A stretch of 64,000 nucleotides of DNA from Spirochaetia bacterium (GTDB lineage Bacteria > Spirochaetota > Spirochaetia > SZUA-6 > Bin103), in NCBI GenBank assembly GCA_965198005.1, contig CBDAOI010000004.1, forward strand, positions 2,304,001 to 2,368,000, given 5' to 3'. The notes beneath the pieces are model-generated. The model worked only from the letters and a program-made list of their open reading frames with translations, was not told the origin of the DNA and ran no database searches. Numbering within the stretch: position 1 is the first letter of the stretch; every line of letters begins with the position of its first letter. This document shows, piece by piece, positions 1-64,000 of this stretch. Made by a program: the position numbers and the translations under genes.

Positions 1-628
<628 letters not shown>

Positions 629-679
629 GCGAGGCGCTCCAGGGCGGCGCCGGCTTCGGCCACCAGTCGACCAAAAGGG

Positions 680-885
680 CGCCGGTGGATCTGATTGCCA
701 TCGACCTGGACAGGCTGCCGGACGAAGACGCCGAGATCATGGTCGACCACTTCCACGACCAGGTGCTGGCGCAGGGCAATGCTCGTACTTGGCGGGCTGA
801 CCAATCGCTCCACACAGGTGCGCAAGACCCTGCACGTGGGCTACGCCCCGCACTTCATGATGTCGCACCCGCGCCCGCCTGACGG
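680..885 (+). pseudogene. possible gene remnant (PhyH-like dioxygenase C-terminus)
   Basis: Protein-like segments DLIAIDLDRLPDEDAEIMVDHFHDQV and TNRSTQVRKTLHVGYAPHFM in two frames; no start. Confidence 0.25.
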
Positions 886-1181
886 CCGCGCAACTCGACC
901 TGTTCCGCCCCTACCCCGCTTCGGGTTGAGCGCACCGACGGCGCAGCGGGGCGCCGTCAGCGCCAGCCAAGTGCCGACGCGCTCGTTCAACTCGTCGCCG
1001 TGGTCGCCCCCCCCCACCAGCGCCAGTCGTGGTGCAGCGCGCGGGGCCAGGTTGGCAGCTCCGATGGTGCCGGCGTGACCGCACAGCGTCCTGCGTCACC
1101 CGATCTTGCCACGCCCGAGGAATTGCAGGGCACCAAAGTCATCACCGAAGTCCTTGATGCTACCCCGGACAGTCGGAGGGG

Positions 1182-2317
<1,136 letters not shown>

Positions 2318-2339
2318 CCCGCCCCCTGACCCCCGGACC

Positions 2340-3221
2340 CTAGTGCCCTTTCACGCCGCCGACCGCCACCTGCATCAGCGACTTCTGCGTGAAGATGAAA
2401 AAGATGATCGGGGGAATCATGTAGAAACACGAGACCGCCGTGAGCATTCCGTAGTCGACGAACCGCCAGTCGCCGATGATCTTCTTGACCAGCAGCGACA
2501 GCGTGAAGTTCTGGCCGCTGAATATGTACGTGTAGAGATAGATGAACTCGCTCCACCCCGACAGGAACGCGAAGATCGAGATCGCGGCGATGCCCGGCTT
2601 GATCAACGGGAGTATGACCATCCGCCAAGCCTGCAGTTTGCTGCAGCCGTCGATGTAGGCGGACCACTCGACGTCCCAGTTCACTCCGTCGAAGAACCCC
2701 TTGAGGACCCACGTGGCGAACGGAATCTCGAGCGCGGCCTTGACCAGGATCACGCCCAGCAGCGTATCCAGCAGCTTCAGCGCGTACAGCACGTAGAAGA
2801 TCGCGATCAGCAGCGTCACGCCGGGGAAGGCATGCAGCACCATGGTCATCCGGATCAGACCGTCGCGCGCCCGGAACGAGAACCGGGACAGGGCGAATCC
2901 CGACAGCGTGCTGGTCACCACGATCAGCACCGTAATGCCCAGGGCGAACAGCAGCGTGTTGAGCGCTATCGGCCAGATGCTCGGATATACGATCAGGCCG
3001 AAGGATACCTCGCTCCAGAGAAAGCGCCAGTGATCCAGGGTAAAGTTCTTCGGTATCAGCCCCAGCACCATCTCGCGGCTGAACGAGTTCGCGAACAGCC
3101 AGAAGTACATGATGATGATCGGCAGAGACATCACCAGCAGGATCAGGAAAATGCCGGTCTGGCCCGCCGCCTTCCTGGCGTTGGCGCCGGTCAGCGTGCG
3201 TGCGCGGTGCTCGACGCTCAT
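2340..3221 (-). CDS. carbohydrate ABC transporter permease (MalG-like)
   Basis: Six hydrophobic segments, EAA-like loop EWSAYIDGCSK, ends GGVKG; ATG overlaps the upstream stop. Confidence 0.9.
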   Translation of the reverse strand: MSVEHRARTLTGANARKAAGQTGIFLILLVMSLPIIIMYFWLFANSFSREMVLGLIPKNFTLDHWRFLWSEVSFGLIVYPSIWPIALNTLLFALGITVLIVVTSTLSGFALSRFSFRARDGLIRMTMVLHAFPGVTLLIAIFYVLYALKLLDTLLGVILVKAALEIPFATWVLKGFFDGVNWDVEWSAYIDGCSKLQAWRMVILPLIKPGIAAISIFAFLSGWSEFIYLYTYIFSGQNFTLSLLVKKIIGDWRFVDYGMLTAVSCFYMIPPIIFFIFTQKSLMQVAVGGVKGH

Positions 3222-4156
3222 CCCTTGGTCGGCTCCATCATCTGCTTGAATCCGAACACCTTCAGCAGCAGGAACGAAATGCCGATTCCCACGATCACCA
3301 GCCCCATGCCGATGGCCGCGCCGTAGCCGAACTCGAAGTACCGGAACGCCCGGTGATAGGCGTACAGCGACCAGGTCTCGCTCTTGAAGAACGGCCCGCC
3401 GTCGGTAACCAGGAAGATCATCTCGTAGACCGCGATCAACGACAGCGCCTGCCAGGTGGTGACGAACATGATCGGCCACTTGAGCGCCGGAATCAGCACG
3501 TGATAGGTGATCCGGAAATGATTGGCCCCGTTCACGGTGGCCGCCCAGATGTAGTCCTGGGGAACGGCTCTCAGCGCCGACGAGAAGATGATCACGCCGT
3601 TCGAGGCGCCGGTGAGCGTGGTCAGCCCGATGATGACCACCAGCGGATAATTCAACACCCAGTCCTGCGGCCGCGCATCGAACAACGCCGCGGTATAGGT
3701 GTTCAGCAGCCCCGACTCGGTGGGATCGAGCGTCCACAGCACCAGCAGCGCGAGCACCACCGGCGGCGTGATGCGGGGCAGCAGCCAGATCGCCCGGAAG
3801 AAGACGCCGATGCTGTCGCTGGCGATGAGATAGGTGGTGAGGAGCGCGATGACGAACCCGCCGGCGACGTTGGTGATGAGGGTGCAGGTGACGTAGATCG
3901 CCGTGTTCCCCAGCACCTGCAGCAGGATCTGGTCGCCGAACAGTTTCTCGAACTGGGCGAACCACACGAAGTTCCACTGGAGATCCGCGTCCATGCTGGT
4001 AAAGGAAATGACCGCGGTCAGGACCACCGGCGCAAAGAAGAACGCCGTGACCAGCAACAGAAACAGGCCCAGGAACAGTACGTAGACCCCGATCCGCCGG
4101 GCGCTGGTGCCCGGCTTCGGGCCGCCGTACAGCTCAACCTCCTGGATGGTCGCCAT
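3218..4156 (-). CDS. carbohydrate ABC transporter permease (MalF-like)
   Basis: AATVNGANHF EAA loop, TDGGP, FGYGAAIG. Confidence 0.9.
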   Translation of the reverse strand: MATIQEVELYGGPKPGTSARRIGVYVLFLGLFLLLVTAFFFAPVVLTAVISFTSMDADLQWNFVWFAQFEKLFGDQILLQVLGNTAIYVTCTLITNVAGGFVIALLTTYLIASDSIGVFFRAIWLLPRITPPVVLALLVLWTLDPTESGLLNTYTAALFDARPQDWVLNYPLVVIIGLTTLTGASNGVIIFSSALRAVPQDYIWAATVNGANHFRITYHVLIPALKWPIMFVTTWQALSLIAVYEMIFLVTDGGPFFKSETWSLYAYHRAFRYFEFGYGAAIGMGLVIVGIGISFLLLKVFGFKQMMEPTKG

Positions 4157-4233
4157 ATACAGGAATCAGTCCGCACGCGTGGGGAGGACCGTGACGGCCC
4201 TCCCCACACCGGTCGCAATCATGCTCGGCCGAT

Positions 4234-4515
4234 TCAGTCTATGACGGTGAGTTCATCCCCGAGGTTGGTCGTCATCTGGTCCAACAACCAGTCCAGGGCG
4301 GCGTCCGGGGTCATCCCTTCCACCTCGACTGCCTGGATCGATTGATACACGATGTCCCGATACTTTCCCCAGGAAGGATGATTCGGTAGTGTGTTGGTGT
4401 ACGCCAGCATCGCGGTCATCTCGGCGATGAACTTGTTGTCCCGGTACATGGGGACGTCGGCAACGCCTTTCCTGACTCCGAGATGGCCGGTCAGCACCGC
4501 GTGCTCGGCGACCGG
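4234..4515 (-). pseudogene. C-terminal remnant of the sugar-binding protein of this ABC operon
   Basis: PNHPSWGKYRDIVYQSIQAVE...TPDAALD is a typical extracellular SBP C-terminus; upstream it runs into a GTCG-rich low-complexity junction (4540-4620). Confidence 0.7.
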
Positions 4516-4834
4516 TTCCGGCGCCGGTTGTAGCAACCGGCGCCGGTCGCGCCGGTCGAGCGGTCGAGCGCGTCGAGCGCCGGTCGTGTCGGTCGTGTCG
4601 TCGGTCGTCCTCGTCGTCAGGTGGTCATCATGGGCGCACCCCCGGCCGGCATCCAGGAGCATCCGTGTCTTGGCCGTTGCGCCAAGCGAGCGTTCGCCGT
4701 ATGGTGGTGAGGCCATGCGCTTCGTCGACCGAAGAAACCATGGGCGCGCCTCACTGTCGCCTGCGTCACCGCGGGGCGGCCGCCGCCGTCCTCTCCATTC
4801 GGCGCTATCGGGTGCGCGACCGGGAACGAGTCAC

Positions 4835-5515
4835 GTGAACCGGCGACTGCTTGCCACTCTGATCGGGCTGGTTGCCCTGGCGACCGCGATCGCGGCGCAG
4901 TCGCCGGTGGTCGAGCCGCGCACCGGCGCCGCGTTCCCGGCGTCGCTCACCCCGCCCGGAGGCGAAACCCCGCACTGGCTTACCGGCGTGGGAGTTCGCG
5001 ACAAGACGTTTCTGCGGATCAGGGTGTACGCGTTCGGGTTGTACGTCGACCGAGCGGGCGCGCGGGCGGCATTGCAGAGGTTCGCGGGGGTGGCGGCGGC
5101 GCAATTGGCGGAGGATGAGGGATTCTACCGCCAGCTTCTCACGATGCCGTTCGGCATGACGCTACGGCTGGTAATGACGCTCAACGTCGCCGGCGACGAT
5201 GCGGCGGACGCGTTCGATGCCTCGTTGCGGCCGCGCATGGCGCGCGCCGGCGGCGATTCGGGCGACCCGGACGCCCTGGAACGGTTCCGTGGTTATATCG
5301 CGCAGCAACCACTCGACACCGGCACCGAGCTGGTGTTCTCGTGCAGCCCGGACGGACGCATGACCAGCTCGATCGCGGGAACGGAACGCGCGCCGATCCA
5401 ATCGCCGGCCCTGTGCCGCTCGTTGTTCGACGTCTACCTGGGGCGCGACCCGATCTCTCCGGCGGGCAGGAAAACGGTGATTGAGCGATTCGGGGAGTTG
5501 CTCGCGGACGGGTAA
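4835..5515 (+). CDS. chalcone isomerase-like family secreted protein
   Basis: Signal peptide, VVEPRTGAAFP, LTGVGVRDK, VYAFGLYVD, LFDVYLGRDPISP. Confidence 0.8.
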   Translation: MNRRLLATLIGLVALATAIAAQSPVVEPRTGAAFPASLTPPGGETPHWLTGVGVRDKTFLRIRVYAFGLYVDRAGARAALQRFAGVAAAQLAEDEGFYRQLLTMPFGMTLRLVMTLNVAGDDAADAFDASLRPRMARAGGDSGDPDALERFRGYIAQQPLDTGTELVFSCSPDGRMTSSIAGTERAPIQSPALCRSLFDVYLGRDPISPAGRKTVIERFGELLADG

Positions 5516-5541
5516 CGCAACCCGCGGCGGACGCCGCTCCC

Positions 5542-7182
5542 TCACATGCCCCAAATGGTGATCGACGCGTCCGTTGCGGGCGGTGCCGTTCGCGGCGGGG
5601 CAGCGCGGCGGAAAATCTTCTCGTCCCAGGTCCGCTCCGGCGCGCGGTCGAACACGATCAGGTGGCCGGCCTCCGCGCCGCAACGATCCGCGTAGCCGCG
5701 GGTCTGTGCCACCCCCTCGGCGATAGTGCGCTCCAGTTCCCCGCGCCGTATCTTGCACTCCACCACGAAGCGGCGCTCGCGCCCACGCTGCGGCCACACG
5801 ATCAGCAGGTCCACCCGCCCGCGTCCGAGCGCGTACTCGCGCTCGATCCGCCCGCCGCCGTTGACGATGCGCTGCAGGTGCGCCTGCAGCAGCAACTGTG
5901 GGCCGGCCTCGTGGTACTGCTCGAAGCGCTGCACCCAGTGCTCCGAATGCTCGCGGAAGAACTCCTGGAACGCCGCGATCAACCCCTCCACGTCCAGCCC
6001 GCCGCCGGCGTCCACGTACCACGCCACTTGCTGCGGCAGTCCCGCCTGAACCGCGTAGTTCAGATGCCGCGGCACCACCTCGGCGTAGATCGGGTTGGCG
6101 ATGCGCGGCGTGCCGTCTGCCTCCTGCCCCACCAGCCCCAGGTCGCAGACGTAGGCGACGTCCTCGGCCGTCCACGCCTGCTCGTCGGCACCGGTCAGAA
6201 TCGGCTCCACTACGCGCCGCACACGCTCTTCGCGCAGCTTGTCGGCCAGGTTGTCGAGGTGAGTCACCCGGTCCAGGATCAGCCGCTCCTGCGCCTCCCG
6301 GATGGCGTCCGCCGTGATCGGGCGGGAGCGGTCGCGGCCCGCCTGGTCGTCGAAGCACGCCTCCCGGCACAACGCGTTCACCAGCCACGGCTGGCCGGCG
6401 GTGCGGGTGCGGATCAGCGCCAGCGCATCTTCCGTGAACGCCTGACCGGTCGCCGCCGTGTGCTGCGCCAGCAGCGCGCCTATCTCGTGCTCCGAGAAGT
6501 CGCCCAGCCGCAACGACTTGGCCTTGATATTGACGGCGCTGCCGCCGAGCACCATGCGGTTCTCGGCGGTCGAGTGGATGCGGTAGTCGCGCACGTCGCG
6601 CACACCGCACAGGATGACGCTTTGCGGAAAGCGTGCCGGCCGGTCGACGTAGCCGGTGCGCAACTGCCGCAGCACCGCCAGCAGGGTGTCGCCCACCAGC
6701 GCGTCGATCTCATCGATCAGCAGCACCAGCGGGCGCGGGTCGGCCATGCTCCATTGCGCCAGTGCCTGGCGCAATGCCTTGCCCGGCCCTACGCGCTCCA
6801 GCAGGCCGGGCCAGAGGTCCTCCAGGGTGTCATCGCCCAGCGTCAGGCTCGCCTGGAACGCCAGTTCGGCAAGCACGGTGCGCATGCCCTCGGCCACGTT
6901 CTCACGCATCGCCTGGCCATCCTCGACGTTGGCGTACACGCAGCGAAAGCCGCCCGTCGTGCCGCCGTTGAGCAGGTCGCGCAAGGCCAGCAGCGCCGAC
7001 GTCTTGCCGGTCTGCCGCGGCGCGTGCAGCACGAAGTACTTCTTGTCCCGGACCAGGCCGAGCACCGCGTCGAGGTCGATCCGCTCCAGCGGCGAAACGT
7101 GGTAATGGTCCGCCGCCACGACCGGCCCCTCGGTGTTGAACTTGCGCACGGCGGCCTTCGTCCTCGGAGCGTATTGTCGCAT
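5542..7182 (-). CDS. AAA-like ATPase with C-terminal PD-(D/E)XK-type nuclease domain
   Basis: FNTEGP start motif, Walker A APRQTGKTS, Walker B LLIDEID, GRGRVDLLI...VVECK...QTRGY. Confidence 0.85.
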   Translation of the reverse strand: MRQYAPRTKAAVRKFNTEGPVVAADHYHVSPLERIDLDAVLGLVRDKKYFVLHAPRQTGKTSALLALRDLLNGGTTGGFRCVYANVEDGQAMRENVAEGMRTVLAELAFQASLTLGDDTLEDLWPGLLERVGPGKALRQALAQWSMADPRPLVLLIDEIDALVGDTLLAVLRQLRTGYVDRPARFPQSVILCGVRDVRDYRIHSTAENRMVLGGSAVNIKAKSLRLGDFSEHEIGALLAQHTAATGQAFTEDALALIRTRTAGQPWLVNALCREACFDDQAGRDRSRPITADAIREAQERLILDRVTHLDNLADKLREERVRRVVEPILTGADEQAWTAEDVAYVCDLGLVGQEADGTPRIANPIYAEVVPRHLNYAVQAGLPQQVAWYVDAGGGLDVEGLIAAFQEFFREHSEHWVQRFEQYHEAGPQLLLQAHLQRIVNGGGRIEREYALGRGRVDLLIVWPQRGRERRFVVECKIRRGELERTIAEGVAQTRGYADRCGAEAGHLIVFDRAPERTWDEKIFRRAAPPRTAPPATDASITIWGM

Positions 7183-7198
7183 GCGCGCGGCGCGCCTG

Positions 7199-8230
7199 TC
7201 AGCCGCCGGTTCCGCCGGTTCCGCCGGTTCTCGAGATTGATACGCCGTCGTTGCTGCTCACCGGGGCGGCGCCGATGACGGCGACGGCGTGGATGGGGAG
7301 CCAGGCGCGGCGGCCGTCGGCCAGGGCGGCGTGGTGCCAGCCGTTGCGTTGCTGCAGCAGGCGCAGCTCGGTGCCGGCGTGCAGGGGGGCGGCGAAGCTG
7401 GGGTCGTAGGCGTCGCTGTCGCCGCGGCGTGCGACTACCTGGTCGGCGACGATGACGGCCGCGGTGGGGTGCGCGACTGCGGATTCGACCGCGACCGAGG
7501 CGCCGGCAGCAAGCGCGATCAGGGCTGCCACGGCCACTGCGGTGGTGACGACGGCGCGGGCCGGCAGCGGGCGGCGGCGCAGGGTGCGGATCAGGCCGGC
7601 CAGCCAGAGCAGGTTAAGGGCGATCAGGAACAGCGGCAGGCGAATGCGCAGCGGCACGGTGAAGTGCCAGAACAGGAGTAGCCGGACCACGGTCTGGCCG
7701 GCGGTGGCCTCGATGCGGTCGGCGCGCAGCGAGCGGGCGTAGCGCAGGCTCTGCGCGAGGTTGGGGTCGCCGGGGATGAGCTGCTGCGCCGTGCGGTAGT
7801 GCAGGATGGCGCGCCCGAGGTCGCCGAGGCGCAGGTAGGTGTTGCCGATGTTGTACAGCAGGTAGCCGTTGTCGTGTCCCAGCGCCTGCGCCGCGCGCCG
7901 GTAGCGCAGCAGGGCGGCGCGGAACTGCTCGGCGGCGGCCGCGGAGGCCTCCGTCCGGACGCTGCCGGCCGTGCCCCCGGCGCCGTTCGTCTGGCCCGCC
8001 AGCCGGTTGCCGGCGGCGAAGTGGGCGGCCGCTGCTTCGAGCAGGGTGGCGGGATCGGCGGCCTGCGCCGGGAGCACGCCGGCCTGCCCGAGGGCGAGCA
8101 GGAGCAGCGCCGGGCCGCGCAGCAGCGCCCTGAAGCGCGCCGTGGGCCGGCGCATCGCGACGCGGCACGGGGCGACTGCTCCACGGCGCTCGCCCGGGGT
8201 CGCCATGGCGCGCGCGGCCGGACGGGTCAC
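7199..8230 (-). CDS. BatE-like TPR/SH3 membrane protein
   Basis: LLYNIGNTYLRLGDLGRAILHYR TPR, TM helices, LHAGTELRLLQQRNGW SH3-like end; last gene of the bat operon; start uncertain (8230 or 8206). Confidence 0.8.
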   Translation of the reverse strand: MTRPAARAMATPGERRGAVAPCRVAMRRPTARFRALLRGPALLLLALGQAGVLPAQAADPATLLEAAAAHFAAGNRLAGQTNGAGGTAGSVRTEASAAAAEQFRAALLRYRRAAQALGHDNGYLLYNIGNTYLRLGDLGRAILHYRTAQQLIPGDPNLAQSLRYARSLRADRIEATAGQTVVRLLLFWHFTVPLRIRLPLFLIALNLLWLAGLIRTLRRRPLPARAVVTTAVAVAALIALAAGASVAVESAVAHPTAAVIVADQVVARRGDSDAYDPSFAAPLHAGTELRLLQQRNGWHHAALADGRRAWLPIHAVAVIGAAPVSSNDGVSISRTGGTGGTGG

Positions 8231-10164
8231 CGCAACCCCTCCTCGATGCGCGCCGCCCATGCGGTGAGGCGGTGCGCGAGGTCGGTGGCGGCGGCCGCCC
8301 GGCCGCCGTAGCGGGTCGCCTCCAGCTCGCCGAACAGGGCGGCGAGCGCCTCCAGGTCGGGCTCGCCCACCCCTGCGGCCTGCAACGGCCCGCGCACGTC
8401 GCCGTACCCGTGCGGCGGCGCCGGGAGCTGGAAGCGGTCCTGCAGGTAGATGCGCAGTGCAGCCAGCAGCGCCGGCGAGTCGGCCGCCGCCCCGTCCGCG
8501 CTGCCGGCGACCCGCCGCAGGCTGGCCAGGGCATACCGCCGCCGCCGCGACCCGCGCCGGCGGTATGCGTGCAGGCCGCGCGCCGCGTGCACGGCGCCGA
8601 TCAGGAGCGGACCGGCCAACAGCGCTGCCAGCCCGCGCGGCGACCGCCACCACGCCGGGTCGACCCGATGGTTGGCCAGCAGCATCGGCCCGTGGTAGTT
8701 GTGGGCGATGCCCGCGCGCGCGCCGACCACGGGCGCGCCGCCGCCGGCGCCGTCGGGATCGGCGCCCTCGACGTCCTGCAGGGTGACCTGCCGCGTCGCC
8801 TGCACGGCGAGCTGGATCGAGCCGCTGGCGACTTCCCGGTAGGCGCCGGCCGCGCTGTCGAACACGCTGATACGGACCGGCGGAACGGCGCTCACCTGGT
8901 CGTGCAGGGCGCGCAGCGTGTACCGGAACACCGCCCTGCCGAACACCGCGCGCGGCGCGACGTGGGCGCTCACCCGGAACGCCTCGAACCCCGGCATGGC
9001 CGCCAAGTCGGGTGCCGCCAGACGGCGCAGGTCGCCGGTACCGGTCACGGTCACCTCCAGCTCCAGCGGGTCGCCCACCTTGACCTCGGCGGGCGCGGCC
9101 GCAGCCCTGACCTGGAACCGCCCCACCAGGCCGCTGAACTGGTCCGGGCGGCCGGCAGCCGGCAGCGGCTTGACCTCCAGGGTCAACTCGTTCGAGGGAA
9201 TCACCAACTGGCGGAGCACGGCGCGCCCGCGACGGTAGCCCGCCACGCCCTCGAACGCAACCGTGGCGGCGGGAATGCGCAGGGCGCCGCCGCGGTCCGC
9301 GACCAGCACGCCCTGGAACGTGAGACCGACGAAAGGATGACCGTCCACCCGCGCCGCGTCCCGGCGCGCCACCACCTCCGCGCCCGCCACCTCCAGCGTA
9401 AGCAAGTCGTCGGCGGAGCCGCGCGGCCGCCGCAGCTCGTGCGTGACGCCGTCGCCGCCGGACGCGAATATCGGGTGGCTGAACCAGTTCAAACGCCGCG
9501 GACCCAGCTCCTCCGCCCACAGCCAACTGGTGGTGAGCAGCACCGGCTCACCCACCCAGACCGCGCTCCGCTCCAGCGCGAGCTGCAGGCGGTAGCCCGG
9601 CACCTCCTCCGGTTCGCGCACCTCCACGGTCACCGCCGGAGTGGTGCGCGCCGCGCCGTCCACCTGCAGGTTCAGCGGCGGAATCGTGAGCAGCCCGGAC
9701 GCGGTCGCGGTGAGGCGGTAGCGCAGCACGTAGCCGCGGCGCACCGTGCGCGTGGTCCGGTTGTTGACCGTCACGATCGATTCGCTGTTGTTGGGTCCGG
9801 CCGACACCAGCGCCGCCTCGAAGCTGCCCAGCGGCCCGCTCTCGGGAGCGGCGACCTGATCGGTCCCGCCCACGTCCACCCGGTAGATGAACGGCTGCCC
9901 CAGGTACACCTCGCGGCTGGTGCGCACGTTCACCGTCGGCTCCTGGGCGCCGGCGGTCGCCGCGCCGAGCATCACCAGCAGGTGCAGCGCGAGCAGCCGA
10001 CGACCCCGAGCGCGCCCGCGCGGGGTCGCCGCCGCCTGACCATCGACGGCGTGGAGCTGCCGCTGCTCGTGTGCCGCCTGCGCGCGCCCGCGTGGGGTCG
10101 CCGCAGCAGCACGCGACAACCTCTGCTGCCCAGGAGAGAGCGCGGGCCGGGCCGCCAGCCGCAT
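8227..10164 (-). CDS. batD: BatD family protein
   Basis: Ig-like repeats, SNELTLEVKPLP...FSGLVGRF...VKVGDPL, GIAHNY; operon position. Confidence 0.8.
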   Translation of the reverse strand: MRLAARPALSPGQQRLSRAAAATPRGRAQAAHEQRQLHAVDGQAAATPRGRARGRRLLALHLLVMLGAATAGAQEPTVNVRTSREVYLGQPFIYRVDVGGTDQVAAPESGPLGSFEAALVSAGPNNSESIVTVNNRTTRTVRRGYVLRYRLTATASGLLTIPPLNLQVDGAARTTPAVTVEVREPEEVPGYRLQLALERSAVWVGEPVLLTTSWLWAEELGPRRLNWFSHPIFASGGDGVTHELRRPRGSADDLLTLEVAGAEVVARRDAARVDGHPFVGLTFQGVLVADRGGALRIPAATVAFEGVAGYRRGRAVLRQLVIPSNELTLEVKPLPAAGRPDQFSGLVGRFQVRAAAAPAEVKVGDPLELEVTVTGTGDLRRLAAPDLAAMPGFEAFRVSAHVAPRAVFGRAVFRYTLRALHDQVSAVPPVRISVFDSAAGAYREVASGSIQLAVQATRQVTLQDVEGADPDGAGGGAPVVGARAGIAHNYHGPMLLANHRVDPAWWRSPRGLAALLAGPLLIGAVHAARGLHAYRRRGSRRRRYALASLRRVAGSADGAAADSPALLAALRIYLQDRFQLPAPPHGYGDVRGPLQAAGVGEPDLEALAALFGELEATRYGGRAAAATDLAHRLTAWAARIEEGLR

Positions 10165-12032
10165 CACCAGTCCCGCGCCACCGGCTCCAGCCGGCTCTGG
10201 CGCTGCTGCCGCTCGGCGTTCTCCCGCTCGGCGGCCAGGATGGCGCGCGCGGTGGCGTCGGGGTCGCCCTCGGTGGGCGGCGGCGGTTGCGGCCCGGCGG
10301 ACGGCTGCTGCTGCGCGCCGCCCGGGGGCGGGCTCCCCTGCCCGGCCTGCGGGTCCTGCCGGTCCTGCCGCTGGTCCTCGTCCTCCGGCTGGCGGTCCGG
10401 CGGCGCCTGCTCCTGCCGGTCCTGGTCCTGGTCCGGTTGCTGCTGCTGCTGTTCTTGTTGCTGTTGCTCGGGAGGCGGTTGCTGCTGCAGCAGCTCCTGC
10501 AACAGCATGCGCGCCACTTCCAGGTTGTGCGCGGCCTCGCGGCTGGCGGGGTCGAGCTCCAGCGCCCGCTGGTAGCCGGCGATGGCGGCGGTCAGCAGTT
10601 GGATCGCCGCCGCCAAGTCGCCCTCGCCCTGCAGCGCCTGCTGCGCATTGCGCACCAGCAGGTTGCCGAGCGCGAAGTGGCCGGCCGCGGCCAGTTCCGG
10701 CCGCGCCGCCGCGCCGATCGCCTGCTCCAGGCTGGCGCGCGCGGTGGCGTAGTCGCCGGCACGGTAGGCGGCGATGCCGGTGTCGTACAGCAGCTCGGCC
10801 ACCTCCGGCCGCCGCGCCGCGGCCGCCGCGTAGGCCGCCGCCGCCGCGGCGTAGTCGCCGGCGCGGTACGCCTGCGATCCCGAACGCGCGGCCAGCTCCG
10901 GGCTGCCGCCCGCCGCCAGCCCGCCGTCGGCGGCGCCGAGCCACCACCCGGCCGCCAGCACCAGCGCGGCGATGGCCGCCGGCCGCGCACGCCGCTGCCG
11001 GTCCGGGTTCGATGCGCGGCGCCGCCGCCGCGGCACCAGCAGCTCCGGCACTACCAGCGCCAGCGCCAGCAGGATCAGGGCGATCACCAGGAACGGTTGA
11101 AACCGCTCCTGCACCAGCTCCACCGAGTCGGTCTCCAGCACGCGGCGCTCGGCGGCGGCGATCAGCTCCAGGTACAGGCGCCCGAGATCGACGTTGCCGG
11201 TGGCGACGTTGACGTAGCGGCCGCCCGGCGTGGCCGCGGCGACGGCGCGCAGCAGGTCGGCGTCCAGCTTGCTGAGCACGACCTCCCCCTCATGTTCCAC
11301 GAAGGCCGCAGCGGCGGACGCGGTCGCCGCCGGCGCCGGGATCGGCTGCCCCACGTCCGGGTCGCCCAGGCCGACCGCGAGCAGGCGAATGCCGCGCTGC
11401 CCCAGCTCTTCCGCCGCCTGCACCGGGAAGCTGTCGTGGTCGCCGCCGTCGGTGATCAGCAGCAGGTCCTTGAACTGGCCGACCTGGCCGTCGAACACCT
11501 GGTCGCGCACCACCCGCAGGGCATCGCCGAGCAGCGACCCGCCGCGCCCGACCGAGGTCACCGACAACCGTTCCACCGTCTGCCGGAAGAACCCGTAGTC
11601 GAAGGTGAGCGGACTCAACACCACCGCGGTCCCGGCGAACGCGACCAGCGCGACGCGGTCGCCGTGCAGCAGGTCGACGGTGTCCAGGATCGCCAGCCTC
11701 GCGCGCTCCAGCCGGTCCGGGGCCAAGTCCCGCGCCAGCATGCTGCGCGACACGTCGACCACGAACACCAGGTCGCGGCCGCGCCGTTCCACCGTGGTGG
11801 GCTCCCGCTCCCATCCCGGCCGCGCCACCGCGAACGTGGCTGCCGCCAGCCCGAGCAGGGTGCAGGCGGCGATCAGCGGCCGCGTGTTGAGCTGCCCCTC
11901 GGGCGGCCGAGCCGCCGGTTGAAACGCCTGCACGGCGCGCCGGCGGGCGCGCGCGGCGTACAGGTAGACCCCCACGAACGGGATCAGCAGCCACAGCAGG
12001 AGCAACGCCTCGGGGTGGACGAAACGGATCAT
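10164..12032 (-). CDS. batB: VWA + TPR protein (BatB-BatC fusion) with Gln-rich tail
   Basis: MIDAS DVSRSM, LVAFAG, LITDGGD, TPR repeats, poly-Q linker, ends ARDW. Confidence 0.85.
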   Translation of the reverse strand: MIRFVHPEALLLLWLLIPFVGVYLYAARARRRAVQAFQPAARPPEGQLNTRPLIAACTLLGLAAATFAVARPGWEREPTTVERRGRDLVFVVDVSRSMLARDLAPDRLERARLAILDTVDLLHGDRVALVAFAGTAVVLSPLTFDYGFFRQTVERLSVTSVGRGGSLLGDALRVVRDQVFDGQVGQFKDLLLITDGGDHDSFPVQAAEELGQRGIRLLAVGLGDPDVGQPIPAPAATASAAAAFVEHEGEVVLSKLDADLLRAVAAATPGGRYVNVATGNVDLGRLYLELIAAAERRVLETDSVELVQERFQPFLVIALILLALALVVPELLVPRRRRRASNPDRQRRARPAAIAALVLAAGWWLGAADGGLAAGGSPELAARSGSQAYRAGDYAAAAAAYAAAAARRPEVAELLYDTGIAAYRAGDYATARASLEQAIGAAARPELAAAGHFALGNLLVRNAQQALQGEGDLAAAIQLLTAAIAGYQRALELDPASREAAHNLEVARMLLQELLQQQPPPEQQQQEQQQQQPDQDQDRQEQAPPDRQPEDEDQRQDRQDPQAGQGSPPPGGAQQQPSAGPQPPPPTEGDPDATARAILAAERENAERQQRQSRLEPVARDW

Positions 12033-13069
12033 CAGGGACTCCGCCGCAACACGGTGTTGCCGAGCAGCGCCGCCAGCGCGGCGCAGGCCAGCGCCGCCAG
12101 CGCCAGCGGCACGAACCGCTCGCGATAGCTCAGGTAGCGGATCGACTCGAGCTCGCTCGTTTCGAGCTGATCGATCTCGCGGTACACGGCGTGCAGCGCC
12201 TGCGGGTCGGCCGCGGTGCGGAACAGCCCGCCGGTGGCCTCCGCGATCGCGCGCAGCGTGGTCGCGTCCATCTCGCCACCCCCGAGGCCGACCGCATGCA
12301 CCGTGATGCCCCAGTCGCGCGCCAGGCCCGCGGCCTCCAGCGGGGTGCGCTCGCCGGTGTTGTTGCGGCCGTCGGTGAGCACCACCATCACCTTGCTCTT
12401 GATCTCGTAGGTCGCGGTCTCGCCGGTGTCCGCGGCGGTGGCGTCGGCACCGGTGCCCGCGCGCGCCCTCAACTCCTCCTCGGCCAGTTGCAGGCGGGCG
12501 GCGGCCAGGGCGATCGCGTCGCCGAGCGCCGTGCCGTCTTCGCCGCCGCGCGGGGCGGCCAGCTCGATGCCGGGCAGAAAGCCGTCCACCGCGCCGTGCG
12601 CCAGCGTGAGCGGCAGAATGGTGTTGGCGTACCGGGCGAAGGTGACCAGACCGATCATGTCGTCGGCGCGCCCGGTCAGCCCCGCGCCGTCGCCATGCAC
12701 GAAGCGGCCCAGCACCTCCTTGGCCACGTCCAGCCGGCTCGCGCTCTGCGGCTGCGAGCCGAGCGGCAGGCCCATGCTCGACGACCGGTCCAGCACCAGC
12801 TCGATGGCGATCCCGCGGCTCACGTCCACTACCTGCTCCTGCCCCTCGCGCGGCCGCGCCAGGGCGACCACCAGCAGCGCCAGGGCCAGCACCAGCAGCG
12901 CCTGCGGCACCGCCACCAGCCGCCGCCGGAACGACGGGCGGACGGCGCCCGGCACGGCCGCCGACGAGAACCGCAGCCCGCGGCGCGCGCGCCCGGCCCA
13001 GTACCGGACCAGGGGCAGGAGCGCCACCACCGGCAGCAGCAGCAGCGCCCACGGCGACTCAAACTGCAA
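12032..13069 (-). CDS. batA: BatA-like VWA domain protein
   Basis: FESPWALLLL, ALARP, DRSSSM, GTALGDAI, LTDGRNNTG. Confidence 0.88.
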   Translation of the reverse strand: MQFESPWALLLLPVVALLPLVRYWAGRARRGLRFSSAAVPGAVRPSFRRRLVAVPQALLVLALALLVVALARPREGQEQVVDVSRGIAIELVLDRSSSMGLPLGSQPQSASRLDVAKEVLGRFVHGDGAGLTGRADDMIGLVTFARYANTILPLTLAHGAVDGFLPGIELAAPRGGEDGTALGDAIALAAARLQLAEEELRARAGTGADATAADTGETATYEIKSKVMVVLTDGRNNTGERTPLEAAGLARDWGITVHAVGLGGGEMDATTLRAIAEATGGLFRTAADPQALHAVYREIDQLETSELESIRYLSYRERFVPLALAALACAALAALLGNTVLRRSP

Positions 13070-14366
13070 CGTCCGCCTCCTCCGGCTGCGTCACGCGCCA
13101 GGTGGCATGCACCAACTGGCGCGCGGTGTCCAGCAGCGCGCGGCTGATCTCGTCCCCCGGCCGGGCGCGCGCGAACTTCACTTGGTCGCATTGGGCCAGG
13201 AACGCGTGCAGCGCCCGCCGCTGGCCGGTGTCCAGCCAGCTCTCGCCGTCCAGCGTCCGCATCAGTTCCTCGGTGGTGCGTTCCGGGGCGTGCACCGCGA
13301 ACCGCTGCTCCAGGTAGACGCGCAGGACGGCGGCCACCGCGGTGTGGAACGCGGTCAGCTCGCCCCGGCGCAGCAGGTCCTGCGCTTCCAGCCGGTCCAG
13401 TGCCCGCAGCGCGGCCACCTGCGGCGGCACCACTTCCACCTGCGCCCGGCGGCGGGCCGCGCGCCGCTTCAGGTACAGCACGGCGAGCACGACCAGGGCG
13501 GCCGTCAGCGCGGCGCCCCCGGCCAGCAGCAGCAGGACGGCGCTGCGCACCGGCACCGCTACCGGGTTCCCCACCTCGCGCAGCTCCGGTACGCCCGCCG
13601 CGCCCGGCGCCAGCACCGAGGCCACGGTCACCGCGACCTCGTCGGTCGCCAGCAACACGCTCTGCCCGGCCGCCGCGCCGTCGCCCGCGGCCGCCGGCGG
13701 CTGCACCGCCACGGTCAGACTCGGCACCGTGTAGTCGCCGGCCAGAAACGGCCGCAGCGCGAACCAGCGCGTCCACCGGACCAGTCCCCGCGGGTCCAGC
13801 GCCGGCGGCTCGGTGCCGGTCCCCGAGACGGCAAAGTGATTGCTCACCCCAGCCCCGCTCCCGCCGCCGCGGGCGAACGCCTCGGCGCGCGGCAGCAACA
13901 CCGTGCTGCCCTCGGGCGCCGCGGTCTCCACCTGTACCAGCACCTGCTGCGCGGTAGTGATCTGCGTGCGGTCGAGCCGCAGCCACACGGTCACCTCGCC
14001 CTCGCGGTACACGTGCTCGGCCGCCCAGACGGCCTCCCCGGCCGCGGCGGCGCCGCCGCCGCACGCCGCGAACAGCAAGAGCGCCCCCAGCCCGCCCAGC
14101 GCGGCCGCCACCCCGAGGCCGCCGCCGGCCGCGGCGCCGGCCCGCACCCGGCAACGCACGCCGCGCCGGCCCGGCGCGCACCAAGGCCCCCCGCCGGCCG
14201 GCGGCACGGTCCGCGGCATCCGTCCATTGGCCGGAAGCCGGCCGCAATCGGACCGGGGCTCTGCGCCCCAAGACCGGTCGCCCACCGGCGCCGCGGTTGA
14301 CCGATACCGTCCCTTCGCCAGGCGTCCGGCGCGGCCCGCCAGACGCTCAGCGTCCGCGCGCCGCAC
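13059..14366 (-). CDS. bat-operon membrane protein (DUF4381-like C-terminus); start uncertain
   Basis: TM helix followed by ALRALDRL...LRVYLEQRF...ERTTEE...DQVKFA; lies between DUF58 and batA. Confidence 0.7.
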   Translation of the reverse strand: MRRADAERLAGRAGRLAKGRYRSTAAPVGDRSWGAEPRSDCGRLPANGRMPRTVPPAGGGPWCAPGRRGVRCRVRAGAAAGGGLGVAAALGGLGALLLFAACGGGAAAAGEAVWAAEHVYREGEVTVWLRLDRTQITTAQQVLVQVETAAPEGSTVLLPRAEAFARGGGSGAGVSNHFAVSGTGTEPPALDPRGLVRWTRWFALRPFLAGDYTVPSLTVAVQPPAAAGDGAAAGQSVLLATDEVAVTVASVLAPGAAGVPELREVGNPVAVPVRSAVLLLLAGGAALTAALVVLAVLYLKRRAARRRAQVEVVPPQVAALRALDRLEAQDLLRRGELTAFHTAVAAVLRVYLEQRFAVHAPERTTEELMRTLDGESWLDTGQRRALHAFLAQCDQVKFARARPGDEISRALLDTARQLVHATWRVTQPEEADVAV

Positions 14367-15234
14367 GCTTCTCCCTCGCCTTGAAGAACCGCACCAGATC
14401 GTGCGTCCAGCCGCGCTCAGTGCGAATCGGCACTTGATCGACGCCCAGTGCCCGGAACTGCGCGGCCAGCGCCTCCTGCCGCTCCCGGCCGCGGCGGGCG
14501 TACTCCGCCCGCACCCGCCGGCTGGAGCTGTCCACCACCACGCGCGCACCGGTCTCGGCGTCCTGCAGCTCCAGCAGCCCCACCGCCGGCAGCGCCAGCT
14601 CGCGCGGGTCCACGATCGAGGCCGCGATCAGGTCGTGCCGCTTCACCGCCAGCCGCAACTCGCGCTGGTAGCCGCCGGCCAGGAAGTCGGAGATCACAAA
14701 CACGGTGGCGCGCCGCCGCTGCACCCGGCTGACGAAGCTCAGCGCCACGCCGATGTCGGTGCGGGTGTGGCGCGGGGCGAAGAACAGCAGCTCGCGCACC
14801 AGGCGCAGGGCGTGGGTGGTGCCCTTCTTGGGCGGAATGAACAGCTCGATCACGTCGGTGAACGCCACCAGGCCGACCCGGTCGTTGTGGCGGATCGCCG
14901 AGAACGCCAGCAGCGCAGTCAGCTCGGCCGCTACCTCCAGCTTGCTCTTGCCCGCGGAGCCGAAGGTCCCGGAGGCGGACAGATCCACCACGAACAGCAC
15001 CGTCAGCTCGCGCTCTTCCACGAACCGCTTCACGTACGGGTGGCCCATGCGCGCGGTGACGTTCCAGTCGATGCTGCGGATCTCGTCGCCCGGGTGGTAC
15101 TCGCGGACCTCCTGGAACTCGATCCCCTGGCCGCGGAACACGCTGGCGTACTCGCCGCCGAACACGGTATCCACCGCGCGCCGGGCGCTGATCTGGATGT
15201 AGCGAATCTGGCGTGCCAACTCGCGCGAAATCAC
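14347..15234 (-). CDS. DUF58 domain protein
   Basis: GIEFQEVREYHPGDEIRSIDWNVTAR, DLSASG, VISDF. Confidence 0.92.
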   Translation of the reverse strand: MISRELARQIRYIQISARRAVDTVFGGEYASVFRGQGIEFQEVREYHPGDEIRSIDWNVTARMGHPYVKRFVEERELTVLFVVDLSASGTFGSAGKSKLEVAAELTALLAFSAIRHNDRVGLVAFTDVIELFIPPKKGTTHALRLVRELLFFAPRHTRTDIGVALSFVSRVQRRRATVFVISDFLAGGYQRELRLAVKRHDLIAASIVDPRELALPAVGLLELQDAETGARVVVDSSSRRVRAEYARRGRERQEALAAQFRALGVDQVPIRTERGWTHDLVRFFKAREKRAARGR

Positions 15235-16214
15235 GGCACCGGAACAGCGTCGAGGATGGTGGTTACCAGATCGTCAGCAGTGCGTTCCTCGGCCTCCGCT
15301 TCGTAGCTCACGATTATCCGGTGGCGGAGCACGTCCGGCGCCAGCGTCTTGACGTCCTGCGGGGTGACGTAGCCGCGCCCCTGCAGCAGGGCGTAGGCGC
15401 GCGCCGCCAGCGTCAGATAGATGGTCGCGCGCGGCGACGCGCCGTATTCGATCAGCCCGTCGAGTTCCAGACCGAACTCGGCCGGCCGGCGCGTGGCGTA
15501 CACCACGTCGACCACGTATTCCTCGACCTTGTCGTCCATGTAGATCTGTTCCACCAGCCGGCGCAGGCGCCGGAAGTCGGCCGGCCGCAACACCGGCTCG
15601 ACCGGCGGCACGCCCTCGGTGCGCGCCATCTGGCGCAGAATCCGCAGTTCCTCGGCGCGGCTGGGATAGGTCACCCGCACCTTGAGCATGAACCGGTCGA
15701 CCTGCGCCTCGGGCAACGGGTAGGTCCCCTCCTGCTCGATCGGATTCTGGGTGGCGAGCACCATGAACGGGTCGTCCAGCGCCAGACTTTCGTCGCCGAT
15801 GGTCACCTGCCGTTCCTGCATCGCCTCCAGCAGGGCGCTCTGCACCTTGGCCGGAGCGCGGTTGATCTCGTCGGCCAGGATGACGTTGGCGAAGATCGGC
15901 CCCCGCTTGGTGGTGAACTCGCCGCTGCCGGGGTGGTACACCAGGGTCCCGATCAGGTCCGCCGGCAGCAGGTCGGGGGTGAACTGAATGCGCCGGAAGC
16001 GCGCCTCGATCGCCTGTGCCAGGGTAGTGATGGACAGCGTCTTGGCCAGCCCCGGCACCCCTTCCACCAGCAGGTGGGCGTTGCACAGCAGGCCGATCAG
16101 CAGCCGCTCGATCAGGTAGCTCTGACCCACGATCACCTTCTCCAGTTGCTGCCGCACGGCCTGCAGCAGCCGGCCCTCCCGCTCCACCTCGACGCCAATC
16201 TGCTCTACATTCAC
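15231..16214 (-). CDS. moxR: MoxR family AAA+ ATPase
   Basis: EGVPGLAKT, RIQFTPDLLPAD, DEINRAPAKVQSALLEAM, GASPRA. Confidence 0.95.
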   Translation of the reverse strand: MNVEQIGVEVEREGRLLQAVRQQLEKVIVGQSYLIERLLIGLLCNAHLLVEGVPGLAKTLSITTLAQAIEARFRRIQFTPDLLPADLIGTLVYHPGSGEFTTKRGPIFANVILADEINRAPAKVQSALLEAMQERQVTIGDESLALDDPFMVLATQNPIEQEGTYPLPEAQVDRFMLKVRVTYPSRAEELRILRQMARTEGVPPVEPVLRPADFRRLRRLVEQIYMDDKVEEYVVDVVYATRRPAEFGLELDGLIEYGASPRATIYLTLAARAYALLQGRGYVTPQDVKTLAPDVLRHRIIVSYEAEAEERTADDLVTTILDAVPVP

Positions 16215-16512
16215 CCGGCACCCCCCCTGAACTCCCTGAGCTCTCTCAAAAATGTATTGAACCGCGTGCCGCGAAATCAATCCCCCCCGCCGGATTCCTC
16301 GTCGGCCGGGCGGCGCCATGCGGGCTACGGTGCCACCTCCTCGGCCGCGCCGCCGCCAGACCTCACTCCCGGCCGCTACTGCCCCCACCGAGAATTGCTG
16401 TTACTCCTCCACGCCCGGGGGTGCAACAACCAGGCACGTCCAGTAAGCTATCCATCGGCGCGCCATGGCAAACGTGACGGCGCGCCTGACTCAGCTTCCT
16501 GGAGGTGGCGCC

Positions 16513-17634
16513 ATGAGTTCCGCTCCGGTTCGGGAGGGAATCGTCGACGATGAGGAACTCGTTGACGACCTCGATGAGACGCTTGAAGTAACTCCGTACG
16601 TCTATTCGATCACGGCCTACGGGGCAGACTATCCGGTCGATTCTCTGGTGAAGCGAATCGACTCCGGCGACATCGTGGTTCCTCGCTTCGGCTGGGTATC
16701 AGACGATGGCTCCGACATCATAGGCTTCCAGCGTGAATACGTATGGCCGCGAACAAAGTCCGATCGGTTTATCGAGTCTCTTCTTCTTGGACTACCCGTA
16801 CCCGGTATCTTCCTGGTGAGAGAGTCATCAGGTCGCTTCCTGGTCCTCGACGGACAGCAGCGTCTGCACACCATCAGCTCGTTTTACGAAGGTGTGATGC
16901 GCGGTCAGGAGTACCGCCTGGATGGAGTAGAGGACCGCTTTCGGGGCAAGCGATATCGGGATCTCGACGTGGCGGACCGGCGCCGACTCGATGACAGCAT
17001 CATCCATGCGACCGTGATTCGGCAGGACCAGCCGACCGAGGATCAGAGTAGTGTCTACATGATCTTCGAGAGACTGAACACCGGCGGCGTGAATCTTCAG
17101 CCACAAGAAATCAGGGTGGCACTGTACCACGGCGAACTGGTTCGCGTACTCAGGGAGCTCAATGACTACCCCGCCTGGAGACGCCTCTATGGCAAGCGCT
17201 CTCGGCGCCTGAAGGACATGGAGATGATTCTCCGGTTCTTCGCCTTCCTGTACCATGCCACTTCCTACCACAGTCCGATGAAGGAGTTCCTGAACCGCTA
17301 CATGGCCAGCAACAAGGACTTGGCCCGTCAGCACGAGGACGAGTTGGTGCAGATTTTCATGGACACCGTGACGGTTCTTGATGAGGCCGTGGGCGTTCGA
17401 GCCTTTCGTCCTGTCAGGGCAGTGAACGCTGCCGTCGTGGACTCCGTGATGACCGGACTTGCCCGCCGGATCAAACGGGGACCGATCTGTAATCCGTCAC
17501 AAGTGGCTCAGGAGTATGCCACGTTGATGGAAAACCGGAGCTACCGAGGGACGATCGAGACTGGCACCTCCCAAGAGTCCAACGTCGAAACGCGGCTTGA
17601 GTTGGCAACAGTAGCTTTCGCGAATGTGAAATGA
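16513..17634 (+). CDS. DUF262 (ParB/Srx-like, GmrSD N-terminal type) protein
   Basis: FQREYVW, FIESLLLGLPVP, VLDGQQRL, IFERLNTGG; GGAGG RBS; lower GC than flanks. Confidence 0.9.
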   Translation: MSSAPVREGIVDDEELVDDLDETLEVTPYVYSITAYGADYPVDSLVKRIDSGDIVVPRFGWVSDDGSDIIGFQREYVWPRTKSDRFIESLLLGLPVPGIFLVRESSGRFLVLDGQQRLHTISSFYEGVMRGQEYRLDGVEDRFRGKRYRDLDVADRRRLDDSIIHATVIRQDQPTEDQSSVYMIFERLNTGGVNLQPQEIRVALYHGELVRVLRELNDYPAWRRLYGKRSRRLKDMEMILRFFAFLYHATSYHSPMKEFLNRYMASNKDLARQHEDELVQIFMDTVTVLDEAVGVRAFRPVRAVNAAVVDSVMTGLARRIKRGPICNPSQVAQEYATLMENRSYRGTIETGTSQESNVETRLELATVAFANVK

Positions 17635-17957
17635 CCGGACGAGCGGAGGTCGATAGACAACGGCGACAACTCGATACCACGTTTTCGCGTGCAAGCGGTC
17701 TCAGTGCCGATGCCGAGCTGCTTTCCGACTTCGCCCGATACTTGTGCGTCCTGGTTTCCGGACTTGTGGAACAGGCGACGATGGAATTGCTGATCGAGTA
17801 CGCCAGAACTCACTCGGACGCACGCATCCAGCGCCATGTGGAGCGTAGCGTTCGTCATCTTGCGAATCTCAAGACGCAGCGCCTGATCGATGTAGTGATC
17901 ATCGACCGCGTAGCCGATCTGATAGTCCCCCTTGACCCAGGGCGGGCGGGGTCATAG
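17631..17957 (+). pseudogene. HEPN-family protein (MAE_28990/RiboL-PSP type), apparently internally deleted
   Basis: ATGA overlap with DUF262; ARYLCVLVSGLVE N-terminal motif; only 108 aa and no RxxxxH motif. Confidence 0.6.
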
Positions 17958-17968
17958 GCTGGGGCGCG

Positions 17969-19177
17969 ATGGCGCACCGCCAGCTCGTGGCGCTCAGTCC
18001 CAGCGCGCGCAATCTCGCAGCAGTGCGGCGGCGGGTGCGGCTGTGGCGACCGCCGTTCGTCACCGCCATGACCCGCTGGGTGCGGCTCACCGTGTCCGGC
18101 CGCGACCAGCTTCCCCGCGGCCAGCCGTTGTTGTTCCTGTCCAACCACGCCGGGTTCTTCGATCCGCCGATCATGGTGCGCGCGGCCGGCGCGCCGGTGA
18201 TCCTGCTGGCGACCGAGTCCAACTTTCGCGCCGGGCCGCTCGGCCGCTTCTTAGTGCACTTCGGCGCCGTGCCCAAACGGAAGTACACCGCCGACGCGCG
18301 CGCGATCATCTTTCTCAAGCGCTGGGCCGAGGCGGGCGCCAACATCGGCCTGTTTCCCGAGGGTGAGCGCACCTGGGACGGCCGCCCGCTGCCGCCGGTG
18401 GCCGGCACCGAGAAGCTGGTGCGGCTGATGGGGCTGCCGCTGGTGACGATGCGGGTCTACAACGGGTTCCGCCAGTCGCCGCGCTGGACCCGCCGGCTGC
18501 GGCGCGGGCAGATTCACGTCGAGGTCGACCCCCCGCAGACGTTCAGCCGCGACACTCCACTGGCGACGATCAAGGCGTATATCGAGGAGCGGATCGCCGT
18601 CGACGCCCTCGCCGGGCCGCACTTTCCGGTGGCCGGCGGCAACCTCGCGGACGGCATCGCCAACGTCGCCTGGGCGTGTCCGCGCTGCCTGCTGATCGAC
18701 GGGCTGCGCGAAGCGGGCAACCGCCTCCACTGCCGCGGCTGCCGGGGACGCTGGCGGGTCGACTGGGACAGCCGCCTGCTCGGCGCCGGCGGCACCGCCA
18801 CCCATACCCTGCCGGAGGTGGCGGATCTGATCCGCGCCCGCTACGCCGCGCCCGAGCCGGCGGCCGACGGCACGGTGCTGGCCAGCGAGCCGATGACGCT
18901 GCTCGACCTCACCCCCCGGCGGCCGCGGCCGGTCGGCGTGGGACGCATGCGCCTGACCCGCGACGAGCTGGTGATCGACGGCGAGCTGCCCTGGAGCATG
19001 CCGATGATGCAGATCGAGGCGATCACGGTCGACATGCGCCGCCGGCTCACCCTGCGCGCCGGGGCGCGCTTCCTGGAGGCGGTGGTCCCGCACGAGTCGG
19101 TGCTCAAGTGGGAGTGGTTCGTGCAGCGGCTGCAGGCCGGCGCCGCGGCTCAGTCGGCTCAGTCGGCTACACGTTGA
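17969..19177 (+). CDS. lysophospholipid acyltransferase (PlsC-like) with C-terminal Zn-ribbon extension
   Basis: NHAGFFD (NHxxxxD), FPEGERTWDG, CPRC...CRGC. Confidence 0.85.
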   Translation: MAHRQLVALSPSARNLAAVRRRVRLWRPPFVTAMTRWVRLTVSGRDQLPRGQPLLFLSNHAGFFDPPIMVRAAGAPVILLATESNFRAGPLGRFLVHFGAVPKRKYTADARAIIFLKRWAEAGANIGLFPEGERTWDGRPLPPVAGTEKLVRLMGLPLVTMRVYNGFRQSPRWTRRLRRGQIHVEVDPPQTFSRDTPLATIKAYIEERIAVDALAGPHFPVAGGNLADGIANVAWACPRCLLIDGLREAGNRLHCRGCRGRWRVDWDSRLLGAGGTATHTLPEVADLIRARYAAPEPAADGTVLASEPMTLLDLTPRRPRPVGVGRMRLTRDELVIDGELPWSMPMMQIEAITVDMRRRLTLRAGARFLEAVVPHESVLKWEWFVQRLQAGAAAQSAQSATR

Positions 19178-19856
19178 ACTTGACGTCGAGCACGTCGCCG
19201 GCGGCGACCACGTAGCTGCGGTCCACCAGCCGCAGCAGTCCCTTGGTGCGCCCCTCCTGCGGGGTGCGAAACCGCTCCAGGTCGGCGATGTTGAACACCT
19301 CGGCGCGGATGAAGCCGCGTTCCAGGTCGCTGTGGACTTGGCCGGCCGCGGCGGTGACCACGGCGCCGCGCGCCACTTCCCACACCCGCGCCTCGTTCTT
19401 GCCGGCGGTATAGAACAGGATGCGTCCCGCCGTCCGGTGCAGATCGCGTACGAGGCGGGCCAGCTCGTCCGCCGCCGGGGCGGTATCGAGCACCACGCCC
19501 GGCTTGACGGTGGCGAGGTTGAGCCCGCGCAGATGGCGCAGCTCCGGTTCGGTGAACGGCTCCTGGCTGAGCATGCGCTCTTCCTCGAGCACCGCCAGGG
19601 CGCGCTGCAACAGCCCGGTTTGCGCGGGGTCCCGATACAGGTTCCGTTCCAGGATCTCGGTATCCTCCAACAGCCAGTCCAAGCGGTCGGCGGCGGCAAT
19701 CAGGAACCCGTCGGCCCGGCCGCGCTGCTCCTGCTCGAAGTCGACCGTGAAGCGCGTGCGCTTCGCCGAGCGGTAGCGTTCGGCCAGGACGTCCAGCGCC
19801 GGATCGGGGAGCTCGTAGTGTCCCCGCAGGTCCACTCCGTGAACGAAGATCTTCAT
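19167..19856 (-). CDS. DUF933/YchF C-terminal (TGS) domain protein lacking the P-loop
   Basis: FYTAGKNEARVW, AAGQVHSDLERGFIRAEV, YVVAAGDVL; no GxxxxGKS. Confidence 0.8.
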   Translation of the reverse strand: MKIFVHGVDLRGHYELPDPALDVLAERYRSAKRTRFTVDFEQEQRGRADGFLIAAADRLDWLLEDTEILERNLYRDPAQTGLLQRALAVLEEERMLSQEPFTEPELRHLRGLNLATVKPGVVLDTAPAADELARLVRDLHRTAGRILFYTAGKNEARVWEVARGAVVTAAAGQVHSDLERGFIRAEVFNIADLERFRTPQEGRTKGLLRLVDRSYVVAAGDVLDVKFNV

Positions 19857-19898
19857 CGCGCGACTGCTCGGAGGCTCGCAGGGACCGGTGGGCGGCGC

Positions 19899-20258
19899 CT
19901 AAGTCCGGCCGGTCAGGTAGTCCGGCGGCGTGGCCGCGAGAAAATCCGCGCGCGGCGGGCTGAAGATGTCGATCACCACCGCGTCCTCCAGCACCTCGGC
20001 GTCATGCGGCGTATCTGACGGAATCACCCGGATGGCGCCCGCCCCAAGCGTCACCTCCTCCCCGCCGATCGTCATCCTGATGCGCCCCGACTCGACCACC
20101 ACCACCTGCTCGTGCGGATGGCGGTGCTGCGCGACGTAGCCGCCCATGGTGAACTCCCACCGCACCAGCATCACCTTGTCGCCGTGGATGATGCGCCGGC
20201 TGATGAGGTTCGAGATCCGCTCGCGCGGGACCGCGGCCCAACTCGTGGTCTGTCCCAT
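19899..20258 (-). CDS. cupin domain protein
   Basis: HRHPHEQ...IPSDTPH...DIFSPPR. Confidence 0.9.
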   Translation of the reverse strand: MGQTTSWAAVPRERISNLISRRIIHGDKVMLVRWEFTMGGYVAQHRHPHEQVVVVESGRIRMTIGGEEVTLGAGAIRVIPSDTPHDAEVLEDAVVIDIFSPPRADFLAATPPDYLTGRT

Positions 20259-20475
20259 AGCCGGATGATAGCAGACAGCGGGCCCAAGCGCATGGCGGAC
20301 GCCGCGCGCCGCGGCAGCGTTGGGCAGACCGCGCCGGACCGGTTACCATAGGGGCTAGGCGTCCATGAGCAACCACCGCCCCCCGCGCCCGGGAAACCGC
20401 GCCGCGCGCACCCAATCACGACCCTCCCGCGCGGGCGGCAGGGGTTCCCGCGCGCGCCCACCGCGCCGCGAAGCG

Positions 20476-22257
20476 ATGCGCGCCCTGGTGCGCAGTCTGC
20501 GGTTTCTGCTGCGCTACCGCTGGAGCGCCGCGGTGAGCCTGGCATGCCTGCTGGCGGACGCCGCCGGCAACCTGGCGGTGCCGCGCCTGACGCAGCAGAT
20601 CGTCGACCGCGGCATTCTGGAGCAGCGCTTCACGGTGATCATGGCCGGCTCGCTGGTAATCGTGGCGGTCACCGCGTTGCGCGCCCTGTTCACGTTTCTG
20701 GCGGGGGTGCTGGCGGCGCGCATGTCGCAGGGAGTGGCCTACGACCTGCGCAACGCCCTGTACGACCACATCCAGAGCCTCTCGTTCAGCTATCACGACC
20801 GCGCCCAGACCGGCCAGCTTCTGACGCGCGCTACCAGCGACGTGGACATGGTGCGCACTTTCATCAGCACCGGCGTGACGCAGGTGGTGACGACCGTGAT
20901 CCTGCTGCTCGGCAGCATGTACCTGCTGTTCGCGACCAACTGGCGGCTGGCGCTGCTGGTGGTGCCGATCATGCTCGGAGTGATCGTGATCTTCAGCTAC
21001 ATGGCGAAGATAGGGCAGCCGTTGTTCCGTTCCATTCAGGAAAAAGTCGCCGCGCTGAACACCCGCCTGCAGGAGAACGTGGTCGGCATCCGCGTGGTCA
21101 AGGCGTTCACCGGCGCCCGCCGCGAGCAGGAGCGGTTCGACCGCGCCAACCGGGAACTGTACGCCGAGACCCTGCACGCGGGCCGCATCTTCGTGCTGGC
21201 CATCCCCCTGGTGTTCGCCATGGCGAACTTCGGCACCCTGGCCGTGACCTGGGGCGGCGGCATCCAGATTCTGGCCCAGCGCCTGACCATCGGCGAGCTG
21301 GTGGCATTTCAGGGCTATCTGATCGTGGCCATGTTCCCGATCATGATGCTCGGCATGATCATGATGTCGATCTCGCAGGCGTCAGCCAGCGCGGAACGGA
21401 TCTTCGAGATTCTCGATGCCCAATCGGACGTGCAGGAGAGACCGGATGCCGCGACCCTGACGCCGCTGCGCCGGGGGCTGGCGTTCGAGGAGGTCGGATT
21501 CCGCTACTTCCGCACCGGCGCCCCGGTGCTGCAGGAGGTCAGCTTTTCCACGGGGGCGGCGGAGACGCTCGCCATCGTGGGCGCCACCGGGTCGGGCAAG
21601 AGCACCATCATCAACCTGATCCCGCGCTTCTACGACGTCACCGCGGGGCGCATTACCATTGACGGCATCGACCTGCGCGCCGTCACCCTGACGTCGCTGC
21701 GCCGGCAGATCGGGATCGTGCTGGAAGAGACCACCCTGTTCGGCGGCACGATCCGTGAGAACGTCGCCTACGGCCGGCCGGACGCATCCGACGCCGAGAT
21801 CGAGCGCGCGGCCCGCGCCGCCGCGGCGCACGACTTCATCAGCGCGTTCGCCGACGGCTACGATTCGGTGGTGGGCGAGCGCGGCGTGACCCTCTCGGGC
21901 GGCCAGAAACAACGGATCTCGATCGCTCGCGCGCTGCTGATCCAGCCCCGGATTCTGATTCTCGACGACAGCACCAGCAACGTCGACTACGAGACCGAGA
22001 TTCGGATCCGCGACGCGCTGGAGGGATTGAAACGGGAGCGGCTGGCGTTCGTGATCGCCAGCCGCATGAGCACGGTGATGGCGGCCGATCGCGTGCTGCT
22101 GCTGCACGAGGGCCGGGTGGCCGGGCTGGGCGACCATCACCGGTTGCTGCACGACAACCCGCTGTACGCCGAGATCTTCTATGCGCAACTCACGGAGTCG
22201 CAACCGGACGCCGCCGCGGAAGGCGCCGCCGCGACTGCCGGGAGGCAGCGTCCGTGA
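20476..22257 (+). CDS. ABC exporter, fused TMD-NBD subunit 1 (degenerate site)
   Basis: GATGSGKS, LSGGQKQR, Walker B LDDSTS, switch IASR. Confidence 0.92.
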   Translation: MRALVRSLRFLLRYRWSAAVSLACLLADAAGNLAVPRLTQQIVDRGILEQRFTVIMAGSLVIVAVTALRALFTFLAGVLAARMSQGVAYDLRNALYDHIQSLSFSYHDRAQTGQLLTRATSDVDMVRTFISTGVTQVVTTVILLLGSMYLLFATNWRLALLVVPIMLGVIVIFSYMAKIGQPLFRSIQEKVAALNTRLQENVVGIRVVKAFTGARREQERFDRANRELYAETLHAGRIFVLAIPLVFAMANFGTLAVTWGGGIQILAQRLTIGELVAFQGYLIVAMFPIMMLGMIMMSISQASASAERIFEILDAQSDVQERPDAATLTPLRRGLAFEEVGFRYFRTGAPVLQEVSFSTGAAETLAIVGATGSGKSTIINLIPRFYDVTAGRITIDGIDLRAVTLTSLRRQIGIVLEETTLFGGTIRENVAYGRPDASDAEIERAARAAAAHDFISAFADGYDSVVGERGVTLSGGQKQRISIARALLIQPRILILDDSTSNVDYETEIRIRDALEGLKRERLAFVIASRMSTVMAADRVLLLHEGRVAGLGDHHRLLHDNPLYAEIFYAQLTESQPDAAAEGAAATAGRQRP

Positions 22258-24098
22258 GCACGTCGCGTCCGTCGACGACAACGTCGATGCAGGGCCGGGG
22301 CCGGATGGGCATGGCCCCGTTCCAGTTCCACAGCGACGAGCACGCGGCGCACGTGGGCCGGACGCTGCGGCGCATGTTCGGCTACATGAGCACGATGCGG
22401 CTGGCGTTGATCCTGGTGGTGGTGCTGGCGGTGGCCGCGGCGATTACCGAGGCCGCGGCGCCCCTGCTGATCGCCCGCGGCGTGGACCAGCTCGAGGCGT
22501 TCCTGGACGGCGAAATTCCCGCCGGCCGCATCGGCTCCCTGTTCGCCGGCACCATGCTGCTGGTCCTGGCCCTCTACCTCGCAGGCTGGCTCACCAGCGC
22601 CGGCAGCCGCTACGCGCTGGTGGCGGTGGGTCAGCGGATGCTGCGGGAGCTGCGCACCCAGATCATGACCCGGGTGAATATGCTGTCGTTGAGCTACTTC
22701 GACCGCCACCAGACGGGCGATCTGCTGTCGCGCCTGACCAACGACACCGACGTGATCAACCGGGTGGTCGGCTGGGGCCTGTCGCGGCTGATGTCCAGTT
22801 TCCTCATGCTGTTCGCGATCCTGATCGGCATGCTGATGCTCAACTGGCGGCTCGCCCTGGCCAGCTTCCTGCTGTTGCCGATGATGTACGTCAGCACCGT
22901 GCTCTTCTCCAAGCGGGCGCGGAAGGCGTTTCGCGAGACCCGCAAGACGATCAGCGGCGTGAGCACCGAGCTGGAGCAGAACATCTCCGGCGCCCGCGTG
23001 GCGCAGGCATTCAACCGGCAGGCACTGAACTCGAGCAGCTTCCGAGAGCTGAACCGCGCCAACCGCGACGCCAACGTCGGCGCGGAGTCGCTGACCGCGG
23101 CGTTCGCCCCCACCATGGACCTGATCGGCGCCGTGGGGATCGCGGTGGTGCTGGCGTACGGCGGCTACCTGGCCGGCGTCGGGCTGGTCACGATCGGGGC
23201 GATCGTGGCCTTTCTCACCTACGTGCGGCGCATGTTCGAGCCGGTGCGCGCGATTTCGATGCTCTGGGCCCACCTGCAATCGTCGATCGCCGGCGCCGAG
23301 CGGATCTTCGAGCTGCTCGACGAGCAGCCGCAGGTGCGCGATCGGCCGGATGCGCTGCCGCTGGCGGTGGCGGCGGGACGGGTGGAGCTGCGCAACGTCC
23401 AGTTCGCGTACGAGGCGCACACGCCGGTGCTGCAGGGGCTGAGCCTGGTGGCGGAGCCGGGGCAGACCGTGGCCCTGGTGGGGCCGACCGGGGCCGGCAA
23501 GACCACCATCATCAGCCTGCTGGAACGGTTCTACGACGTCGACGGCGGCGCAGTGACGATCGACCGGCAGGATATCCGCGGCGTCACCCAGGACAGCCTG
23601 CGGAGTTGCATCAGCATCGTGCTGCAGGACACTTTCCTGTTCGCGGACTCGATTCGGAGCAACATCCGCTATGGCCGGCCCGACGCCGGCGACGCCGAGG
23701 TCGAGGCCGCGGCGCGGCGCGCGCGGGCGCACGACTTCATCGCCCAGCTACCGGACGGCTACGACACCGAGCTGCAGGAGGGCGCGACCAATCTCAGCCG
23801 CGGCCAGCGGCAGTTGGTCGCGATCGCCCGCGCGCTGCTCAAGGATCCGCGCATCCTGGTGCTGGACGAGGCCACCTCGAACGTGGATACCCGTACCGAG
23901 CTGTTGATTCAGGAAGCGCTGGGCGAGCTGCTGCAGGGGCGCACCAGCTTCGTGATCGCCCACCGTCTCAGCACCATTCGGCGGGCGGACCGAATCTACG
24001 TGATCGACGCCGGCCGGGTGGCCGAGTCCGGCACCCACGAGCAACTGCTGCACGCCGGCGGCATCTACGCCCGCATCCACCAGAGCCAATTCCGTTAG
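22254..24098 (+). CDS. ABC exporter, fused TMD-NBD subunit 2 (heterodimer partner)
   Basis: GPTGAGKT, LSRGQRQ, LDEATS, IAHR; GTGA overlap. Confidence 0.92.
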   Translation: MSTSRPSTTTSMQGRGRMGMAPFQFHSDEHAAHVGRTLRRMFGYMSTMRLALILVVVLAVAAAITEAAAPLLIARGVDQLEAFLDGEIPAGRIGSLFAGTMLLVLALYLAGWLTSAGSRYALVAVGQRMLRELRTQIMTRVNMLSLSYFDRHQTGDLLSRLTNDTDVINRVVGWGLSRLMSSFLMLFAILIGMLMLNWRLALASFLLLPMMYVSTVLFSKRARKAFRETRKTISGVSTELEQNISGARVAQAFNRQALNSSSFRELNRANRDANVGAESLTAAFAPTMDLIGAVGIAVVLAYGGYLAGVGLVTIGAIVAFLTYVRRMFEPVRAISMLWAHLQSSIAGAERIFELLDEQPQVRDRPDALPLAVAAGRVELRNVQFAYEAHTPVLQGLSLVAEPGQTVALVGPTGAGKTTIISLLERFYDVDGGAVTIDRQDIRGVTQDSLRSCISIVLQDTFLFADSIRSNIRYGRPDAGDAEVEAAARRARAHDFIAQLPDGYDTELQEGATNLSRGQRQLVAIARALLKDPRILVLDEATSNVDTRTELLIQEALGELLQGRTSFVIAHRLSTIRRADRIYVIDAGRVAESGTHEQLLHAGGIYARIHQSQFR

Positions 24099-24123
24099 CT
24101 GGCAGGTGATGCCCCGTGCGGAC

Positions 24124-25023
24124 TCAGATCGGCCGCGGGTCACGGCGGCCGCGCTGACCGAGCCCGGCGCCGCCGAACCGCCCCATCCGTCCGCGCAGCC
24201 GCGGGTCGAGCAGGTCGCGCACCGCGTCGCCCACCATGTTGAGGCAGTACACCGTCACCGTCAGGAACAGACCAGGCCACAGCGCCAGCCGCGGCGCCAG
24301 CCCCATGTACCTCCGCCCTTCGCGGCTCAGCATGCCGCCCCAGCTCGGTACGTTCACCGGCAGGCCGAAGCCGAGAAAGCTCAAGCTGGCCTCGGCGATG
24401 ATCACGCTGCCGACGTTGATGCTGAAGATCACGATCAGCGGCGCGGCGATGTTGGGCAGCACGTGGCGAATCAGGGTCCATGGCCGGCGCGCGCCGGCCG
24501 CCTCCGCGGCCTGGAAGTAGACGTTCTCCTTGACGCCGATCACCGCGCCCCGCACCACCCGCGACGCCGGAATCCCGCCGGTGACGCCGAGCACCACGAT
24601 CACCGTGACGATGCTGCGATCGACGAACGACATGATGGTGAGTAGCAGCAGCAATCCCGGGAACGACATCCACGCGTCGACGAAGCGCTGGGTGTAGACG
24701 TCGACCCTGCCGCCGATGAAGCCCGTGGTGCCGCCTATCAGCAGCGCCACGATGGTGTTCAGCACGGTCGCCGTCAGTCCCACCAGCAGCGACACCTGAG
24801 CGCCCTTGAGGATCCGCGCCAGCACGTCGCGGCCGGCGTGATCGGTGCCGAGCGGGTGCTCGGCCGAGGGCGCCTGCAAGCGGTCCTGCACGCGGCCGAT
24901 GTCGTACTCGTGCGGCGTCAGCCGCTCGGCGAAGATGGCGACGAAGATCAGCCCCAACAGAACGGCGCCGGCAGCGGCGCCGAGCGGCTGCTGCCGCAGC
25001 AGTCGACGGAAGAAGTCAGTCAA
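24124..25023 (-). CDS. peptide/nickel ABC permease (DppC/OppC type)
   Basis: HPLGTDHAGRD, RHVLPN, EASLSFLGFG, SWGGML, GDAVRDLLDPR. Confidence 0.92.
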   Translation of the reverse strand: MTDFFRRLLRQQPLGAAAGAVLLGLIFVAIFAERLTPHEYDIGRVQDRLQAPSAEHPLGTDHAGRDVLARILKGAQVSLLVGLTATVLNTIVALLIGGTTGFIGGRVDVYTQRFVDAWMSFPGLLLLLTIMSFVDRSIVTVIVVLGVTGGIPASRVVRGAVIGVKENVYFQAAEAAGARRPWTLIRHVLPNIAAPLIVIFSINVGSVIIAEASLSFLGFGLPVNVPSWGGMLSREGRRYMGLAPRLALWPGLFLTVTVYCLNMVGDAVRDLLDPRLRGRMGRFGGAGLGQRGRRDPRPI

Positions 25024-25081
25024 GGGTCGACGCCGGCCGCGTCACGCGCCGCCTCACCCACCGGAGCGCCGCTCGCGTCAA

Positions 25082-25127
25082 TGGTGGGGATGACCAGCAG
25101 CACCCGCCTGATCAGATACGCACGCAC
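25082..25127 (-). pseudogene. 15-codon N-terminal stub of a DppB-type permease
   Basis: GGAGG RBS, then MRAYLIRRVLLVIPT, matching the paralog starts MRPYIIRRLLLVIPT and MKAYVIRRLLLIVPT; rest deleted. Confidence 0.75.
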
Positions 25128-25227
25128 GTCAGCTCACCTCCACACTCGGTTGCACAAGAAAACGGGGTGGCAGGTCGGCAGGTCGTCCCCGCCACCCCGC
25201 GTCCGTTGGACCGTGTGCCGGCCGGGG

Positions 25228-26569
25228 TCAGTACCCCATTTCCCGCTTCAGGTCCTGGTCGAGCCAGATCCGCACGAGAACCTCGTTGCCAATGTCCCCG
25301 ATGGTCCTCTCGCCGTTCCAGCCCTTGACCCAGGGGTTGGCCAGCTGGAAATTCGGCGCCTTGTGGCCGTAGACCTGGAAGTGCTGCCGCATGATGTAAT
25401 CGTCGAACTCTTTCATGATCGCCGGTGGACATCTCGTAGAGCCCGCGGGCACGGCGATCGACCCAGGCGCCGGTGTCCATGACCGTGATCTCCACCTCCA
25501 CGCCGATTTCCTTCCAGTAGCCGGCCACGATCTCGACCCATCCGAGGTCGATCACATCGCGGTGGTCGTAGGTGACCTTGAACCGCACCCCGGCCGCGCC
25601 GCGCGCGTAGCCGGCCTCGTCGAGCAAGCGCTCGGCGTCCTGCGGATTGTAGGAGTACTCCGCCTGCAGATCCGCGGGCCGCTCCTCGAACGGAGTGTGC
25701 ATCTCGCCGAGCGCGGCGCCGACCCAGCCCTGCACCGTCGGGTAGGCGTACCCGCCGAAGTAGCTCTCGTTGATGGCATCGCGGTCGATGGCCATGTTCA
25801 TGGCCTTGCGCACGCGGACATCGTCGAACGGCGGCCGGCGGATGTTCATGCCCGAAACCTGAAAGGCGCGATCATAGAACGGGAATGCCTGAATGTCGGG
25901 GTTGGTCTCCGGTGGCAGGATCCAGACGCCGACCTCGGTGAGTACGTGGTTTGGCAAATCCAGGCGCGGCTCGGTCAGCTTGAACTCGACCGTGTACCGG
26001 TCGGTGGCCTCGATGAACTCCCACGGAAAGTTGCGGAGGGCGTAGGTGTACTCCGGCTTCCAGTCGAGCAGGCCACCGATACGGCGGTAGGTCCAGGCGA
26101 CGTCTTCGGCGGTCAGCTCGCGCCCGTTGACCGGCGGCTTGTCGTGCCAGTAAACGCCCTGCCGGACCTTGACGATGAACGTCTGCGGGTCGGGATTCGA
26201 CCAGCTCTCTGCCAGCCACCCGGTGAGTATCCGGAGCGGTCTGTACCAAGAGGTAAAGTCCCACTCGTCTCGCGGCGTGGCCCAGTTGGCGTGCGCCAGC
26301 TTCTCATTAACCGTCTGGATCTGAAAGCCGGCCCAGTGTCCGCCGATCGACGGATCCTGGTCCAAGAGCTCGTTCTTGGATGCGATGGTGAGGGTGCCGC
26401 CGTACTCGGGCGCGGTCACCATCTTGCCGGTGGCCGGGTCGCGCACCATCTCTTTCTCCATCGCCGCGGCCGGCTCCTCTTCCCCGGCCGCGCTCGCCCA
26501 GATGCCGGTCGCGGCCAGGACCAAGACCAACGCAACCGCGAAGATCATTTTGATGTTTACAATGTGCAT
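25228..26569 (-). pseudogene. family 5 (peptide/nickel) SBP 1, internal in-frame deletion near 25905 and frameshift near 25420
   Basis: APEYGGTL, LAESW, WHDKPPVNGRELTAED, PPFDDVRVRKAM. ILPPE is joined directly to TNPDI, so more than 100 aa present in the paralogs are missing. The C-terminus IWLDQDLKREMGY is in another frame. Confidence 0.85.
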
Positions 26570-26704
26570 ACGTAACTCCGTATGTTGGTTTCTATTGAGA
26601 GTATTGCGGAGCGACTTGCCGCTCCCTGCCTACTCTCGCGCCCGCAACGCAGGCGGCCAGTCAGAGTCATATTTGTGACGCGCGCGGCGTGTGACTCACC
26701 GGGT

Positions 26705-26740
26705 TCACGCCGCGCGCGCGTGCGGTTCTTTGAGTATCAT
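26705..26740 (-). CDS. leader peptide uORF2 MILKEPHARAA
   Basis: AGGAGG 5 nt before the ATG; conserved in the copy at 46455-46490. Confidence 0.65.
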   Translation of the reverse strand: MILKEPHARAA

Positions 26741-27021
26741 TTGCACCTCCTCATTTGGGTTCTTGGGCCATAGGGTGGCCTGCCAGATGCCCGACGGCGC
26801 GCACCGCCATGCGGGGAGGTAAGTCGGCCGAGCAACGAATGTGATGGACCGGCAACGCCGGCGGTCGGTTCTGCGACGGTGAGTTGGGGCGCGGGATTCC
26901 AGGACCGTTGCGGTGGTCAGCGAAAGAACGTGGACTGAGCCGGCGACACACGCAACGGGCCGCTACCCCGGTGCTGAAGGCGAAGGCCCCCGCGGGGCGA
27001 TCAGCCCGAGCGGCTAGTGAT

Positions 27022-27141
27022 CTACAGGATGTATGAGAGAAGTGGGGGGGTACGGGGTACGATATGATGTACCGGCTGCGTCACTGTCAACCGGCCACTC
27101 CGGCCACTGCGTTGAGTGTCGTCATGGCGCTTCGTCGGCAT
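27022..27141 (-). CDS. putative uORF1 MPTKRHDDTQRSGRSGRLTVTQPV...
   Basis: Frame and motifs shared with the other leader copies; starts about 20 nt below the -10 box. Confidence 0.45.
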   Translation of the reverse strand: MPTKRHDDTQRSGRSGRLTVTQPVHHIVPRTPPLLSYIL

Positions 27142-27163
27142 CCGTTCAACCCCTGAATTCCTC

Positions 27164-27192
27164 ATCGTTCCACGCTCGCCTAAAGATGTCAA
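27164..27192 (-). promoter_or_regulatory. sigma70-like promoter TTGACA-N17-AACGAT
   Basis: Read from the sequence; equivalent position in five leader copies. Confidence 0.6.
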
Positions 27193-27277
27193 GCGCCGGC
27201 TCCGGCCGTCCCGGCCGTCCGGCCGGGGGCTCCGGGGGCAGACGGCCACGCCGGGCTTCGGGTATCCTACAGGCCCG

Positions 27278-28276
27278 ATGCACGATGAGAATTACAAGCG
27301 GATCTTTGCCTTCCCGCGCGTGATCGAAGATCTCCTGCGCGCCTTCATTCCCGGCGACTGGCTCGAGGAGGTCGACTTTGCCACCCTCGGGAAACTGTCG
27401 ACCGAGTACATAAGCGACGAGCTGCTCAAACGCCACGGCGACAACGTATGGCGGATGCGCTTGCGCAAGAACTGGCTGTATCTGTTGTTGCTGGTGGAGT
27501 TCCAATCGACCGACGATCCGTTGATGGCGTTGCGGATACTCACCTACACCGGGCTGCTGTACCAGGAGTTGGCGCGCAACGGCCAGCTCGACGCCGACGG
27601 CCGGCTGCCCGCGGTGCTGCCGCTGGTGCTGTACAACGGCGACGAGCCGTGGGTGTCGCCGCTGCAGATGGGTGAACTGATCGCGCCGGTGGGGCCGTCG
27701 CTGGCGCCATATCAACCGGAGCAGCGTTGCTTCGTGCTTGACGAGCGGCGCCTACAAGCGGACGATTTACCGAGCCGCAACCGGATGAGCGCGGTGATCG
27801 CGTTGGAGCAGAGCCGATCACCGCGCGACGTGGCGCGGGTGGCGGAGATGTTGGCAGCGTGGCTGCCGGACCTGCAGGTGCGGCGGGCGTTCGCGGACTG
27901 GATGCGGCAGATCGTGGAGCGGCTGGTGCCGAGCGGCGTGGAGTTGCCGCCGATACGGAAGTTGGAGGACGTGAGTATGACGTTGGTGGAACGAGCGGCC
28001 GAGTGGTCCAAGGAGTGGCTGAAGGAAGGCCTTGAGCAGGGGATCGAGCAGGGGATCGAGCAGGGGATCGAGCGCGAACGAGTGCTGCTGTGCCGAATGA
28101 CGACGGCGCGCTTCGGCGTGGCCACCGCCGAACGCTTGGCGGAGCTGTTGGCGCCCATCACCGACACGGAGCGTCTGGCCAACGTCGGCGATTGGCTGGT
28201 GCAGTGCGACACCGGCACCGACTTCCTCGCCCGCGTGGGCGCGGCGCCGGCCGGAGGGAACTCGGACAGATCCTGA
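27278..28276 (+). CDS. Rpn/YhgA-like recombination-promoting nuclease (putative transposase)
   Basis: HDENYKRIF, DNVWR, LLVEFQSTDDPLMALRI, LPLVLYNG, C-terminal (EQGI)n 12-bp repeats. Confidence 0.9.
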   Translation: MHDENYKRIFAFPRVIEDLLRAFIPGDWLEEVDFATLGKLSTEYISDELLKRHGDNVWRMRLRKNWLYLLLLVEFQSTDDPLMALRILTYTGLLYQELARNGQLDADGRLPAVLPLVLYNGDEPWVSPLQMGELIAPVGPSLAPYQPEQRCFVLDERRLQADDLPSRNRMSAVIALEQSRSPRDVARVAEMLAAWLPDLQVRRAFADWMRQIVERLVPSGVELPPIRKLEDVSMTLVERAAEWSKEWLKEGLEQGIEQGIEQGIERERVLLCRMTTARFGVATAERLAELLAPITDTERLANVGDWLVQCDTGTDFLARVGAAPAGGNSDRS

Positions 28277-28377
28277 GCCAAGTTGGCGTGGTGGGCCCGG
28301 CTGCGCTGCAACACGCGCAGACGGGCGGTCCATCGCCACTGCTGCCCCGACTGACGTATCGGCGCTGACCACTGCGC

Positions 28378-28550
28378 CAAGGGTTTGCGCGAGCGGCTCG
28401 TCGTCGTCCGCCACGCCATGAAGAACGCGCTGATCCCGGTGGTCACCCTCATCGGGCTGCAGCTTCCGATCCTGGTGGGGGGCTCGGTCATCATCGAGAC
28501 GCTGTTTAACTTTAACTTTAACCTGCTGATCGACCTGCTGTACGCCTACC
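28378..28550 (+). pseudogene. DppB-type permease C-terminal fragment with internal deletion
   Basis: [31 protein letters not shown]...[14 protein letters not shown]. Confidence 0.8.
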
Positions 28551-28862
28551 TGCCTCGGCCAGGATCACGCCGCCGACGTTGATGCTGAAGACGATGATCA
28601 GGGGCGCCACGATATTGGGCAGGACATGGCGCACCAGGACCTGTCGCGTCGGCGCGCCGACCGCCCGGGCGGCCAGAAAAAAATCTCTGCCCTTCGTGGC
28701 CACCACCGCGCCTCTGACCACGCGCGAGCCGCCCACCCCGCCAGCGATCCCGAGCACCACGATGATCTGTGGCAGACCCTGCCCCGCGACCGACATGATC
28801 GTGAGCAACAGCAGCAGCCCCGGGAACGCCATCCAGGCATCGACGAAGCGCTGCACCGCCAG
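28551..28862 (-). pseudogene. internal DppC fragment, near-identical to 38647-38957
   Basis: VQRFVDAWMAFPG...GGVILAEA; direct nucleotide match to the intact paralog. Confidence 0.85.
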
Positions 28863-28947
28863 ATACTAGCCGACGGCTGGGGTGGATGGCGTAGGTCCCC
28901 ATTCGCGGAGGAGCATAGCCGGCCGTGGTGAATCGAGAGGTGACGCG

Positions 28948-29802
28948 ATGAGATTGGAGGGCAAGGTGGCGCTGGTGAGCGCGGCGGGGCGAGGAATCGG
29001 TCGGGGCATCGTCCTGGCGTTGGCACGCGAGGGGGCCGACATCGCGCTCAACTCATTTAGTGATGAGTCGACCGCGGCGGTGGCGGCCGAGGTCGAGGCC
29101 CTCGGCAGGCGGGTGTTGGCTGTGTCTGGCGACATCACCGCACCGCAGCAGGTGACGGCGCTCGTCGATGGCGCGATCGAGACGCTGGGCGGCATCGACA
29201 TCCTGGTGAACAACGTCGGCGGTGGCGCCCAGGACGCCGTGGACCCAGCGCACGGCCGGCTGGCCGAGGTGGCTGCGGCCTGGGACGGGACCTACCGGCT
29301 CACCCTGCGTGCCCCGGTGCTCATGTCCGAAGCGCTGGCTCCACACTTCTAGGAGCGCAAGGCGGGTCGGATCGTCAACATCGGCTCCAACGCCGGCCGC
29401 TACACCGGCTCGCAGCGGTCGCTCGCCTACGTCTCCTCTCCACAGTACGCGGCCATGAAGACGGCAATCACCAGCTACTCCCAGACCTTGGCGCGGCGGC
29501 TCGGCCCACACGGGGTAACGGTCAACTGTGTGTGCCCGGGCATCGTGCTGACGGACGCCTGGCGCGGGACCTCACGCCGGGTCGTGAAGCAGCTCGAGGA
29601 GTATCGGCACCTTACGCCTGAGGAATGGTTCGCGGGCATCGCCGAGAACAAGTACCCCGATTTCCTGGCGCCGGTTCCCCTCGGCGAGCTGCCAACCATC
29701 GAAGACGTGGCGCAGATGGTGCTGTTCTTCACCGTGCCGGAGTCGCGGCATCTGACTGCGCAGGTGGTCGCGGTTGACAGTGGTCAGGTGATGACCCGCT
29801 GA
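28948..29802 (+). pseudogene. SDR family oxidoreductase with in-frame TAG at 29350-29352
   Basis: SAAGRGIG, LVNNVG, GRIVNIGS, YAAMK, NCVCPG all in one frame across the stop. Confidence 0.85.
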
Positions 29803-29895
29803 CGGGAGCGTGGCGAAGCTGAAGGTACGACGACACCCGAGGAGGGACGAGAGACTGGCGCGGCTGGCGAGCGAAACCGGTCCCAGGGACAGTGC

Positions 29896-30302
29896 CTAGA
29901 GCAGCTTGTCTACGGCAACCAGGATCGCCACGGCGGCAGCGATGGCGGCGCCCAAGCGGATCGTCAACCGCTCCTGGAGCTTGCTGATCTCGCCGCGCAA
30001 GGTGGCCCCCATGTGATTCATATCGCCGCGCAGGGTGGCCAGCTCTTCCTTGGTGGCAAGTGTTGCGATCTCGCCACGCAAAGCTGCGAGCTCGTCCTTG
30101 GTGGCGAGGGTTTCGATCTCCCGGTGGACGCCTTGGAGCTCGCGGTGGAGGCCAGCGATGTCGTCCTTGGTGGCGAGGTTCTCGAACATGCCCTCGGCAA
30201 GGTCGACACCAGCACCCGCGCCTTGGTTTCATCGAAACCCGCTTCCTTTTGCAGCCGGGTGGCCGCCTTGAGGGTGTCGAAGGCTACCGCCACGCCGGCC
30301 AT
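29896..30302 (-). CDS. DUF1640/CCDC90-like coiled-coil protein with LATK repeats; frameshift near 30200
   Basis: AFDTLKAATRL..AGF, LATKDDI/LATKDEL/LATKEEL, C-terminal TM anchor. Confidence 0.75.
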
Positions 30303-30660
30303 GTTATTCCCCTGGCGGAGATCTGTACACCATCATTTCGTTACGTAAGTCATGTGGTAGTACAACGGTCCGCGCTCGCTGGCGCTTCACACCGGCGCCA
30401 CGCACGGACCCTACGGGTCCTTGGCGTTTAGGGTCCGCGCGCAGGGGCACGTGCACGCTGTCCGTATGGTATGCGGGTAAGGACGGCAGCGAACCCGCGG
30501 CTCTTTCAGTGCTCGCGCGCTAGGCAGCCCGTCTGGTCCGGCACACCGGCGCCCTTGCCCATGCTCGATCGGGCGCGCGTCAGTTTGGGCCCCCAAAAAC
30601 ACCATAAGGGTGGTCCGCTTCGCCGGGTTGAGAGGAACGCCGATTCGTGAGAGGAAGCGC

Positions 30661-31417
30661 ATGATGGAAACCGACATCCGCACCGCAGCCGTGATCGGCG
30701 GCGGCGCCATGGGACACGGCATCGCCGAGGTGCTCGCGCGCCGCTGTGAGCGCGTGTGGCTGCACGACGCGGTGCCGCAGGTGATCGAGCTGGCCGGGCA
30801 ACGGATCGGCGCATCGATCGCGCGGCTGCGACGGCACGGCCTGATATCCGAAGAGACCGCCGCCCGCATCCCGGAGCGCATCCGGACCACACCCGATCTG
30901 GGCGAGGCGGCGGCCGGGGCGCAGCTCGTGATCGAGGCGGTCTCCGAGAACCTGCCGCTCAAGCAGGAGCTGTTCGGCGAGCTCGACCGCATCACCGGAG
31001 CCGATACGATCTTCGCCACCAACAGCTCGAGCATGCGCATCGCAGACGTGATGAGGCAGGTCGGGGCCGGCCGCCAGGAGCGCCTGGTGGGGTCGCACTT
31101 CTTCCTGCCGGCGCAGATCGTGCCGCTGGTGGAGGTCTCGCGCACGCCGGCCACCAGCGACGAGGTGTTCGAGCAGATCGTGTCCCTGTGGCAGGCCTGT
31201 GGGAAGGAACCGATTCGCGTGCAGCGAGACGTCAGCGGCTACGCGCCTCGACGCCGGTCGCCAGCACCTGCTCGATCTGGCCGCGGCCGGCCACCTCGGC
31301 CTCAAGACCGGTCGCGGGTTCCTGGACTGGGACGACAAGGACCCGGAGACGACGGTGGCCGAGGGTGATGAGGCGCTGGCGCGGCTGGTGGCGCTCCTCG
31401 GGCTGGGGGCCGGGTAG
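30661..31417 (+). pseudogene. 3-hydroxyacyl-CoA dehydrogenase family, C-terminal domain largely deleted
   Basis: GGGAMGHGIA, VIEAVSE, ATNSSS, HFFLPAQIVPLVE, then a jump to GHLGLKTGRGFLDW in another frame. Confidence 0.8.
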
Positions 31418-31429
31418 CCGGGTAGCGCG

Positions 31430-32025
31430 GGACTTGCCCGAGCGTTTTCTCGGCCTCTAACGCCGCTCGCAAGTCGTCTAGGGTGGTGACGTTGTAGGAC
31501 CGCACGCCGAAGCCGCGCGCTACCTGGGCGAAATCGATGTGGTGGTAGTCGGTGGAGACGTAGTTCTGGTCGTAGTAATCGCGCTGTACGTGTTTGATCC
31601 AGCCGAGGGTGTCGTTAGTGAAGATGAAGGTGAGGATCGGCAGCTGGGCGCGCGTCATCACTTCCATCTCTTGCAGCGAGTAGCCGAAGCCGCCGTCGCC
31701 GGCGAAGTGCAGAATGCGACCCGGGTTGTCTTGCGCCCGCCGCGCCAGTGCGACTCCGACGGCCGCTGGGCTGCCCCAGCCAAGCCCGGCGAGGCCGCGC
31801 TCCGGCGCCCGGCGGCTGCGAAGGTGAGGTAGCATGCGGCCCAGCCGGAGGCGAGGCTGGCATCGGCTACCGCAGGGGCGCGGTCGGCTCACGGGCGGAG
31901 TCGGTCATCTCCTGGTACCAGCGGACGCGGGCATCGGTGTAGCCGGCCAGGTCCCAGCCGGTGCCGGTTGCAGAGCTTCGCCGGCGGCCAACACGGCGTC
32001 GAGGCCCACGGCGGTGTCGGCGATG
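31430..32025 (-). pseudogene. thiamine-PP enzyme (acetolactate synthase-like) fragment
   Basis: GLGWGSPAAVG, GDGGF...FTNDTLGW TPP motif; N-terminal part missing. Confidence 0.75.
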
Positions 32026-32127
32026 GTCACCGCCAGCCGGTCACTGCGCTGGCTGTCATCATGGCGCTTCATCGGCATCCGTCGAACCGTGAGCTGGTAG
32101 TATGGGGCCCGGCCCAAGAAACGTCAA
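32025..32127 (-). repeat. 5' part of the SBP-leader family (promoter TTGACG-N17-CATACT plus uORF1 start MPMKRHDDSQRSDRLAVT)
   Basis: Close match to 46909-47010; truncated onto the TPP-enzyme fragment. Confidence 0.75.
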
Positions 32128-32190
32128 CAGCGATTTTGGCCTCGTGCACCTTGCCACGCCCGGCTGTGCAAACGGTTGATGTTGCGCGCG

Positions 32191-33948
32191 TCACCGCCGC
32201 ACGGCATCGCAGAACACCATCTCCCAGCCGTGAAACACCACGATCAGGCCGATGAAACGTACCCCCGGAAACTGCCGCGCCAGCCGCTCCTCCGCCAGAT
32301 ACCGCTCGAGCTGCGCCGCCGCCTCTCCGGCCGCCGCCGCCACGGCGGCCTCGTCCGCCGACTCGCTGCGCTTCAGGTACTTGAGCTCGATCAGATAGCC
32401 GCGCTGCAGGTTCGGGTAGCGCGCCACCAGCGGTTCCAGGCAGATGTCCGCGTGGCCCTTCCCCAGCTCCGCCTCCGAGCGGAACACGTAATGATCGGCC
32501 ACGCTCAGATAGGCGGCGAGGAACCCCTGAATGACTTTCTCCCCGCTGATGTAGTCGCGGATCCCCGTCTGCCGCGCGATCGCCTCGCTCAGAAACTCGA
32601 ACGCCGGCCGCCACTCGCCTTCGGTGGCCATCCGCAGCATCAGTTGCTCGAACCGGAACAGGTTTACTGAAAACACCTCCACGTCGCGGTAGCCATCGCG
32701 CAGGAAGCCGTACATCAGCCGCTTCACGGTCTGGTTCGGAATCGCCAGCCGGGGCACCCGCTCCACCACGTCGCGGATGCTCAGTAACCCAAAAAAGTGC
32801 AGCAGCGAGAGAAAGTTCTCCGGCTTGGTGAGGTCCTTCAGCGGAAAGCCGGGCTGGATGCGGGTGTCCACCTGCTCCTCGCCAATCACGTCCCGCAGCA
32901 GGTCGAAGTTGCCGTTGAGCTGCCGGCCGGTCACCAGCAGGTGGCGCAGCTTGCCGTAGTCGATGCGCACGTTGGTGTCGATCAGGTAGGTCGGCACGTC
33001 TCGATTCGGAATGGAATGCTTCAGGTAGTAGAGCACCATGTCGGTGTTGTACAGATCGGTCTCGGCTTCCTCGGAGAAGCGGTAGCCGTTGTACCACTGG
33101 CCCATGATGCCCATGGCGGTCCCGACCTCCTGATTGAACACGCCCAGGCCGCGGTAGGTCTCGACCAGGTGCCGGACCTCCGACTCGGTGAAGCCGACCA
33201 TCTCGTTGAAGTCCTGCTCCAGGCTGATGTTGGTGCCGATGTTGAAGCCGCTGGTCACGTCGTCCATGGTGACCGGCGACACGCCGGTGATGAACAGCCG
33301 CTCAAGACCGCCGCCGCTGCGGTCCGCGCCGCCCTTGAGGGTGGCGAAGAAGTTGCGATAGAAGCCGCCGCCATGGGTGAAGGAGTGGTAGGCCTCCGCG
33401 CCGTCGTACGCCAACACCGTGTTGGCGAAGTTGTCGTACTCGTCGATCAGCACGTACAGCGGGATGTCGTGGTCGCCGGCGTACACGAACAGCTCGGACA
33501 GCTTCCCGGCGATCGAGGGCGGCGCCAGGATGTCGCGCACCGCCGCTGCGGGAAACAGGTCGGGATGGCGCCGCAGCCTACCCCGCAGCTCGGTGAGGCA
33601 GTAGGTCTCGAACTCCCGCTCCAGGGTCTCCAGCTTGTCGTTGACCATCGAGAAGTTGAAGCGCAGGGTGACGTAGCGGCTTTGGTCCCCGGTCGGGTCC
33701 TGCCCGATGTCGGTGCCGGCGAAGGTGGCCTCGAAGCCGTCGGCCCAGAAGCGGTCGTAGTAGTTTTCGAGCAGGGAGATCCACAGCGACTTGCCGAAGC
33801 GGCGCGGGCGGATCAGAAAGGCGTAGCGCTCCTCCCCCAGCCGCCGCAGGAAGCGGGTCTTGTCGACGTACAGCCACCGGTTCAAGCGGATGCGCCTGAA
33901 GTCGGCCTCGCCGTAGGGAATGCGCGGGTGGGCGGGTGGCGTGCTCAC
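32191..33948 (-). CDS. AAA-ATPase-like + PD-(D/E)XK nuclease protein (DUF1703/PDDEXK_9 type)
   Basis: IPYGEADF, YVDKT, RPRRFGKS, LIDEYD, WYNGYRF, GHADI...LIELKY. Confidence 0.92.
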   Translation of the reverse strand: MSTPPAHPRIPYGEADFRRIRLNRWLYVDKTRFLRRLGEERYAFLIRPRRFGKSLWISLLENYYDRFWADGFEATFAGTDIGQDPTGDQSRYVTLRFNFSMVNDKLETLEREFETYCLTELRGRLRRHPDLFPAAAVRDILAPPSIAGKLSELFVYAGDHDIPLYVLIDEYDNFANTVLAYDGAEAYHSFTHGGGFYRNFFATLKGGADRSGGGLERLFITGVSPVTMDDVTSGFNIGTNISLEQDFNEMVGFTESEVRHLVETYRGLGVFNQEVGTAMGIMGQWYNGYRFSEEAETDLYNTDMVLYYLKHSIPNRDVPTYLIDTNVRIDYGKLRHLLVTGRQLNGNFDLLRDVIGEEQVDTRIQPGFPLKDLTKPENFLSLLHFFGLLSIRDVVERVPRLAIPNQTVKRLMYGFLRDGYRDVEVFSVNLFRFEQLMLRMATEGEWRPAFEFLSEAIARQTGIRDYISGEKVIQGFLAAYLSVADHYVFRSEAELGKGHADICLEPLVARYPNLQRGYLIELKYLKRSESADEAAVAAAAGEAAAQLERYLAEERLARQFPGVRFIGLIVVFHGWEMVFCDAVRR

Positions 33949-34069
33949 GACCGTAGCCTGACTCTATCGCTTCCGAGACGCGCGAGGCAATCGACTGACG
34001 ATCGGGATCCGCTTCCCGTTCTCGTCGGTGACGAACACCGGCTGGACGCGTCTTGCACGGCTTCCACCT

Positions 34070-34303
34070 TGAGAGGCGGTGGGAGTGCTGGGACGTGTCG
34101 TCTCGCATCACCGTGCCCATGAGAATGTTCAACAGGTGGGGACGCGAACCTGACGCGAACCTCAAGCTGACGCGCGCGAGGTTGCCCGGCTGGAGGGGGT
34201 GGGAGCGACAAGGCGCTGCTCCAGGGCCGTCATTCGCCGGTAATTGGCGCTCCAGTCTGCCGCGGCGCGTCCCCTCTGTGTTGAACGTGCGCACGGTCAC
34301 CAT
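34070..34303 (-). pseudogene. mixed remnants: AAA ATPase start MVTVRTFNTEG (34272-34303) and uORF1-like MRDDTSQHSHRL (34073-34108)
   Basis: Matches the starts of the ATPases at 7150 and 56530, and the leader copies at 37546 and 42812. Confidence 0.5.
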
Positions 34304-34369
34304 GGGCGCATTGTCGCAGAACAATAGACGCGGCTGTCATCCGCGGGTCAACACCCGATTACGCTACGC

Positions 34370-34807
34370 TCACTTCTTCGGCGCTCCGTAGCGCCCGCCA
34401 CCGCCGCGCAGCCGGGGGTCGAGCAGATCGGCATCGACAAACCGCTGCACCGCCAGGTCCACTTTGCCCCCCAGGAATCCGGAGGTGCCGCCAATCAGGA
34501 CGGCGACGATCACATTGAGTGCAGTTGCTGCCAGACCGACGGTCAGGGAGATCTGGGCTCCATAGAGAATGCGGCTCAACAGGTCTCGCCCCAGGTGGTC
34601 GGTCCCCAGGAGATACCGGGCAGACGGGGCCTGCATGATGTGTGCCAGGTGTATTTCCGAATAGGGATAAGGAGTCAGACGGTCGGCAAAGATCGCGACG
34701 AGAATCAAGATCAGGACGAGAATCCCGCAGCCCGTGCCCAAGGGCTTCTCCTGCCACAGCCGGATGAAGAAATCAGCCAGCCAGCCCCGTCGCCTGGGTT
34801 CACCCAT
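34370..34807 (-). pseudogene. DppC-type permease with in-frame internal deletion
   Basis: AVQRFVDA joined directly to DLLDPRLRG; about 150 aa missing relative to 38412-39302. Confidence 0.85.
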
Positions 34808-35756
34808 ACCTAACCCTCGGGTCCAAATAGGGATAGATCAGGTCGATGAGGAGATTGAGCAGCACCACCCCGGTGGCAAAGAACAGGTTGGCTCCCTGGA
34901 CCACCGGGTAGTCACGGCTCTGCAGGGCATCGAGCATGAGACGGCCGAGTCCCGGCAGGGCAAAGATGTTCTCCATGATCACGGCGCCCCCGACCAGGAT
35001 CGGCAACTGCAGGCCAATCAGGGTCACCACCGGGATGAGGGCATTCTTGAGGGTATGCCGGACAATCACGACCCGCTCTTTGAGCCCCTTGGACCAGGCG
35101 GTGCGGATGTAGTCCTGCCGCAGCACCTCCAGCGTCATGGTGCGCATCATCCGCATGGTGGCAGCCGCGGAAGCCGTCCCCAGAATCAGGCTGGGGATCA
35201 AGAACCCGCCGAGATTTCCCAGCGGGTCTTCGGTGAAAGGAATGTATTCCAGCGGTGGGGTCCAGCCCCACCAGATGGTCGGATAGATCAATACCATGAT
35301 GGCCAGCCAGAAGTTCGGCGTGGCCAGGCCGATGATGGCGACCGAGCGTCCCAGGTAGTCGGCGGCGGTATCCTGGCGCATCGCCGAGTAGATGCCCACC
35401 GGCAGCGCGATCACGAGCCCGATGAGGATGGCCAGCAGGCCAAGCTCAATGGTGACTGGCAATCTGGAGAGTATCTCCTCCTCTACCGTCCAGTCGCGCC
35501 ACAGGGACTGGCCCAGGGTGCCGTGTAGGAAGATCTCCCCGATCCAGCGTCCATACTGCACGTACACAGGCACGTCCAATCCCAGCCGATGCTCGAGCGT
35601 TTCACGGTCTATCTCGACCCCGAAAGATCGCAGCTGAGCCGACATGGCGTCTATGACGTCGCCGGGGATGAAGCGGACCGTGAGAAAGACCAGGAGGCTC
35701 AGGAGAAACAGGGTGGGGATGACCAGCAACAAACGCCTGATGATATACGGTCTCAC
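34800..35756 (-). CDS. peptide/nickel ABC permease (DppB/OppB type)
   Basis: IPGD, LGLDVPVYVQYGRW, QDYIRTAWSKGL, KNALIPV, DPRVRY. Confidence 0.93.
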   Translation of the reverse strand: MRPYIIRRLLLVIPTLFLLSLLVFLTVRFIPGDVIDAMSAQLRSFGVEIDRETLEHRLGLDVPVYVQYGRWIGEIFLHGTLGQSLWRDWTVEEEILSRLPVTIELGLLAILIGLVIALPVGIYSAMRQDTAADYLGRSVAIIGLATPNFWLAIMVLIYPTIWWGWTPPLEYIPFTEDPLGNLGGFLIPSLILGTASAAATMRMMRTMTLEVLRQDYIRTAWSKGLKERVVIVRHTLKNALIPVVTLIGLQLPILVGGAVIMENIFALPGLGRLMLDALQSRDYPVVQGANLFFATGVVLLNLLIDLIYPYLDPRVRYG

Positions 35757-35782
35757 TGGAACACCTTATTCAATGAGTGAGA

Positions 35783-35815
35783 GCTGGGAGCGCGCTCGGA
35801 AGCCGCGCTCCCAGC
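35783..35815. other. intercistronic stem-loop between SBP and dppB
   Basis: 12-bp perfect stem GCTGGGAGCGCG/CGCGCTCCCAGC; related sequence at 40337-40373, and a 9-bp stem at 25163-25199 in the same position. Confidence 0.7.
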
Positions 35816-35823
35816 CCGTTTTT

Positions 35824-37345
35824 TCAGCCTCCCATCTCTTGCTTCAGATCACTATCAATCCAGATGCGGGCGAAGATGGCCGCTGCGCGAGCCAGTCCCA
35901 GTTCGACTTCGCCGTTATAACCTTTGATCCATGGCTGGGCTGCATTAAACAATGGAACTTTAGGACCCCATATGTACCACTGCTGCTCGATCATGTACAT
36001 ATCTGCCTCTCTAACCAGCCTCTTCTGCTCCTCAGGGGTAGTCGCGGTTTCGGCGGCTTCTACCTTGGCGTCCATCACAGGGTCCTGATGTCCATTGCGG
36101 TTCGCAGCATCTCTCGAGTGAATATGGACCAATAGGGGGAGGGGCGACGAGTCATATCCGAGATCCATAGAAATCATCCCTTCATAAGTACCTTCCGTCA
36201 TTAGCCCCGCCCACGGAGTTTCATCATGTACCTGAATCTCCACATCTACACCAATCGCTTTCCAGTATTCGACGGCTATTTCCTGATAGCCTACGTCGAA
36301 TCGCTGCAAGTGGTTCAGGACGGTCTTGAATCGAATGCCATCCGCGCCGCGCGGATACCCCGCCTCATCCAGCAGCTTCTCCGCCCCTTGCGGGTCATAC
36401 CGATAGCCTTGCTTGACCGCCTCGGGCCATTCTTCAAAGGGGACATAAAACCCCGTCAGACTATCCCCGATTCTCCCCTGGGGTTGCCACTTGGCAAAAC
36501 CCTTATAGTAGGTATTGTTGATGGTCTCCAGGTCAATGGCCATCTGCATGGCTTTGCGCACCCGGATGTCGTTGAAGAGCGACTGGTTGCGCAGGTTGAA
36601 ACCAACAGAGGTCTCCGAGCGGAAGTACCACGGGTACAACGTGATCTCGGGGTTGCTCCGTTGGAGGCTCTCTACCTGGCCGATATCCCCCAATTGAGTG
36701 TCGCCGGCTAAACCTGTGATATCATGCTTACCTGAGCGAAACGCCGCCAGCCATGTCGCTTGTTCGGGCATGATCACTCGCCTCAGCTGGTCAATATAGG
36801 GCAAGCGGTTCTGTGGGTATTTTTCGTCGGTGCCCCAGTAGTCCGGATTCTTGGTATAGGTCAGAGAGCTGCCCTTGACCCAGTCCGTCAGCATATAGGG
36901 CCCGGTGCCGACCAGGTTCCTCCAATCGTGCACGTTGCCATGCTGCTCGATCACCTCGGGGGGCATAATGAAATGAAACCAGTGGGAGACGATCGTCTCA
37001 AGCGCGTCGTTGCGTGGCGCCTTCAGCTTGAAAACAACCGTGGAATCGTCGATGGCCGTAATCGATTCCCAGGTCGCGGCATTCATCGGGTCGAAGGGGC
37101 TAGGTTCGGTGAAGCCGCTGCCCAGACCCGTATAGCGGTTAAAGTTATATTCTACATCCTGGGCGGTCAGCTCCCGACCGTTCATCGGCGGCTTATTATG
37201 CCAGCGAACGCCCGGGCGGATGTTGATAACGATCGTAGTGGCGTCAGGCGTTTCCCAGCTTTCCGCCAGATTCGGTCTCATGGCAGAAAACGGGACGTAC
37301 CTGCTTCCGAAGCCAAATTCATCCCTGTCTATTCCCCAGTTGCCG
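35824..37345 (-). pseudogene. family 5 SBP 2, 5'-truncated (no signal peptide)
   Basis: In-frame GNWGIDRDE upstream of the first ATG; LAESW, GTGPY, RLPYID, DIRVRKAMQMA; joined directly to the leader G-tract at 37360. Confidence 0.85.
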
Positions 37346-37357
37346 ACTTTCTAATCT

Positions 37358-37647
37358 CTAAAGGGTACAGGAGGGGGTAGCAGGGCGCACCGGCTGCGTC
37401 ACCGCTCGGGGCTTGACGGCATCACCGGCGAGGTTCGAGCCTATCGGTGGGATGGGCCACCCGCTGCACGACCCTGCGGGGCGGCGCCTCGGGCGTCGGT
37501 CTTGGCCCAACCGGTGGCAGCGCTGGGTAGTGTCGTCACGCACCATCCGCAGGGTAACACCCGCGTGGCATACAGTCAAATGGCTGGAATTCCCCATTCG
37601 TCCGAGTCTCAAGTCGTCACTACACCACAGCGCTCGACACCGGTCAA
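37358..37647 (-). repeat. SBP-leader family, 5' half (promoter TTGACC-N17-TGTAGT plus long-form uORF1 37358-37546)
   Basis: Homologous to 42600-42800 (GGTGGGATGGGCCACCCGC...GGGCGGCGCCTCGGGCGTCGGTC...CCAACCGGTGGCAGCGCTG). Confidence 0.7.
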
Positions 37648-37662
37648 GGACGCCATACGGCG

Positions 37663-38316
37663 TTAACCCGCCGCCACAGTTCGACGCCCAAACGTGCGCG
37701 GCCGGAAGTCCTTCCGGTTGGTGATGCTGGCGCTGCTACCGGTGGCCCGGATTACGTACAGCCCCTGCCCCTCCGCATAGCTAGCCGACGATTCGTCCGC
37801 TTTCAGATACGCTACCGCTCCGTAGATCCGCTGGCTGCCATATTCCGGCGCCAGCTCCGGGAAGTCCCGTAACAGTTCCAGCAGGTGGTCGACGTGCCGC
37901 ACCTTCAGCGTGGTCTTTACTTCCACCACCACCACCTCGGCACCGTTGACGGCGAGAATGTCGATCTCCCACTGGCGCGCGCCCCCGCGCTGCTTCAGGT
38001 TGGTAACCGTGCGCTCGACTTCGATGCCGCGCCGTTTGAGCAGTTCGATGAGATCGCCCTCCACCAAGGCTTCCATCAGTTTGCCCCACTGACCGGTGAA
38101 CAGGTCATCGAGCTTGCGTATGCGGCGGTCGGTCTCCCGCGCTTGTCGCTTCAGCAGTTGATCAGTCTCCTGCATGCGGCGGTCAGTGTCCTGCATGCGG
38201 CGGTCGGTCTCCTGCATGCGGCGGTCAGTCTCTGTCTGGCTCTCGGACAGCTCGCGCAGGATATTCCATACTTCCTGTGGGGTTGCCGATTCTCGGTTCC
38301 CATCGTGATCAGCCAT
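37663..38316 (-). CDS. coiled-coil + PD-(D/E)XK nuclease-like protein (DUF3782-like) with ETDRRMQ heptad repeats
   Basis: 21-nt tandem repeats about 38165-38232; QWGKLMEALV, EIDILAVNG..VVVEVK. Confidence 0.8.
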   Translation of the reverse strand: MADHDGNRESATPQEVWNILRELSESQTETDRRMQETDRRMQDTDRRMQETDQLLKRQARETDRRIRKLDDLFTGQWGKLMEALVEGDLIELLKRRGIEVERTVTNLKQRGGARQWEIDILAVNGAEVVVVEVKTTLKVRHVDHLLELLRDFPELAPEYGSQRIYGAVAYLKADESSASYAEGQGLYVIRATGSSASITNRKDFRPRTFGRRTVAAG

Positions 38317-38411
38317 GGCTACGCTTCCGCGATCAACTTAGCAGTTCCGGTGCAGACCGGCAATTGCCCGCAGGGAGCACCCGGGTGCCGCCGCACTGCC
38401 GGGCTCGACCC

Positions 38412-39302
38412 TTACGCGGCGTCGCCGGCGCCGAGACGGCCGCCGCTGCCGCGCAGGCGCGGGTCGAGCAAATCGCGCATCGCATCGCCCAACATGTTGA
38501 AACTGTACACCACGATCGTCAGACACAGCCCGGGCCACAGCGCCAGCCACGGCGCCTGCTCCATGAACCGCCGCCCCTCCCGGCTCAGCATGCCGCCCCA
38601 GCTCGGAACCTTGATCGGCAGCCCGAAGCCCAGGAAGCTCAACGACGCCTCGGCCAGAATGACGCCGCCGACGTTGATGCTGAAGACGATGATCAGCGGC
38701 GCCACGATATTGGGCAGGACATGGCGCACCAGGACCTGTCGCGTCGGCGCGCCCACCGCCCGGGCGGCCAGAAAAAAATCGTTCCCCTTGGTGGCCACCA
38801 CCGCGCCTCTGACCACGCGCGAGCCGCCCACCCCGCCGGCGATCCCCAGCACCACGATGATCTGCGGCAGACCCTGCCCTGCGACCGACATGATCGTGAG
38901 CAGCAGCAGCAGACCCGGGAACGCCATCCAGGCATCGACGAAGCGCTGCACCGCCAGGTCCAGCTTGCCCCCGAGGAATCCGGACGTGCCGCCGATCAGG
39001 GTAGCGACCACCACGTTCAGCGTCGTCGCCGCCAGGCCAACGACCAACGAAATGCGCGCCCCGAACAGCAGCCGGCTCAACAGGTCGCGGCCCAACTGGT
39101 CGGTCCCCAGCAGATGGCGGGCCGACGGGCCCTGCAGCCGGTCCGCCAGGTTCAGCTGATCGAACGGATAGGGGGCCAAAGCATCGGCAAAGATCGCCAA
39201 CAGAATCAGGATCAAGATGACGATCCCGCTGGCGATGCCCAGCGGCTTCTGCCGCCACAACCTGCCGAAGAAATCGGCAAACGGCCCGCGCGCGTCAGTC
39301 AT
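38412..39302 (-). CDS. peptide/nickel ABC permease (DppC type)
   Basis: HLLGTDQLGRD, RHVLPN, SWGGML, GDAMRDLLDPR. Confidence 0.93.
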   Translation of the reverse strand: MTDARGPFADFFGRLWRQKPLGIASGIVILILILLAIFADALAPYPFDQLNLADRLQGPSARHLLGTDQLGRDLLSRLLFGARISLVVGLAATTLNVVVATLIGGTSGFLGGKLDLAVQRFVDAWMAFPGLLLLLTIMSVAGQGLPQIIVVLGIAGGVGGSRVVRGAVVATKGNDFFLAARAVGAPTRQVLVRHVLPNIVAPLIIVFSINVGGVILAEASLSFLGFGLPIKVPSWGGMLSREGRRFMEQAPWLALWPGLCLTIVVYSFNMLGDAMRDLLDPRLRGSGGRLGAGDAA

Positions 39303-40254
39303 ACCGCACCCTCGGATCCAGCCAGGAATAGAGCAGGTCGATCAGGAGATTGAACAGCACCACCGCCGCCGCGAAGGACAGGTTGACCCCGGAGACCACC
39401 GGGTAGTCTCGATCCTCCAGCGCAGTCAGCATGAGACGACCCAATCCCGGCAGGTTGAAGATGTTCTCCATGATGACCGAGCCACCTATCAGAATCGGCA
39501 ACTGCAGACCGATCAGGGTCACCACCGGGATCAGGGCATTCTTGACAGCATGCCGCAGCACCACGACCCGCTCCCGGAGCCCCTTGGCCCAGGCCGTCCT
39601 GATAAAATCCTGGCGCAGCACCTCCAGCATCATGGTGCGCGTCATGCGCATGGTGGCGGCGGCCAGAGCCGTGCCCAGAATCAGGCTGGGGAGGATGAAC
39701 ACCCCCAGATTCCCGAGCGGGTCTTCGCTGAAAGGAACCCAATTCATCGGCGGCGACCACGCCCACCAGAGTGACGGGTACAGCACGACCATGGTTGCCA
39801 GCCAGAAGTTGGGCGTGGCCAGACCGAGGATGGCGACCGACCGCCCCACGTAGTCGGCGGCCGTATCCTGGCGCATCGCCGAGTAGATGCCGACCGGCAG
39901 CGCTATCACCAGCCCGATGAGAATTGCCAGCACACCGAGCTCGATGGTTACCGGCAGCCGGTCGATTATCTTCTCCTCCACCGCTCCACGGCTGCCAAAC
40001 AGTGAGTGGCCGAGGCTGCCGTGCTGGAGGATACCTCCGATCCAGCGTCCATACTGCACGTGGCCGGGCACGTCCAGACCGAGCATATGCTCAAGCGCTT
40101 CACGATCTATGTTCCCACTAATGAACTCCTGCTTACCCAACATCGCGTCGATGGCATCGCCGGGAAGGAAGCGCACCGAGAGAAAGACCAGGATGCTCAA
40201 GATGAACAGGGTCGGAACGATCAGCAGTAACCGCCGGATGACGTAGGCTTTCAT
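39295..40254 (-). CDS. peptide/nickel ABC permease (DppB type)
   Basis: LPGD, QDFIRTAWAKGL, KNALIPV, DPRVRY. Confidence 0.93.
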   Translation of the reverse strand: MKAYVIRRLLLIVPTLFILSILVFLSVRFLPGDAIDAMLGKQEFISGNIDREALEHMLGLDVPGHVQYGRWIGGILQHGSLGHSLFGSRGAVEEKIIDRLPVTIELGVLAILIGLVIALPVGIYSAMRQDTAADYVGRSVAILGLATPNFWLATMVVLYPSLWWAWSPPMNWVPFSEDPLGNLGVFILPSLILGTALAAATMRMTRTMMLEVLRQDFIRTAWAKGLRERVVVLRHAVKNALIPVVTLIGLQLPILIGGSVIMENIFNLPGLGRLMLTALEDRDYPVVSGVNLSFAAAVVLFNLLIDLLYSWLDPRVRYD

Positions 40255-40383
40255 GACAGACTCGCAGTGGTTGCCTGGTCGCTGCCGCTCCCTGGCAACG
40301 GCGGCCTGGGGTGGTGGACGTGCTTGGCAGTCGAGTGCTGGGGAGCGCGCTCGGAAGCGACAGCCTCCCCAGCTCGAAACCCG

Positions 40384-42173
40384 CTAGTACCCCATTTCTT
40401 TCTTCAGCGCACTATCGATCCAGAGGCGGGCAAACAGGGTATTCGATTCCACCCTGGACAAGGCCCCGTCCAGTTCACCGTTATAGCCGACGAGCCATGG
40501 CTGGGCCAAATAGAATGAAGGGGATTTTGGACCATATATCAGCCAGTGCCGCGACATCGCGTACCTATCTGCCTCGGCAATCAGCCGCTGCTGCTCCTCA
40601 GTCGTACGGGCTCCATTGACGGCGTCAACCCTGACATCCAGCTCAGGCCACTGGGATCCGCCGCGGTTCCACTGGTGATCCGTGTGATAATTGTTTGCCA
40701 TATAGACAGGGTTGAATTGGTTGGCCGCAATACCGCTGTACATGCCTTCCCCAGTACGCGAGAACATCCTCTCGTGATATTCGGCGTAGGTAAGAGCATC
40801 AATCTCGACCTCGACGCCAATTTCCCCCCAGTAGGCGACAGCTATTTCCGAATAGTCCAGGCTTGCCCAAGACCCGTAGTTCAGGGTGGTCTTGAATCTC
40901 GCACCGTCGGCGCCGCGCGGATAGCCAGCCTCGTCGAGCAGCTTTTCGGCAGCTTCCGGGTCATACCGGTAGTATTGCTTGACCTCTTCGTCCCACTCCT
41001 CGAAGGGGACGAAGAACCCGTTCACCCCTACCAGCCCGTGAGGTGTCGGATCTGCAAGTCCCTTCCAGTACGTGGCCGCGACGTTCTCGTTGTCCAGCCC
41101 CATCTGCATGGCGCGGCGCACGTTGATGTCGTTAAAGGGCGGCCTGCGATGGTCAGGAACAAAAGAAGACACCGACCGAAAAAAGACAGTGTGCGCCGTG
41201 ATCTCGGGGTTTGTCTTCCGGAGGCTGTCTATCGAGTCCAGAGAACTGGCCCCCGATCTGAAATCAAGCGTGCCTGAGCGCAGTGCTGCCAGAATCGATC
41301 CTTCCTCGGTCATAATCGCAATCTTCACCTCGTCGACGTAGGGCAGGCGGTTCTCGGGGTACTTTTCGTCATGGCCCCAGTAGTCGGGATTCTTGATATA
41401 GGTCACGCTGCTGTCCTCGACCACGTCCGTCAGCATGAAGGGGCCGGTGCCGACCAGGTTCCTCCAGTCCTGAAGGTCGCCATGCTGCTCGATGACCTCG
41501 GGCGGCAATATGAAAGCAGAGATCTCGACGAGCACAATCCGCATCGTATCGAGGTATGGCTCCTTCAGCTTCATTACAACCGTCGCATCGTCGGTGGCCG
41601 TTATCGATTCCCATGGCACGGCGATGAGATCGGCGGCGTTGGGTGCGGCGCTCGGGCCGGCGTCGGCGAAGCCGCCCATACCCAGCATGCGGTGGAAGTT
41701 GAATACTATGTCGTGGGCAGTGAGCTCCCGACCGTTCATCGGCGCCTTATCATGCCAGTGAACGCCCTTGCGAATGTGGAAGATATAGGTCGTGGTGTCA
41801 GGCTGTTCCCAGCTCTCCGCCAGCCGCCCTATCATGAGAGACGTGGGGAAGTAGAGCGTTTTCAGCTCCGATACGTCTCTATCTACTCCCCAGTTCACGA
41901 TACCGAGCTTCTCGGTGACTCCGCCTCCTGGGTTGGCCACATAGTTGAAATAGGGGTCATGCGTATTGGCTGCGGAACCGGGGCCCCCCAAAACGGTTAG
42001 TGTCCCGCGTACTCCGGCGCGGTCACCATCTTGCCGGTGGCCGGGTCGCGCACCATCTCTTTCTCCATCGCCGCGGCCGGCTCCTCTTCGGCGGCCGGGC
42101 TTGCCCACAGGCCGGTTGCGGTCAGTGCGAGACCACACAGGACGGCGAGTGAGGTGCGAACTACGAAATACAT
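40384..42173 (-). CDS. family 5 SBP 3, full length with a 1-nt frameshift near 42008
   Basis: ATG 42173 with AGGAG RBS gives MYFVVRTSLAVLCGLALTATGLWASPAAEEE...APEY; the rest is in the 40384 frame. Confidence 0.85.
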
Positions 42174-42863
42174 CAGATAACTCCTGTTGCTCGAGAGTAC
42201 TGATAATCGACTGCCGGCCCCTCGCCTACTCTCAAGCTATGCCCGCTTCAACGCCGGCGAGCACAAGCGAGGGCGACACCGTGGGTACCCAGGCGGCACG
42301 GCCGCTTGGGGACGAGTCCGTGAGCTAGCCATGGCTAGTCGTAGCCGGTCTTGGGTGCCATCCCATCCTCCTTTGACGTGCGCGCACCACCGGCCTCGGG
42401 ATCGCGCCGGGACCTGCGTCCCAGCGTCCACGCGGCTGGCGAGGCGAGTTGGATTGCCCGGCAACGCCGGGAGCGGAGTTGATGAACGGGTTGATGAGGC
42501 CTGGTGCGCCGGTCTCGGCGCTGAACGGACGCCCTGTAGGCGCCGGGTCGGTTAGCTGTGTTGGTGTTTCTCGGAGGTCCCGTGTACCAACGGTCCCGTG
42601 GGGGGGGGTACAGGGGGGGTAGGACGCGCCGGTTGCGTTGCCGCTAGGAGCTTGTCGGCTTCGCCGACGAGGTCCGAGCGTACCGGTGGGATGGGCCACC
42701 CGCTTCGCGGCCCTTCGGGGCGGCGCCTCGGGCGTCGGTCTGAGGCCACCAAGCGACGATGGGGCGCCAACCGGTGGCAGCGCTGAGTAGTGTCACTACG
42801 TGTCAGTTGCATCCTTTCAAACCCGTCGCGCTTACCATGGCACACCTGTGGCAAATACGTCAA
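42174..42863 (-). promoter_or_regulatory. SBP 5' leader, divergent copy (promoter TTGACG-N18-CATGGT, uORF1 42552-42812, AGGAGG-led uORF MAPKTGYD 42335-42361, GAGAGTA/TACTCTC stem)
   Basis: Shares the G-tract/CCGGTTGCGT block, the CGGTTAG block, the GATTGCCCGGCAACGCCGG block and the SBP-proximal stem. Confidence 0.6.
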
Positions 42864-43291
42864 TAGGGCGTGTAGGGCGTGGTGCCGTTTTGGTGCCGTG
42901 CCGGCGCGGCCGGCCCAGATCCGCGCCCCCCTTTCAGCAGTATCGCCGGCAGCCGCTGCAGTTGTTGCGAGCGAGGGTCCACCTCGAAACCGCCGGACTC
43001 CAGGGCGGTCACCCCAAGGAGCGGTTCCGCCTCCGCGTCTCCAAAGATGACCGTGCCGCCCACGGTCTTTCCCTCGAACTCGATCTGCGCAACCGTGGTG
43101 TCCATCGTGAGCGCCGTGCCGTCCGCGAGCACGTACTCATCATGAGACTTGGGCTCAAGACCAATCGCTTGCAGATGCCGGCGCGGCGCCAGCGAGTTGA
43201 AAGCGCCCGTATCCACCAGGAACCGTCCGGTCCAACTCTTCGCCGGTGCCGCGGGATTGCGGATCGTCACGTCCACGTACGTCGCTCCCAT
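42860..43291 (-). CDS. clan AA (retropepsin-like) aspartic protease
   Basis: [28 protein letters not shown]. Confidence 0.85.
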
Positions 43292-43409
43292 GGTTGTGCG
43301 ATTACCATAGTAGCGTAGGCGTGGCTGGTCAACCTGCACGTACGGCCGGCGCGATGCCGGTCGACGTGTGGGGCATGTGATTGCCGCGACCACCCTGCCG
43401 GTAAAGTCC

Positions 43410-43923
43410 TCAAGCGACGAGCCCGTGGGTGTCGAGGCTCTCGCACAGAGCACACGCGCGGTCCTTGTGCGCCGCCACCACGCCCGGGCGGTGATGCTCC
43501 GGGCGTCGCTCGATCCAGCCGAGCAACGCGAGAGCGCGCACGACGACCAACATCGGCACCAACGCCGCATCCTCGTCCGGCAAGGCTCGCACCCGCCGGT
43601 AGCCGCGCAGCAGCGACGCGAAGTTCAGGTCGAAGCGCTCGGCCGGATGCCCAGTGAGCACCACCGCCAGGTCGTACTGGTGCCAGCCGAAGCCGGAGTC
43701 GTCGAAGTCGATCACCGCGAGCCGATCGCCGTCGACCAGGACGTTGTCGAAGTGCAGGTCGGCGTGGATCAGGCTGTAGGTCCGCGCGTCGACGCCGTAG
43801 CGGTCGAGCACCGCGCGGATCGCGTCGCGGGTGCGCACGACCAGCCGGCGCTCCGCGCGCGACAGCAGCGGTGAGTCCCAGAACCGACCCCAGAACGGCG
43901 TCTCGCCGAAAAAGCCTGCGACG
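43410..43923 (-). pseudogene. 3' half duplicate of the phosphotransferase at 47396-48394
   Basis: Near-identical DNA to 47396-47909; LIHADLH, IDFDD. Confidence 0.85.
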
Positions 43924-43924
43924 C

Positions 43925-44286
43925 TGGCGCGCCGCGGCTTTGTCGCCCATCGCCCGCATCGCCGCCGGCGGCGGGCCGACGAACACGATGCCGGCGGCCG
44001 CGCACGCCTCGGCGAAGTCGGCATTCTCGGACAGAAAGCCGTACCCTGGGTGGATGGCGTCGGCCGCGGTTGCTCGCGCCGCCGCGATGATCGCCGGCAT
44101 GGAGAGGTAGCTCTCGGTCGCACGGGCCGGCCCGATGCGCACGCGCTCGTCGGCGCTGCGGGTGTGCAGCGCATCGCGGTCGGCGTCTGAATAGACCGCG
44201 ACCGTGCGCACGCCCAACTGCCGGCAGGTGCGAAAGATGCGCAGCGCGATCTCGCCGCGGTTGGCGACTAGGACCTTGCCGAACAT
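43925..44286 (-). pseudogene. biotin carboxylase N-terminal fragment
   Basis: [31 protein letters not shown], then truncated. Confidence 0.9.
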
Positions 44287-44323
44287 CGGCTCTCGGCGAT
44301 GCCCGCAGCGGCTGCAGGCCTAC

Positions 44324-44371
44324 GCATCCGGCGCGGCATCGGGCGCGGCATCGGGCGCGGCATCGGGCGCG
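44324..44371 (+). repeat. tandem 12-mer GCATCGGGCGCG x4
   Basis: Read from the sequence; first unit has one mismatch. Confidence 0.9.
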
Positions 44372-44478
44372 GCGGTCGCGGGGCATCACTGTTGCCCATG
44401 AGATTGCGACGCGGGACGCCCGCAGCGGGTGGACGCTACTGGTGCATGTGGCTAATGTACCACTTGGAGTTGACGGTG

Positions 44479-44718
44479 ATGAGAACCCAGATCTACCTGA
44501 CCGACGAGCAGAGAGACATCCTCGGGAACCAGGCTGCAAGAACCGGCCGACCGATGAGTGAACTGATTCGCGAAGCACTCGACGAATACCTTCGACGCCA
44601 CGCGCAGGAGCGGCGACAAGAAGTACTTCGCAACGCAGCGGGTCTCTGGGCCGATCGGCTAGACCGCGCGCAATTCGACGACGCGCGCGCTACGCTGGAC
44701 AGAGATCTGTCGCCATGA
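44479..44718 (+). CDS. vapB: CopG/RHH antitoxin (VapB-like)
   Basis: MRTQIYLT...SELIREALDEYL; ATGA overlap with the PIN gene. Confidence 0.85.
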   Translation: MRTQIYLTDEQRDILGNQAARTGRPMSELIREALDEYLRRHAQERRQEVLRNAAGLWADRLDRAQFDDARATLDRDLSP

Positions 44719-44885
44719 GAGGCATTCTCCTGGACACCGACATCGCCATCGACTACCTGCGTGGAGTCCAGGCAGCGGTCGATTTCGTCAAGCAGCATGA
44801 GAGGGAGATTTCGCTGTCGGCCGTGACGGTTGCCGAGCTCTTCGCAGGTGTGAGGGACGGCGACGAGACGGTCAAGCTGGAGGAC
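44715..44885 (+). pseudogene. vapC: VapC PIN toxin, 3'-truncated
   Basis: ILLDTDIAIDYLRG...SAVTVAELFAG, then fused to the truncated end of SBP 4. Confidence 0.8.
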
Positions 44886-44889
44886 TCTG

Positions 44890-46318
44890 ATCCTTTACCT
44901 GAGTGTTCCACGTCGGCCCGTCAGTAATCACCAACTCAACATCAACGCCAATCGCATCCCAGTAGGCGATAGATATTTCTCCATAGTCAGAAAACTGTGG
45001 AAAACTGTGAGACAATATGGTCTTAAATCTGATGCCGTCCGCGCCGCGCCTGTATCCGGCCTCATCAAGCAACGCTTCTGCCCCCTCCGGGTCATACCTG
45101 TAGTATTGCTTGATTTCTTCGGGCCAGGTTTCAAATGGCGTGCTCCACCCAATTTGATGTTCAGCTATTAACCCTTGAGGTTGCCAGGAAGCAAAACCCT
45201 TAAAGAAAGTTTCGCTAATTGTCTCAAGGTCCAGTGCCATCTGCATTGCTCGGCGCACTCTTATGTCGCTAAAGGGCGGCTCGGTTACGTTAAGGCTGAA
45301 GGCATAATTCGACCGTTGATAAAACGGCCACAACTCGAGGTCGGTTGTCTTCTGGAGGCTCTCAAAGTCGTCGAGAGAATTCATCGACCAATGGGTGCCC
45401 ATACCTCCAAAACCAACCTTGCCCGTGCGCAGCGCCGACAGACGTGTTGCTTCGTCTAATATAAAGAGGCCCTTTAACTCGTCAATATAGGGCAAGCGGT
45501 TCTCCGGGTATTTTTCGTCGTAGCCCCAGTAGTCAGGATTCTTTTTCCAGGTCATAGAGCTGCCGTCGATCCACTCAGTCAGCATATAGGGCCCGGTGCC
45601 GACCACGTTTCTCCAATCCGCAACGTCGCCGTGTTCCTTGATTACCTCGGGGGGGTAATATCCACGTCCAGGCGTCGTCGAGTATGATTTTCAGCGCACT
45701 GAGCATTGGCTGCTTCAGCTTAAAGACAACCGTCCAATCGTCGGTGGCTGTTATCGATTCGAATGTCACGTTGGGGATACTTCCAAAACGGGCGGGACGT
45801 TCGGTGAAGCCGCTGCCCAGAGTTGCGAGACGGTGCCAGTTATACTCTATGTCCTTGGCAGTTAGCTCCCGGCCGTTCATCGGTGCCTTATCATGCCAGT
45901 GAACGCCCTTGCGGATCTTGAACACATAAGTTGTGGCGTCGGGTTGCGACCAGCTTTCCGCCAGCTGCCCTATGAAGAAAGATTCAGGCACAACACCGCC
46001 GGATTTAATGTCATATACGTCCCGATCTATTCCCCAGTCCGCTTGGGCTAGCCTCTCATAAACGCCACTGACGAGGAACCCCGCGTGGTGACCAGTAATC
46101 GACGGGTCCGGTCCCTCGGACTCGGGGCCCCAGAGCAACATGAGTGTCCCGCCGTACTGCGGCGCGGTCACCATCTTGCCCGTGGTGGGGTCGAGCACCA
46201 TTTCCCTCTCGGCGGCGGCTGCCGACTCCTCTTCTGCGCCAGCGGCCCACAGGCCGGTGGCGGTCGGGGCCAGGACCAACGCAACCGCGAAGGTCATTCT
46301 AATGATTGCAATATTCAT
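44890..46318 (-). pseudogene. family 5 SBP 4, frameshift at a G-run near 45650 and 3'-truncated
   Basis: MNIAIIRMTFAVALV...APQYGGTL, LAESW, GTGPY, PPFSDIRVRRAM; stops about 100 aa short of the paralogs. Confidence 0.85.
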
Positions 46319-46454
46319 ACGCTTCTCCGTATGTAGATTTTTTGAGAGTATTGCGGAGCGACTTGGCGCAGCTCCCTGGCTCCTCTCGCGCCTGCCACGC
46401 AGGCGGCCAGTCAGAGTCGAGTGGGTGACACGCGCGGCGTGCGACTCATCGGGC

Positions 46455-46490
46455 TCACGCCGCGCGCGCGTAGGGTTCTTTGAGCAACAT
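46455..46490 (-). CDS. leader peptide uORF2 MLLKEPYARAA
   Basis: AGGAGG-N5-ATG; 9 of 11 aa identical to 26705-26740. Confidence 0.65.
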   Translation of the reverse strand: MLLKEPYARAA

Positions 46491-46847
46491 TTGCACCTCC
46501 TTTTTCTGTAGGTTGCGGCAATTGACAGTGAGGGAGCTGCGTCACAACGCCACCCGCGGCGGCGGTCGGCGCAGCAGCAAGTCTGATTGACCGGCGACGC
46601 CGGCGGTGGGTCTTGCCGGCAGTGAGTCGCGGCGCGGATCCGGCTCGGTCGCGGTCGACGATAACGGCGCGGGCGGTCCGCATGCCGGTTCGCCGATGGA
46701 CCGAGCCGGTGAGGAGCAACGCAGCCAGGCGGGATGCATTCGCCGCTCGAATGCAGGCGGAGTTTCGCCACGGGCTGCGAGCTACGGCGGTAGTGAAGGC
46801 GACGGTGGTGTGCGCGGGGTCGCGTACGCGGCGATCAGCCGGAGCGG

Positions 46848-46958
46848 TTAGTTGTTCGTCGGTTCGAAAAGTGTGTGTGTGGGGGGGGGGGTAGAATGCA
46901 CCGGTTGCGTCACCGCCAGCCGGCCACTGCGCTCACTGTCATCATGGCGTTTCATCAT
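46848..46958 (-). CDS. putative uORF1 MMKRHDDSERSGRLAVTQPVHSTPPPTHTLFEPTNN
   Basis: Hand translation; stop lies in the conserved CGGTTAG block, as in the 42552 copy. Confidence 0.5.
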   Translation of the reverse strand: MMKRHDDSERSGRLAVTQPVHSTPPPTHTLFEPTNN

Positions 46959-47194
46959 CGATCCGTTGAATCGTGGGTTCAAAGTATAGGGCCCGGCGCA
47001 AGAACGTCAACCGCGATTCTGGCCTCGTGCACCTGCGTGGCTGCCGCCTAGCCCGCTGCGCGACCGCCAGCCGGTGGCTGGGGTGGAGCGCGTCCGTACC
47101 CGTGAGTGCAAGCGGCGACCTAACCCGGTGCGCCAGCGCTAGCCGGCGGCTGGGCTGGCTAGTGTCAGTCGCCATACGCGCACGAGTGTAGCCG

Positions 47195-47326
47195 GCCGCC
47201 CACGGTCTTTCCCTGGAACTCGATCTGCGCAACCGTGGTGTCCATCGTGAGCGCCGTGCCGTCCGCGAGCACGTACTCATCATGCGACTTGGGCTCAAGA
47301 CCAATCGCTTGCAATGCCGGCGCGGC
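47195..47326 (-). pseudogene. internal fragment of a second copy of the aspartic protease
   Basis: Near-identical to 43056-43188. Confidence 0.85.
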
Positions 47327-47395
47327 ACCGGCCGGCGCGATGCCGGTCGACGTGTGGGGCATGTGATTGCCGCGACCACCCTGCCGGTAAAGTCG

Positions 47396-48394
47396 TCAAG
47401 CGACGAGCCCGTGGGTGTCGAGGCTCTCGCACAGAGCGCACGCGCGGTCCTTGTGCGCCGCCACCACGCCCGGGCGGTGATGCTCCGGGCGTCGCTCGAT
47501 CCAGCCGAGCAATGCGAGAGCGCGCACGACGACCAACATCGGCACCAACGCCGCATCCTCGTCCGGCAAGGCTCGCAGCCGCCGGTAGCCGCGCAGCAGC
47601 GACGCGAAGTTCAGGTCGAAGCGCTCGGCCGGATGCCCGGCGAGCACCACCGCCAGTTCGTACTGGTGCCAGCCGAAGCCGGAGTCGTCGAAGTCGATCA
47701 CCGCGAGCCGATCGCCGTCGACCAGGACGTTGTCGAAGTGCAGGTCGGCGTGGATCAGGCTGTAGGTCCGCGCGTCGACGCCGTAGCGGTCGAGCACCGC
47801 GCGGATCGCGTCGCGGGTGCGCACGACCAGCCGGCGCTCCGCGCGCGACAGCAGCGGTGAGTCCCAGAACCGACCCCAGAACGGCGTCTCGCCGAAGAAG
47901 CCTGCGACGTCGAATGCGTGTCGGGTGAAACCCGCGGGCGCCGCCCACCCGCTCGACTGATTGTGGACCGTCGCCGCTATGGCCCCGATCTCATCGAACT
48001 GCGGCAGGTAGGCGTCCGCATCGGCATCTGCCAGCACGCGACGGATCGGCGTGCCTTCGATCCAGCGCGTCACGCCGGCGTAGCGTCGCTCGCCGTCGGC
48101 GGCGACCACCTCGACGTAGTTGCGGCCGCCGTTCGTGGTCACGCCGCGGGGCACGTCCATCCCCGCACCTGCCAGTGCGGCGGTCCATGCGCGCTCCGAG
48201 TCGAGCTCGGCGAGCGTGTGATAACCCGGCCGGTGCAGGCGCAGCACGTAGGCGTCGCCATCGGTCCCGTCCACCCGGAACGTGACGTTCTCGGAGACGG
48301 TGACCAGCGACAGCGCCCCGCCGGTGAGCCCGAACGCAGCCATCGCGGCTTGAGCCGCGCCGCCGTAGCGCTGTTCGATCGCTGCGCTACCCAC
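47396..48394 (-). CDS. aminoglycoside-phosphotransferase/homoserine kinase type II family kinase
   Basis: [37 protein letters not shown]. Confidence 0.88.
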   Translation of the reverse strand: MGSAAIEQRYGGAAQAAMAAFGLTGGALSLVTVSENVTFRVDGTDGDAYVLRLHRPGYHTLAELDSERAWTAALAGAGMDVPRGVTTNGGRNYVEVVAADGERRYAGVTRWIEGTPIRRVLADADADAYLPQFDEIGAIAATVHNQSSGWAAPAGFTRHAFDVAGFFGETPFWGRFWDSPLLSRAERRLVVRTRDAIRAVLDRYGVDARTYSLIHADLHFDNVLVDGDRLAVIDFDDSGFGWHQYELAVVLAGHPAERFDLNFASLLRGYRRLRALPDEDAALVPMLVVVRALALLGWIERRPEHHRPGVVAAHKDRACALCESLDTHGLVA

Positions 48395-48409
48395 CGGAGA
48401 AATCGGCCA

Positions 48410-49792
48410 TCACCTCGCCAGGTCCTCGATGCTGAAGCCCAGGGCTCCGGCGCGGCGCACCTCCGGGGCGACTCCGCCGCGGCCCCAGAGCACGAGGGTC
48501 GGTTCGTCTACGGGACTGGGAACGAAGGGTAGCTTCCTGCGTAGTGCTTCGAGTTCCCGCCTACCAAGCGGCGCCGACTGCCAGCGAGCCTCGCCCAGGA
48601 GCGCGGTATGGCTGCCGCGAAGGCCGAGCACGTCGACCTCCAAGCTCGCGCCGCGCCCGGACCACCACCGTCCGATGACCAGGTCGGCGCGAAGCTCACC
48701 CCGCTGCACGAGCCGCCGGGCGTGGGCGCGTGCCTGCTGCTCGAACACGAAGCCGACGTGCGTCTGCCACCGCGGCAGCACCCGTTCCAGCACCGCGTCA
48801 CCCTGGCCGCCTTCGATGAGCGCCACCTCCGTGTAGAGCACCTGGAACCAGAAGCGCAAGTAGGGATCCGGTATCTCGTACGAGCCGCGCGCACCGCGCG
48901 GTGCGCCCACAGGCAGGTCCTTGGCCACGAAGCCGGTTCTGATCAATACGTCCAAAGCATGGTCGATACGTTGGCCGACTTCGCCGGCAATGTGGGAAAA
49001 ACGGGTCCGTCCGCGCCCGATGGCTGCCAGGATCTGGGCGTAGCCGCCGGTCGGGGAGAGTTCCTCCCGGAGCATGCCGGCGGCGTCCTCGAGCAGTACG
49101 CCACCCGGCGTGAACGCGAGTCGGCGCAAGTTCTCGGGTGTCGATCTTCCCGCTTCCCACTTCCGGAGATGCAGTGGATATCCGCCGCAAGCCGCGTACG
49201 CTTGCAGCAGGTCCTCGGCCGGCAGATCGGGAAGAAACGTGCGAGCCGCGATCAGGTCCACGGGCGCCAGCGGCAGCGACAGCGTCGCGCGCCCCCGCAG
49301 GGCTCCGCCGGCACCCAGAATCTCCTCCATCACCCCCACGGCCGAGCCGGTCAGCACCAGTGCCAGTCTGGTCCCAGGCCGCAGGTGGTCCCACACCACC
49401 TGCACGATACTGGCAAACCCGGGGGTCGAATGCGCCAGATAGGGAACCTCGTCCAGTATCACGAGGAGAGGCCGTTCCGTGGCCGCAGCAGCGCAGAACT
49501 GCAGGGCCGCCTCCCAGGTCGGGAATGTACCACCGGCCAGGTGTGCCGCCCGCTCACCGAGATCTCGGTGGATCACCTCGGTAAGCCGCCGCAGCTCGAC
49601 CGCCTCCGCCTGCTGCGTGGCGCCGAAGAACACGGCTCTCTTGCCTTTCGCGAAGTGGGACAGCAGGAACGTCTTGCCGACCCGCCGGCGCCCCCATACG
49701 ACGAGCAGTTGAGGATTTCCCTCCTCGGCGCTCTGCCAAGCCGCATTCAGCCGGCTAAGCTCCGCGGTCCGATTCACAAGTGGTTCGAGCAT
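48410..49792 (-). CDS. archaeal-type AAA ATPase with wHTH and DUF234/nuclease-like C-terminus
   Basis: NRTAEL, WGRRRVGKT, ILDEVPY, GGYP, DPYLRFW, GRWW...EVDV...GEARW. Confidence 0.88.
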   Translation of the reverse strand: MLEPLVNRTAELSRLNAAWQSAEEGNPQLLVVWGRRRVGKTFLLSHFAKGKRAVFFGATQQAEAVELRRLTEVIHRDLGERAAHLAGGTFPTWEAALQFCAAAATERPLLVILDEVPYLAHSTPGFASIVQVVWDHLRPGTRLALVLTGSAVGVMEEILGAGGALRGRATLSLPLAPVDLIAARTFLPDLPAEDLLQAYAACGGYPLHLRKWEAGRSTPENLRRLAFTPGGVLLEDAAGMLREELSPTGGYAQILAAIGRGRTRFSHIAGEVGQRIDHALDVLIRTGFVAKDLPVGAPRGARGSYEIPDPYLRFWFQVLYTEVALIEGGQGDAVLERVLPRWQTHVGFVFEQQARAHARRLVQRGELRADLVIGRWWSGRGASLEVDVLGLRGSHTALLGEARWQSAPLGRRELEALRRKLPFVPSPVDEPTLVLWGRGGVAPEVRRAGALGFSIEDLAR

Positions 49793-49836
49793 GTTGCGAC
49801 TCCAACCTCCCCTTTTTCGGAGTTTAGTCACAATGC

Positions 49837-49884
49837 TTCGTAGTTGCAACCGTTCGTAGTTCTAACGGTTCGTAGTTGTAACGG
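49837..49884. repeat. 3 x 16-bp tandem repeat upstream of the ATPase
   Basis: TTCGTAGTTGCAACCG / TTCGTAGTTCTAACGG / TTCGTAGTTGTAACGG. Confidence 0.9.
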
Positions 49885-49923
49885 TTGTTGCGGCGAGCGG
49901 CAGAAGGGTTTCGCCACGGGCTG

Positions 49924-51204
49924 CTAGCCACCGGAGAGATCGGCCATCACCTCGCGGAAGGCGGCCAGGAACGCATCGGCATCGGCGGCGCTCAAGACGA
50001 GCGGCGGACGCAGCTTGAGCACGTTGCCGTGCGCGCCGGCGCTCCCGGTCAGGAAGCCCCTGTCCTTGAGCGCGTTGACGATATTGGCGGCCGCTTCCCG
50101 ATCGGGCGCCTTCGTCGCCGGATCCTCGACCAGGTCGACCCCGACGAACAGGCCGTGGCCGCGCACGTCACCCATCACCGGATAGTGGGGCTGTATCTCC
50201 TTCAGCCCCTCGATCAGGTGCGCGCCAACGGTCGCGACGTTCTGCCGCAGACCCTCCTGTTCGATGATGTCGATGACCGCCTTGCCGACGGCGCCCTGCA
50301 GCGGGCTCGACGCGAAGGTGTTGAAGTAGCCCGTCCTGCGGAACGTCTCCACGAGATCGCGGCTGGCGGTCGTTGCGGCCAGGGGCAGCCCGGCCCCCAT
50401 CGGCTTGCCCGTCACCACGATGTCGGGCTCGAATCCCGCAACCTCGTAGCCCCACCACCGACCGGTGCGGCAATAGCCGGCCTGGACCTCGTCGGCGATG
50501 ACGACTCCGCCCGCCGCGCGTGCGATCTCCGCTGCCCGCGGCATGAAACCGGCGGGCACCGTGGGCAGCCCCTCGTTCGCGAAAATCGGGCAAACCAGGA
50601 GTCCGGCAAACCCGACGCCGTCGTTGGTGAGGTTGTCGATGGCCGCCTGCAGGCGATCGAGGTAGCGATCCCGGAGTTGGTCGAGGGGTCCGTCGGCGAG
50701 CGGTCGATAGGTTTGCGGAAACGGAAAGCCACGCACCTCGGCGCCCCGCTCGGGATTGCGCCGGCCCACGTGGGTGAGCTTGCCGACCGCCTCGCTGGTG
50801 CCGTGATAGGCGGCGTCCGAGCAGACGATCCCGCGCCGACCGGTCGCCGCCCGCGCCATGCGCAGCGCCACCTCGTTCGCCTCGGTCCCGGTGCACGAGA
50901 ACACGACGCTCTCCAGGCGCTCCCCGTGGAGCCCGGTGATCCGTTCGGCCAGCTCGAGAATGGCTTCGTGCAGATACCGGCTGTGCACGTTGAGGGTCGC
51001 CTGCTGGGTCGCCATCGCCTCGACTATCCGGGGATGGGCATGGCCGACGCAGGGAACGTTGTTGTACAGGTCAAGGTAGCGGCGGCCGGCGGCATCGAAC
51101 AGATAGGCGCCCTCCCCGCGCACGAGGTGCAACGGCTCGCGATAGAACAGCGGGGCGCCGGCCCCGAGGGCCCGGTTGCGCCGTTGGATGAGGTCAGTGG
51201 TCAT
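49924..51204 (-). CDS. class III PLP aminotransferase, AGXT2-like/phospho-lyase type
   Basis: YLDLYNNVPCVGHAHP, LNVHSRYLH, IADEVQAG, GKPMGAG, YFNTF, LKLRPPL. Confidence 0.9.
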   Translation of the reverse strand: MTTDLIQRRNRALGAGAPLFYREPLHLVRGEGAYLFDAAGRRYLDLYNNVPCVGHAHPRIVEAMATQQATLNVHSRYLHEAILELAERITGLHGERLESVVFSCTGTEANEVALRMARAATGRRGIVCSDAAYHGTSEAVGKLTHVGRRNPERGAEVRGFPFPQTYRPLADGPLDQLRDRYLDRLQAAIDNLTNDGVGFAGLLVCPIFANEGLPTVPAGFMPRAAEIARAAGGVVIADEVQAGYCRTGRWWGYEVAGFEPDIVVTGKPMGAGLPLAATTASRDLVETFRRTGYFNTFASSPLQGAVGKAVIDIIEQEGLRQNVATVGAHLIEGLKEIQPHYPVMGDVRGHGLFVGVDLVEDPATKAPDREAAANIVNALKDRGFLTGSAGAHGNVLKLRPPLVLSAADADAFLAAFREVMADLSGG

Positions 51205-51324
51205 GTGCGATTGTAACCGACCGACCACTGTCCGCGCAGGATCAATCGCCTTCGCGCGTCTTCCGCCCGCCAGCTTCTCACAGCACTTACCCAGAGGTAA
51301 AGCGGCTATAAGAATCGTCCCGAG

Positions 51325-51570
51325 GGGATCCGAGTGAAACACCGGATGGGGGCGAACTCCATCAAGATGTACGACAAGCACGGCCGCAGCTTGCGGGTAG
51401 AGACCACGATCAACGACCCGAGCCCCTTCACGATCGTGCGCGCCGCAGAGGGTAACCCCGACGGTGTCCGCAGCCGGCGCCCGATGCGGCGCGGCATCAG
51501 CGACCTGGCGAGCCGGGCGCAGCTGTCGCAGGCTGCCAACGAACGCTACTTGGAGGCCCTCGCCAGCCTT
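51325..51570 (+). pseudogene. fragment of a mobile-element protein with Rep_trans-like YDK...RVE motif
   Basis: KHRMGANSIKMYDKHGRSLRVETTINDP...MRRGISDL...AANERYLEALA; no full ORF. Confidence 0.5.
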
Positions 51571-51655
51571 AATGGCATAGGGAGCCAGCACGTCGGCGAA
51601 CATTTCCCTGCCAGGCGTATGAATCCTCCCGTTACGCGCTCGTCCGCCGCGGCCG

Positions 51656-52000
51656 TCACGCCGTCAGCGTGCGTATCTTGGCCAGGGCGTCGACCGTTGT
51701 TTCCGCCGGCAGCCGGCAAATGTGCTCGGCCTTCCTGGCTCGCCAGTCGAGGCTCTTGAGTTGATCGGCCAGGATCACGCCTGTGATCCCGAGGTGCCGC
51801 GGAATCTTCACCTCGTATGGATAGCCCTTGCGCTTGCCGGTTACCGGGCAGAACAGAGCCAGCCCGACCTTCTCATTGTACGCGCGCGGCGACACCACGA
51901 CTGCCGGCCGACGCCCTGCCTGCTCATGACCGGCCTGCGGATCGAACGTCAGCCAAACGAGGTCCCCACGCTCGGGAGCCGAGGCGGCTCCCACTACCAA
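51656..52000 (-). CDS. mazF: MazF/PemK endoribonuclease toxin
   Basis: PERGDLVWLTFDPQAGHEQAGRRPAVVVSP, ADQLKSLDWRAR. Confidence 0.95.
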   Translation of the reverse strand: MVVGAASAPERGDLVWLTFDPQAGHEQAGRRPAVVVSPRAYNEKVGLALFCPVTGKRKGYPYEVKIPRHLGITGVILADQLKSLDWRARKAEHICRLPAETTVDALAKIRTLTA

Positions 52001-52236
52001 GTCTCACGTCCGACGTTTGGGCCGGTCCGGGTCTCCTGATGCAGATTAGCCGTGTCGATGCCGGCAAGCAGGTTATCGAGGTCATAGTGTGGGACCCGGA
52101 TCGGCTCAACAGTTATCGTGCCCTCATGTGCCACCAGGTTCACGGTCGTCCCGGCGGCAACGTTTGCTTCCGCACAGAGCGCCTTCGGAATTCGTAGCGC
52201 CAGGCTGTTGCCCCACTTCTGCACCTTGGTCTTCAT
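51994..52236 (-). CDS. mazE: MazE/AbrB antitoxin
   Basis: KWGNSLALRIP, YDLDNLLAGI...GRE.W. Confidence 0.95.
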   Translation of the reverse strand: MKTKVQKWGNSLALRIPKALCAEANVAAGTTVNLVAHEGTITVEPIRVPHYDLDNLLAGIDTANLHQETRTGPNVGRETW

Positions 52237-52379
52237 CGCGATCCCTCACTTAGAATCTACATTGAGTATACGCGCCTGCCATCCTCGCGGTCAACTCGCC
52301 GCGGCCGTGCCGACGCTGCTGCGAACGCGGCTCATGCGCGAAGTGCTTTGGTCGATGTCCTGTCGTCGTCGCCGCCCGG

Positions 52380-52770
52380 GCTAGCGAAGCTGCTGCCCCG
52401 GAAAGTGGGCGTCGCGGCTGTCGGCTCGGTCGAAGGGGCGCCCCGAACCCGGGGCATGAGGAACCTGCAGGCGGAACTGGCCGCCCGGTGCGGCAAGCGA
52501 CCGCTTGCGGTCCTACTCGACGAGGCGCACACGCTCGATCTCGAAGTGGGCAGAACGCTGCTCAACGCCAGTCAACAGGTGCGCGCCGCTGCGCCGTTTC
52601 CTTTTGGTGCTGGCCGGCACGCCGGGCTTGGCGGCGCATCTCGGCGCCATGAATGCGTCCTTCCGGAGCCGCTTGGGCGTGGGCCGCCTGGGCATCGGCC
52701 TGCTGAGCGACGCGGCCACCCGCGCCGCCCTGGTCGAGCCGCTGGCCGCCCATGGCGTGGAGATCGACGC
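52380..52770 (+). pseudogene. AAA ATPase internal fragment (frameshifted)
   Basis: PLAVLLDEAH Walker B, LVLAGTPGL, ALVEPL. Confidence 0.65.
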
Positions 52771-52902
52771 CGGCCCAGCCGGCCCAACTGCCGAGGTCCT
52801 CTCGAGGCGGCGCCGACGCTTGGCCGAGCACCGCACGCAGAGCGGCCTCAAGATCGTCGACCATGGCGAGTTCCGCTCCCGCGCGCGCAGGCGCGTGATT
52901 TC

Positions 52903-53672
52903 CTAAACCGACCTGGCGCCATGGGCACCCATGCGCCCGCCGGCACCCCTCTGCCTCGGGTCTAGCAGGTCCCTTACCGCGTCGCCGAACATGTTGAGAC
53001 TGTAGACGACGATAGTCAGGCAGAGACCGGGCCAGAAAGCCAGCCGCGGGGCTATCTCCATGTATTGACGCCCTTCTCGGCTGAGCATACCTCCCCAGCT
53101 AAGTCAACAACGCAGCAGCGTCGGAAAAGACATCCAGGCATCGACCGAATCCAAGGAAACTCAAGGATGCCTCCGCTACCCTGGTTGACGTTCGGCGACC
53201 GGTCGTTATACATTGCCTTGATCCCAGTGGCGCTCTTTGACCATTCTGACGAGAAGATCAGCCACAAAGCTACGTCTTTTTGGCTCGTCTACTTTCGATC
53301 TTGTCCCTGTGCCGGACTCAAGATCGTCACTCTCTCTTTACCGATAACGGACCCTGGGATCCAATAAAGCATAGGTCAGATCTATCATGAGATTTATCCC
53401 CATGACCGCGGCGCAAAAAACCAGGTTTATCCCGGACACCACTGGGTAGTCTCGAGCATCTAGGGCATTCAGCATAAGACGACCTAATCCGGGCAGGTTG
53501 AATATGTTCTCGATGATAACGGAGCAGAATAGGCAACTGCATGCCTATCGGGGTAACAACCGGGGAGGGCTTGATGGCGTGGATGACGCTACTCGTTCGA
53601 GACCCTTGGCCAGGCTCCTGATTAGTCCTGCCTGAGCACCTCCAGCATCATGGTGCGGGTCATCCGCATGGT
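52903..53672 (-). pseudogene. heavily eroded dppB-dppC remnants
   Basis: MLSREGRQYMEIAPRLAFWPG...DLLDPR, QLPILL, MRMTRTMMLEVLRQD; many short deletions. Confidence 0.75.
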
Positions 53673-53729
53673 GCATCGGGGCTCTGGCCATGCGACTCAT
53701 GTTCGTCATATTAGCAGCGAGATCGGCCG

Positions 53730-54015
53730 CTCGCGGGATACTGTGCACGGCAACTCGGCATCCCGGCGAGCACCTTCAACGAGAACCGGCGCGCCAGCGT
53801 CATCGCCGTGCTCCTGCATTCGCCGCCGTAGCGGACGCTCCGCAACGAGCACCCCGCCAATCCGCAGACAGACCCGGCGGCGGCCACCGACCGCGCCACC
53901 CGCGACGCCCGCGACAAGCACCGTCGCCGTCATGCTCGCCAGCGCCGGCTTGCTGACCGATGAGCCAACCGCCGTCGCCTACGGCGGCGTCCTCACAGCA
54001 CTGCCGATGCTGCTC
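53730..54015 (+). pseudogene. possible transposase remnant (HTH plus GGVLxALP motif)
   Basis: ARQLGIPASTF and AVAYGGVLTALPMLL in different frames. Confidence 0.3.
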
Positions 54016-54280
54016 CGCGATCGCAGTCGTAGAACGACACCGTGCCACACCCCACCTCCCGGTATGGTCGGCCGCCCCTCAGCCCGTGCCGCGGCGCGCT
54101 TGGCTTGCCGCTTCCCATCCTTCATCGGTGCCATCACCCCGTCCAGGGACTCATGCTCCAGCGTAGCCCGCTCAGCGGCGACGAAGCGCTGGTGCAGTTC
54201 GCCCTCCAAGCGCTCAGAACCCAACGCACCCATGATAGCCGACCCCGCAACCCCACCCCCCCGCCCCACCGGACCGGGGC

Positions 54281-54326
54281 ACCCTGGTTGACGTTCGGCG
54301 ACCGGTCGTTATACATTGCCTTGATC
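54281..54326 (+). promoter_or_regulatory. sigma70-like promoter TTGACG...TATACATT; exact 46-bp duplicate at 53178-53223
   Basis: Sequence identity read directly. Confidence 0.65.
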
Positions 54327-54373
54327 GCCACTGTGGCGATCGGCTTTTTTGATAGCTCCTCGATGGGGAGCCG

Positions 54374-54398
54374 GGGCCTCTTCGGAGGCCCTTTTTTT
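54374..54398 (+). terminator. intrinsic terminator immediately upstream of the NYN gene
   Basis: GGGCCTC-TTCG-GAGGCCC followed by T7. Confidence 0.8.
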
Positions 54399-54408
54399 GG
54401 AGGTCTTG

Positions 54409-54831
54409 GTGCATCGCTTTGCGCTGTTCGTAGATGCCGGCTACTTGTACGCTGAGGGTGGAAAGCTCTGTTGCAGAACGGCATCCCGTCGCCGATTCAC
54501 GGTCAATGAAAGTGATCTGAATGCGATGCTTACGAAGATGGCGCGAGTACGATGTGGGCTCAACCTTCTCCGCACTTATTGGTACGACGGAGCGCGTAAC
54601 GGTGTCAGATCCGTAAGCCAGCAGGCCATTGCTTCGCTACCCAACGTGAAGCTTCGCTTGGGTCGCGTTGTCACAGGAATTGATTTACGAATCCGACGAA
54701 GTGATGGTTCCGAACTGATTCACAGCGGAGAGCAAGCTCTCGGGGATTCTCTTCGGGGCAACCAGGAAGCCAGACATCAACTCAGAAGTTCCTTCTGGAA
54801 CACCGTTTCGGAATACATGCAGAACGAGTAG
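54409..54831 (+). pseudogene. NYN (LabA/DUF88) domain protein, C-terminal half lost after about 54670
   Basis: FVDAGYL, LLRTYWYDG, PNVKLRLG; the expected QKGVD and SGDxD motifs are absent. Confidence 0.75.
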
Positions 54832-54879
54832 CACTTACCATCACACGGCAGCGAGTTACAACAAGCTGCCGCTTCGCTT

Positions 54880-55085
54880 ACCCGCTTGGGCGCCTTCACC
54901 GCCGCCCGCCTGTCGCCAGTAGGCGCCGAGACGACCCCACCACCTCTGAGCCGCGGATTCCAGCAGTCCCGCACCGCGTCGCCGAACACCCCAAAAAACG
55001 CCGGGCCAGATCGCCAGCCACGGCGCAATCTCCATGTACTTGCGGCCTTCCCTGCTGAGCATGCCGCCCCAGCTCGGGACACTCG
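54880..55085 (-). pseudogene. DppC C-terminal remnant
   Basis: VPSWGGMLSREGRKYMEIAPWLAIWPG, FGDAVRD. Confidence 0.75.
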
Positions 55086-55214
55086 CGATGCCGTGCGGAG
55101 CGAGTCCCCTGTCACGCAACACCAAGCCGACCGCAAGCATCGCCGCCAGAGCAAGAGCGACCGGCACGATCCGGGTGCGATTGCCGTAGCGAGGTTTCGA
55201 GACTAGAATGGGAC

Positions 55215-56174
55215 ATGGCCCACCATCACTTCGAGCCAAACTCGTACCACGTGACAATCGCGACCCGGGAGCCGGTGTTGACCGTCGAGCCGGGAGACAC
55301 GATCACCACGACGACCCTCGACGCCCTCGGCTTCGACGTGGCTGGCACACAGGTCGGTCCTCGCGGCAACCCGCAGACCGGCCCCTTCGCGGTACGCGGC
55401 GCCACGCCGGGAGACACGCTGGCGGTGACCATCGACTCCATGATTCCCAACCGGGCGACAGGCTTCACGTCCGACTTGGTGGCGCCCAACGTGCTCGAGC
55501 CAGGCTATCGAGGGAGTCAGGCCGGCGGCCTGCGCGACCGCGGCATCGTCACTTGGGAGATCGACCGCGAGGCTGGTACCGTGCGACCTGCTGGCGCCCC
55601 GGAGTTGCGCGGCCTGGAGGTGCCGTTGGCGCCCATGGTTGGCTGCTTCGGTGTGGCCCCGGCGGGCGGCGAGGCTATCTCCACGGCAACCTCGGCGCAG
55701 CACGGCGGCAACATGGACTATCGCGGCTTTGGCCCCGGGGCCAGCATCTTCCTGCCGGTCGCGGTCCCGGGCGCACTGTTCCACGTCGGCGACGGCCACG
55801 CCGCTCAGGGTGACGGCGAGATCGTCGGCACCGGCATTGAGACCACGTTCGAGGTGACCTTCACTCTGGACGTCATACGTGGCTGGTCAACCGTATGGCC
55901 GCGGGCCTACGTCGGCGACGACATCGCCACGGTCGGTAATGCCCGACCGTTGGACCAGTGCGTCGAGCACGCCACGACCGAGATGCTGCGCTGGCTGATT
56001 AATGACCTGGGCATCGATGAACGCGCCGCGCACGTGGCACTGGGACAACTGGTACGCTACGACGTCGGCAACGTCTTCGACCCAGCCTACACCATGGTCT
56101 GCCGTCTCCCCCGGCAGGTGGTCGAGCGCCTGGGCGGTGTGCGCTCAACCGACCGCGGCGCACTCACGCCGTGA
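55215..56174 (+). CDS. acetamidase/formamidase family protein
   Basis: NPQTGP, PMVGCFGVAP, HGGNMD, GDGHAAQGDGE. Confidence 0.92.
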   Translation: MAHHHFEPNSYHVTIATREPVLTVEPGDTITTTTLDALGFDVAGTQVGPRGNPQTGPFAVRGATPGDTLAVTIDSMIPNRATGFTSDLVAPNVLEPGYRGSQAGGLRDRGIVTWEIDREAGTVRPAGAPELRGLEVPLAPMVGCFGVAPAGGEAISTATSAQHGGNMDYRGFGPGASIFLPVAVPGALFHVGDGHAAQGDGEIVGTGIETTFEVTFTLDVIRGWSTVWPRAYVGDDIATVGNARPLDQCVEHATTEMLRWLINDLGIDERAAHVALGQLVRYDVGNVFDPAYTMVCRLPRQVVERLGGVRSTDRGALTP

Positions 56175-56189
56175 GCGCTAAGGTGCGGC

Positions 56190-56529
56190 ACCCGCCCCAT
56201 CGCCTTGGCGCTATATCCCCCAGACTGAGCGCGAACTGGGACAGTACGGTGCGCATGCCTTCCGCCACGTTCTCGCGCATCGCCTGGCCCGCCTCGACGT
56301 TGGCGTACACGCAACGGAAGTCGCCCTGCCCGCCGTCGTTCAGCAGATCTCGCAGCGCCAGCAGCGCCGAGGTCTTGCCGGTCTGCCGCGGGGCGTGCAG
56401 CACGAAGTACTTCTTGTCCCGGATCAAGCCGAGCACCGCGTCGAGATCGATTCGTTCCAGCGGCGGGATGCAGTAGTGGTCCGCGGCCACTACCGGACCT
56501 GCGGTGTTGAACGTGCGCACGATCGCCAT
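56190..56529 (-). pseudogene. 5' fragment of an AAA ATPase paralogous to 5542-7182
   Basis: RTFNTAGP...APRQTGKTS...AMRENVAEGMRTVL; high DNA similarity to 6870-7150. Confidence 0.85.
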
Positions 56530-56616
56530 CGTCGCAGAGTATGGCGCGGCTGTCATCCTCGCCGTGCCGCGCTGGCCGGGTGGCCCGGGTGGCCGGGTGG
56601 AATCACGCGCGTCAGA

Positions 56617-59223
56617 TCAGGTGGCGCGCCGGCCGGCGGCCAGCGCGAGGACCGCGGCGCCGGCGTAACCGACTGCGGCCACGATTCCGAGCGCGGCGAT
56701 GCCCTGGGCCACCGCCAGCAACGTGCTGGCCACGGCGCCGATCACCGAGGCGCAGCCGTTGGCGGCCCACGCCAGCGAACGGGTGGCGGCGGTCGGCGCC
56801 AGCAGCCGCATCCCGAGCGGGAACGCCATCCCCAGCACCGTGCCCAGCGGAGCCAGCACCAGCGCCACCGCCGCAATCCGCGCCGGCCGCACCAGACCGA
56901 GCAGCCACGGCAGCGCGACCGTGCCGGCGACCGCGTATACGAGGCAGAGGCCCACGATCGTCAGCGCCACCAGCCACGCCCGCCGCGGCCGGATCCGCTC
57001 CGACAGCAGACCGCCCGCCGCCGACCACACCAGCAGCGCCGCCAGCACCACCTTGAGACTGACCACGGGGTCCCCGAACGCGATCGTCAGGCGCTGGATC
57101 AGCATCAGCTCGATCAGGATGAACCCCAGGCCGAGCGCCAGATTGTAGCCTGCGATCACCAGGCGCCCGCCACCCACACCCACGGTGCCGGCCGCGCCCG
57201 CGCTCCCGCCGCCGCGCATCCTGACAACGGGAATGGCGAGCAGCACCACCACCAGCACCAGCGCCTCGGCCAGCACCGCCACCGCCACCACGTCGCCGGA
57301 CAGCAGCAGTCCGTACAGGCGGTCGCCGGTGGCGCGCTGGTAGTCCGGCAGCCGCGACCAGCGCACGAACCGGTTGAAGAACGGACGGTCGTCGGTGGCG
57401 GGGCGCAGATCGACCACGGGATCGGTTTGCCCGCGGCCGAACGCGCCGGTACCCAGCACCGCCGCCACCGCCGCGGCGTGAAACGGCTCGGCCAGGCGAT
57501 TGAAGCGGTTGGTTTCGGCCGGGTCGAGTCCCGGCAGCGCCACCAAGTCGAAGCCGTGGCGGGTGGCGAACGCCCGCAGGCCGCCGAGCTGCTGCGCGGT
57601 CAGCGGTCGGGCGCCCACCAGCAGCGTGAACGAGCCCCAGTTGCGGATCATCGCCACGTGCGCGGCCGGGTCGGGGTGGCCGGCCGCGGCCAGCGCGCGC
57701 ACCGCCACCGCCGCCAGCCGCGGCGCGTTGGCCGGCGGCAGCAGCAGGCGGCGCGATACCGACACCAGCCCGGCCGGCTGCACCAGCGCCAGGTAGTCGG
57801 CGAACGCCTCGACGGTGAGCAGCGGCTCCTGGGTGTGGCTTTGCGCGCCCGGGAAGGACGCGCCCCAGTCCTCGATCAGGACCAGGTCCACGGCGTCGCC
57901 GGCGCGGACCATGCGGCGCGCCACCGCGCGCGGCTCTTCCTCCACCACGCGCAGCTCCGCCGGCGGCCCGGACGCGGTCGGGCCGGCCGCCCCGGCCAGC
58001 CGCCGCAGGCGATCGGCGACCACGCCGCTCGGCTCGGCCACCAGCAGCCGGCGGCTGTGACGCAGCGCCGCCGCCAGCAGCAGGCCGCCGCCCTCCTGCA
58101 ACAGCAGCGCCGCGCGTGGCGGCGGCCCCAGGTGGAACACCGCCGCCGGGTGCACCGCGTCCAGCCAGGCGCCGCCGTCGTCCGGGCCCTGCGCGCCGTT
58201 CCCGGACGCCTGCTCCGCCGCCGGCAGGAATAGCGCCGCATCGCCGTCGCGCACCACCGCCCGCTGCGGCGGCACCCCGCCGGCGACGCCGAGACTGAGG
58301 CCGGGCGCGAACCGGATGGTCGGCCCGGTCACCTCGTCGATCCGGCCGCGCACCGTGTCGCGCCGCGCCTCCAGCCGCGTGTCCGGGAAGCGCAGCACCT
58401 GCGCCAGGTACTTGAACGGCGCCGGGCGCGGCGCGACCGCCGGCAGCGCGGCCAGCAGGCCGATGCTGGCGGCAATCGCGGCAACCGCGGCCGCCGCCGG
58501 CCGCCATCCGCCATGCCCGGCGCTGTCCGCGCGCCCCAGGCTGCCGGCCCGCCCCCCGCCGTCCGCACGCTGCTCGCGGCCGGCGCGCCCCTCGCGGGCG
58601 GCACGGACGGCACGGCGGGTGCGGGCCCCCGTCCCCTGCCTCGGCCCCTGCCTCGGCCCCTGCCCGGGCCACAGCAGCGGCAGCGCGACCAGCACCGCGG
58701 GCACCAGCACCGCCGCCCGCAGCCCCAGCGCCGGCAGCACCGCGATCGGGACCATCACCCCGACCGCCGAACCGCCCATGCTGGCGCCGTACACCGCGCC
58801 CGGACGGTGACCGCCGGCGGCGAACGCCACCGCCATCACTACCCCGGCGAAGAAGAACGGCACCGTGCACGCGAGGTAGCTGAGCCCGAGGTAGGCGAGC
58901 TGGATCGGCTCGCTGGCGATGCGGAAGAAATCGAGCGGCAGGAGCAGCAGCACCGCGAACATGACCAGCGAGCTGATCGCCAGCCCCGCGCCGGCCGCCC
59001 GCAGCCGCCGGTCGGGCTCCCCACCGAGCCCCCGGCCCCCGCCACCACCACGCCCGGTGGCGAGCAGGTTGACGTACACGCCGCTGGCGGAAAACCCGAG
59101 CAGGGCGACGCTGATCACCATGAACGACAGGTGGTGCCACTGCGTCAGCGCGAAATAGCGCGCCAGCAGCGCCTCCAGCGCCAGCGCCGCGGCCGAGGCG
59201 AAGAATACCAGGACCAGGGCCAT
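56617..59223 (-). CDS. multi-TM spermidine-synthase-like (SAM-dependent methyltransferase fold) membrane protein
   Basis: FMVISVALLG, YGASMGGS, LLTVEAF, PATDDRPFF, GLGFILIEL, AWAANGCASV. Confidence 0.8.
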   Translation of the reverse strand: MALVLVFFASAAALALEALLARYFALTQWHHLSFMVISVALLGFSASGVYVNLLATGRGGGGGRGLGGEPDRRLRAAGAGLAISSLVMFAVLLLLPLDFFRIASEPIQLAYLGLSYLACTVPFFFAGVVMAVAFAAGGHRPGAVYGASMGGSAVGVMVPIAVLPALGLRAAVLVPAVLVALPLLWPGQGPRQGPRQGTGARTRRAVRAAREGRAGREQRADGGGRAGSLGRADSAGHGGWRPAAAAVAAIAASIGLLAALPAVAPRPAPFKYLAQVLRFPDTRLEARRDTVRGRIDEVTGPTIRFAPGLSLGVAGGVPPQRAVVRDGDAALFLPAAEQASGNGAQGPDDGGAWLDAVHPAAVFHLGPPPRAALLLQEGGGLLLAAALRHSRRLLVAEPSGVVADRLRRLAGAAGPTASGPPAELRVVEEEPRAVARRMVRAGDAVDLVLIEDWGASFPGAQSHTQEPLLTVEAFADYLALVQPAGLVSVSRRLLLPPANAPRLAAVAVRALAAAGHPDPAAHVAMIRNWGSFTLLVGARPLTAQQLGGLRAFATRHGFDLVALPGLDPAETNRFNRLAEPFHAAAVAAVLGTGAFGRGQTDPVVDLRPATDDRPFFNRFVRWSRLPDYQRATGDRLYGLLLSGDVVAVAVLAEALVLVVVLLAIPVVRMRGGGSAGAAGTVGVGGGRLVIAGYNLALGLGFILIELMLIQRLTIAFGDPVVSLKVVLAALLVWSAAGGLLSERIRPRRAWLVALTIVGLCLVYAVAGTVALPWLLGLVRPARIAAVALVLAPLGTVLGMAFPLGMRLLAPTAATRSLAWAANGCASVIGAVASTLLAVAQGIAALGIVAAVGYAGAAVLALAAGRRAT

Positions 59224-59232
59224 GCCCCGCTC

Positions 59233-60000
59233 TCAGCCTTCCAGGGCGCGCCCCGTCATCGGCACGAACAAGACCCCCAGGATCAACTCGACCGCGTAGT
59301 CCGCGCCGCTGCCCGCGTCCGCGGTGCGCGTGACCAGCACCAGATTCTGGAACTGGAACGGGTTGCCCAGCGGCAGGATCATGGTGCCGCCCACGCGGAG
59401 CTGCACCAGCAGCGGCGGCGGGATATGATCCACCGCCGCCGTGATCATGATGCGGTCGAACGGCGCGTGCTGCTCCAGCCCGAAGTAGCCGTCTCCCTCG
59501 TGAGCGCTCACGTTGTCATAGCCCAGCGCGCGCAGCCGGGCCCGCGACGGGCCGTGCAGCAACGGACGAATCTCGATGGTGTGCACCTCCCGCACCAGCT
59601 CCGCCAGCACCGCCGCCTGGTAGCCGGAGCCGGTTCCCACCTCCAGCACCCGGTCGCCCGGTTCCAACCCCAGGGTCTGGGTCATGAGCGCCACGACGTA
59701 GGGCTGGGAGATGGTCTGGCCGTCGTCGATCGGCAGCGCGGAGTCGCGGTAGGCGACGTTGGTCAGCCGTTCGGGCACGAACAGATGGCGCCGTACCTGC
59801 CCCATCACCTCCAGCACGCGCGGGTCGGAGATGTCGCGCGCGGCGAGTTGGTGCTCCACCATGTCGGCGCGCGCCCGGCGCAGTTCCGCCGGTTCGGAGG
59901 CATCCTGGGCGGCGAGGCCAGCCGCCCCCAACAGTAACGCCACGGCAGCGCCTGCACCGGGTAGCGAAGGTAGCGCCCGCGGCAATGACACGATCCCCAT
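59233..60000 (-). CDS. pcm: protein-L-isoaspartate O-methyltransferase with signal-like N-terminus
   Basis: GQTISQPY, VLEVGTGSGYQAA, APFDRI, FVPM. Confidence 0.93.
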   Translation of the reverse strand: MGIVSLPRALPSLPGAGAAVALLLGAAGLAAQDASEPAELRRARADMVEHQLAARDISDPRVLEVMGQVRRHLFVPERLTNVAYRDSALPIDDGQTISQPYVVALMTQTLGLEPGDRVLEVGTGSGYQAAVLAELVREVHTIEIRPLLHGPSRARLRALGYDNVSAHEGDGYFGLEQHAPFDRIMITAAVDHIPPPLLVQLRVGGTMILPLGNPFQFQNLVLVTRTADAGSGADYAVELILGVLFVPMTGRALEG

Positions 60001-60072
60001 AGTGGCTCCAGTATAGAGCAGTATGAAGCGGCGCGACCGCCGGCCCGCCGGCCTCATCCAAGGAGGTACGGA

Positions 60073-60180
60073 ATGACACACGCGGAACGTCTCGCGGCGT
60101 ACAAGCGGGACGGCTTCACCATCTTCGAGCAGGTGTTCAGCGAGCGCCTGATGGAGGCGTGGAAGCCCGGCCGGCGATGA
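60073..60180 (+). pseudogene. 35-aa N-terminal stub, PhyH-like dioxygenase start
   Basis: AGGAGG RBS; MTHAERLAAYKRDGFTIFEQVFS; stop overlaps the next ATG. Confidence 0.45.
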
Positions 60181-61631
60181 CTGCGGACGCGGGCCACGGC
60201 CGCGGCCAGCTCGCCGCCCTGTACGCGGCGGCGGTGGCGCGCGTCGAGCCGGCCGCGCTGGTGCGGGAGCGGCTGCGCCTGGACGGCGACACCCTGAGCG
60301 TCACCACCGGCGGCGAGCCGGTGCGTGTGGACCTGCGGCCGTTTCGCGCGGTGCGCCTGCTGGGCGTGGGCAAGGCGGCCGCAGCGATGGCGCACGGCGT
60401 CGAGGCGGTGCTCGGCGCGCGGCTCGACGCGGGGCTGATCGTGGTCCCGCGACGGCCCGCCCCGTCCGCTTTGTCGGCCCTGCCCACCGCGCAGGCGCCG
60501 GCCGCACCGCGCCTGCGGCGGACGCGCGTGCTGGAGGCGGCGCACCCGGTACCCGACGCCGCCAGCGCCGCGGCCGGCCGGGCGTTCGCCGCGGAGTGCC
60601 GGCGCGCGACCGCGGACACGCTGCTGATCACGGTGGTGTCCGGCGGCGGCTCGGCGCTGCTGGCGGCGCCCTGGGCGGCCGGCGCCGGCACCGGGCCCGG
60701 CGTGACCCTGGCCCACAAACAGGAGACCACGCGCCTGCTGCTGGCCGGCGGTGCCACCATCGGCGAGCTCAACTGCGTCCGCAAGCACCTGTCCGCGCTC
60801 AAGGGAGGACGCGCCGCCGCGCTGATGTACCCCGCCGCCTCGCTCAACCTGATCCTGTCGGACGTGGTCGGCGACCGGCTCGACACCATCGCCTCCGGGA
60901 TCACCGCGCCCGACTCGACCACCTTCGCCGACGCCGCCGCGATCCTGCGCCGGCGCGGCCTGATCGACCAGGTACCGGCCGCCGTGCGCGCCCTGCTCGC
61001 AGCCGGCGCCGCCGGCGACGTGGAAGACACGCCCGGACCGGCGCACGCGGCGTTCCGGCGCACCCGCAACCTGCTGCTCGGCTCGGGCCGGGTGGCGGTC
61101 GAGGCGGCCGCGGCAGCCGCGCGCGCCGCCGGGTACGCCACCCGCCTGCTGTCGACCGGGCTCACCGGCGAGGCGCGCGCGGTGGCCAAGGTGTTCGCCG
61201 CCGTCGCCCGCGACCTGCGCGCGGGGCGGCTCGATCTCACCCTGCCCGCCTGCGTCCTCGCCGGCGGCGAGACCACGGTCTCCGTAACCGGCCCCGGCCG
61301 CGGCGGCCGCTGCCAGGAACTGGCGCTCGCGTTCCTCGACGAGCTGGCGCGCGACGCCGGCCTGCGCGGCGTCACCTTCCTGGCCGCCGGCACCGACGGC
61401 ATCGACGGCCCCACCGACGCCGCCGGCGCCTTCGCCGACGACCGCGCCCGGCGCACCGCCGCCGACCGCCGCCTCGACCCCCGGACCTTCCTGGCCCGCA
61501 ACGACTCGCACGCCTTCTTCGCGGGCTGCGACGCCCTGTTCAAGCCCGGCCCCACCGGCACCAACGTCGCCGACCTCTACCTGCTCGCGGTCCACGACGG
61601 CCGCGACGAACGCAGCGAGCGGGGCGGCTGA
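60177..61631 (+). CDS. glycerate 2-kinase (DUF4147 + MOFRL)
   Basis: GKAAAAMA, HPVPD, SGGGSAL, VRKHLSALKGG, SDVVGD, GGETTV, GTDGIDG, TGTNVAD. Confidence 0.92.
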   Translation: MTADAGHGRGQLAALYAAAVARVEPAALVRERLRLDGDTLSVTTGGEPVRVDLRPFRAVRLLGVGKAAAAMAHGVEAVLGARLDAGLIVVPRRPAPSALSALPTAQAPAAPRLRRTRVLEAAHPVPDAASAAAGRAFAAECRRATADTLLITVVSGGGSALLAAPWAAGAGTGPGVTLAHKQETTRLLLAGGATIGELNCVRKHLSALKGGRAAALMYPAASLNLILSDVVGDRLDTIASGITAPDSTTFADAAAILRRRGLIDQVPAAVRALLAAGAAGDVEDTPGPAHAAFRRTRNLLLGSGRVAVEAAAAAARAAGYATRLLSTGLTGEARAVAKVFAAVARDLRAGRLDLTLPACVLAGGETTVSVTGPGRGGRCQELALAFLDELARDAGLRGVTFLAAGTDGIDGPTDAAGAFADDRARRTAADRRLDPRTFLARNDSHAFFAGCDALFKPGPTGTNVADLYLLAVHDGRDERSERGG

Positions 61632-61666
61632 AGCGGCTTGATCCGGCGAGCCGCCGGTACGATGCT

Positions 61667-61909
61667 ATGCAGCAAGCTATGGGAATCGTACTGCTGAATC
61701 TCCTCTACGCGCTGCTGGGCGGCGTCTGGGCGAACGGGGCCGCGATCGCGTTCATGTTCTTCGGCTACCGGGTGATCGACCACGTGACCCCGTTCGACAC
61801 CGCGCACCAGCTCCAGGAAGGGAACGTCGCGGTCGGGATCATGGTGGGCGGCATGTTCGTCGGCATCGGCATCGCGGTCGGGCTGGTGATCGGCATGGGA
61901 TTGAATTGA
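61667..61909 (+). CDS. DUF350 family small membrane protein
   Basis: IDHVTPFDTAHQLQEGNVAVGI. Confidence 0.8.
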   Translation: MQQAMGIVLLNLLYALLGGVWANGAAIAFMFFGYRVIDHVTPFDTAHQLQEGNVAVGIMVGGMFVGIGIAVGLVIGMGLN

Positions 61910-62694
61910 CCGGCCACCGCGGCTGCTGCACCGGCCGGCCGTGCGGCCGCGCCGTGCTGGCAGCGATCGCGCTGCCGGCGGCCGGCTTTGCCCTCCGGCC
62001 CGGTGGCCGCGCCGTGCTGGCCGCGGTGGTCCTGCTGGCGGCCGGGTGCGCTCCCGGGCCGCGAGACGGCACGCCGGGCACGGACTCGGCGGTACTCGAG
62101 GCCGGCAGTGCCGCGGCAACCGCCTCCGCTACGGCGGCCGGCGGCAGCATGCCGGACGCCGCCGCCGCGGCCGGCGCCGACCTGCTCGGCCGGCCGCCGG
62201 TGGAGCACCGGCAGTGGACGAAGCGGTTCGATCCGCACTTCCGCAAGTACGCCAAGCGGTTCTTCGGGGTCGGCCTCGACTGGCGCTGGTTCAAGGCGCA
62301 GGGGATTGCCGAGTCCGGCCTGCGGGAGAACGCCGAGAGCTGGGTCGGCGCCAAGGGAATCATGCAGATCATGCCGGCCACCCTGCAGGAGATCGCCGCC
62401 AAGTCCTCCCTGCAGGTGCTCGACGGCTCCGATCCGGGGCAGAACATCGCCGCCGGCGTGTTCTACGACCGCCATCTGTACGACCTGTGGGACGACGTCC
62501 CCGATGCCGGCGAGCGGCTGGCGTTCACCTTCGCCAGCTACAACGGCGGGCGCAGCCGGATGCTGCGCGCGCAGGAACGCTGCACTGCCGACTGCGCCAC
62601 CTGGGGCCGGGTCGCCCCCTACGCGCCCGCCGAGACCAGCGGCTACGTGGCCCGGATCCTGACCCTCATGGGCCTCGCGCCGGCTGACGGCTGA
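61906..62694 (+). CDS. SLT-domain lytic transglycosylase (putative lipoprotein)
   Basis: LAAGC lipobox, AES, GAKGIMQIMP, ASYNGG, ETSGYV; start uncertain. Confidence 0.85.
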   Translation: MTGHRGCCTGRPCGRAVLAAIALPAAGFALRPGGRAVLAAVVLLAAGCAPGPRDGTPGTDSAVLEAGSAAATASATAAGGSMPDAAAAAGADLLGRPPVEHRQWTKRFDPHFRKYAKRFFGVGLDWRWFKAQGIAESGLRENAESWVGAKGIMQIMPATLQEIAAKSSLQVLDGSDPGQNIAAGVFYDRHLYDLWDDVPDAGERLAFTFASYNGGRSRMLRAQERCTADCATWGRVAPYAPAETSGYVARILTLMGLAPADG

Positions 62695-62699
62695 CGGCC

Positions 62700-63935
62700 T
62701 CAGTCCACCAGCGCCTGGTACACGAGCTGCTTCAAGAGCCGCCGCAGCACCCGCGGCGGGCTGTGCGGCACCGCGTCAGAAGACCGCACTTGCACCATGA
62801 AGGTCAGGCTCAGCTCCTCGAGCGGATCCACCCAGAAACAGGTGCCGGCCATGCCGCCCCAGGCGAACTCGCCGGGCGAGTCGATCACGTTGGCCGTGGC
62901 CGGATCGAGCACCACCGAGAAGCCCAGGCCGAAACCGACGCCCGCGAACGGCGTCTCGCTGAACACGGCCTGTCCCATCGCGGCCAGATCGCGGTTTTCC
63001 GGCAGGTGGTTGCGGGTCATGTACTCGACCGTCTTGCGCCCGAGCAGCCGCACGCCGTCGAGCTCGCCCTTGCCGAGCAGCAGGTCGGCGAAGCGCCGGT
63101 AGTCGTCGATGGTGGAGACCATGCCGCCGCCGCCGGAGAGCATCGCGGGCGGCCGCAGGAAGGTGCTGGTGGCCGGGTCGTCCGTGAGGCGGAAGGCCGG
63201 CGTGCCCGAAGCTCCCGGCACCGACTCGTAGCACGCGGCGAAGCGGTGGGCCTGGTCCGCCGGCACCATGAAGCCGCTGTCGTCCATCCCCAGCGGCCCG
63301 GTGATGCGTTCGGCAATGTAGTCGTCGAGCGGCCGGCCGGAGAGCACCTGCACCAGATAGCCGACCGCGTCGGTGGACATGCCGTACTGCCAGCGCGTGC
63401 CCGGCGAGAACTGCAGCGGCAGCTCGCCGAGCGTGGCGATCACTTCCTCCAGCGACTCGGTCCCGGCCGCGCCGCCGATGCCACCGCGCGCCCGATACAG
63501 CGCGTCCACGGGGTGGCTGCGCATGAAGTCGTAGGTCAGGCCGGAGGTATGGGTGAGCAGATCCTTGATGATCATCGGCCGGTCGGGCGCCCGTGTCCGG
63601 TAGTCGTGCTCGTCGCCGTCCGCGAACACCTTGAGGCCCGCCCAACCGGGAACGTAGCGGCTCACCGGATCGTCCAACTGGAACGCCCCGCGCTCGTAGA
63701 GCTGCATCAGCGCCACGCTCGTGATCGGCTTGGTCATCGAGTAGATGCGTACGATGGTGTCGCGCGCGAACTGGCGCCGGCGTTCGACGTCCATCAGTCC
63801 GTGCGCCAGAAACAGCTGATCCCGGCCGTGCCGGGATACCAGCAGCAGGTATCCCGGAAGCTGACCTTGGTCGACGTAGCTGTGCAGAAAGGGCTCGATC
63901 CGGCCGAGTCGTTGGTCCGAGAATTCGCCTGCCAT
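62700..63935 (-). CDS. serine hydrolase, beta-lactamase-related (EstB-like)
   Basis: SMTK (SxxK), LLTHTSG, WQYG, WGGMAGT.FWVDP. Confidence 0.92.
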   Translation of the reverse strand: MAGEFSDQRLGRIEPFLHSYVDQGQLPGYLLLVSRHGRDQLFLAHGLMDVERRRQFARDTIVRIYSMTKPITSVALMQLYERGAFQLDDPVSRYVPGWAGLKVFADGDEHDYRTRAPDRPMIIKDLLTHTSGLTYDFMRSHPVDALYRARGGIGGAAGTESLEEVIATLGELPLQFSPGTRWQYGMSTDAVGYLVQVLSGRPLDDYIAERITGPLGMDDSGFMVPADQAHRFAACYESVPGASGTPAFRLTDDPATSTFLRPPAMLSGGGGMVSTIDDYRRFADLLLGKGELDGVRLLGRKTVEYMTRNHLPENRDLAAMGQAVFSETPFAGVGFGLGFSVVLDPATANVIDSPGEFAWGGMAGTCFWVDPLEELSLTFMVQVRSSDAVPHSPPRVLRRLLKQLVYQALVD

Positions 63936-64000
63936 GCCAGCAGCGTACCACACACCGCAGCCCGCGCACGCGTTCGTTCGCCCGGACTGCCGCGACTACC

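Follow-up and report, generated by a model that had tools for sequence, protein, structure and literature searches.

A family of long translated leaders heading peptide-importer operons in a sponge-associated lineage of spirochaetes

In the 64,000-nt stretch of DNA analyzed here (the window), the leaders and their SBP genes lie on the minus strand. The leader at 26570–27192 precedes a degraded family-5 SBP gene (25112–26569), whose Shine-Dalgarno sequence GGAG (26579–26576) and ATG (26569–26567) occupy 26567–26579. Pfam SBP_bac_5 matches this gene in two stretches. Compared with a full-length paralog, the gene has two internal gaps and a frame change near its 3' end; tblastn recovers pieces corresponding to query residues 39–215, 328–475, and 545–607, the last of them in another frame, and the OppB gene is missing downstream. 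A second full leader of the same family (46319–47010; module C, described below, at 46340–46505; poly-C of 11) heads a frameshifted, truncated SBP gene. Since both full leaders of the window head broken SBP genes, the system may survive at this locus only as a relic. The first-pass annotation described these two leaders as colinear homologs, and blastn aligns them at 76% over 326 nt and 67% over 159 nt, the alignment consisting of conserved blocks between indels. We conclude that 26570–27192 is one rather decayed copy of a family of long translated leaders and that dozens of related uptake operons in one sponge-associated lineage of spirochaetes carry such a leader.

To describe the family, we built a covariance model (R1) of module C, the final ~165 nt preceding the SBP start. 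Within the window R1 matches two places only, 26593–26755 (196 bits) and 46340–46505 (157 bits); the 4.9-Mb source genome contains 89 matches. The leader family suggested by the first-pass annotation is thus real but far larger than thought, with about 90 copies per genome, not five. Seven of the 10 same-genus genomes searched contain R1 matches (64, 43, 35, 34, 5, 2, and 1 per genome; 184 in total), and module C is absent from 13/13 sister-genus genomes by the same search. Exact-pattern matches in a species-genome collection were confined to four Spirochaetia MAGs. The source genome has 186 SBP loci; module C is present at 75 of the 143 SBP paralogs having an N-terminus (identity 72–91%), its 3' end lies 0–35 nt from the SBP ATG in these paralogs, and an OppB-like gene is directly downstream in 69/75 of the loci. 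One model-search alignment, in which duplicate loci and reverse-strand palindrome matches were mixed, was kept out of the counts. The initial reading had recognized no known riboswitch consensus, and Rfam agrees: at the gathering score there are no matches in the whole window, and at E ≤ 10 the top match in 26400–27400 is symR on the opposite strand, which scores 21.4 bits where its gathering score is 61, none of the matches being credible. These searches support the view that the element is undescribed and without an Rfam counterpart. A literature full-text search found no mention of MILKEP, the peptide discussed below, and the literature on sponge spirochaete symbionts contained nothing on leaders among the matches listed.

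Other sites in the window had been listed as partial or divergent copies. The leader at 42174–42863 precedes an SBP-OppB-OppC locus, whose SBP has its signal-peptide part and remainder in different frames. It has the same layout, with a Shine-Dalgarno sequence and a micro-ORF (MAPKTGYD-stop) whose stop lies within a palindrome, and shares the GAGAGTA..TACTCTC stem with the 26570-type leader; R1 has no match there, and we assign it to a second leader family. A remnant does exist at 37358–37647, but it is a truncated version of the 42174 type. The copy placed at 32025–32127 shrinks to an isolated 52-nt fragment of promoter and uORF1 start (32037–32088), 85% identical to 27100–27151, and the possible copy at 34073–34108 shows neither a match nor a TTGAC. 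An SBP gene at 32191–33948 was also considered and ruled out; this is an AAA-ATPase_like/PDDEXK_9 gene. Mosaic duplications and numerous SBP remnants occur in the window, and recombination-type nuclease genes adjoin the leaders.

The leader begins with a promoter-like unit A (27164–27192), composed of TTGACA (27192–27187), a 17-nt spacer, and AACGAT (27169–27164). Sigma70-like promoters had been proposed for the five main copies. TTGAC occurs exactly at 27192, 47010, 42863, 37647, and 32127, and reading by eye places an nAnnnT hexamer 16–18 nt downstream of each; a strict sigma-70 scan of 26400–27400, on the other hand, returned no promoters. The consensus of 102 distinct units is GTTGACA-N15-TGC-AAGCTT, and the promoter part forms a ~125-nt unit found in tandem arrays of 1–7. 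Judged by its sequence, unit A may act as a promoter. A promoter inside module C was rejected: the strict scan was negative and the hexamers sought by eye fitted poorly. Downstream of unit A, the putatively translated uORF1 (27022–27141; MPTKRHDD..., 39 codons and TAG) forms the start of the leader ORF. Its core, ATGAAGCGCCATGAYGAC, is conserved in the 102 distinct units, with peptides such as MKRHDDSQRS, and the 26570–27192 copy belongs to the early-stop class.

Within uORF1 lies a tract of seven C (27044–27050) that specifies Pro codons whatever the frame. The poly-C tracts pointed out previously were all found, at 27044–27050 (7 C), 46881–46891 (11 C), and 42600–42608 (9 C). Across paralogs the tract ranges from 5 to 28 C, lengths taken from one MAG assembly in which homopolymer errors are possible, and gives consecutive Pro codons within uORF1. 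Removal of one C from 27044–27050 would yield an ORF of 124 codons ending at TGA 26753–26751. Among recent within-genome duplicates, 2/13 difference blocks fall at poly-C tracts (one informative trio; too few to count), and a pattern scan of metagenome contigs for the poly-C flanks of this locus gave no matches. The tract is followed by a conserved block, CTAGCCGCTCGGGCTGATCGCC (26996–27017), with TAG and TGA in two frames and the third frame open. It corresponds to the CGG(C/T)TAG motif reported initially, its anchor CTARCCGC is present in 46 family copies, and from its arrangement of stops it may serve as a frame check. Next comes module B (26756–27021), which is C-rich, G-poor, and untranslated in this copy; in 78-nt windows the C/G ratio is 2.0–2.4 at 27084–26981 and 1.65–1.9 at 26954–26825. 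The second conserved block of the initial description is a putative hairpin in module B (GCCGGC-GUU-GCCGGU, 26848–26862), similar to the P2 hairpin of module C and conserved in the 26570/46319 alignment.

Module C opens with AGGAGG (26751–26746) and uORF2 (26740–26705), which encodes MILKEPHARAA-stop (26705–26751 for the pair); both had been noted at the outset and can be read directly. uORF2 is intact in 73/75 copies of the source genome, as MILKEPHARAA in 39, as MILKEP-stop in 11, and as close variants in the rest; it ends Pro-stop in 13/73 and runs five codons further in the others. Codon differences among 111 distinct copies are 73 synonymous and 14 non-synonymous, against a neutral expectation of 10/45 synonymous, and 71/88 base differences fall at third positions. 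This pattern of substitution supports the view that uORF2 is really translated and that the conserved hexapeptide MILKEP is under peptide-level selection.

The description of uORF1 and uORF2 as separate ORFs did not hold: both are present, but in about half of the scorable copies a single ORF starts as uORF1 and finishes as uORF2. The uORF1 core is recognizable in 25 distinct copies, and 13 of these read in frame from uORF1 through the poly-C tract to the uORF2 stop, giving continuous leader ORFs of 116–168 codons (37 in one case) that are conserved at both their N and C termini. Among the early-stop copies, a one-C change fuses 5/12 and gives ORFs of 124–180 codons in 4/12 more. One or more sense frames stay open across 330 nt in 51/70 copies of the source genome and 16/27 from other genomes; the antisense values are 9/70 and 4/27, and those of shuffles 0.32 and 0.27. 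Other genomes did not reproduce a preference for the uORF2 frame (frame 0 open in 5/27, frame +1 in 12/27), and gap lengths in module B (39/38/25) have no clear multiple-of-three bias.

RNAfold predicts three hairpins in this leader (−80.2 kcal/mol, z = −3.0). P1 (26679–26718) is a 13-bp G+C hairpin whose 5' arm includes the last uORF2 codons and the UGA stop. This helix 1 is 93.9% paired in 29 copies from eight genomes, and one of its pairs has changed at both bases. The tail behind P1 has 4–6 T among its first 10 nt in 50/71 copies, a minority beginning with TTTT or TTTC; a canonical U-tract is absent, the tail in this copy being GTCACAAATA. RNAfold found no alternative pairing, and a clear terminator/antiterminator pair is not seen in its predicted fold. 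A candidate pseudoknot (26664–26697) would pair GAGUC in the P1 loop (26697–26693) with GACUC (26668–26664); the pentamers are complementary and nearly invariant, without covariation in 105 distinct copies. Both pentamers are also GANTC sites. P2 (26639–26655; helix 6, 99.4% paired) is a 7-bp hairpin, CGCCUGC-GUU-GCGGGCG, in which one pair is U-G in 19 copies, C-G in nine, and U-A in one. We considered whether P2-like hairpins are a dispersed repeat and rejected the idea: of 97 motif matches, 48 lie upstream of SBP genes (43 being P2 itself), and the remaining 49 are about as many as a reversed-motif control gives (46). P3 (26597–26637) consists of GAGAGUA/UACUCUC around GGAGCGG/UCGCUCC with invariant internal loops, and one inner pair occurs as G-C (15 copies) or G-U (12 copies). 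Over all module C stems, 93.6% of cells are paired and changes from G-C to G-U are frequent. Covariation, by which the first-pass annotation proposed to judge its structure, is present and beyond shuffles but thin: seven cells in five pairs are changed on both sides, none of them in the pseudoknot, and none of 500 shuffles reaches five pairs. The alignments and predicted folds support a leader that is structured, conserved, and specific to this strand.

In RNA contigs assembled for three studies (four metatranscriptome runs), module C and the signal-peptide region are represented, mostly as pieces of paralogs, and one contig of 1476 nt has the P1 region in its interior. No RNA contig covers 26772–27233; the contigs are without usable ends and thus silent on the start site.

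To account for these features, we propose that the family is a lineage-specific, modular, translated 5' leader of SBP-OppB-OppC operons that would act by ribosome-dependent attenuation with a slippage-prone poly-C switch, a reading to which we give an even chance. Its observed basis consists of the conservation, the MILKEP coding signature, a capacity to fold, the joining of uORF1 to uORF2 in one ORF, and a Rho gene in the source genome (PF07497, 117.6 bits, in a 583-aa open frame). A rut-like composition (C/G up to 2.4), the T-enriched tail of P1, and the RNA contigs with module C add support. We infer where transcripts start and end, that transcription terminates and ribosomes stall, and that the tract does slip. 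The leader would begin with 1–7 tandem ~125-nt units, each comprising TTGACA-N15-TGC-AAGCTT and a leader-ORF start (MKRHDD...), and continue with the presumably slippage-prone poly-C tract, read as poly-proline, and with the C-rich, G-poor module B, where a sense frame tends to remain unbroken. A strong Shine-Dalgarno sequence and the leader-ORF end, MILKEP with a stop or HARAA-stop, would come next, placing the uORF2 stop at or within the 5' arm of the 13-bp P1, with the T-enriched tail behind; P2 and P3 with their invariant loops, an apparently unmasked Shine-Dalgarno sequence, and the SBP start codon would complete it. A translating ribosome would shield the C-rich RNA of the leader from Rho, and a ribosome stopping or stalling on MILKEP would keep the 5' arm of P1 open, allowing RNA polymerase to proceed into the operon. 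Where the poly-C length throws uORF1 out of frame, the ribosome would halt at the two-frame stop block after the tract, leaving bare C-rich RNA and leading to premature transcription end. The result would be a heritable, reversible on/off or dimmer setting for each operon, on which a physiological input via MILKEP might be superimposed. The 26570–27192 copy would then be in the early-stop state, ahead of a broken SBP gene.

The similarity of the leaders could instead be that of a homology block, in which leader and signal peptide are kept alike by paralog recombination, serve or mirror the duplicating and shuffling of SBP cassettes, and have no regulatory role. The signal-peptide region is indeed conserved as well (median nucleotide identity 0.778, against 0.612 for the mature part), and the mosaic duplications and SBP remnants of the window, with recombination-type nuclease genes beside the leaders, fit such a history. 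Among 58 full-length paralogs, however, the median pairwise identity of module C is 0.864, compared with 0.612 for the mature CDS and 0.566 for third codon positions, so that conservation exceeds that of neutral sites in the duplicated loci, a point on which the initial proposal had been open to refutation. Module C is more conserved than the CDS in 1650/1653 paralog pairs; because the copies are related by descent, this and the other counts over copies overstate independence. Its conservation is also position specific, with variability of 0.03 in the Shine-Dalgarno sequence, 0.065 in stems, 0.17 in loops, and 0.28 in linkers and flanks, rising to 0.4–0.6 in the flanks just upstream; changes in uORF2 are synonymous and the stems tolerate G-U. 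Mean module C identity is 0.860 within the source genome and 0.848 between it and other genomes, and the best match lies in another genome for 18/62 copies. Genome-specific homogenization is not seen, and the equality of within- and between-genome identity argues for selection and against gene conversion; we consider the homology-block explanation quite improbable. More improbable still, in our view very much so, is that the long ORF from uORF1 to MILKEPHARAA simply encodes a rapidly evolving, small, Pro/Arg-rich protein co-expressed with each SBP, as an ordinary gene that is often frameshifted. Its continuity in 13/25 copies, its conserved N- and C-terminal ends, and the enrichment of open sense frames would suit a gene, but half of the copies are interrupted and the middle lacks protein-level constraint: differences at the three codon positions are 0.149/0.180/0.205, a weak bias, synonymous changes make up about 24% of codon differences, and two translations find no Pfam family at E ≤ 1. 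The conserved Shine-Dalgarno sequence before its last 6–11 codons and the embedding of its end in a conserved hairpin also speak against a gene.

In a different reading, module C would mainly bind an RNA-binding protein or a small ligand, as a riboswitch- or operator-like element through which all operons would be set together. The target would be translation or mRNA stability, the micro-ORF would do no more than contribute to the read-out, and the modules upstream would supply promoter and spacer. It would account for ~85 nt, from the 3' strand of the pseudoknot through P3, that are nearly invariant in 66 distinct copies including linkers and P3 loops, an invariance that a plain hairpin attenuator would not require. 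The outer stem of P3 recurs in the second leader family, whose micro-ORF differs, and the leader contains three GGA-containing sites. On the other side, no Rfam family appears even at E ≤ 10, no candidate ligand or partner was identified, the predicted fold shows no obvious sequestration of the SBP Shine-Dalgarno sequence, and the MILKEP coding signature and the fused long ORF are left unexplained. We regard this reading as unlikely.

Returning to attenuation by a translated leader, a bolder form of it would see in the sponge-associated lineage a bank of some 75–150 peptide-importer operons, many of them switched singly and reversibly by poly-C slippage and read out at the MILKEP-hairpin module. 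The switchable set would be at least two dozen or so operons with recognizable uORF1 and poly-C, and gain or loss of the ~125-nt promoter unit would perhaps be an additional switch. We put this forward as a tentative and rather doubtful extension. If true, it would bring the logic of contingency loci to nutrient uptake, not surface antigens, and clonal symbionts would have a mixed importer repertoire. To our knowledge, attenuation by upstream ORFs has been described in model bacteria for single operons. In this lineage of uncultured symbionts, the same design, which has no Rfam entry, stands before a large part of about 150 paralogous importer operons, and a single leader combines a peptide-conserved micro-ORF, a conserved multi-hairpin RNA, and a slippage-prone repeat in a long ORF. 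Should the attenuation mechanism be true, it would be a natural case of stochastic per-operon metabolic tuning, MILKEP would be a new short peptide to examine for ribosome arrest, and there would be a way to study how a genome copes with so extreme an expansion of transporters (186 SBP loci within 4.9 Mb). With so many natural variants of the leader, the attenuation hypothesis can be tested directly.

Several characterized systems share parts of this design. E. coli tnaCAB, where the TnaC uORF works with Rho-dependent termination, and the speFL and cruR uORFs related to it (PMC12360218, PMC8429421) have in common with our leaders a short conserved uORF at which a terminating or stalled ribosome decides read-through, as is known there and proposed here. 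Stalling with Pro in the P site at the stop codon, as in tna-type leaders, would be conceivable in the 13/73 uORF2 copies that end Pro-stop, and Rho is encoded in the source genome. Unlike tnaCAB, the leaders lack a rut-like stretch immediately after the stop of uORF2, because that region is structured, folding into P1–P3, and has a C/G ratio of about 1 (0.8–1.1); the C-rich stretches lie upstream, in module B. Most copies extend HARAA beyond the Pro codon, the stop lies inside a 13-bp hairpin, and there are a long upstream ORF, poly-C, tandem promoter units, and dozens of copies per genome.

As in contingency loci with simple sequence repeats (SSRs), the leaders contain a homopolymer long enough to slip, with tracts of 7–28 C against the roughly seven or more units typical of such loci, in which a one-base change alters the reading frame, with a proposed effect on expression. 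Joint action of an SSR with a 5'-UTR RNA element is reported for Haemophilus (PMC12721329). The invertible fim and flgB switches are known cases of stochastic control by Rho; in them, as far as the cited section goes, switching occurs by DNA inversion and not by a leader-ORF repeat (PMC12360218). In contrast to SSR antigen loci, the putatively slipping repeat would here act on about 25 or more importer operons.

The Salmonella mgtCBR and mgtA leaders, like ours, are long, with more than one short ORF and consecutive Pro codons where ribosomes slow, and, as proposed here, they couple translation to leader structure and read-through. Proline-codon uORFs, mgtP and mgtL, with EF-P dependence are reported for them (PMC3641672, PMC5299641, PMC6460261, PMC5021804). 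The proline run here differs in being homopolymeric C of 5–28 nt that also shifts frame, the ORF can span the whole leader (about 140 codons), and there is no sequence or Rfam relationship. The his, trp, and leu attenuators have a translated leader with a one-codon run and a hairpin whose 5' arm overlaps the leader-ORF end. Both traits recur here, the run being one of Pro codons in the putatively translated uORF1; hisL is among the leader attenuators in the table of one review (PMC12360218). Unlike in these attenuators, a clear terminator/antiterminator pair is not seen in the predicted fold and there is no canonical U-tract in our leaders, whose ORF is 10–20 times longer and would control importers, not a proline pathway.

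The flagged leader occupies the minus strand ahead of a family-5 peptide-importer substrate-binding protein (SBP) gene. Read from the sequence, it begins with TTGACA (27192-27187) and a 39-codon upstream ORF, uORF1 (MPTKRHDD..., 27141-27022), which contains a run of seven C (27050-27044). The conserved block CTAGCCGCTCGGGCTGATCGCC (27017-26996) and a C-rich stretch (module B) with a GCCGGC-GUU-GCCGGU hairpin (26862-26848) follow, then AGGAGG (26751-26746) and a second short ORF, uORF2 (MILKEPHARAA*, 26740-26705). The 5' arm of P1, a 13-bp G+C hairpin (26718-26679), contains the end of uORF2 with its UGA stop; the P1 loop has GAGUC (26697-26693), complementary to GACUC at 26668-26664, a candidate pseudoknot. 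A 7-bp hairpin, P2 (26655-26639), a two-tier hairpin, P3 (26637-26597), and GGAG complete the leader, and the SBP gene starts at 26569. RNAfold recovered P1, P2 and P3 (-80.2 kcal/mol, z = -3.0), and the first-pass annotation had described these elements, which we read from 27192 to 26567, accurately. The colinear homolog that it placed at 46319-47010 was borne out by alignment and blastn, and no known Rfam family matched the leader. Its partial or divergent copies fared unevenly. The leader at 42174 has the same layout but belongs to a separate family (42174-42380) with a MAPKTGYD* micro-ORF, whose stop lies inside a perfect palindrome, CTAGCCATGGCTAG; all that it has in common with the MILKEP leaders is GACTC and the outer P3 stem. 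The 37358-37647 copy is a truncated remnant, the one proposed at 32025-32127 reduces to a lone promoter/uORF1-unit fragment (32037-32088), and for 34073-34108 no match was obtained.

Between 25 and 47 kb none of the four family-5 SBP genes is intact: each has internal gaps, frameshifts or no N terminus. The gene at 25112-26569 (minus strand), behind the flagged leader, is broken by two internal gaps and a change of frame and lacks a downstream OppB gene; that at 44872-46318, behind the 46319 leader, is frameshifted and truncated; that at 35824-37281 lacks its first ~90 codons; and in that at 40384-42173 the signal peptide and the remainder are in different frames. The signal-peptide part of this last gene ends at TAA 41999-41997, shortly before a G6 run; the disruption could be due to an assembly error, to decay of the gene or to a further slippage site. 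Because all four genes are damaged, the flagged leader is probably a remnant of the system, and conclusions about the family as a whole draw mainly on intact relatives of this copy. Two stretches, 43055-43642 and 47195-47628, lie immediately upstream of the leaders at 42174 and 46319; they are 98-99% identical and overlap an aspartyl-protease-like ORF, and this duplication is much younger than the adjoining leaders. A YhgA-like Transposase_31 gene (27116-28276, plus strand) diverges from the flagged leader, and an AAA-ATPase_like/PDDEXK_9 gene (32191-33948, minus strand) adjoins the orphan unit fragment; recombination-type nucleases thus sit among the SBP remnants.

The genome that holds the window (4.9 Mb, four contigs) contains 186 SBP loci, of which 143 include an N terminus (tblastn, one paralog as query), along with 164 OppB-like and 153 OppC-like matches. 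One importer family is thus extremely expanded, and most comparisons among its SBP proteins give 41-57% identity. Module C, formed by the leader's final ~180 nt, lies directly 5' of the ATG in 75 of the 143 loci, and an OppB-like gene follows in 69 of these 75. A covariance model of module C built from 29 copies gave 89 matches in this genome and 64, 43, 35, 34, 5, 2, and 1 in seven genomes of the same genus; it had no match in three others of the genus or in 13 sister-genus genomes, and a blastn search of 17 more genomes from the order did not find the leader. Scanned as an exact degenerate pattern, uORF2 with the start of P1 occurred at 32 places in the species-genome collection, all in four Spirochaetia bacterium MAGs. 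Parts of the flagged stretch also occur in sponge metagenome and metatranscriptome runs.

Uniformity of this kind may arise by purifying selection or by homogenization through gene conversion. Among 58 full-length paralogs, median pairwise identity of module C was 0.864; the first 45 codons reached 0.778, the mature coding part 0.612 and third codon positions 0.566, so that conservation exceeds the neutral level of the duplicated loci. Module C was the more conserved sequence in 1,650 of 1,653 pairs. Variability depended on position (Shine-Dalgarno, 0.03; stems, 0.065; hairpin loops, 0.17; linkers and flanks, 0.28; uORF2 codon positions 1, 2, and 3, 0.023, 0.013, and 0.116). Mean identity was 0.860 within and 0.848 between genomes, and the nearest relative of 18 of 62 own copies lay in another genome, with just 49 foreign copies compared. 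Position-specific variability and the near-equal identity within and between genomes therefore fit purifying selection, and not gene conversion.

The structure of module C was compared over 29 copies drawn from eight genomes. Of the cells, 93.6% were paired (slid controls, 27-58%), and five pairs were changed on both sides, a number reached by none of 500 shuffles. The family is so uniform that there is little covariation. Most variation is G-C to G-U (one P3 pair is G-C in 15 and G-U in 12 copies; one P2 pair is U-G in 19, C-G in 9, and U-A in 1), changes tolerated solely in RNA of the leader strand. The candidate pseudoknot strands are near-invariant in 105 distinct copies. As DNA, GAGTC (26693-26697) and GACTC (26664-26668) vary less than any other pentamer of module C, here and across the family, and both fit GANTC; they may have a DNA-level role, e.g., in methylation or protein binding. 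Invariant single-stranded linkers and P3 internal loops hint at a riboswitch-like element or a protein operator bound by an RNA-recognizing partner, and keep that reading alive.

uORF2 is present in 73 of 75 own copies, as MILKEPHARAA (39 copies), MILKEP-stop (11, with a further 2 as MTLKEP), or close variants. Codons 1-6, compared across 111 distinct copies of eight genomes, carried 73 synonymous and 14 non-synonymous changes from consensus, where just 10 of the 45 single changes that could occur are synonymous, and third positions held 71 of 88 base differences. The copies are related by descent, so the 87 codon changes are not independent events, but their direction is unambiguous. These substitutions mark uORF2 as coding; codons 7-11 are held constant by the P1 5' arm.

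Upstream lies a ~125-nt promoter-like unit that includes the uORF1 start and forms 52 arrays of 1-7 copies in the genome (for example, C4:2048942-2049809 and C4:409012-409630), 36 of them with an SBP start at most 1.5 kb downstream. The consensus of 102 distinct units is GTTGACA-N15-TGC-AAGCTT, followed by GACGGATGGTG and ATGAAGCGCCATGAYGACAGTCAGCGCAGTG, the latter encoding MKRHDDSQRS. Each unit has a start codon and, by our reading of the consensus core, TGA in the two remaining frames, where an out-of-frame ribosome would stop. Differing unit numbers among paralogs suggest gain and loss by unequal recombination.

The uORF2 frame was open for at least 100 codons upstream in 45 of 74 copies (other two frames, 14 and 8) and free of stops over 110 codons in 40 of 70 (other five frames, 14, 7, 3, 6, and 0), against 9% in shuffles. 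In 13 of 25 distinct copies with a recognizable uORF1 core, uORF1 and uORF2 form a single frame that takes in the poly-C tract (poly-Pro) and module B and closes at the uORF2 stop, giving ORFs of 116-168 codons and one of 37. The other 12, both window copies among them, stop early; a one-C change in the long tract (9-28 C) fuses five of these and turns four more into ORFs of 124-180 codons. The one-C-shifted ORF of the flagged copy would end at TGA 26753-26751, on the uORF2 Shine-Dalgarno. The middle of the long ORF showed no amino-acid conservation in the codon-difference comparison (per-position differences 0.149, 0.180, and 0.205; 24% of codon differences synonymous), gap lengths in module B had no bias to multiples of three, and two translations gave no Pfam match. 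The frame preference was not replicated in 27 foreign copies chosen for likeness to the window copy (+1 frame most open, 12; uORF2 frame, 5). A wider openness of sense frames was seen in both groups: over a 330-nt span at least one sense frame lacked a stop in 51 of 70 own and 16 of 27 foreign copies, and an antisense frame in 9 of 70 and 4 of 27 (shuffles, 0.32 and 0.27). Since sense frames are open and their amino acids unconserved, we read selection as acting on the translation of module B itself, not on its product.

Module B is C-rich and G-poor (C/G 2.0-2.4 around poly-C and 1.65-1.9 further on, in 78-nt windows), a composition expected of a Rho loading site, and the genome encodes Rho. 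The leader ORF end overlaps the P1 5' arm; the P1 tail is T-enriched for a genome of 66% G+C (50 of 71 copies have 4-6 T among its first 10 nt), a clean U-tract being rare. Since the SBP Shine-Dalgarno lies in an A-rich stretch that RNAfold predicts to be unpaired, we consider control at the stage of transcript elongation likelier than occlusion of the start site. The best account, each step of which we infer, is ribosome-dependent attenuation in two layers: a heritable one, in which poly-C length would set long ORF versus early stop and promoter-unit number might contribute, and a physiological one that would act at MILKEP and P1. An excerpt of PMC12360218 describes tna, speFL, and cruR uORFs as acting with Rho, and stochastic Rho control, within that excerpt, as by DNA inversion only. 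The known designs most like this leader are these uORF-Rho systems (PMC12360218) and the Salmonella mgt leaders with proline-codon uORFs, together with repeat-driven contingency loci.

Follow-up and report, generated by a model that had tools for sequence, protein, structure and literature searches.

A recurrent leader with a conserved mini-ORF and a predicted double-pseudoknot fold ahead of family-5 ABC importer operons in a Spirochaetia bacterium

The leader and its locus

On the minus strand of the window, the whole 64,000-nucleotide stretch of Spirochaetia DNA analysed here, a leader of about 170 nt lies ahead of a gene for a family-5 ABC solute-binding protein (copy A; Table 1). It carries a small upstream ORF (uORF) of 36 nt, which reads ATG ATA CTC AAA GAA CCG CAC GCG CGC GCG GCG TGA. 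The binding-protein gene has an internal deletion and a frameshift and is left as three pieces in two frames; the Pfam family SBP_bac_5 was matched on a paralogue at 35824-37281. A YhgA-like transposase gene is located upstream of copy A.

Two copies of this leader, together with a divergent one, had been singled out in an earlier note made from the letters of the window. Its reading of copy A, with MILKEPHARAA and a stop codon behind AGGAGG-N5-ATG, agrees with the sequence in coordinates and letters; all 13 pairs of the stem here named P1 are present, and the loop bases GAGTCA (26697-26692) are complementary to TGACTC (26669-26664). Copy B differs from copy A just as had been claimed (ATA>TTG, CAC>TAC and CCG>CCC), its stem has the 11 Watson-Crick pairs attributed to it plus a G.U and a C-G, and its loop GAGTCG is complementary to CGACTC. 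The divergent leader does have its own uORF. The binding-protein gene behind copy B is also frameshifted; in this assembly none of the three genes that follow copies A and B and the 42-kb leader is intact, each having a frameshift or a truncation, so that both copies of the earlier note precede broken genes.

Table 1. Coordinates of the leader features and of the adjoining gene within the window
Feature	Position	Strand	Remarks
SD AGGAGG of the leader uORF, copy A	26746-26751	minus	Spacer TGCAA to ATG
Leader uORF, copy A (MILKEPHARAA, stop TGA)	26705-26740	minus	ATG 26740-26738, TGA 26707-26705
P1, 5' arm	26706-26718	minus	Codons 8-11 and first two bases of the stop
P1, 3' arm	26679-26691	minus	
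PK1 loop strand UGAGUCA	26692-26698	minus	Inside the P1 loop
PK1 downstream strand UGACUCU	26663-26669	minus	
PK2 strand CUGGC	26656-26660	minus	Two bases past the PK1 strand; invariant linker
PK2 partner, P3 5' internal loop	26626-26630	minus	GGCAG in copy A (one mismatch), consensus GCCAG
P2 hairpin CGCCUGC-GUU-GCGGGCG	26639-26655	minus	
P3 hairpin GAGAGUA...UACUCUC	26597-26637	minus	Inner helix GGAGCG/CGCUCC
P4 small hairpin CAUACG-GAGUUA-CGUAUG	26567-26584	minus	Contains SD and AUG (26569) of the binding-protein gene
Family-5 ABC solute-binding protein gene behind copy A	25112-26569	minus	Broken
SD, copy B	46496-46501	minus	
Leader uORF, copy B (MLLKEPYARAA-stop)	46455-46490	minus	ATG 46490-46488, TGA 46457-46455
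SD, second-class leader	42367-42372	minus	
uORF, second-class leader (MAPKTGYD-stop)	42335-42361	minus	AGGAGG-N5-ATG

Copy number and gene context

About 80 occurrences of the leader are found in this genome (4.89 Mb, four contigs, 66% G+C). BLAST of the leader against the genome returned 85 copies of its core, of which 79 carry the uORF motif; since these copies were found over the whole leader, they were not selected for the peptide. A genome-wide pattern search had been proposed in the earlier note, and the exact pattern ATGATACTSAARGARCC gives 66 matches, above chance, against none for the reversed control. The covariance model R1, built from a 41-copy seed alignment (A1), gives 86 matches.

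Regarding the genes behind these copies, an SBP_bac_5-like gene is downstream of 76 of the 79 copies with the uORF, and an intact ORF of at least 450 codons follows the leader in 67 of 80. A DppB-like permease gene lies downstream on the same strand in 73/80 and a DppC-like one in 71/80, in the order of Dpp/Opp-type operons, namely the binding protein followed by two permeases. At least 133 SBP_bac_5 matches were scored in the genome. The distance from the uORF stop to the binding-protein start is 130-200 nt.

Among the 65 unique binding proteins that follow the leader, the mean pairwise identity is 48%, and among their leaders it is 81% at the nucleotide level; even in the 1171 pairs with a protein identity below 50%, the leaders average 80% identity. 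The leader and the signal-peptide block are much more similar than the gene bodies. High identity among paralogues could come in part from gene conversion. A mobile repeat (MITE or IS-associated) was considered and set aside, given the fixed orientation and distance to SBP_bac_5 genes in 76/79 copies. Likewise, a YhgA-like transposase gene (Transposase_31) is upstream in just 4/80 copies, so that the leader block is not a mobile cassette.

The leader core (26595-26751) is covered by contigs from all four of the metatranscriptome runs, which come from four studies (two labelled sponge metagenome, one marine metagenome and one with a coded label) and whose libraries possibly contain DNA. At 26751 the RNA-library contigs run into upstream sequence of other leader classes; their gaps, depth and ends cannot be read as transcript boundaries.

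Distribution beyond this genome

Of 41 related genomes, six have the exact pattern ATGATACTSAARGARCC; these six belong to a single genus, and the control gave no matches. R1 matched in 7 of 10 congeners (43, 33, 64, 36, 5, 1 and 2 matches, 184 in total) and had no match in 13 genomes of the sister genus. Over the whole order, with stricter filters, matches were obtained in 8 of 92 genomes and in one of 27 genera, the other 26 genera giving none. The total is about 270 copies over eight genomes. A wider scan, for an SD at N4-8 from degenerate MILKEP codons in the genomes of 185,579 species, returned 53 stretches, 38 of them in three records named 'MAG: Spirochaetia bacterium'. Among the other 15, a real leader is found only in a Spirochaetales MAG and in one contig binned as Tectimicrobiota; the remaining 13 are without P1 and look like chance matches.

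With Rfam 15, nothing in the window matched at the gathering level; with the threshold relaxed to E<=1 over 26540-27110, a single match appeared, symR on the opposite strand, with 21.4 bits against a gathering threshold of 61. 'MILKEP' was absent from the papers covered by a full-text literature search, and a search for leader peptides or attenuation of ABC transporter genes gave no such leader among the matches listed.

Coding signature of the uORF

The claim that the uORF behaves as a coding sequence is borne out by three features: its SD and start codon are kept, the spacer between them is variable, and changes fall at third codon positions (codons 2-6). The start codon is kept in 79/80 copies of this genome (among 79 copies ATG 72, GTG 3, TTG 1 and CTG 3, two of the CTG calls being actually ATG, with MILKEPHARAA). 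A G-rich SD lies 5-8 nt ahead of the start in nearly all 76 unique copies, next to a spacer that varies in both sequence and length (TGCAA, TGAAG, TTCGA, TGCAAA); such an SD beside a variable spacer would be unexpected if the stretch were non-coding.

Within codons 2-6, variants in 75 unique copies are distributed over the three codon positions as 5/4/50, and the synonymous variants CTC/CTG, AAA/AAG, GAA/GAG and CCG/CCC/CCT/CCA are seen. On a tree built from flanking sequence only, Fitch parsimony changes in these codons number 4/4/42 by position (binomial p=2e-13 against one third), with 49 changes of codon state versus 8 of amino-acid state. A non-coding stretch would not be expected to change in this way, and such near-exclusive third-position change argues that the MILKEP peptide is under selection. 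By its substitution pattern, MILKEP is conserved at the amino-acid level, which is a feature of nascent-peptide arrest leaders.

The remainder of the uORF changes differently. Codon 7 is unconstrained (16/2/13 changes by position) and encodes His, Tyr, Trp or Glu or is UAG. In codons 8-11 the changes (7/17/10) are mostly C>U at second positions and preserve G.U pairs, a pattern that is, as read from these changes, that of an RNA stem and not of coding sequence. The uORF is thus split, on its pattern of change, into a protein-constrained hexapeptide (codons 1-6), a free codon 7 and an RNA-constrained tail (codons 8-12).

Its length is not fixed. In 13 copies of this genome codon 7 is UAG, giving MILKEP or MTLKEP followed by stop, and the gene downstream is intact in 9 of the 12 such copies examined. 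In some copies from other genomes the UGA is lost and the ORF extends to 14-20 codons. According to the earlier note, copies with a broken frame or RBS and preserved flanks would speak against the uORF. This is the case in part: the start is kept in 79/80 own copies, and in other genomes 5 of 32 copies have no start codon (GTA three times, GTC and AGG) while retaining the fold and the in-frame LKEP letters; the other 27 have ATG (17), GTG (9) or TTG (1). These 32 come from the roughly 105 copies that R1 finds in other genomes and that depart from the exact pattern; they are biased to changed copies. Pausing at rare codons was also considered and rejected: in the 65 binding-protein genes, ATA makes up 28% of Ile codons, AAA 26% of Lys codons and GAA 42% of Glu codons.

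Predicted RNA fold

RNAalifold on the 41-copy seed predicts P1, P2 and P3. A global MAFFT alignment of 140 copies gave a nearly empty RNAalifold structure, insertions having misaligned the stems, and the full structure was scored on model-based alignments, A3 with 98 distinct foreign copies and A4 with 71 own ones. Paired cells amount to 91.9% in A3 and 92.5% in A4. Double changes are seen in 24 of 51 pairs in A3, against 10.9±1.9 after shuffling, and in 14 in A4, against 6.2±1.5, with none of 500 shuffles reaching the observed value in either case; the nested helices were in R1, so that these pair counts lean their way, whereas PK1 and PK2 were not in the model.

P1 is a very stable G+C stem of 12-13 bp, in which pairing reaches 93% or more for 12 of 13 pairs over the 71 own and 98 other copies; it hardly varies, with one-sided G.U changes and few double changes. 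Double changes are seen in P1a, P2 and P3, and for P2 they affect 5 of 7 pairs in other genomes. In P4, of which CAUAGG/CCUAUG variants exist, the AUG is paired in the local fold of 48/65 copies. The fold of copy A has an energy of -69.4 kcal/mol (z=-2.65), and copy B has z=-1.52. Segments outside the stems, namely the linker UGACUCAGACUGGC, GCAA and the loop CAAU, are conserved as strongly as the stems themselves.

Hairpin-loop bases complementary to a downstream single strand, a feature of H-type pseudoknots, are present. The PK1 core GAGUC/GACUC is paired in 94-100% of the copies with both letters (98 other, 71 own), and because these five pairs are essentially invariant they speak neither for nor against pairing. 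At the A-U end, 169 distinct copies have A-U 124 times, A.C 23, A.G 7, G-C 4 and G.U 3; a loop G faces C in 4 of 7 cases and a loop A in 23 of 154 (Fisher p=0.016, uncorrected for relatedness). The other end has U-A 83 times, U.U 52, U.G 13 and C-G 3 (p=0.023, likewise uncorrected for relatedness). The compensatory double change described for PK1 is thus real in copy B, where G-C is a genuine but rare case; across all copies, however, four such cases stand against 23 A.C mismatches. Covariation for PK1 is weak, and on these counts the pseudoknot is plausible.

PK2 (CUGGC/GCCAG) is 96-99% paired and has three double changes in other genomes. By its letters, the linker UGACUCA-GA-CUGGC is complementary to both the P1 loop UGAGUCA and the P3 internal loop GCCAG, and on this model the leader would be able to fold as a double pseudoknot tying P1 to P2/P3, immediately ahead of the SD and AUG of the binding-protein gene.

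A second class of leader

The leader near 42 kb belongs to a second class, of which nine copies are found in this genome. They have AGGAGG-N5-7-ATG and encode M(A/Q/T/P)PKTGYD-stop or MKHPTGYD-stop; all four Gly codons (GGC, GGT, GGA and GGG) are used, and the stop is TAG or TAA. The KTGYD-stop pattern has 8 matches in this genome, 4 in G001 and 3 in G003 (two other genomes), with none in the control. These leaders are without P1, have the P2-P3 module and the SD hairpin in common with the MILKEP leaders, and precede other binding-protein paralogues. Over 160 binding-protein loci, about 75 uORFs are of the MILKEP type and about 14 of the PKTGYD type, with three of a possible third type, xxVLPNNRRxTx. 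The presence of different conserved peptides on related leaders argues that the sequence of the leader peptide matters. Poly-C/G tracts are present in the upstream modules of leaders of both classes.

Proposed action of the leader

The reading preferred here, to which we would give an even chance, is that the leader peptide is translated and that its ribosome opens the fold, thus setting the output of the importer operon. From the letters of the leader, we infer translation of the uORF, a pause at Pro6 and a regulatory output. The geometry on which the earlier note had relied holds: since the last codons and the stop form the 5' arm of P1, a ribosome at codons 6-12 would have to open it. The usual ribosome footprint extends about 15 nt past the first base in the P site, and with P1 starting 22 nt past the AUG an initiating ribosome would leave P1 untouched. 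Once Pro6 is in the P site, the ribosome would enclose the greater part of the 5' arm and opening would be forced; at UGA the whole 5' arm would be covered and, in copies with a short loop such as copy A, the knot strand as well. The dwell time at codons 6-12 would then set how long the fold stays open, and would be prolonged by slow chemistry after Pro or by slow release at Pro-UAG or UGA. Opening of the fold may set operon yield via read-through, the lifetime of the mRNA or the accessibility of the start site. Full melting of P1 cannot be essential, given the intact genes behind copies with a stop at codon 7.

With regard to the downstream step, a terminator-like site was looked for on the minus strand between 26300 and 27400 (copy A) and none was found, the scan giving only two such sites, both on the plus strand; no promoter-like site was found in the same interval. 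Folds masked by a ribosome footprint with the P site at AUG, Pro6 or Ala11 gave no reproducible alternative helix, and neither the terminator scan of copy A nor the masked folds yielded a terminator/antiterminator pair. The binding-protein start, 130-200 nt past the uORF stop, is too distant for simple coupling. Only in the GGAGUUA class was the PK1 downstream strand found paired with the SD of the binding-protein gene, and this pairing was dropped as a general mechanism. Since a Rho gene is present in the genome, Rho-dependent control as in tna or mgtA would be possible by analogy; no rut-like tract was identified after the uORF. As to the signal, an identical leader on about 80 operons cannot report the substrate of each individual transporter.

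A broader proposal, which we hold to be speculative and probably wrong, is that in this sponge-type spirochaete genus well over 100 importer operons are governed by a few arrest peptides of 6-13 residues (MILKEP..., MxPKTGYD and perhaps xxVLPNNRRxTx) that would sense a cellular or host signal, the arrested ribosome of the MILKEP class opening the double-pseudoknot switch. If such an arrest-peptide regulon were true, it would constitute a new family of arrest leaders, with an unusually short motif on an RNA platform without earlier description.

Alternative explanations

The leader could be an RNA-only element, its double-pseudoknot fold binding a protein or a small ligand, in the manner of a protein-binding leader or a riboswitch, and its ORF being incidental or serving only for a ribosome-driven reset of the fold. 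Such an element would account for the stem-like conservation of the linker UGACUCAGACUGGC, GCAA and the loop CAAU, for the 5/32 foreign model-found copies that keep the fold without a start codon and for the P2-P3 module of second-class leaders devoid of P1, and an ORF ending at codon 7 in 13 own copies would not trouble it. We nevertheless consider it unlikely, the 4/4/42 distribution in codons 2-6 and the SD kept beside a variable spacer both being foreign to a non-coding stretch; moreover, Rfam gave no match besides the wrong-strand chance hit, and no CsrA gene was found in this genome, itself only 90% complete. A CsrA-type P4, with GGA near the hairpin loop, was rejected on the latter ground and because a loop GGA together with a paired AUG occurs in only 3/65 local folds. 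If the fold does bind a ligand or a protein instead, the leader would be a candidate for a new class of structured RNA.

A constitutive 5' stabiliser or enhancer, in which the strongly initiating mini-ORF and a G+C clamp would park ribosomes in the 5' region of a long leader and the stable hairpins protect the mRNA without any sensing, seems to us distinctly unlikely. For a pure loading pad, neither amino-acid conservation of the peptide nor a second class with a separate conserved peptide would be needed, and the RNA-library contigs extend at least 20-55 nt upstream of the SD, which places the uORF away from the extreme 5' end. What speaks for a stabiliser is that one leader on about 80 operons suits a general function over a substrate-specific one, that a strong SD goes together with A/U-rich sequence over the first 18 nt in a genome of 66% G+C, and that the searches described above found neither a terminator nor an alternative helix.

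Finally, it is highly improbable that the conservation is a DNA-level feature without RNA function, either because the heptamers TGAGTCA/TGACTCA are operator half-sites of a DNA-binding regulator (both are near-palindromes, TGA-N-TCA, with invariant cores about 25-35 bp apart) or because the leader and signal-peptide block, far more similar than the gene bodies, has been homogenised by gene conversion, as the PK1 end pairs associate in the direction of RNA pairing (the two uncorrected p values given above), double changes occur in P1a, P2 and P3, gene conversion does not explain third-position-only change, and a transposase upstream in only 4/80 copies does not point to a mobile cassette.

Comparison with known leaders

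Several known systems come close to the preferred reading, in which ribosomes translating the leader peptide would open the fold. The earlier note named tnaC, ermCL and trpL as models; this is reasonable as an analogy, but regulatory codons do not occur in a run, and neither a terminator (copy A) nor an alternative helix (masked folds) turned up. As in the trpL, hisL and leuL attenuators, the stop of the leader ORF lies in or beside the first stem arm and the ribosome position would select the fold; at the sequence level, the SD and start codon that belong to the leader ORF (79/80 own copies) are a further likeness to trpL and hisL. Unlike in trpL, hisL and leuL, there is no cognate codon run, and neither a terminator hairpin with a U tract (copy A) nor a 2:3 antiterminator was found. 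MILKEPHARAA consists of nine different residues, Ala alone being repeated, and the repeated Ala codons are constrained as RNA stem.

The tnaC peptide of the E. coli tna operon has 24 residues, with key residues of its own, and senses free tryptophan, upon which the rut site adjoining its stop codon gets hidden. Common to both systems are a short leader ORF, a peptide whose sequence matters and a ribosome position at the end of the ORF that would decide what happens downstream, and the MILKEP-UAG variants resemble tnaC in having Pro directly ahead of the stop. In contrast, the MILKEP leader has a G+C stem and a predicted pseudoknot, whereas tnaC has neither and occurs once per genome.

In ermCL, cat-86 and cmlA, mini-ORFs of 5-19 codons with a strong SD are followed by a hairpin that a ribosome stalled after a few residues opens just downstream and that hides the SD of the very next gene. 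Their peptide lengths of 6-8 codons match the short MILKEP forms. However, the start regulated by the MILKEP leader would be 130-200 nt further on, and P1 does not pair with it; the gene class also differs, and we know of no antibiotic link for the MILKEP leader.

The predicted structure resembles ribosome-pausing H-type pseudoknots of the frameshift type in the pairing of a hairpin loop with a strand further on and in standing a few nt ahead of the translating ribosome. Unlike these, there is no slippery heptamer, the ORF ends within the stem, and the linker has a second predicted pairing, to P3, which would give a double pseudoknot.

Regarding mgtL of mgtA, one paper describes a leader in which completion or not of translation decides the conformation of the leader RNA and thus transcription of the transporter gene (PMC11282234). 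The MgtL effect is described there as needing repeated acidic residues, di-acidic motifs alone being insufficient (PMC11282234). Both peptides are very short and have an acidic-Pro motif near the N-terminus, EPDP in MgtL and KEP here; with a single Glu in MILKEP, the resemblance to EPDP is only a loose one. The output of mgtA combines Rho-dependent termination with a Mg2+ riboswitch (PMC11282234).

The leader would probably let ribosomes tune about 80 importer operons; such control has been described for a few individual genes and is not known at this scale. To our knowledge, ribosome-sensing leader peptides are known from a handful of single operons; tnaC, secM, mgtL and speFL have each been informative on the ribosome tunnel and on coupling. 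The copies counted here, about 80 in this genome and about 270 over all eight genomes, amount to a natural replication, by which protein-kept, RNA-kept and free letters can be separated, and a minimal motif of six codons is short enough for cell-free work. The genome has at least 133 matches to family-5 binding proteins, and a single control region is common to most of the operons concerned, which bears on how a sponge symbiont handles a very large uptake repertoire.

Sequence after P1

In many copies the sequence that follows P1 is rich in U; its first two bases are TT in 82 of 125 copies, and in 21 it begins with G. Codon 7 is weakly associated with this flank: UAG is accompanied by TT in 13 of 16 copies, and where the flank starts with G, codon 7 ends in C in 20 of 22.

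Importer expansion and leader classes

Dpp/Opp-type importers have expanded to an extreme degree in the genome from which the window comes. Its 4.9 Mb hold no fewer than 133 scored matches to SBP_bac_5, the family-5 ABC solute-binding protein (226 candidates at first look), together with about 230-240 tblastn pieces for each of the two types of permease. In this genome, further SBP_bac_5 paralogues, outside the MILKEP class, are preceded by a second family of leader uORFs, encoding the peptides M(A/Q/T/P)PKTGYD* and MKHPTGYD*, which have a strong SD of their own and among which all four Gly codons are in use. The hairpins P2 and P3 form a module common to both leader classes, and the G+C stem holding the MILKEP uORF stop (P1) is absent from the PKTGYD-family leaders. 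Two congeners also have uORFs of the PKTGYD family. Outside the window, M(A/T)(R/S)VLPNNRR(S/P)T(L/S) is found upstream of three binding-protein genes of the same genome, possibly as a third type of leader uORF.

Modules flanking the uORF

The approximately 350 nt located 5' of the uORF are a mosaic of further conserved modules, whose combinations differ among copies. In each class a small hairpin lies directly 5' of the SD, with a class-specific sequence, either GGCACCCUGUGCC, GCCGGUUUUUGCCGGC, or CUAGAUCUAG. Homopolymer tracts are present in some upstream modules, for which both phase variation and sequencing error are possible. At the other end of the leader, the stem of hairpin P4 differs between classes, with variants including CAUACG/CGUAUG and CAUAGG/CCUAUG, and its mean local energy is -4.95 kcal/mol vs -2.65 kcal/mol in shuffles.

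Features of the window and identical leader copies on contigs C1-C4 of the genome
Feature	Position	Strand	Remark
Second-family leader uORF	42335-42372	-	further copies elsewhere in genome
Upstream mosaic, leader A	26752-27100	-	equivalents upstream of other copies
C7, after GTACCCCGTA	about 27040-27060	-	upstream module
G9-10 and G7	42590-42625	+	upstream module
P4, enclosing binding-protein SD and AUG	26567-26584	-	equivalents at other copies
Binding-protein gene, leader A	25112-26569	-	frameshifted or truncated
Binding-protein gene, MAPKTGYD* leader	40384-42174	-	frameshifted or truncated
Binding-protein gene, leader B	44872-46321	-	frameshifted or truncated
Short-chain dehydrogenase	28882-29802		split
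Biotin carboxylase	43267-44286		N-terminal piece
TPP-enzyme	31302-31892		C-terminal piece
D18 repeat, 52 nt	27100-27151, 32037-32088, 42771-42822, 46920-46971		four copies
Identical leaders	C1:4919, C4:1735514
Identical leaders	C2:13078, C4:693002
Identical leaders	C2:7736, C3:799074
Identical leaders	C3:894900, C4:2001939

Identical leader copies and gene fragments

Four leader copies recur on a different contig without a single mismatch over 220 nt, the result of a recent segmental duplication or else of redundancy in the assembly. A full MILKEP leader lies at the end of a contig of 6.5 kb that was assigned to 'Candidatus Tectimicrobiota' in binning and is probably a mis-binned spirochaete contig. 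Within the window, many gene fragments surround the three broken binding-protein genes, and these genes and fragments indicate that the region is decaying or that the assembly contains errors here. The D18 repeat contains the start of a YhgA-like (Transposase_31) gene (27116-28276), which seems reduced to this start piece alone in three of the four copies.
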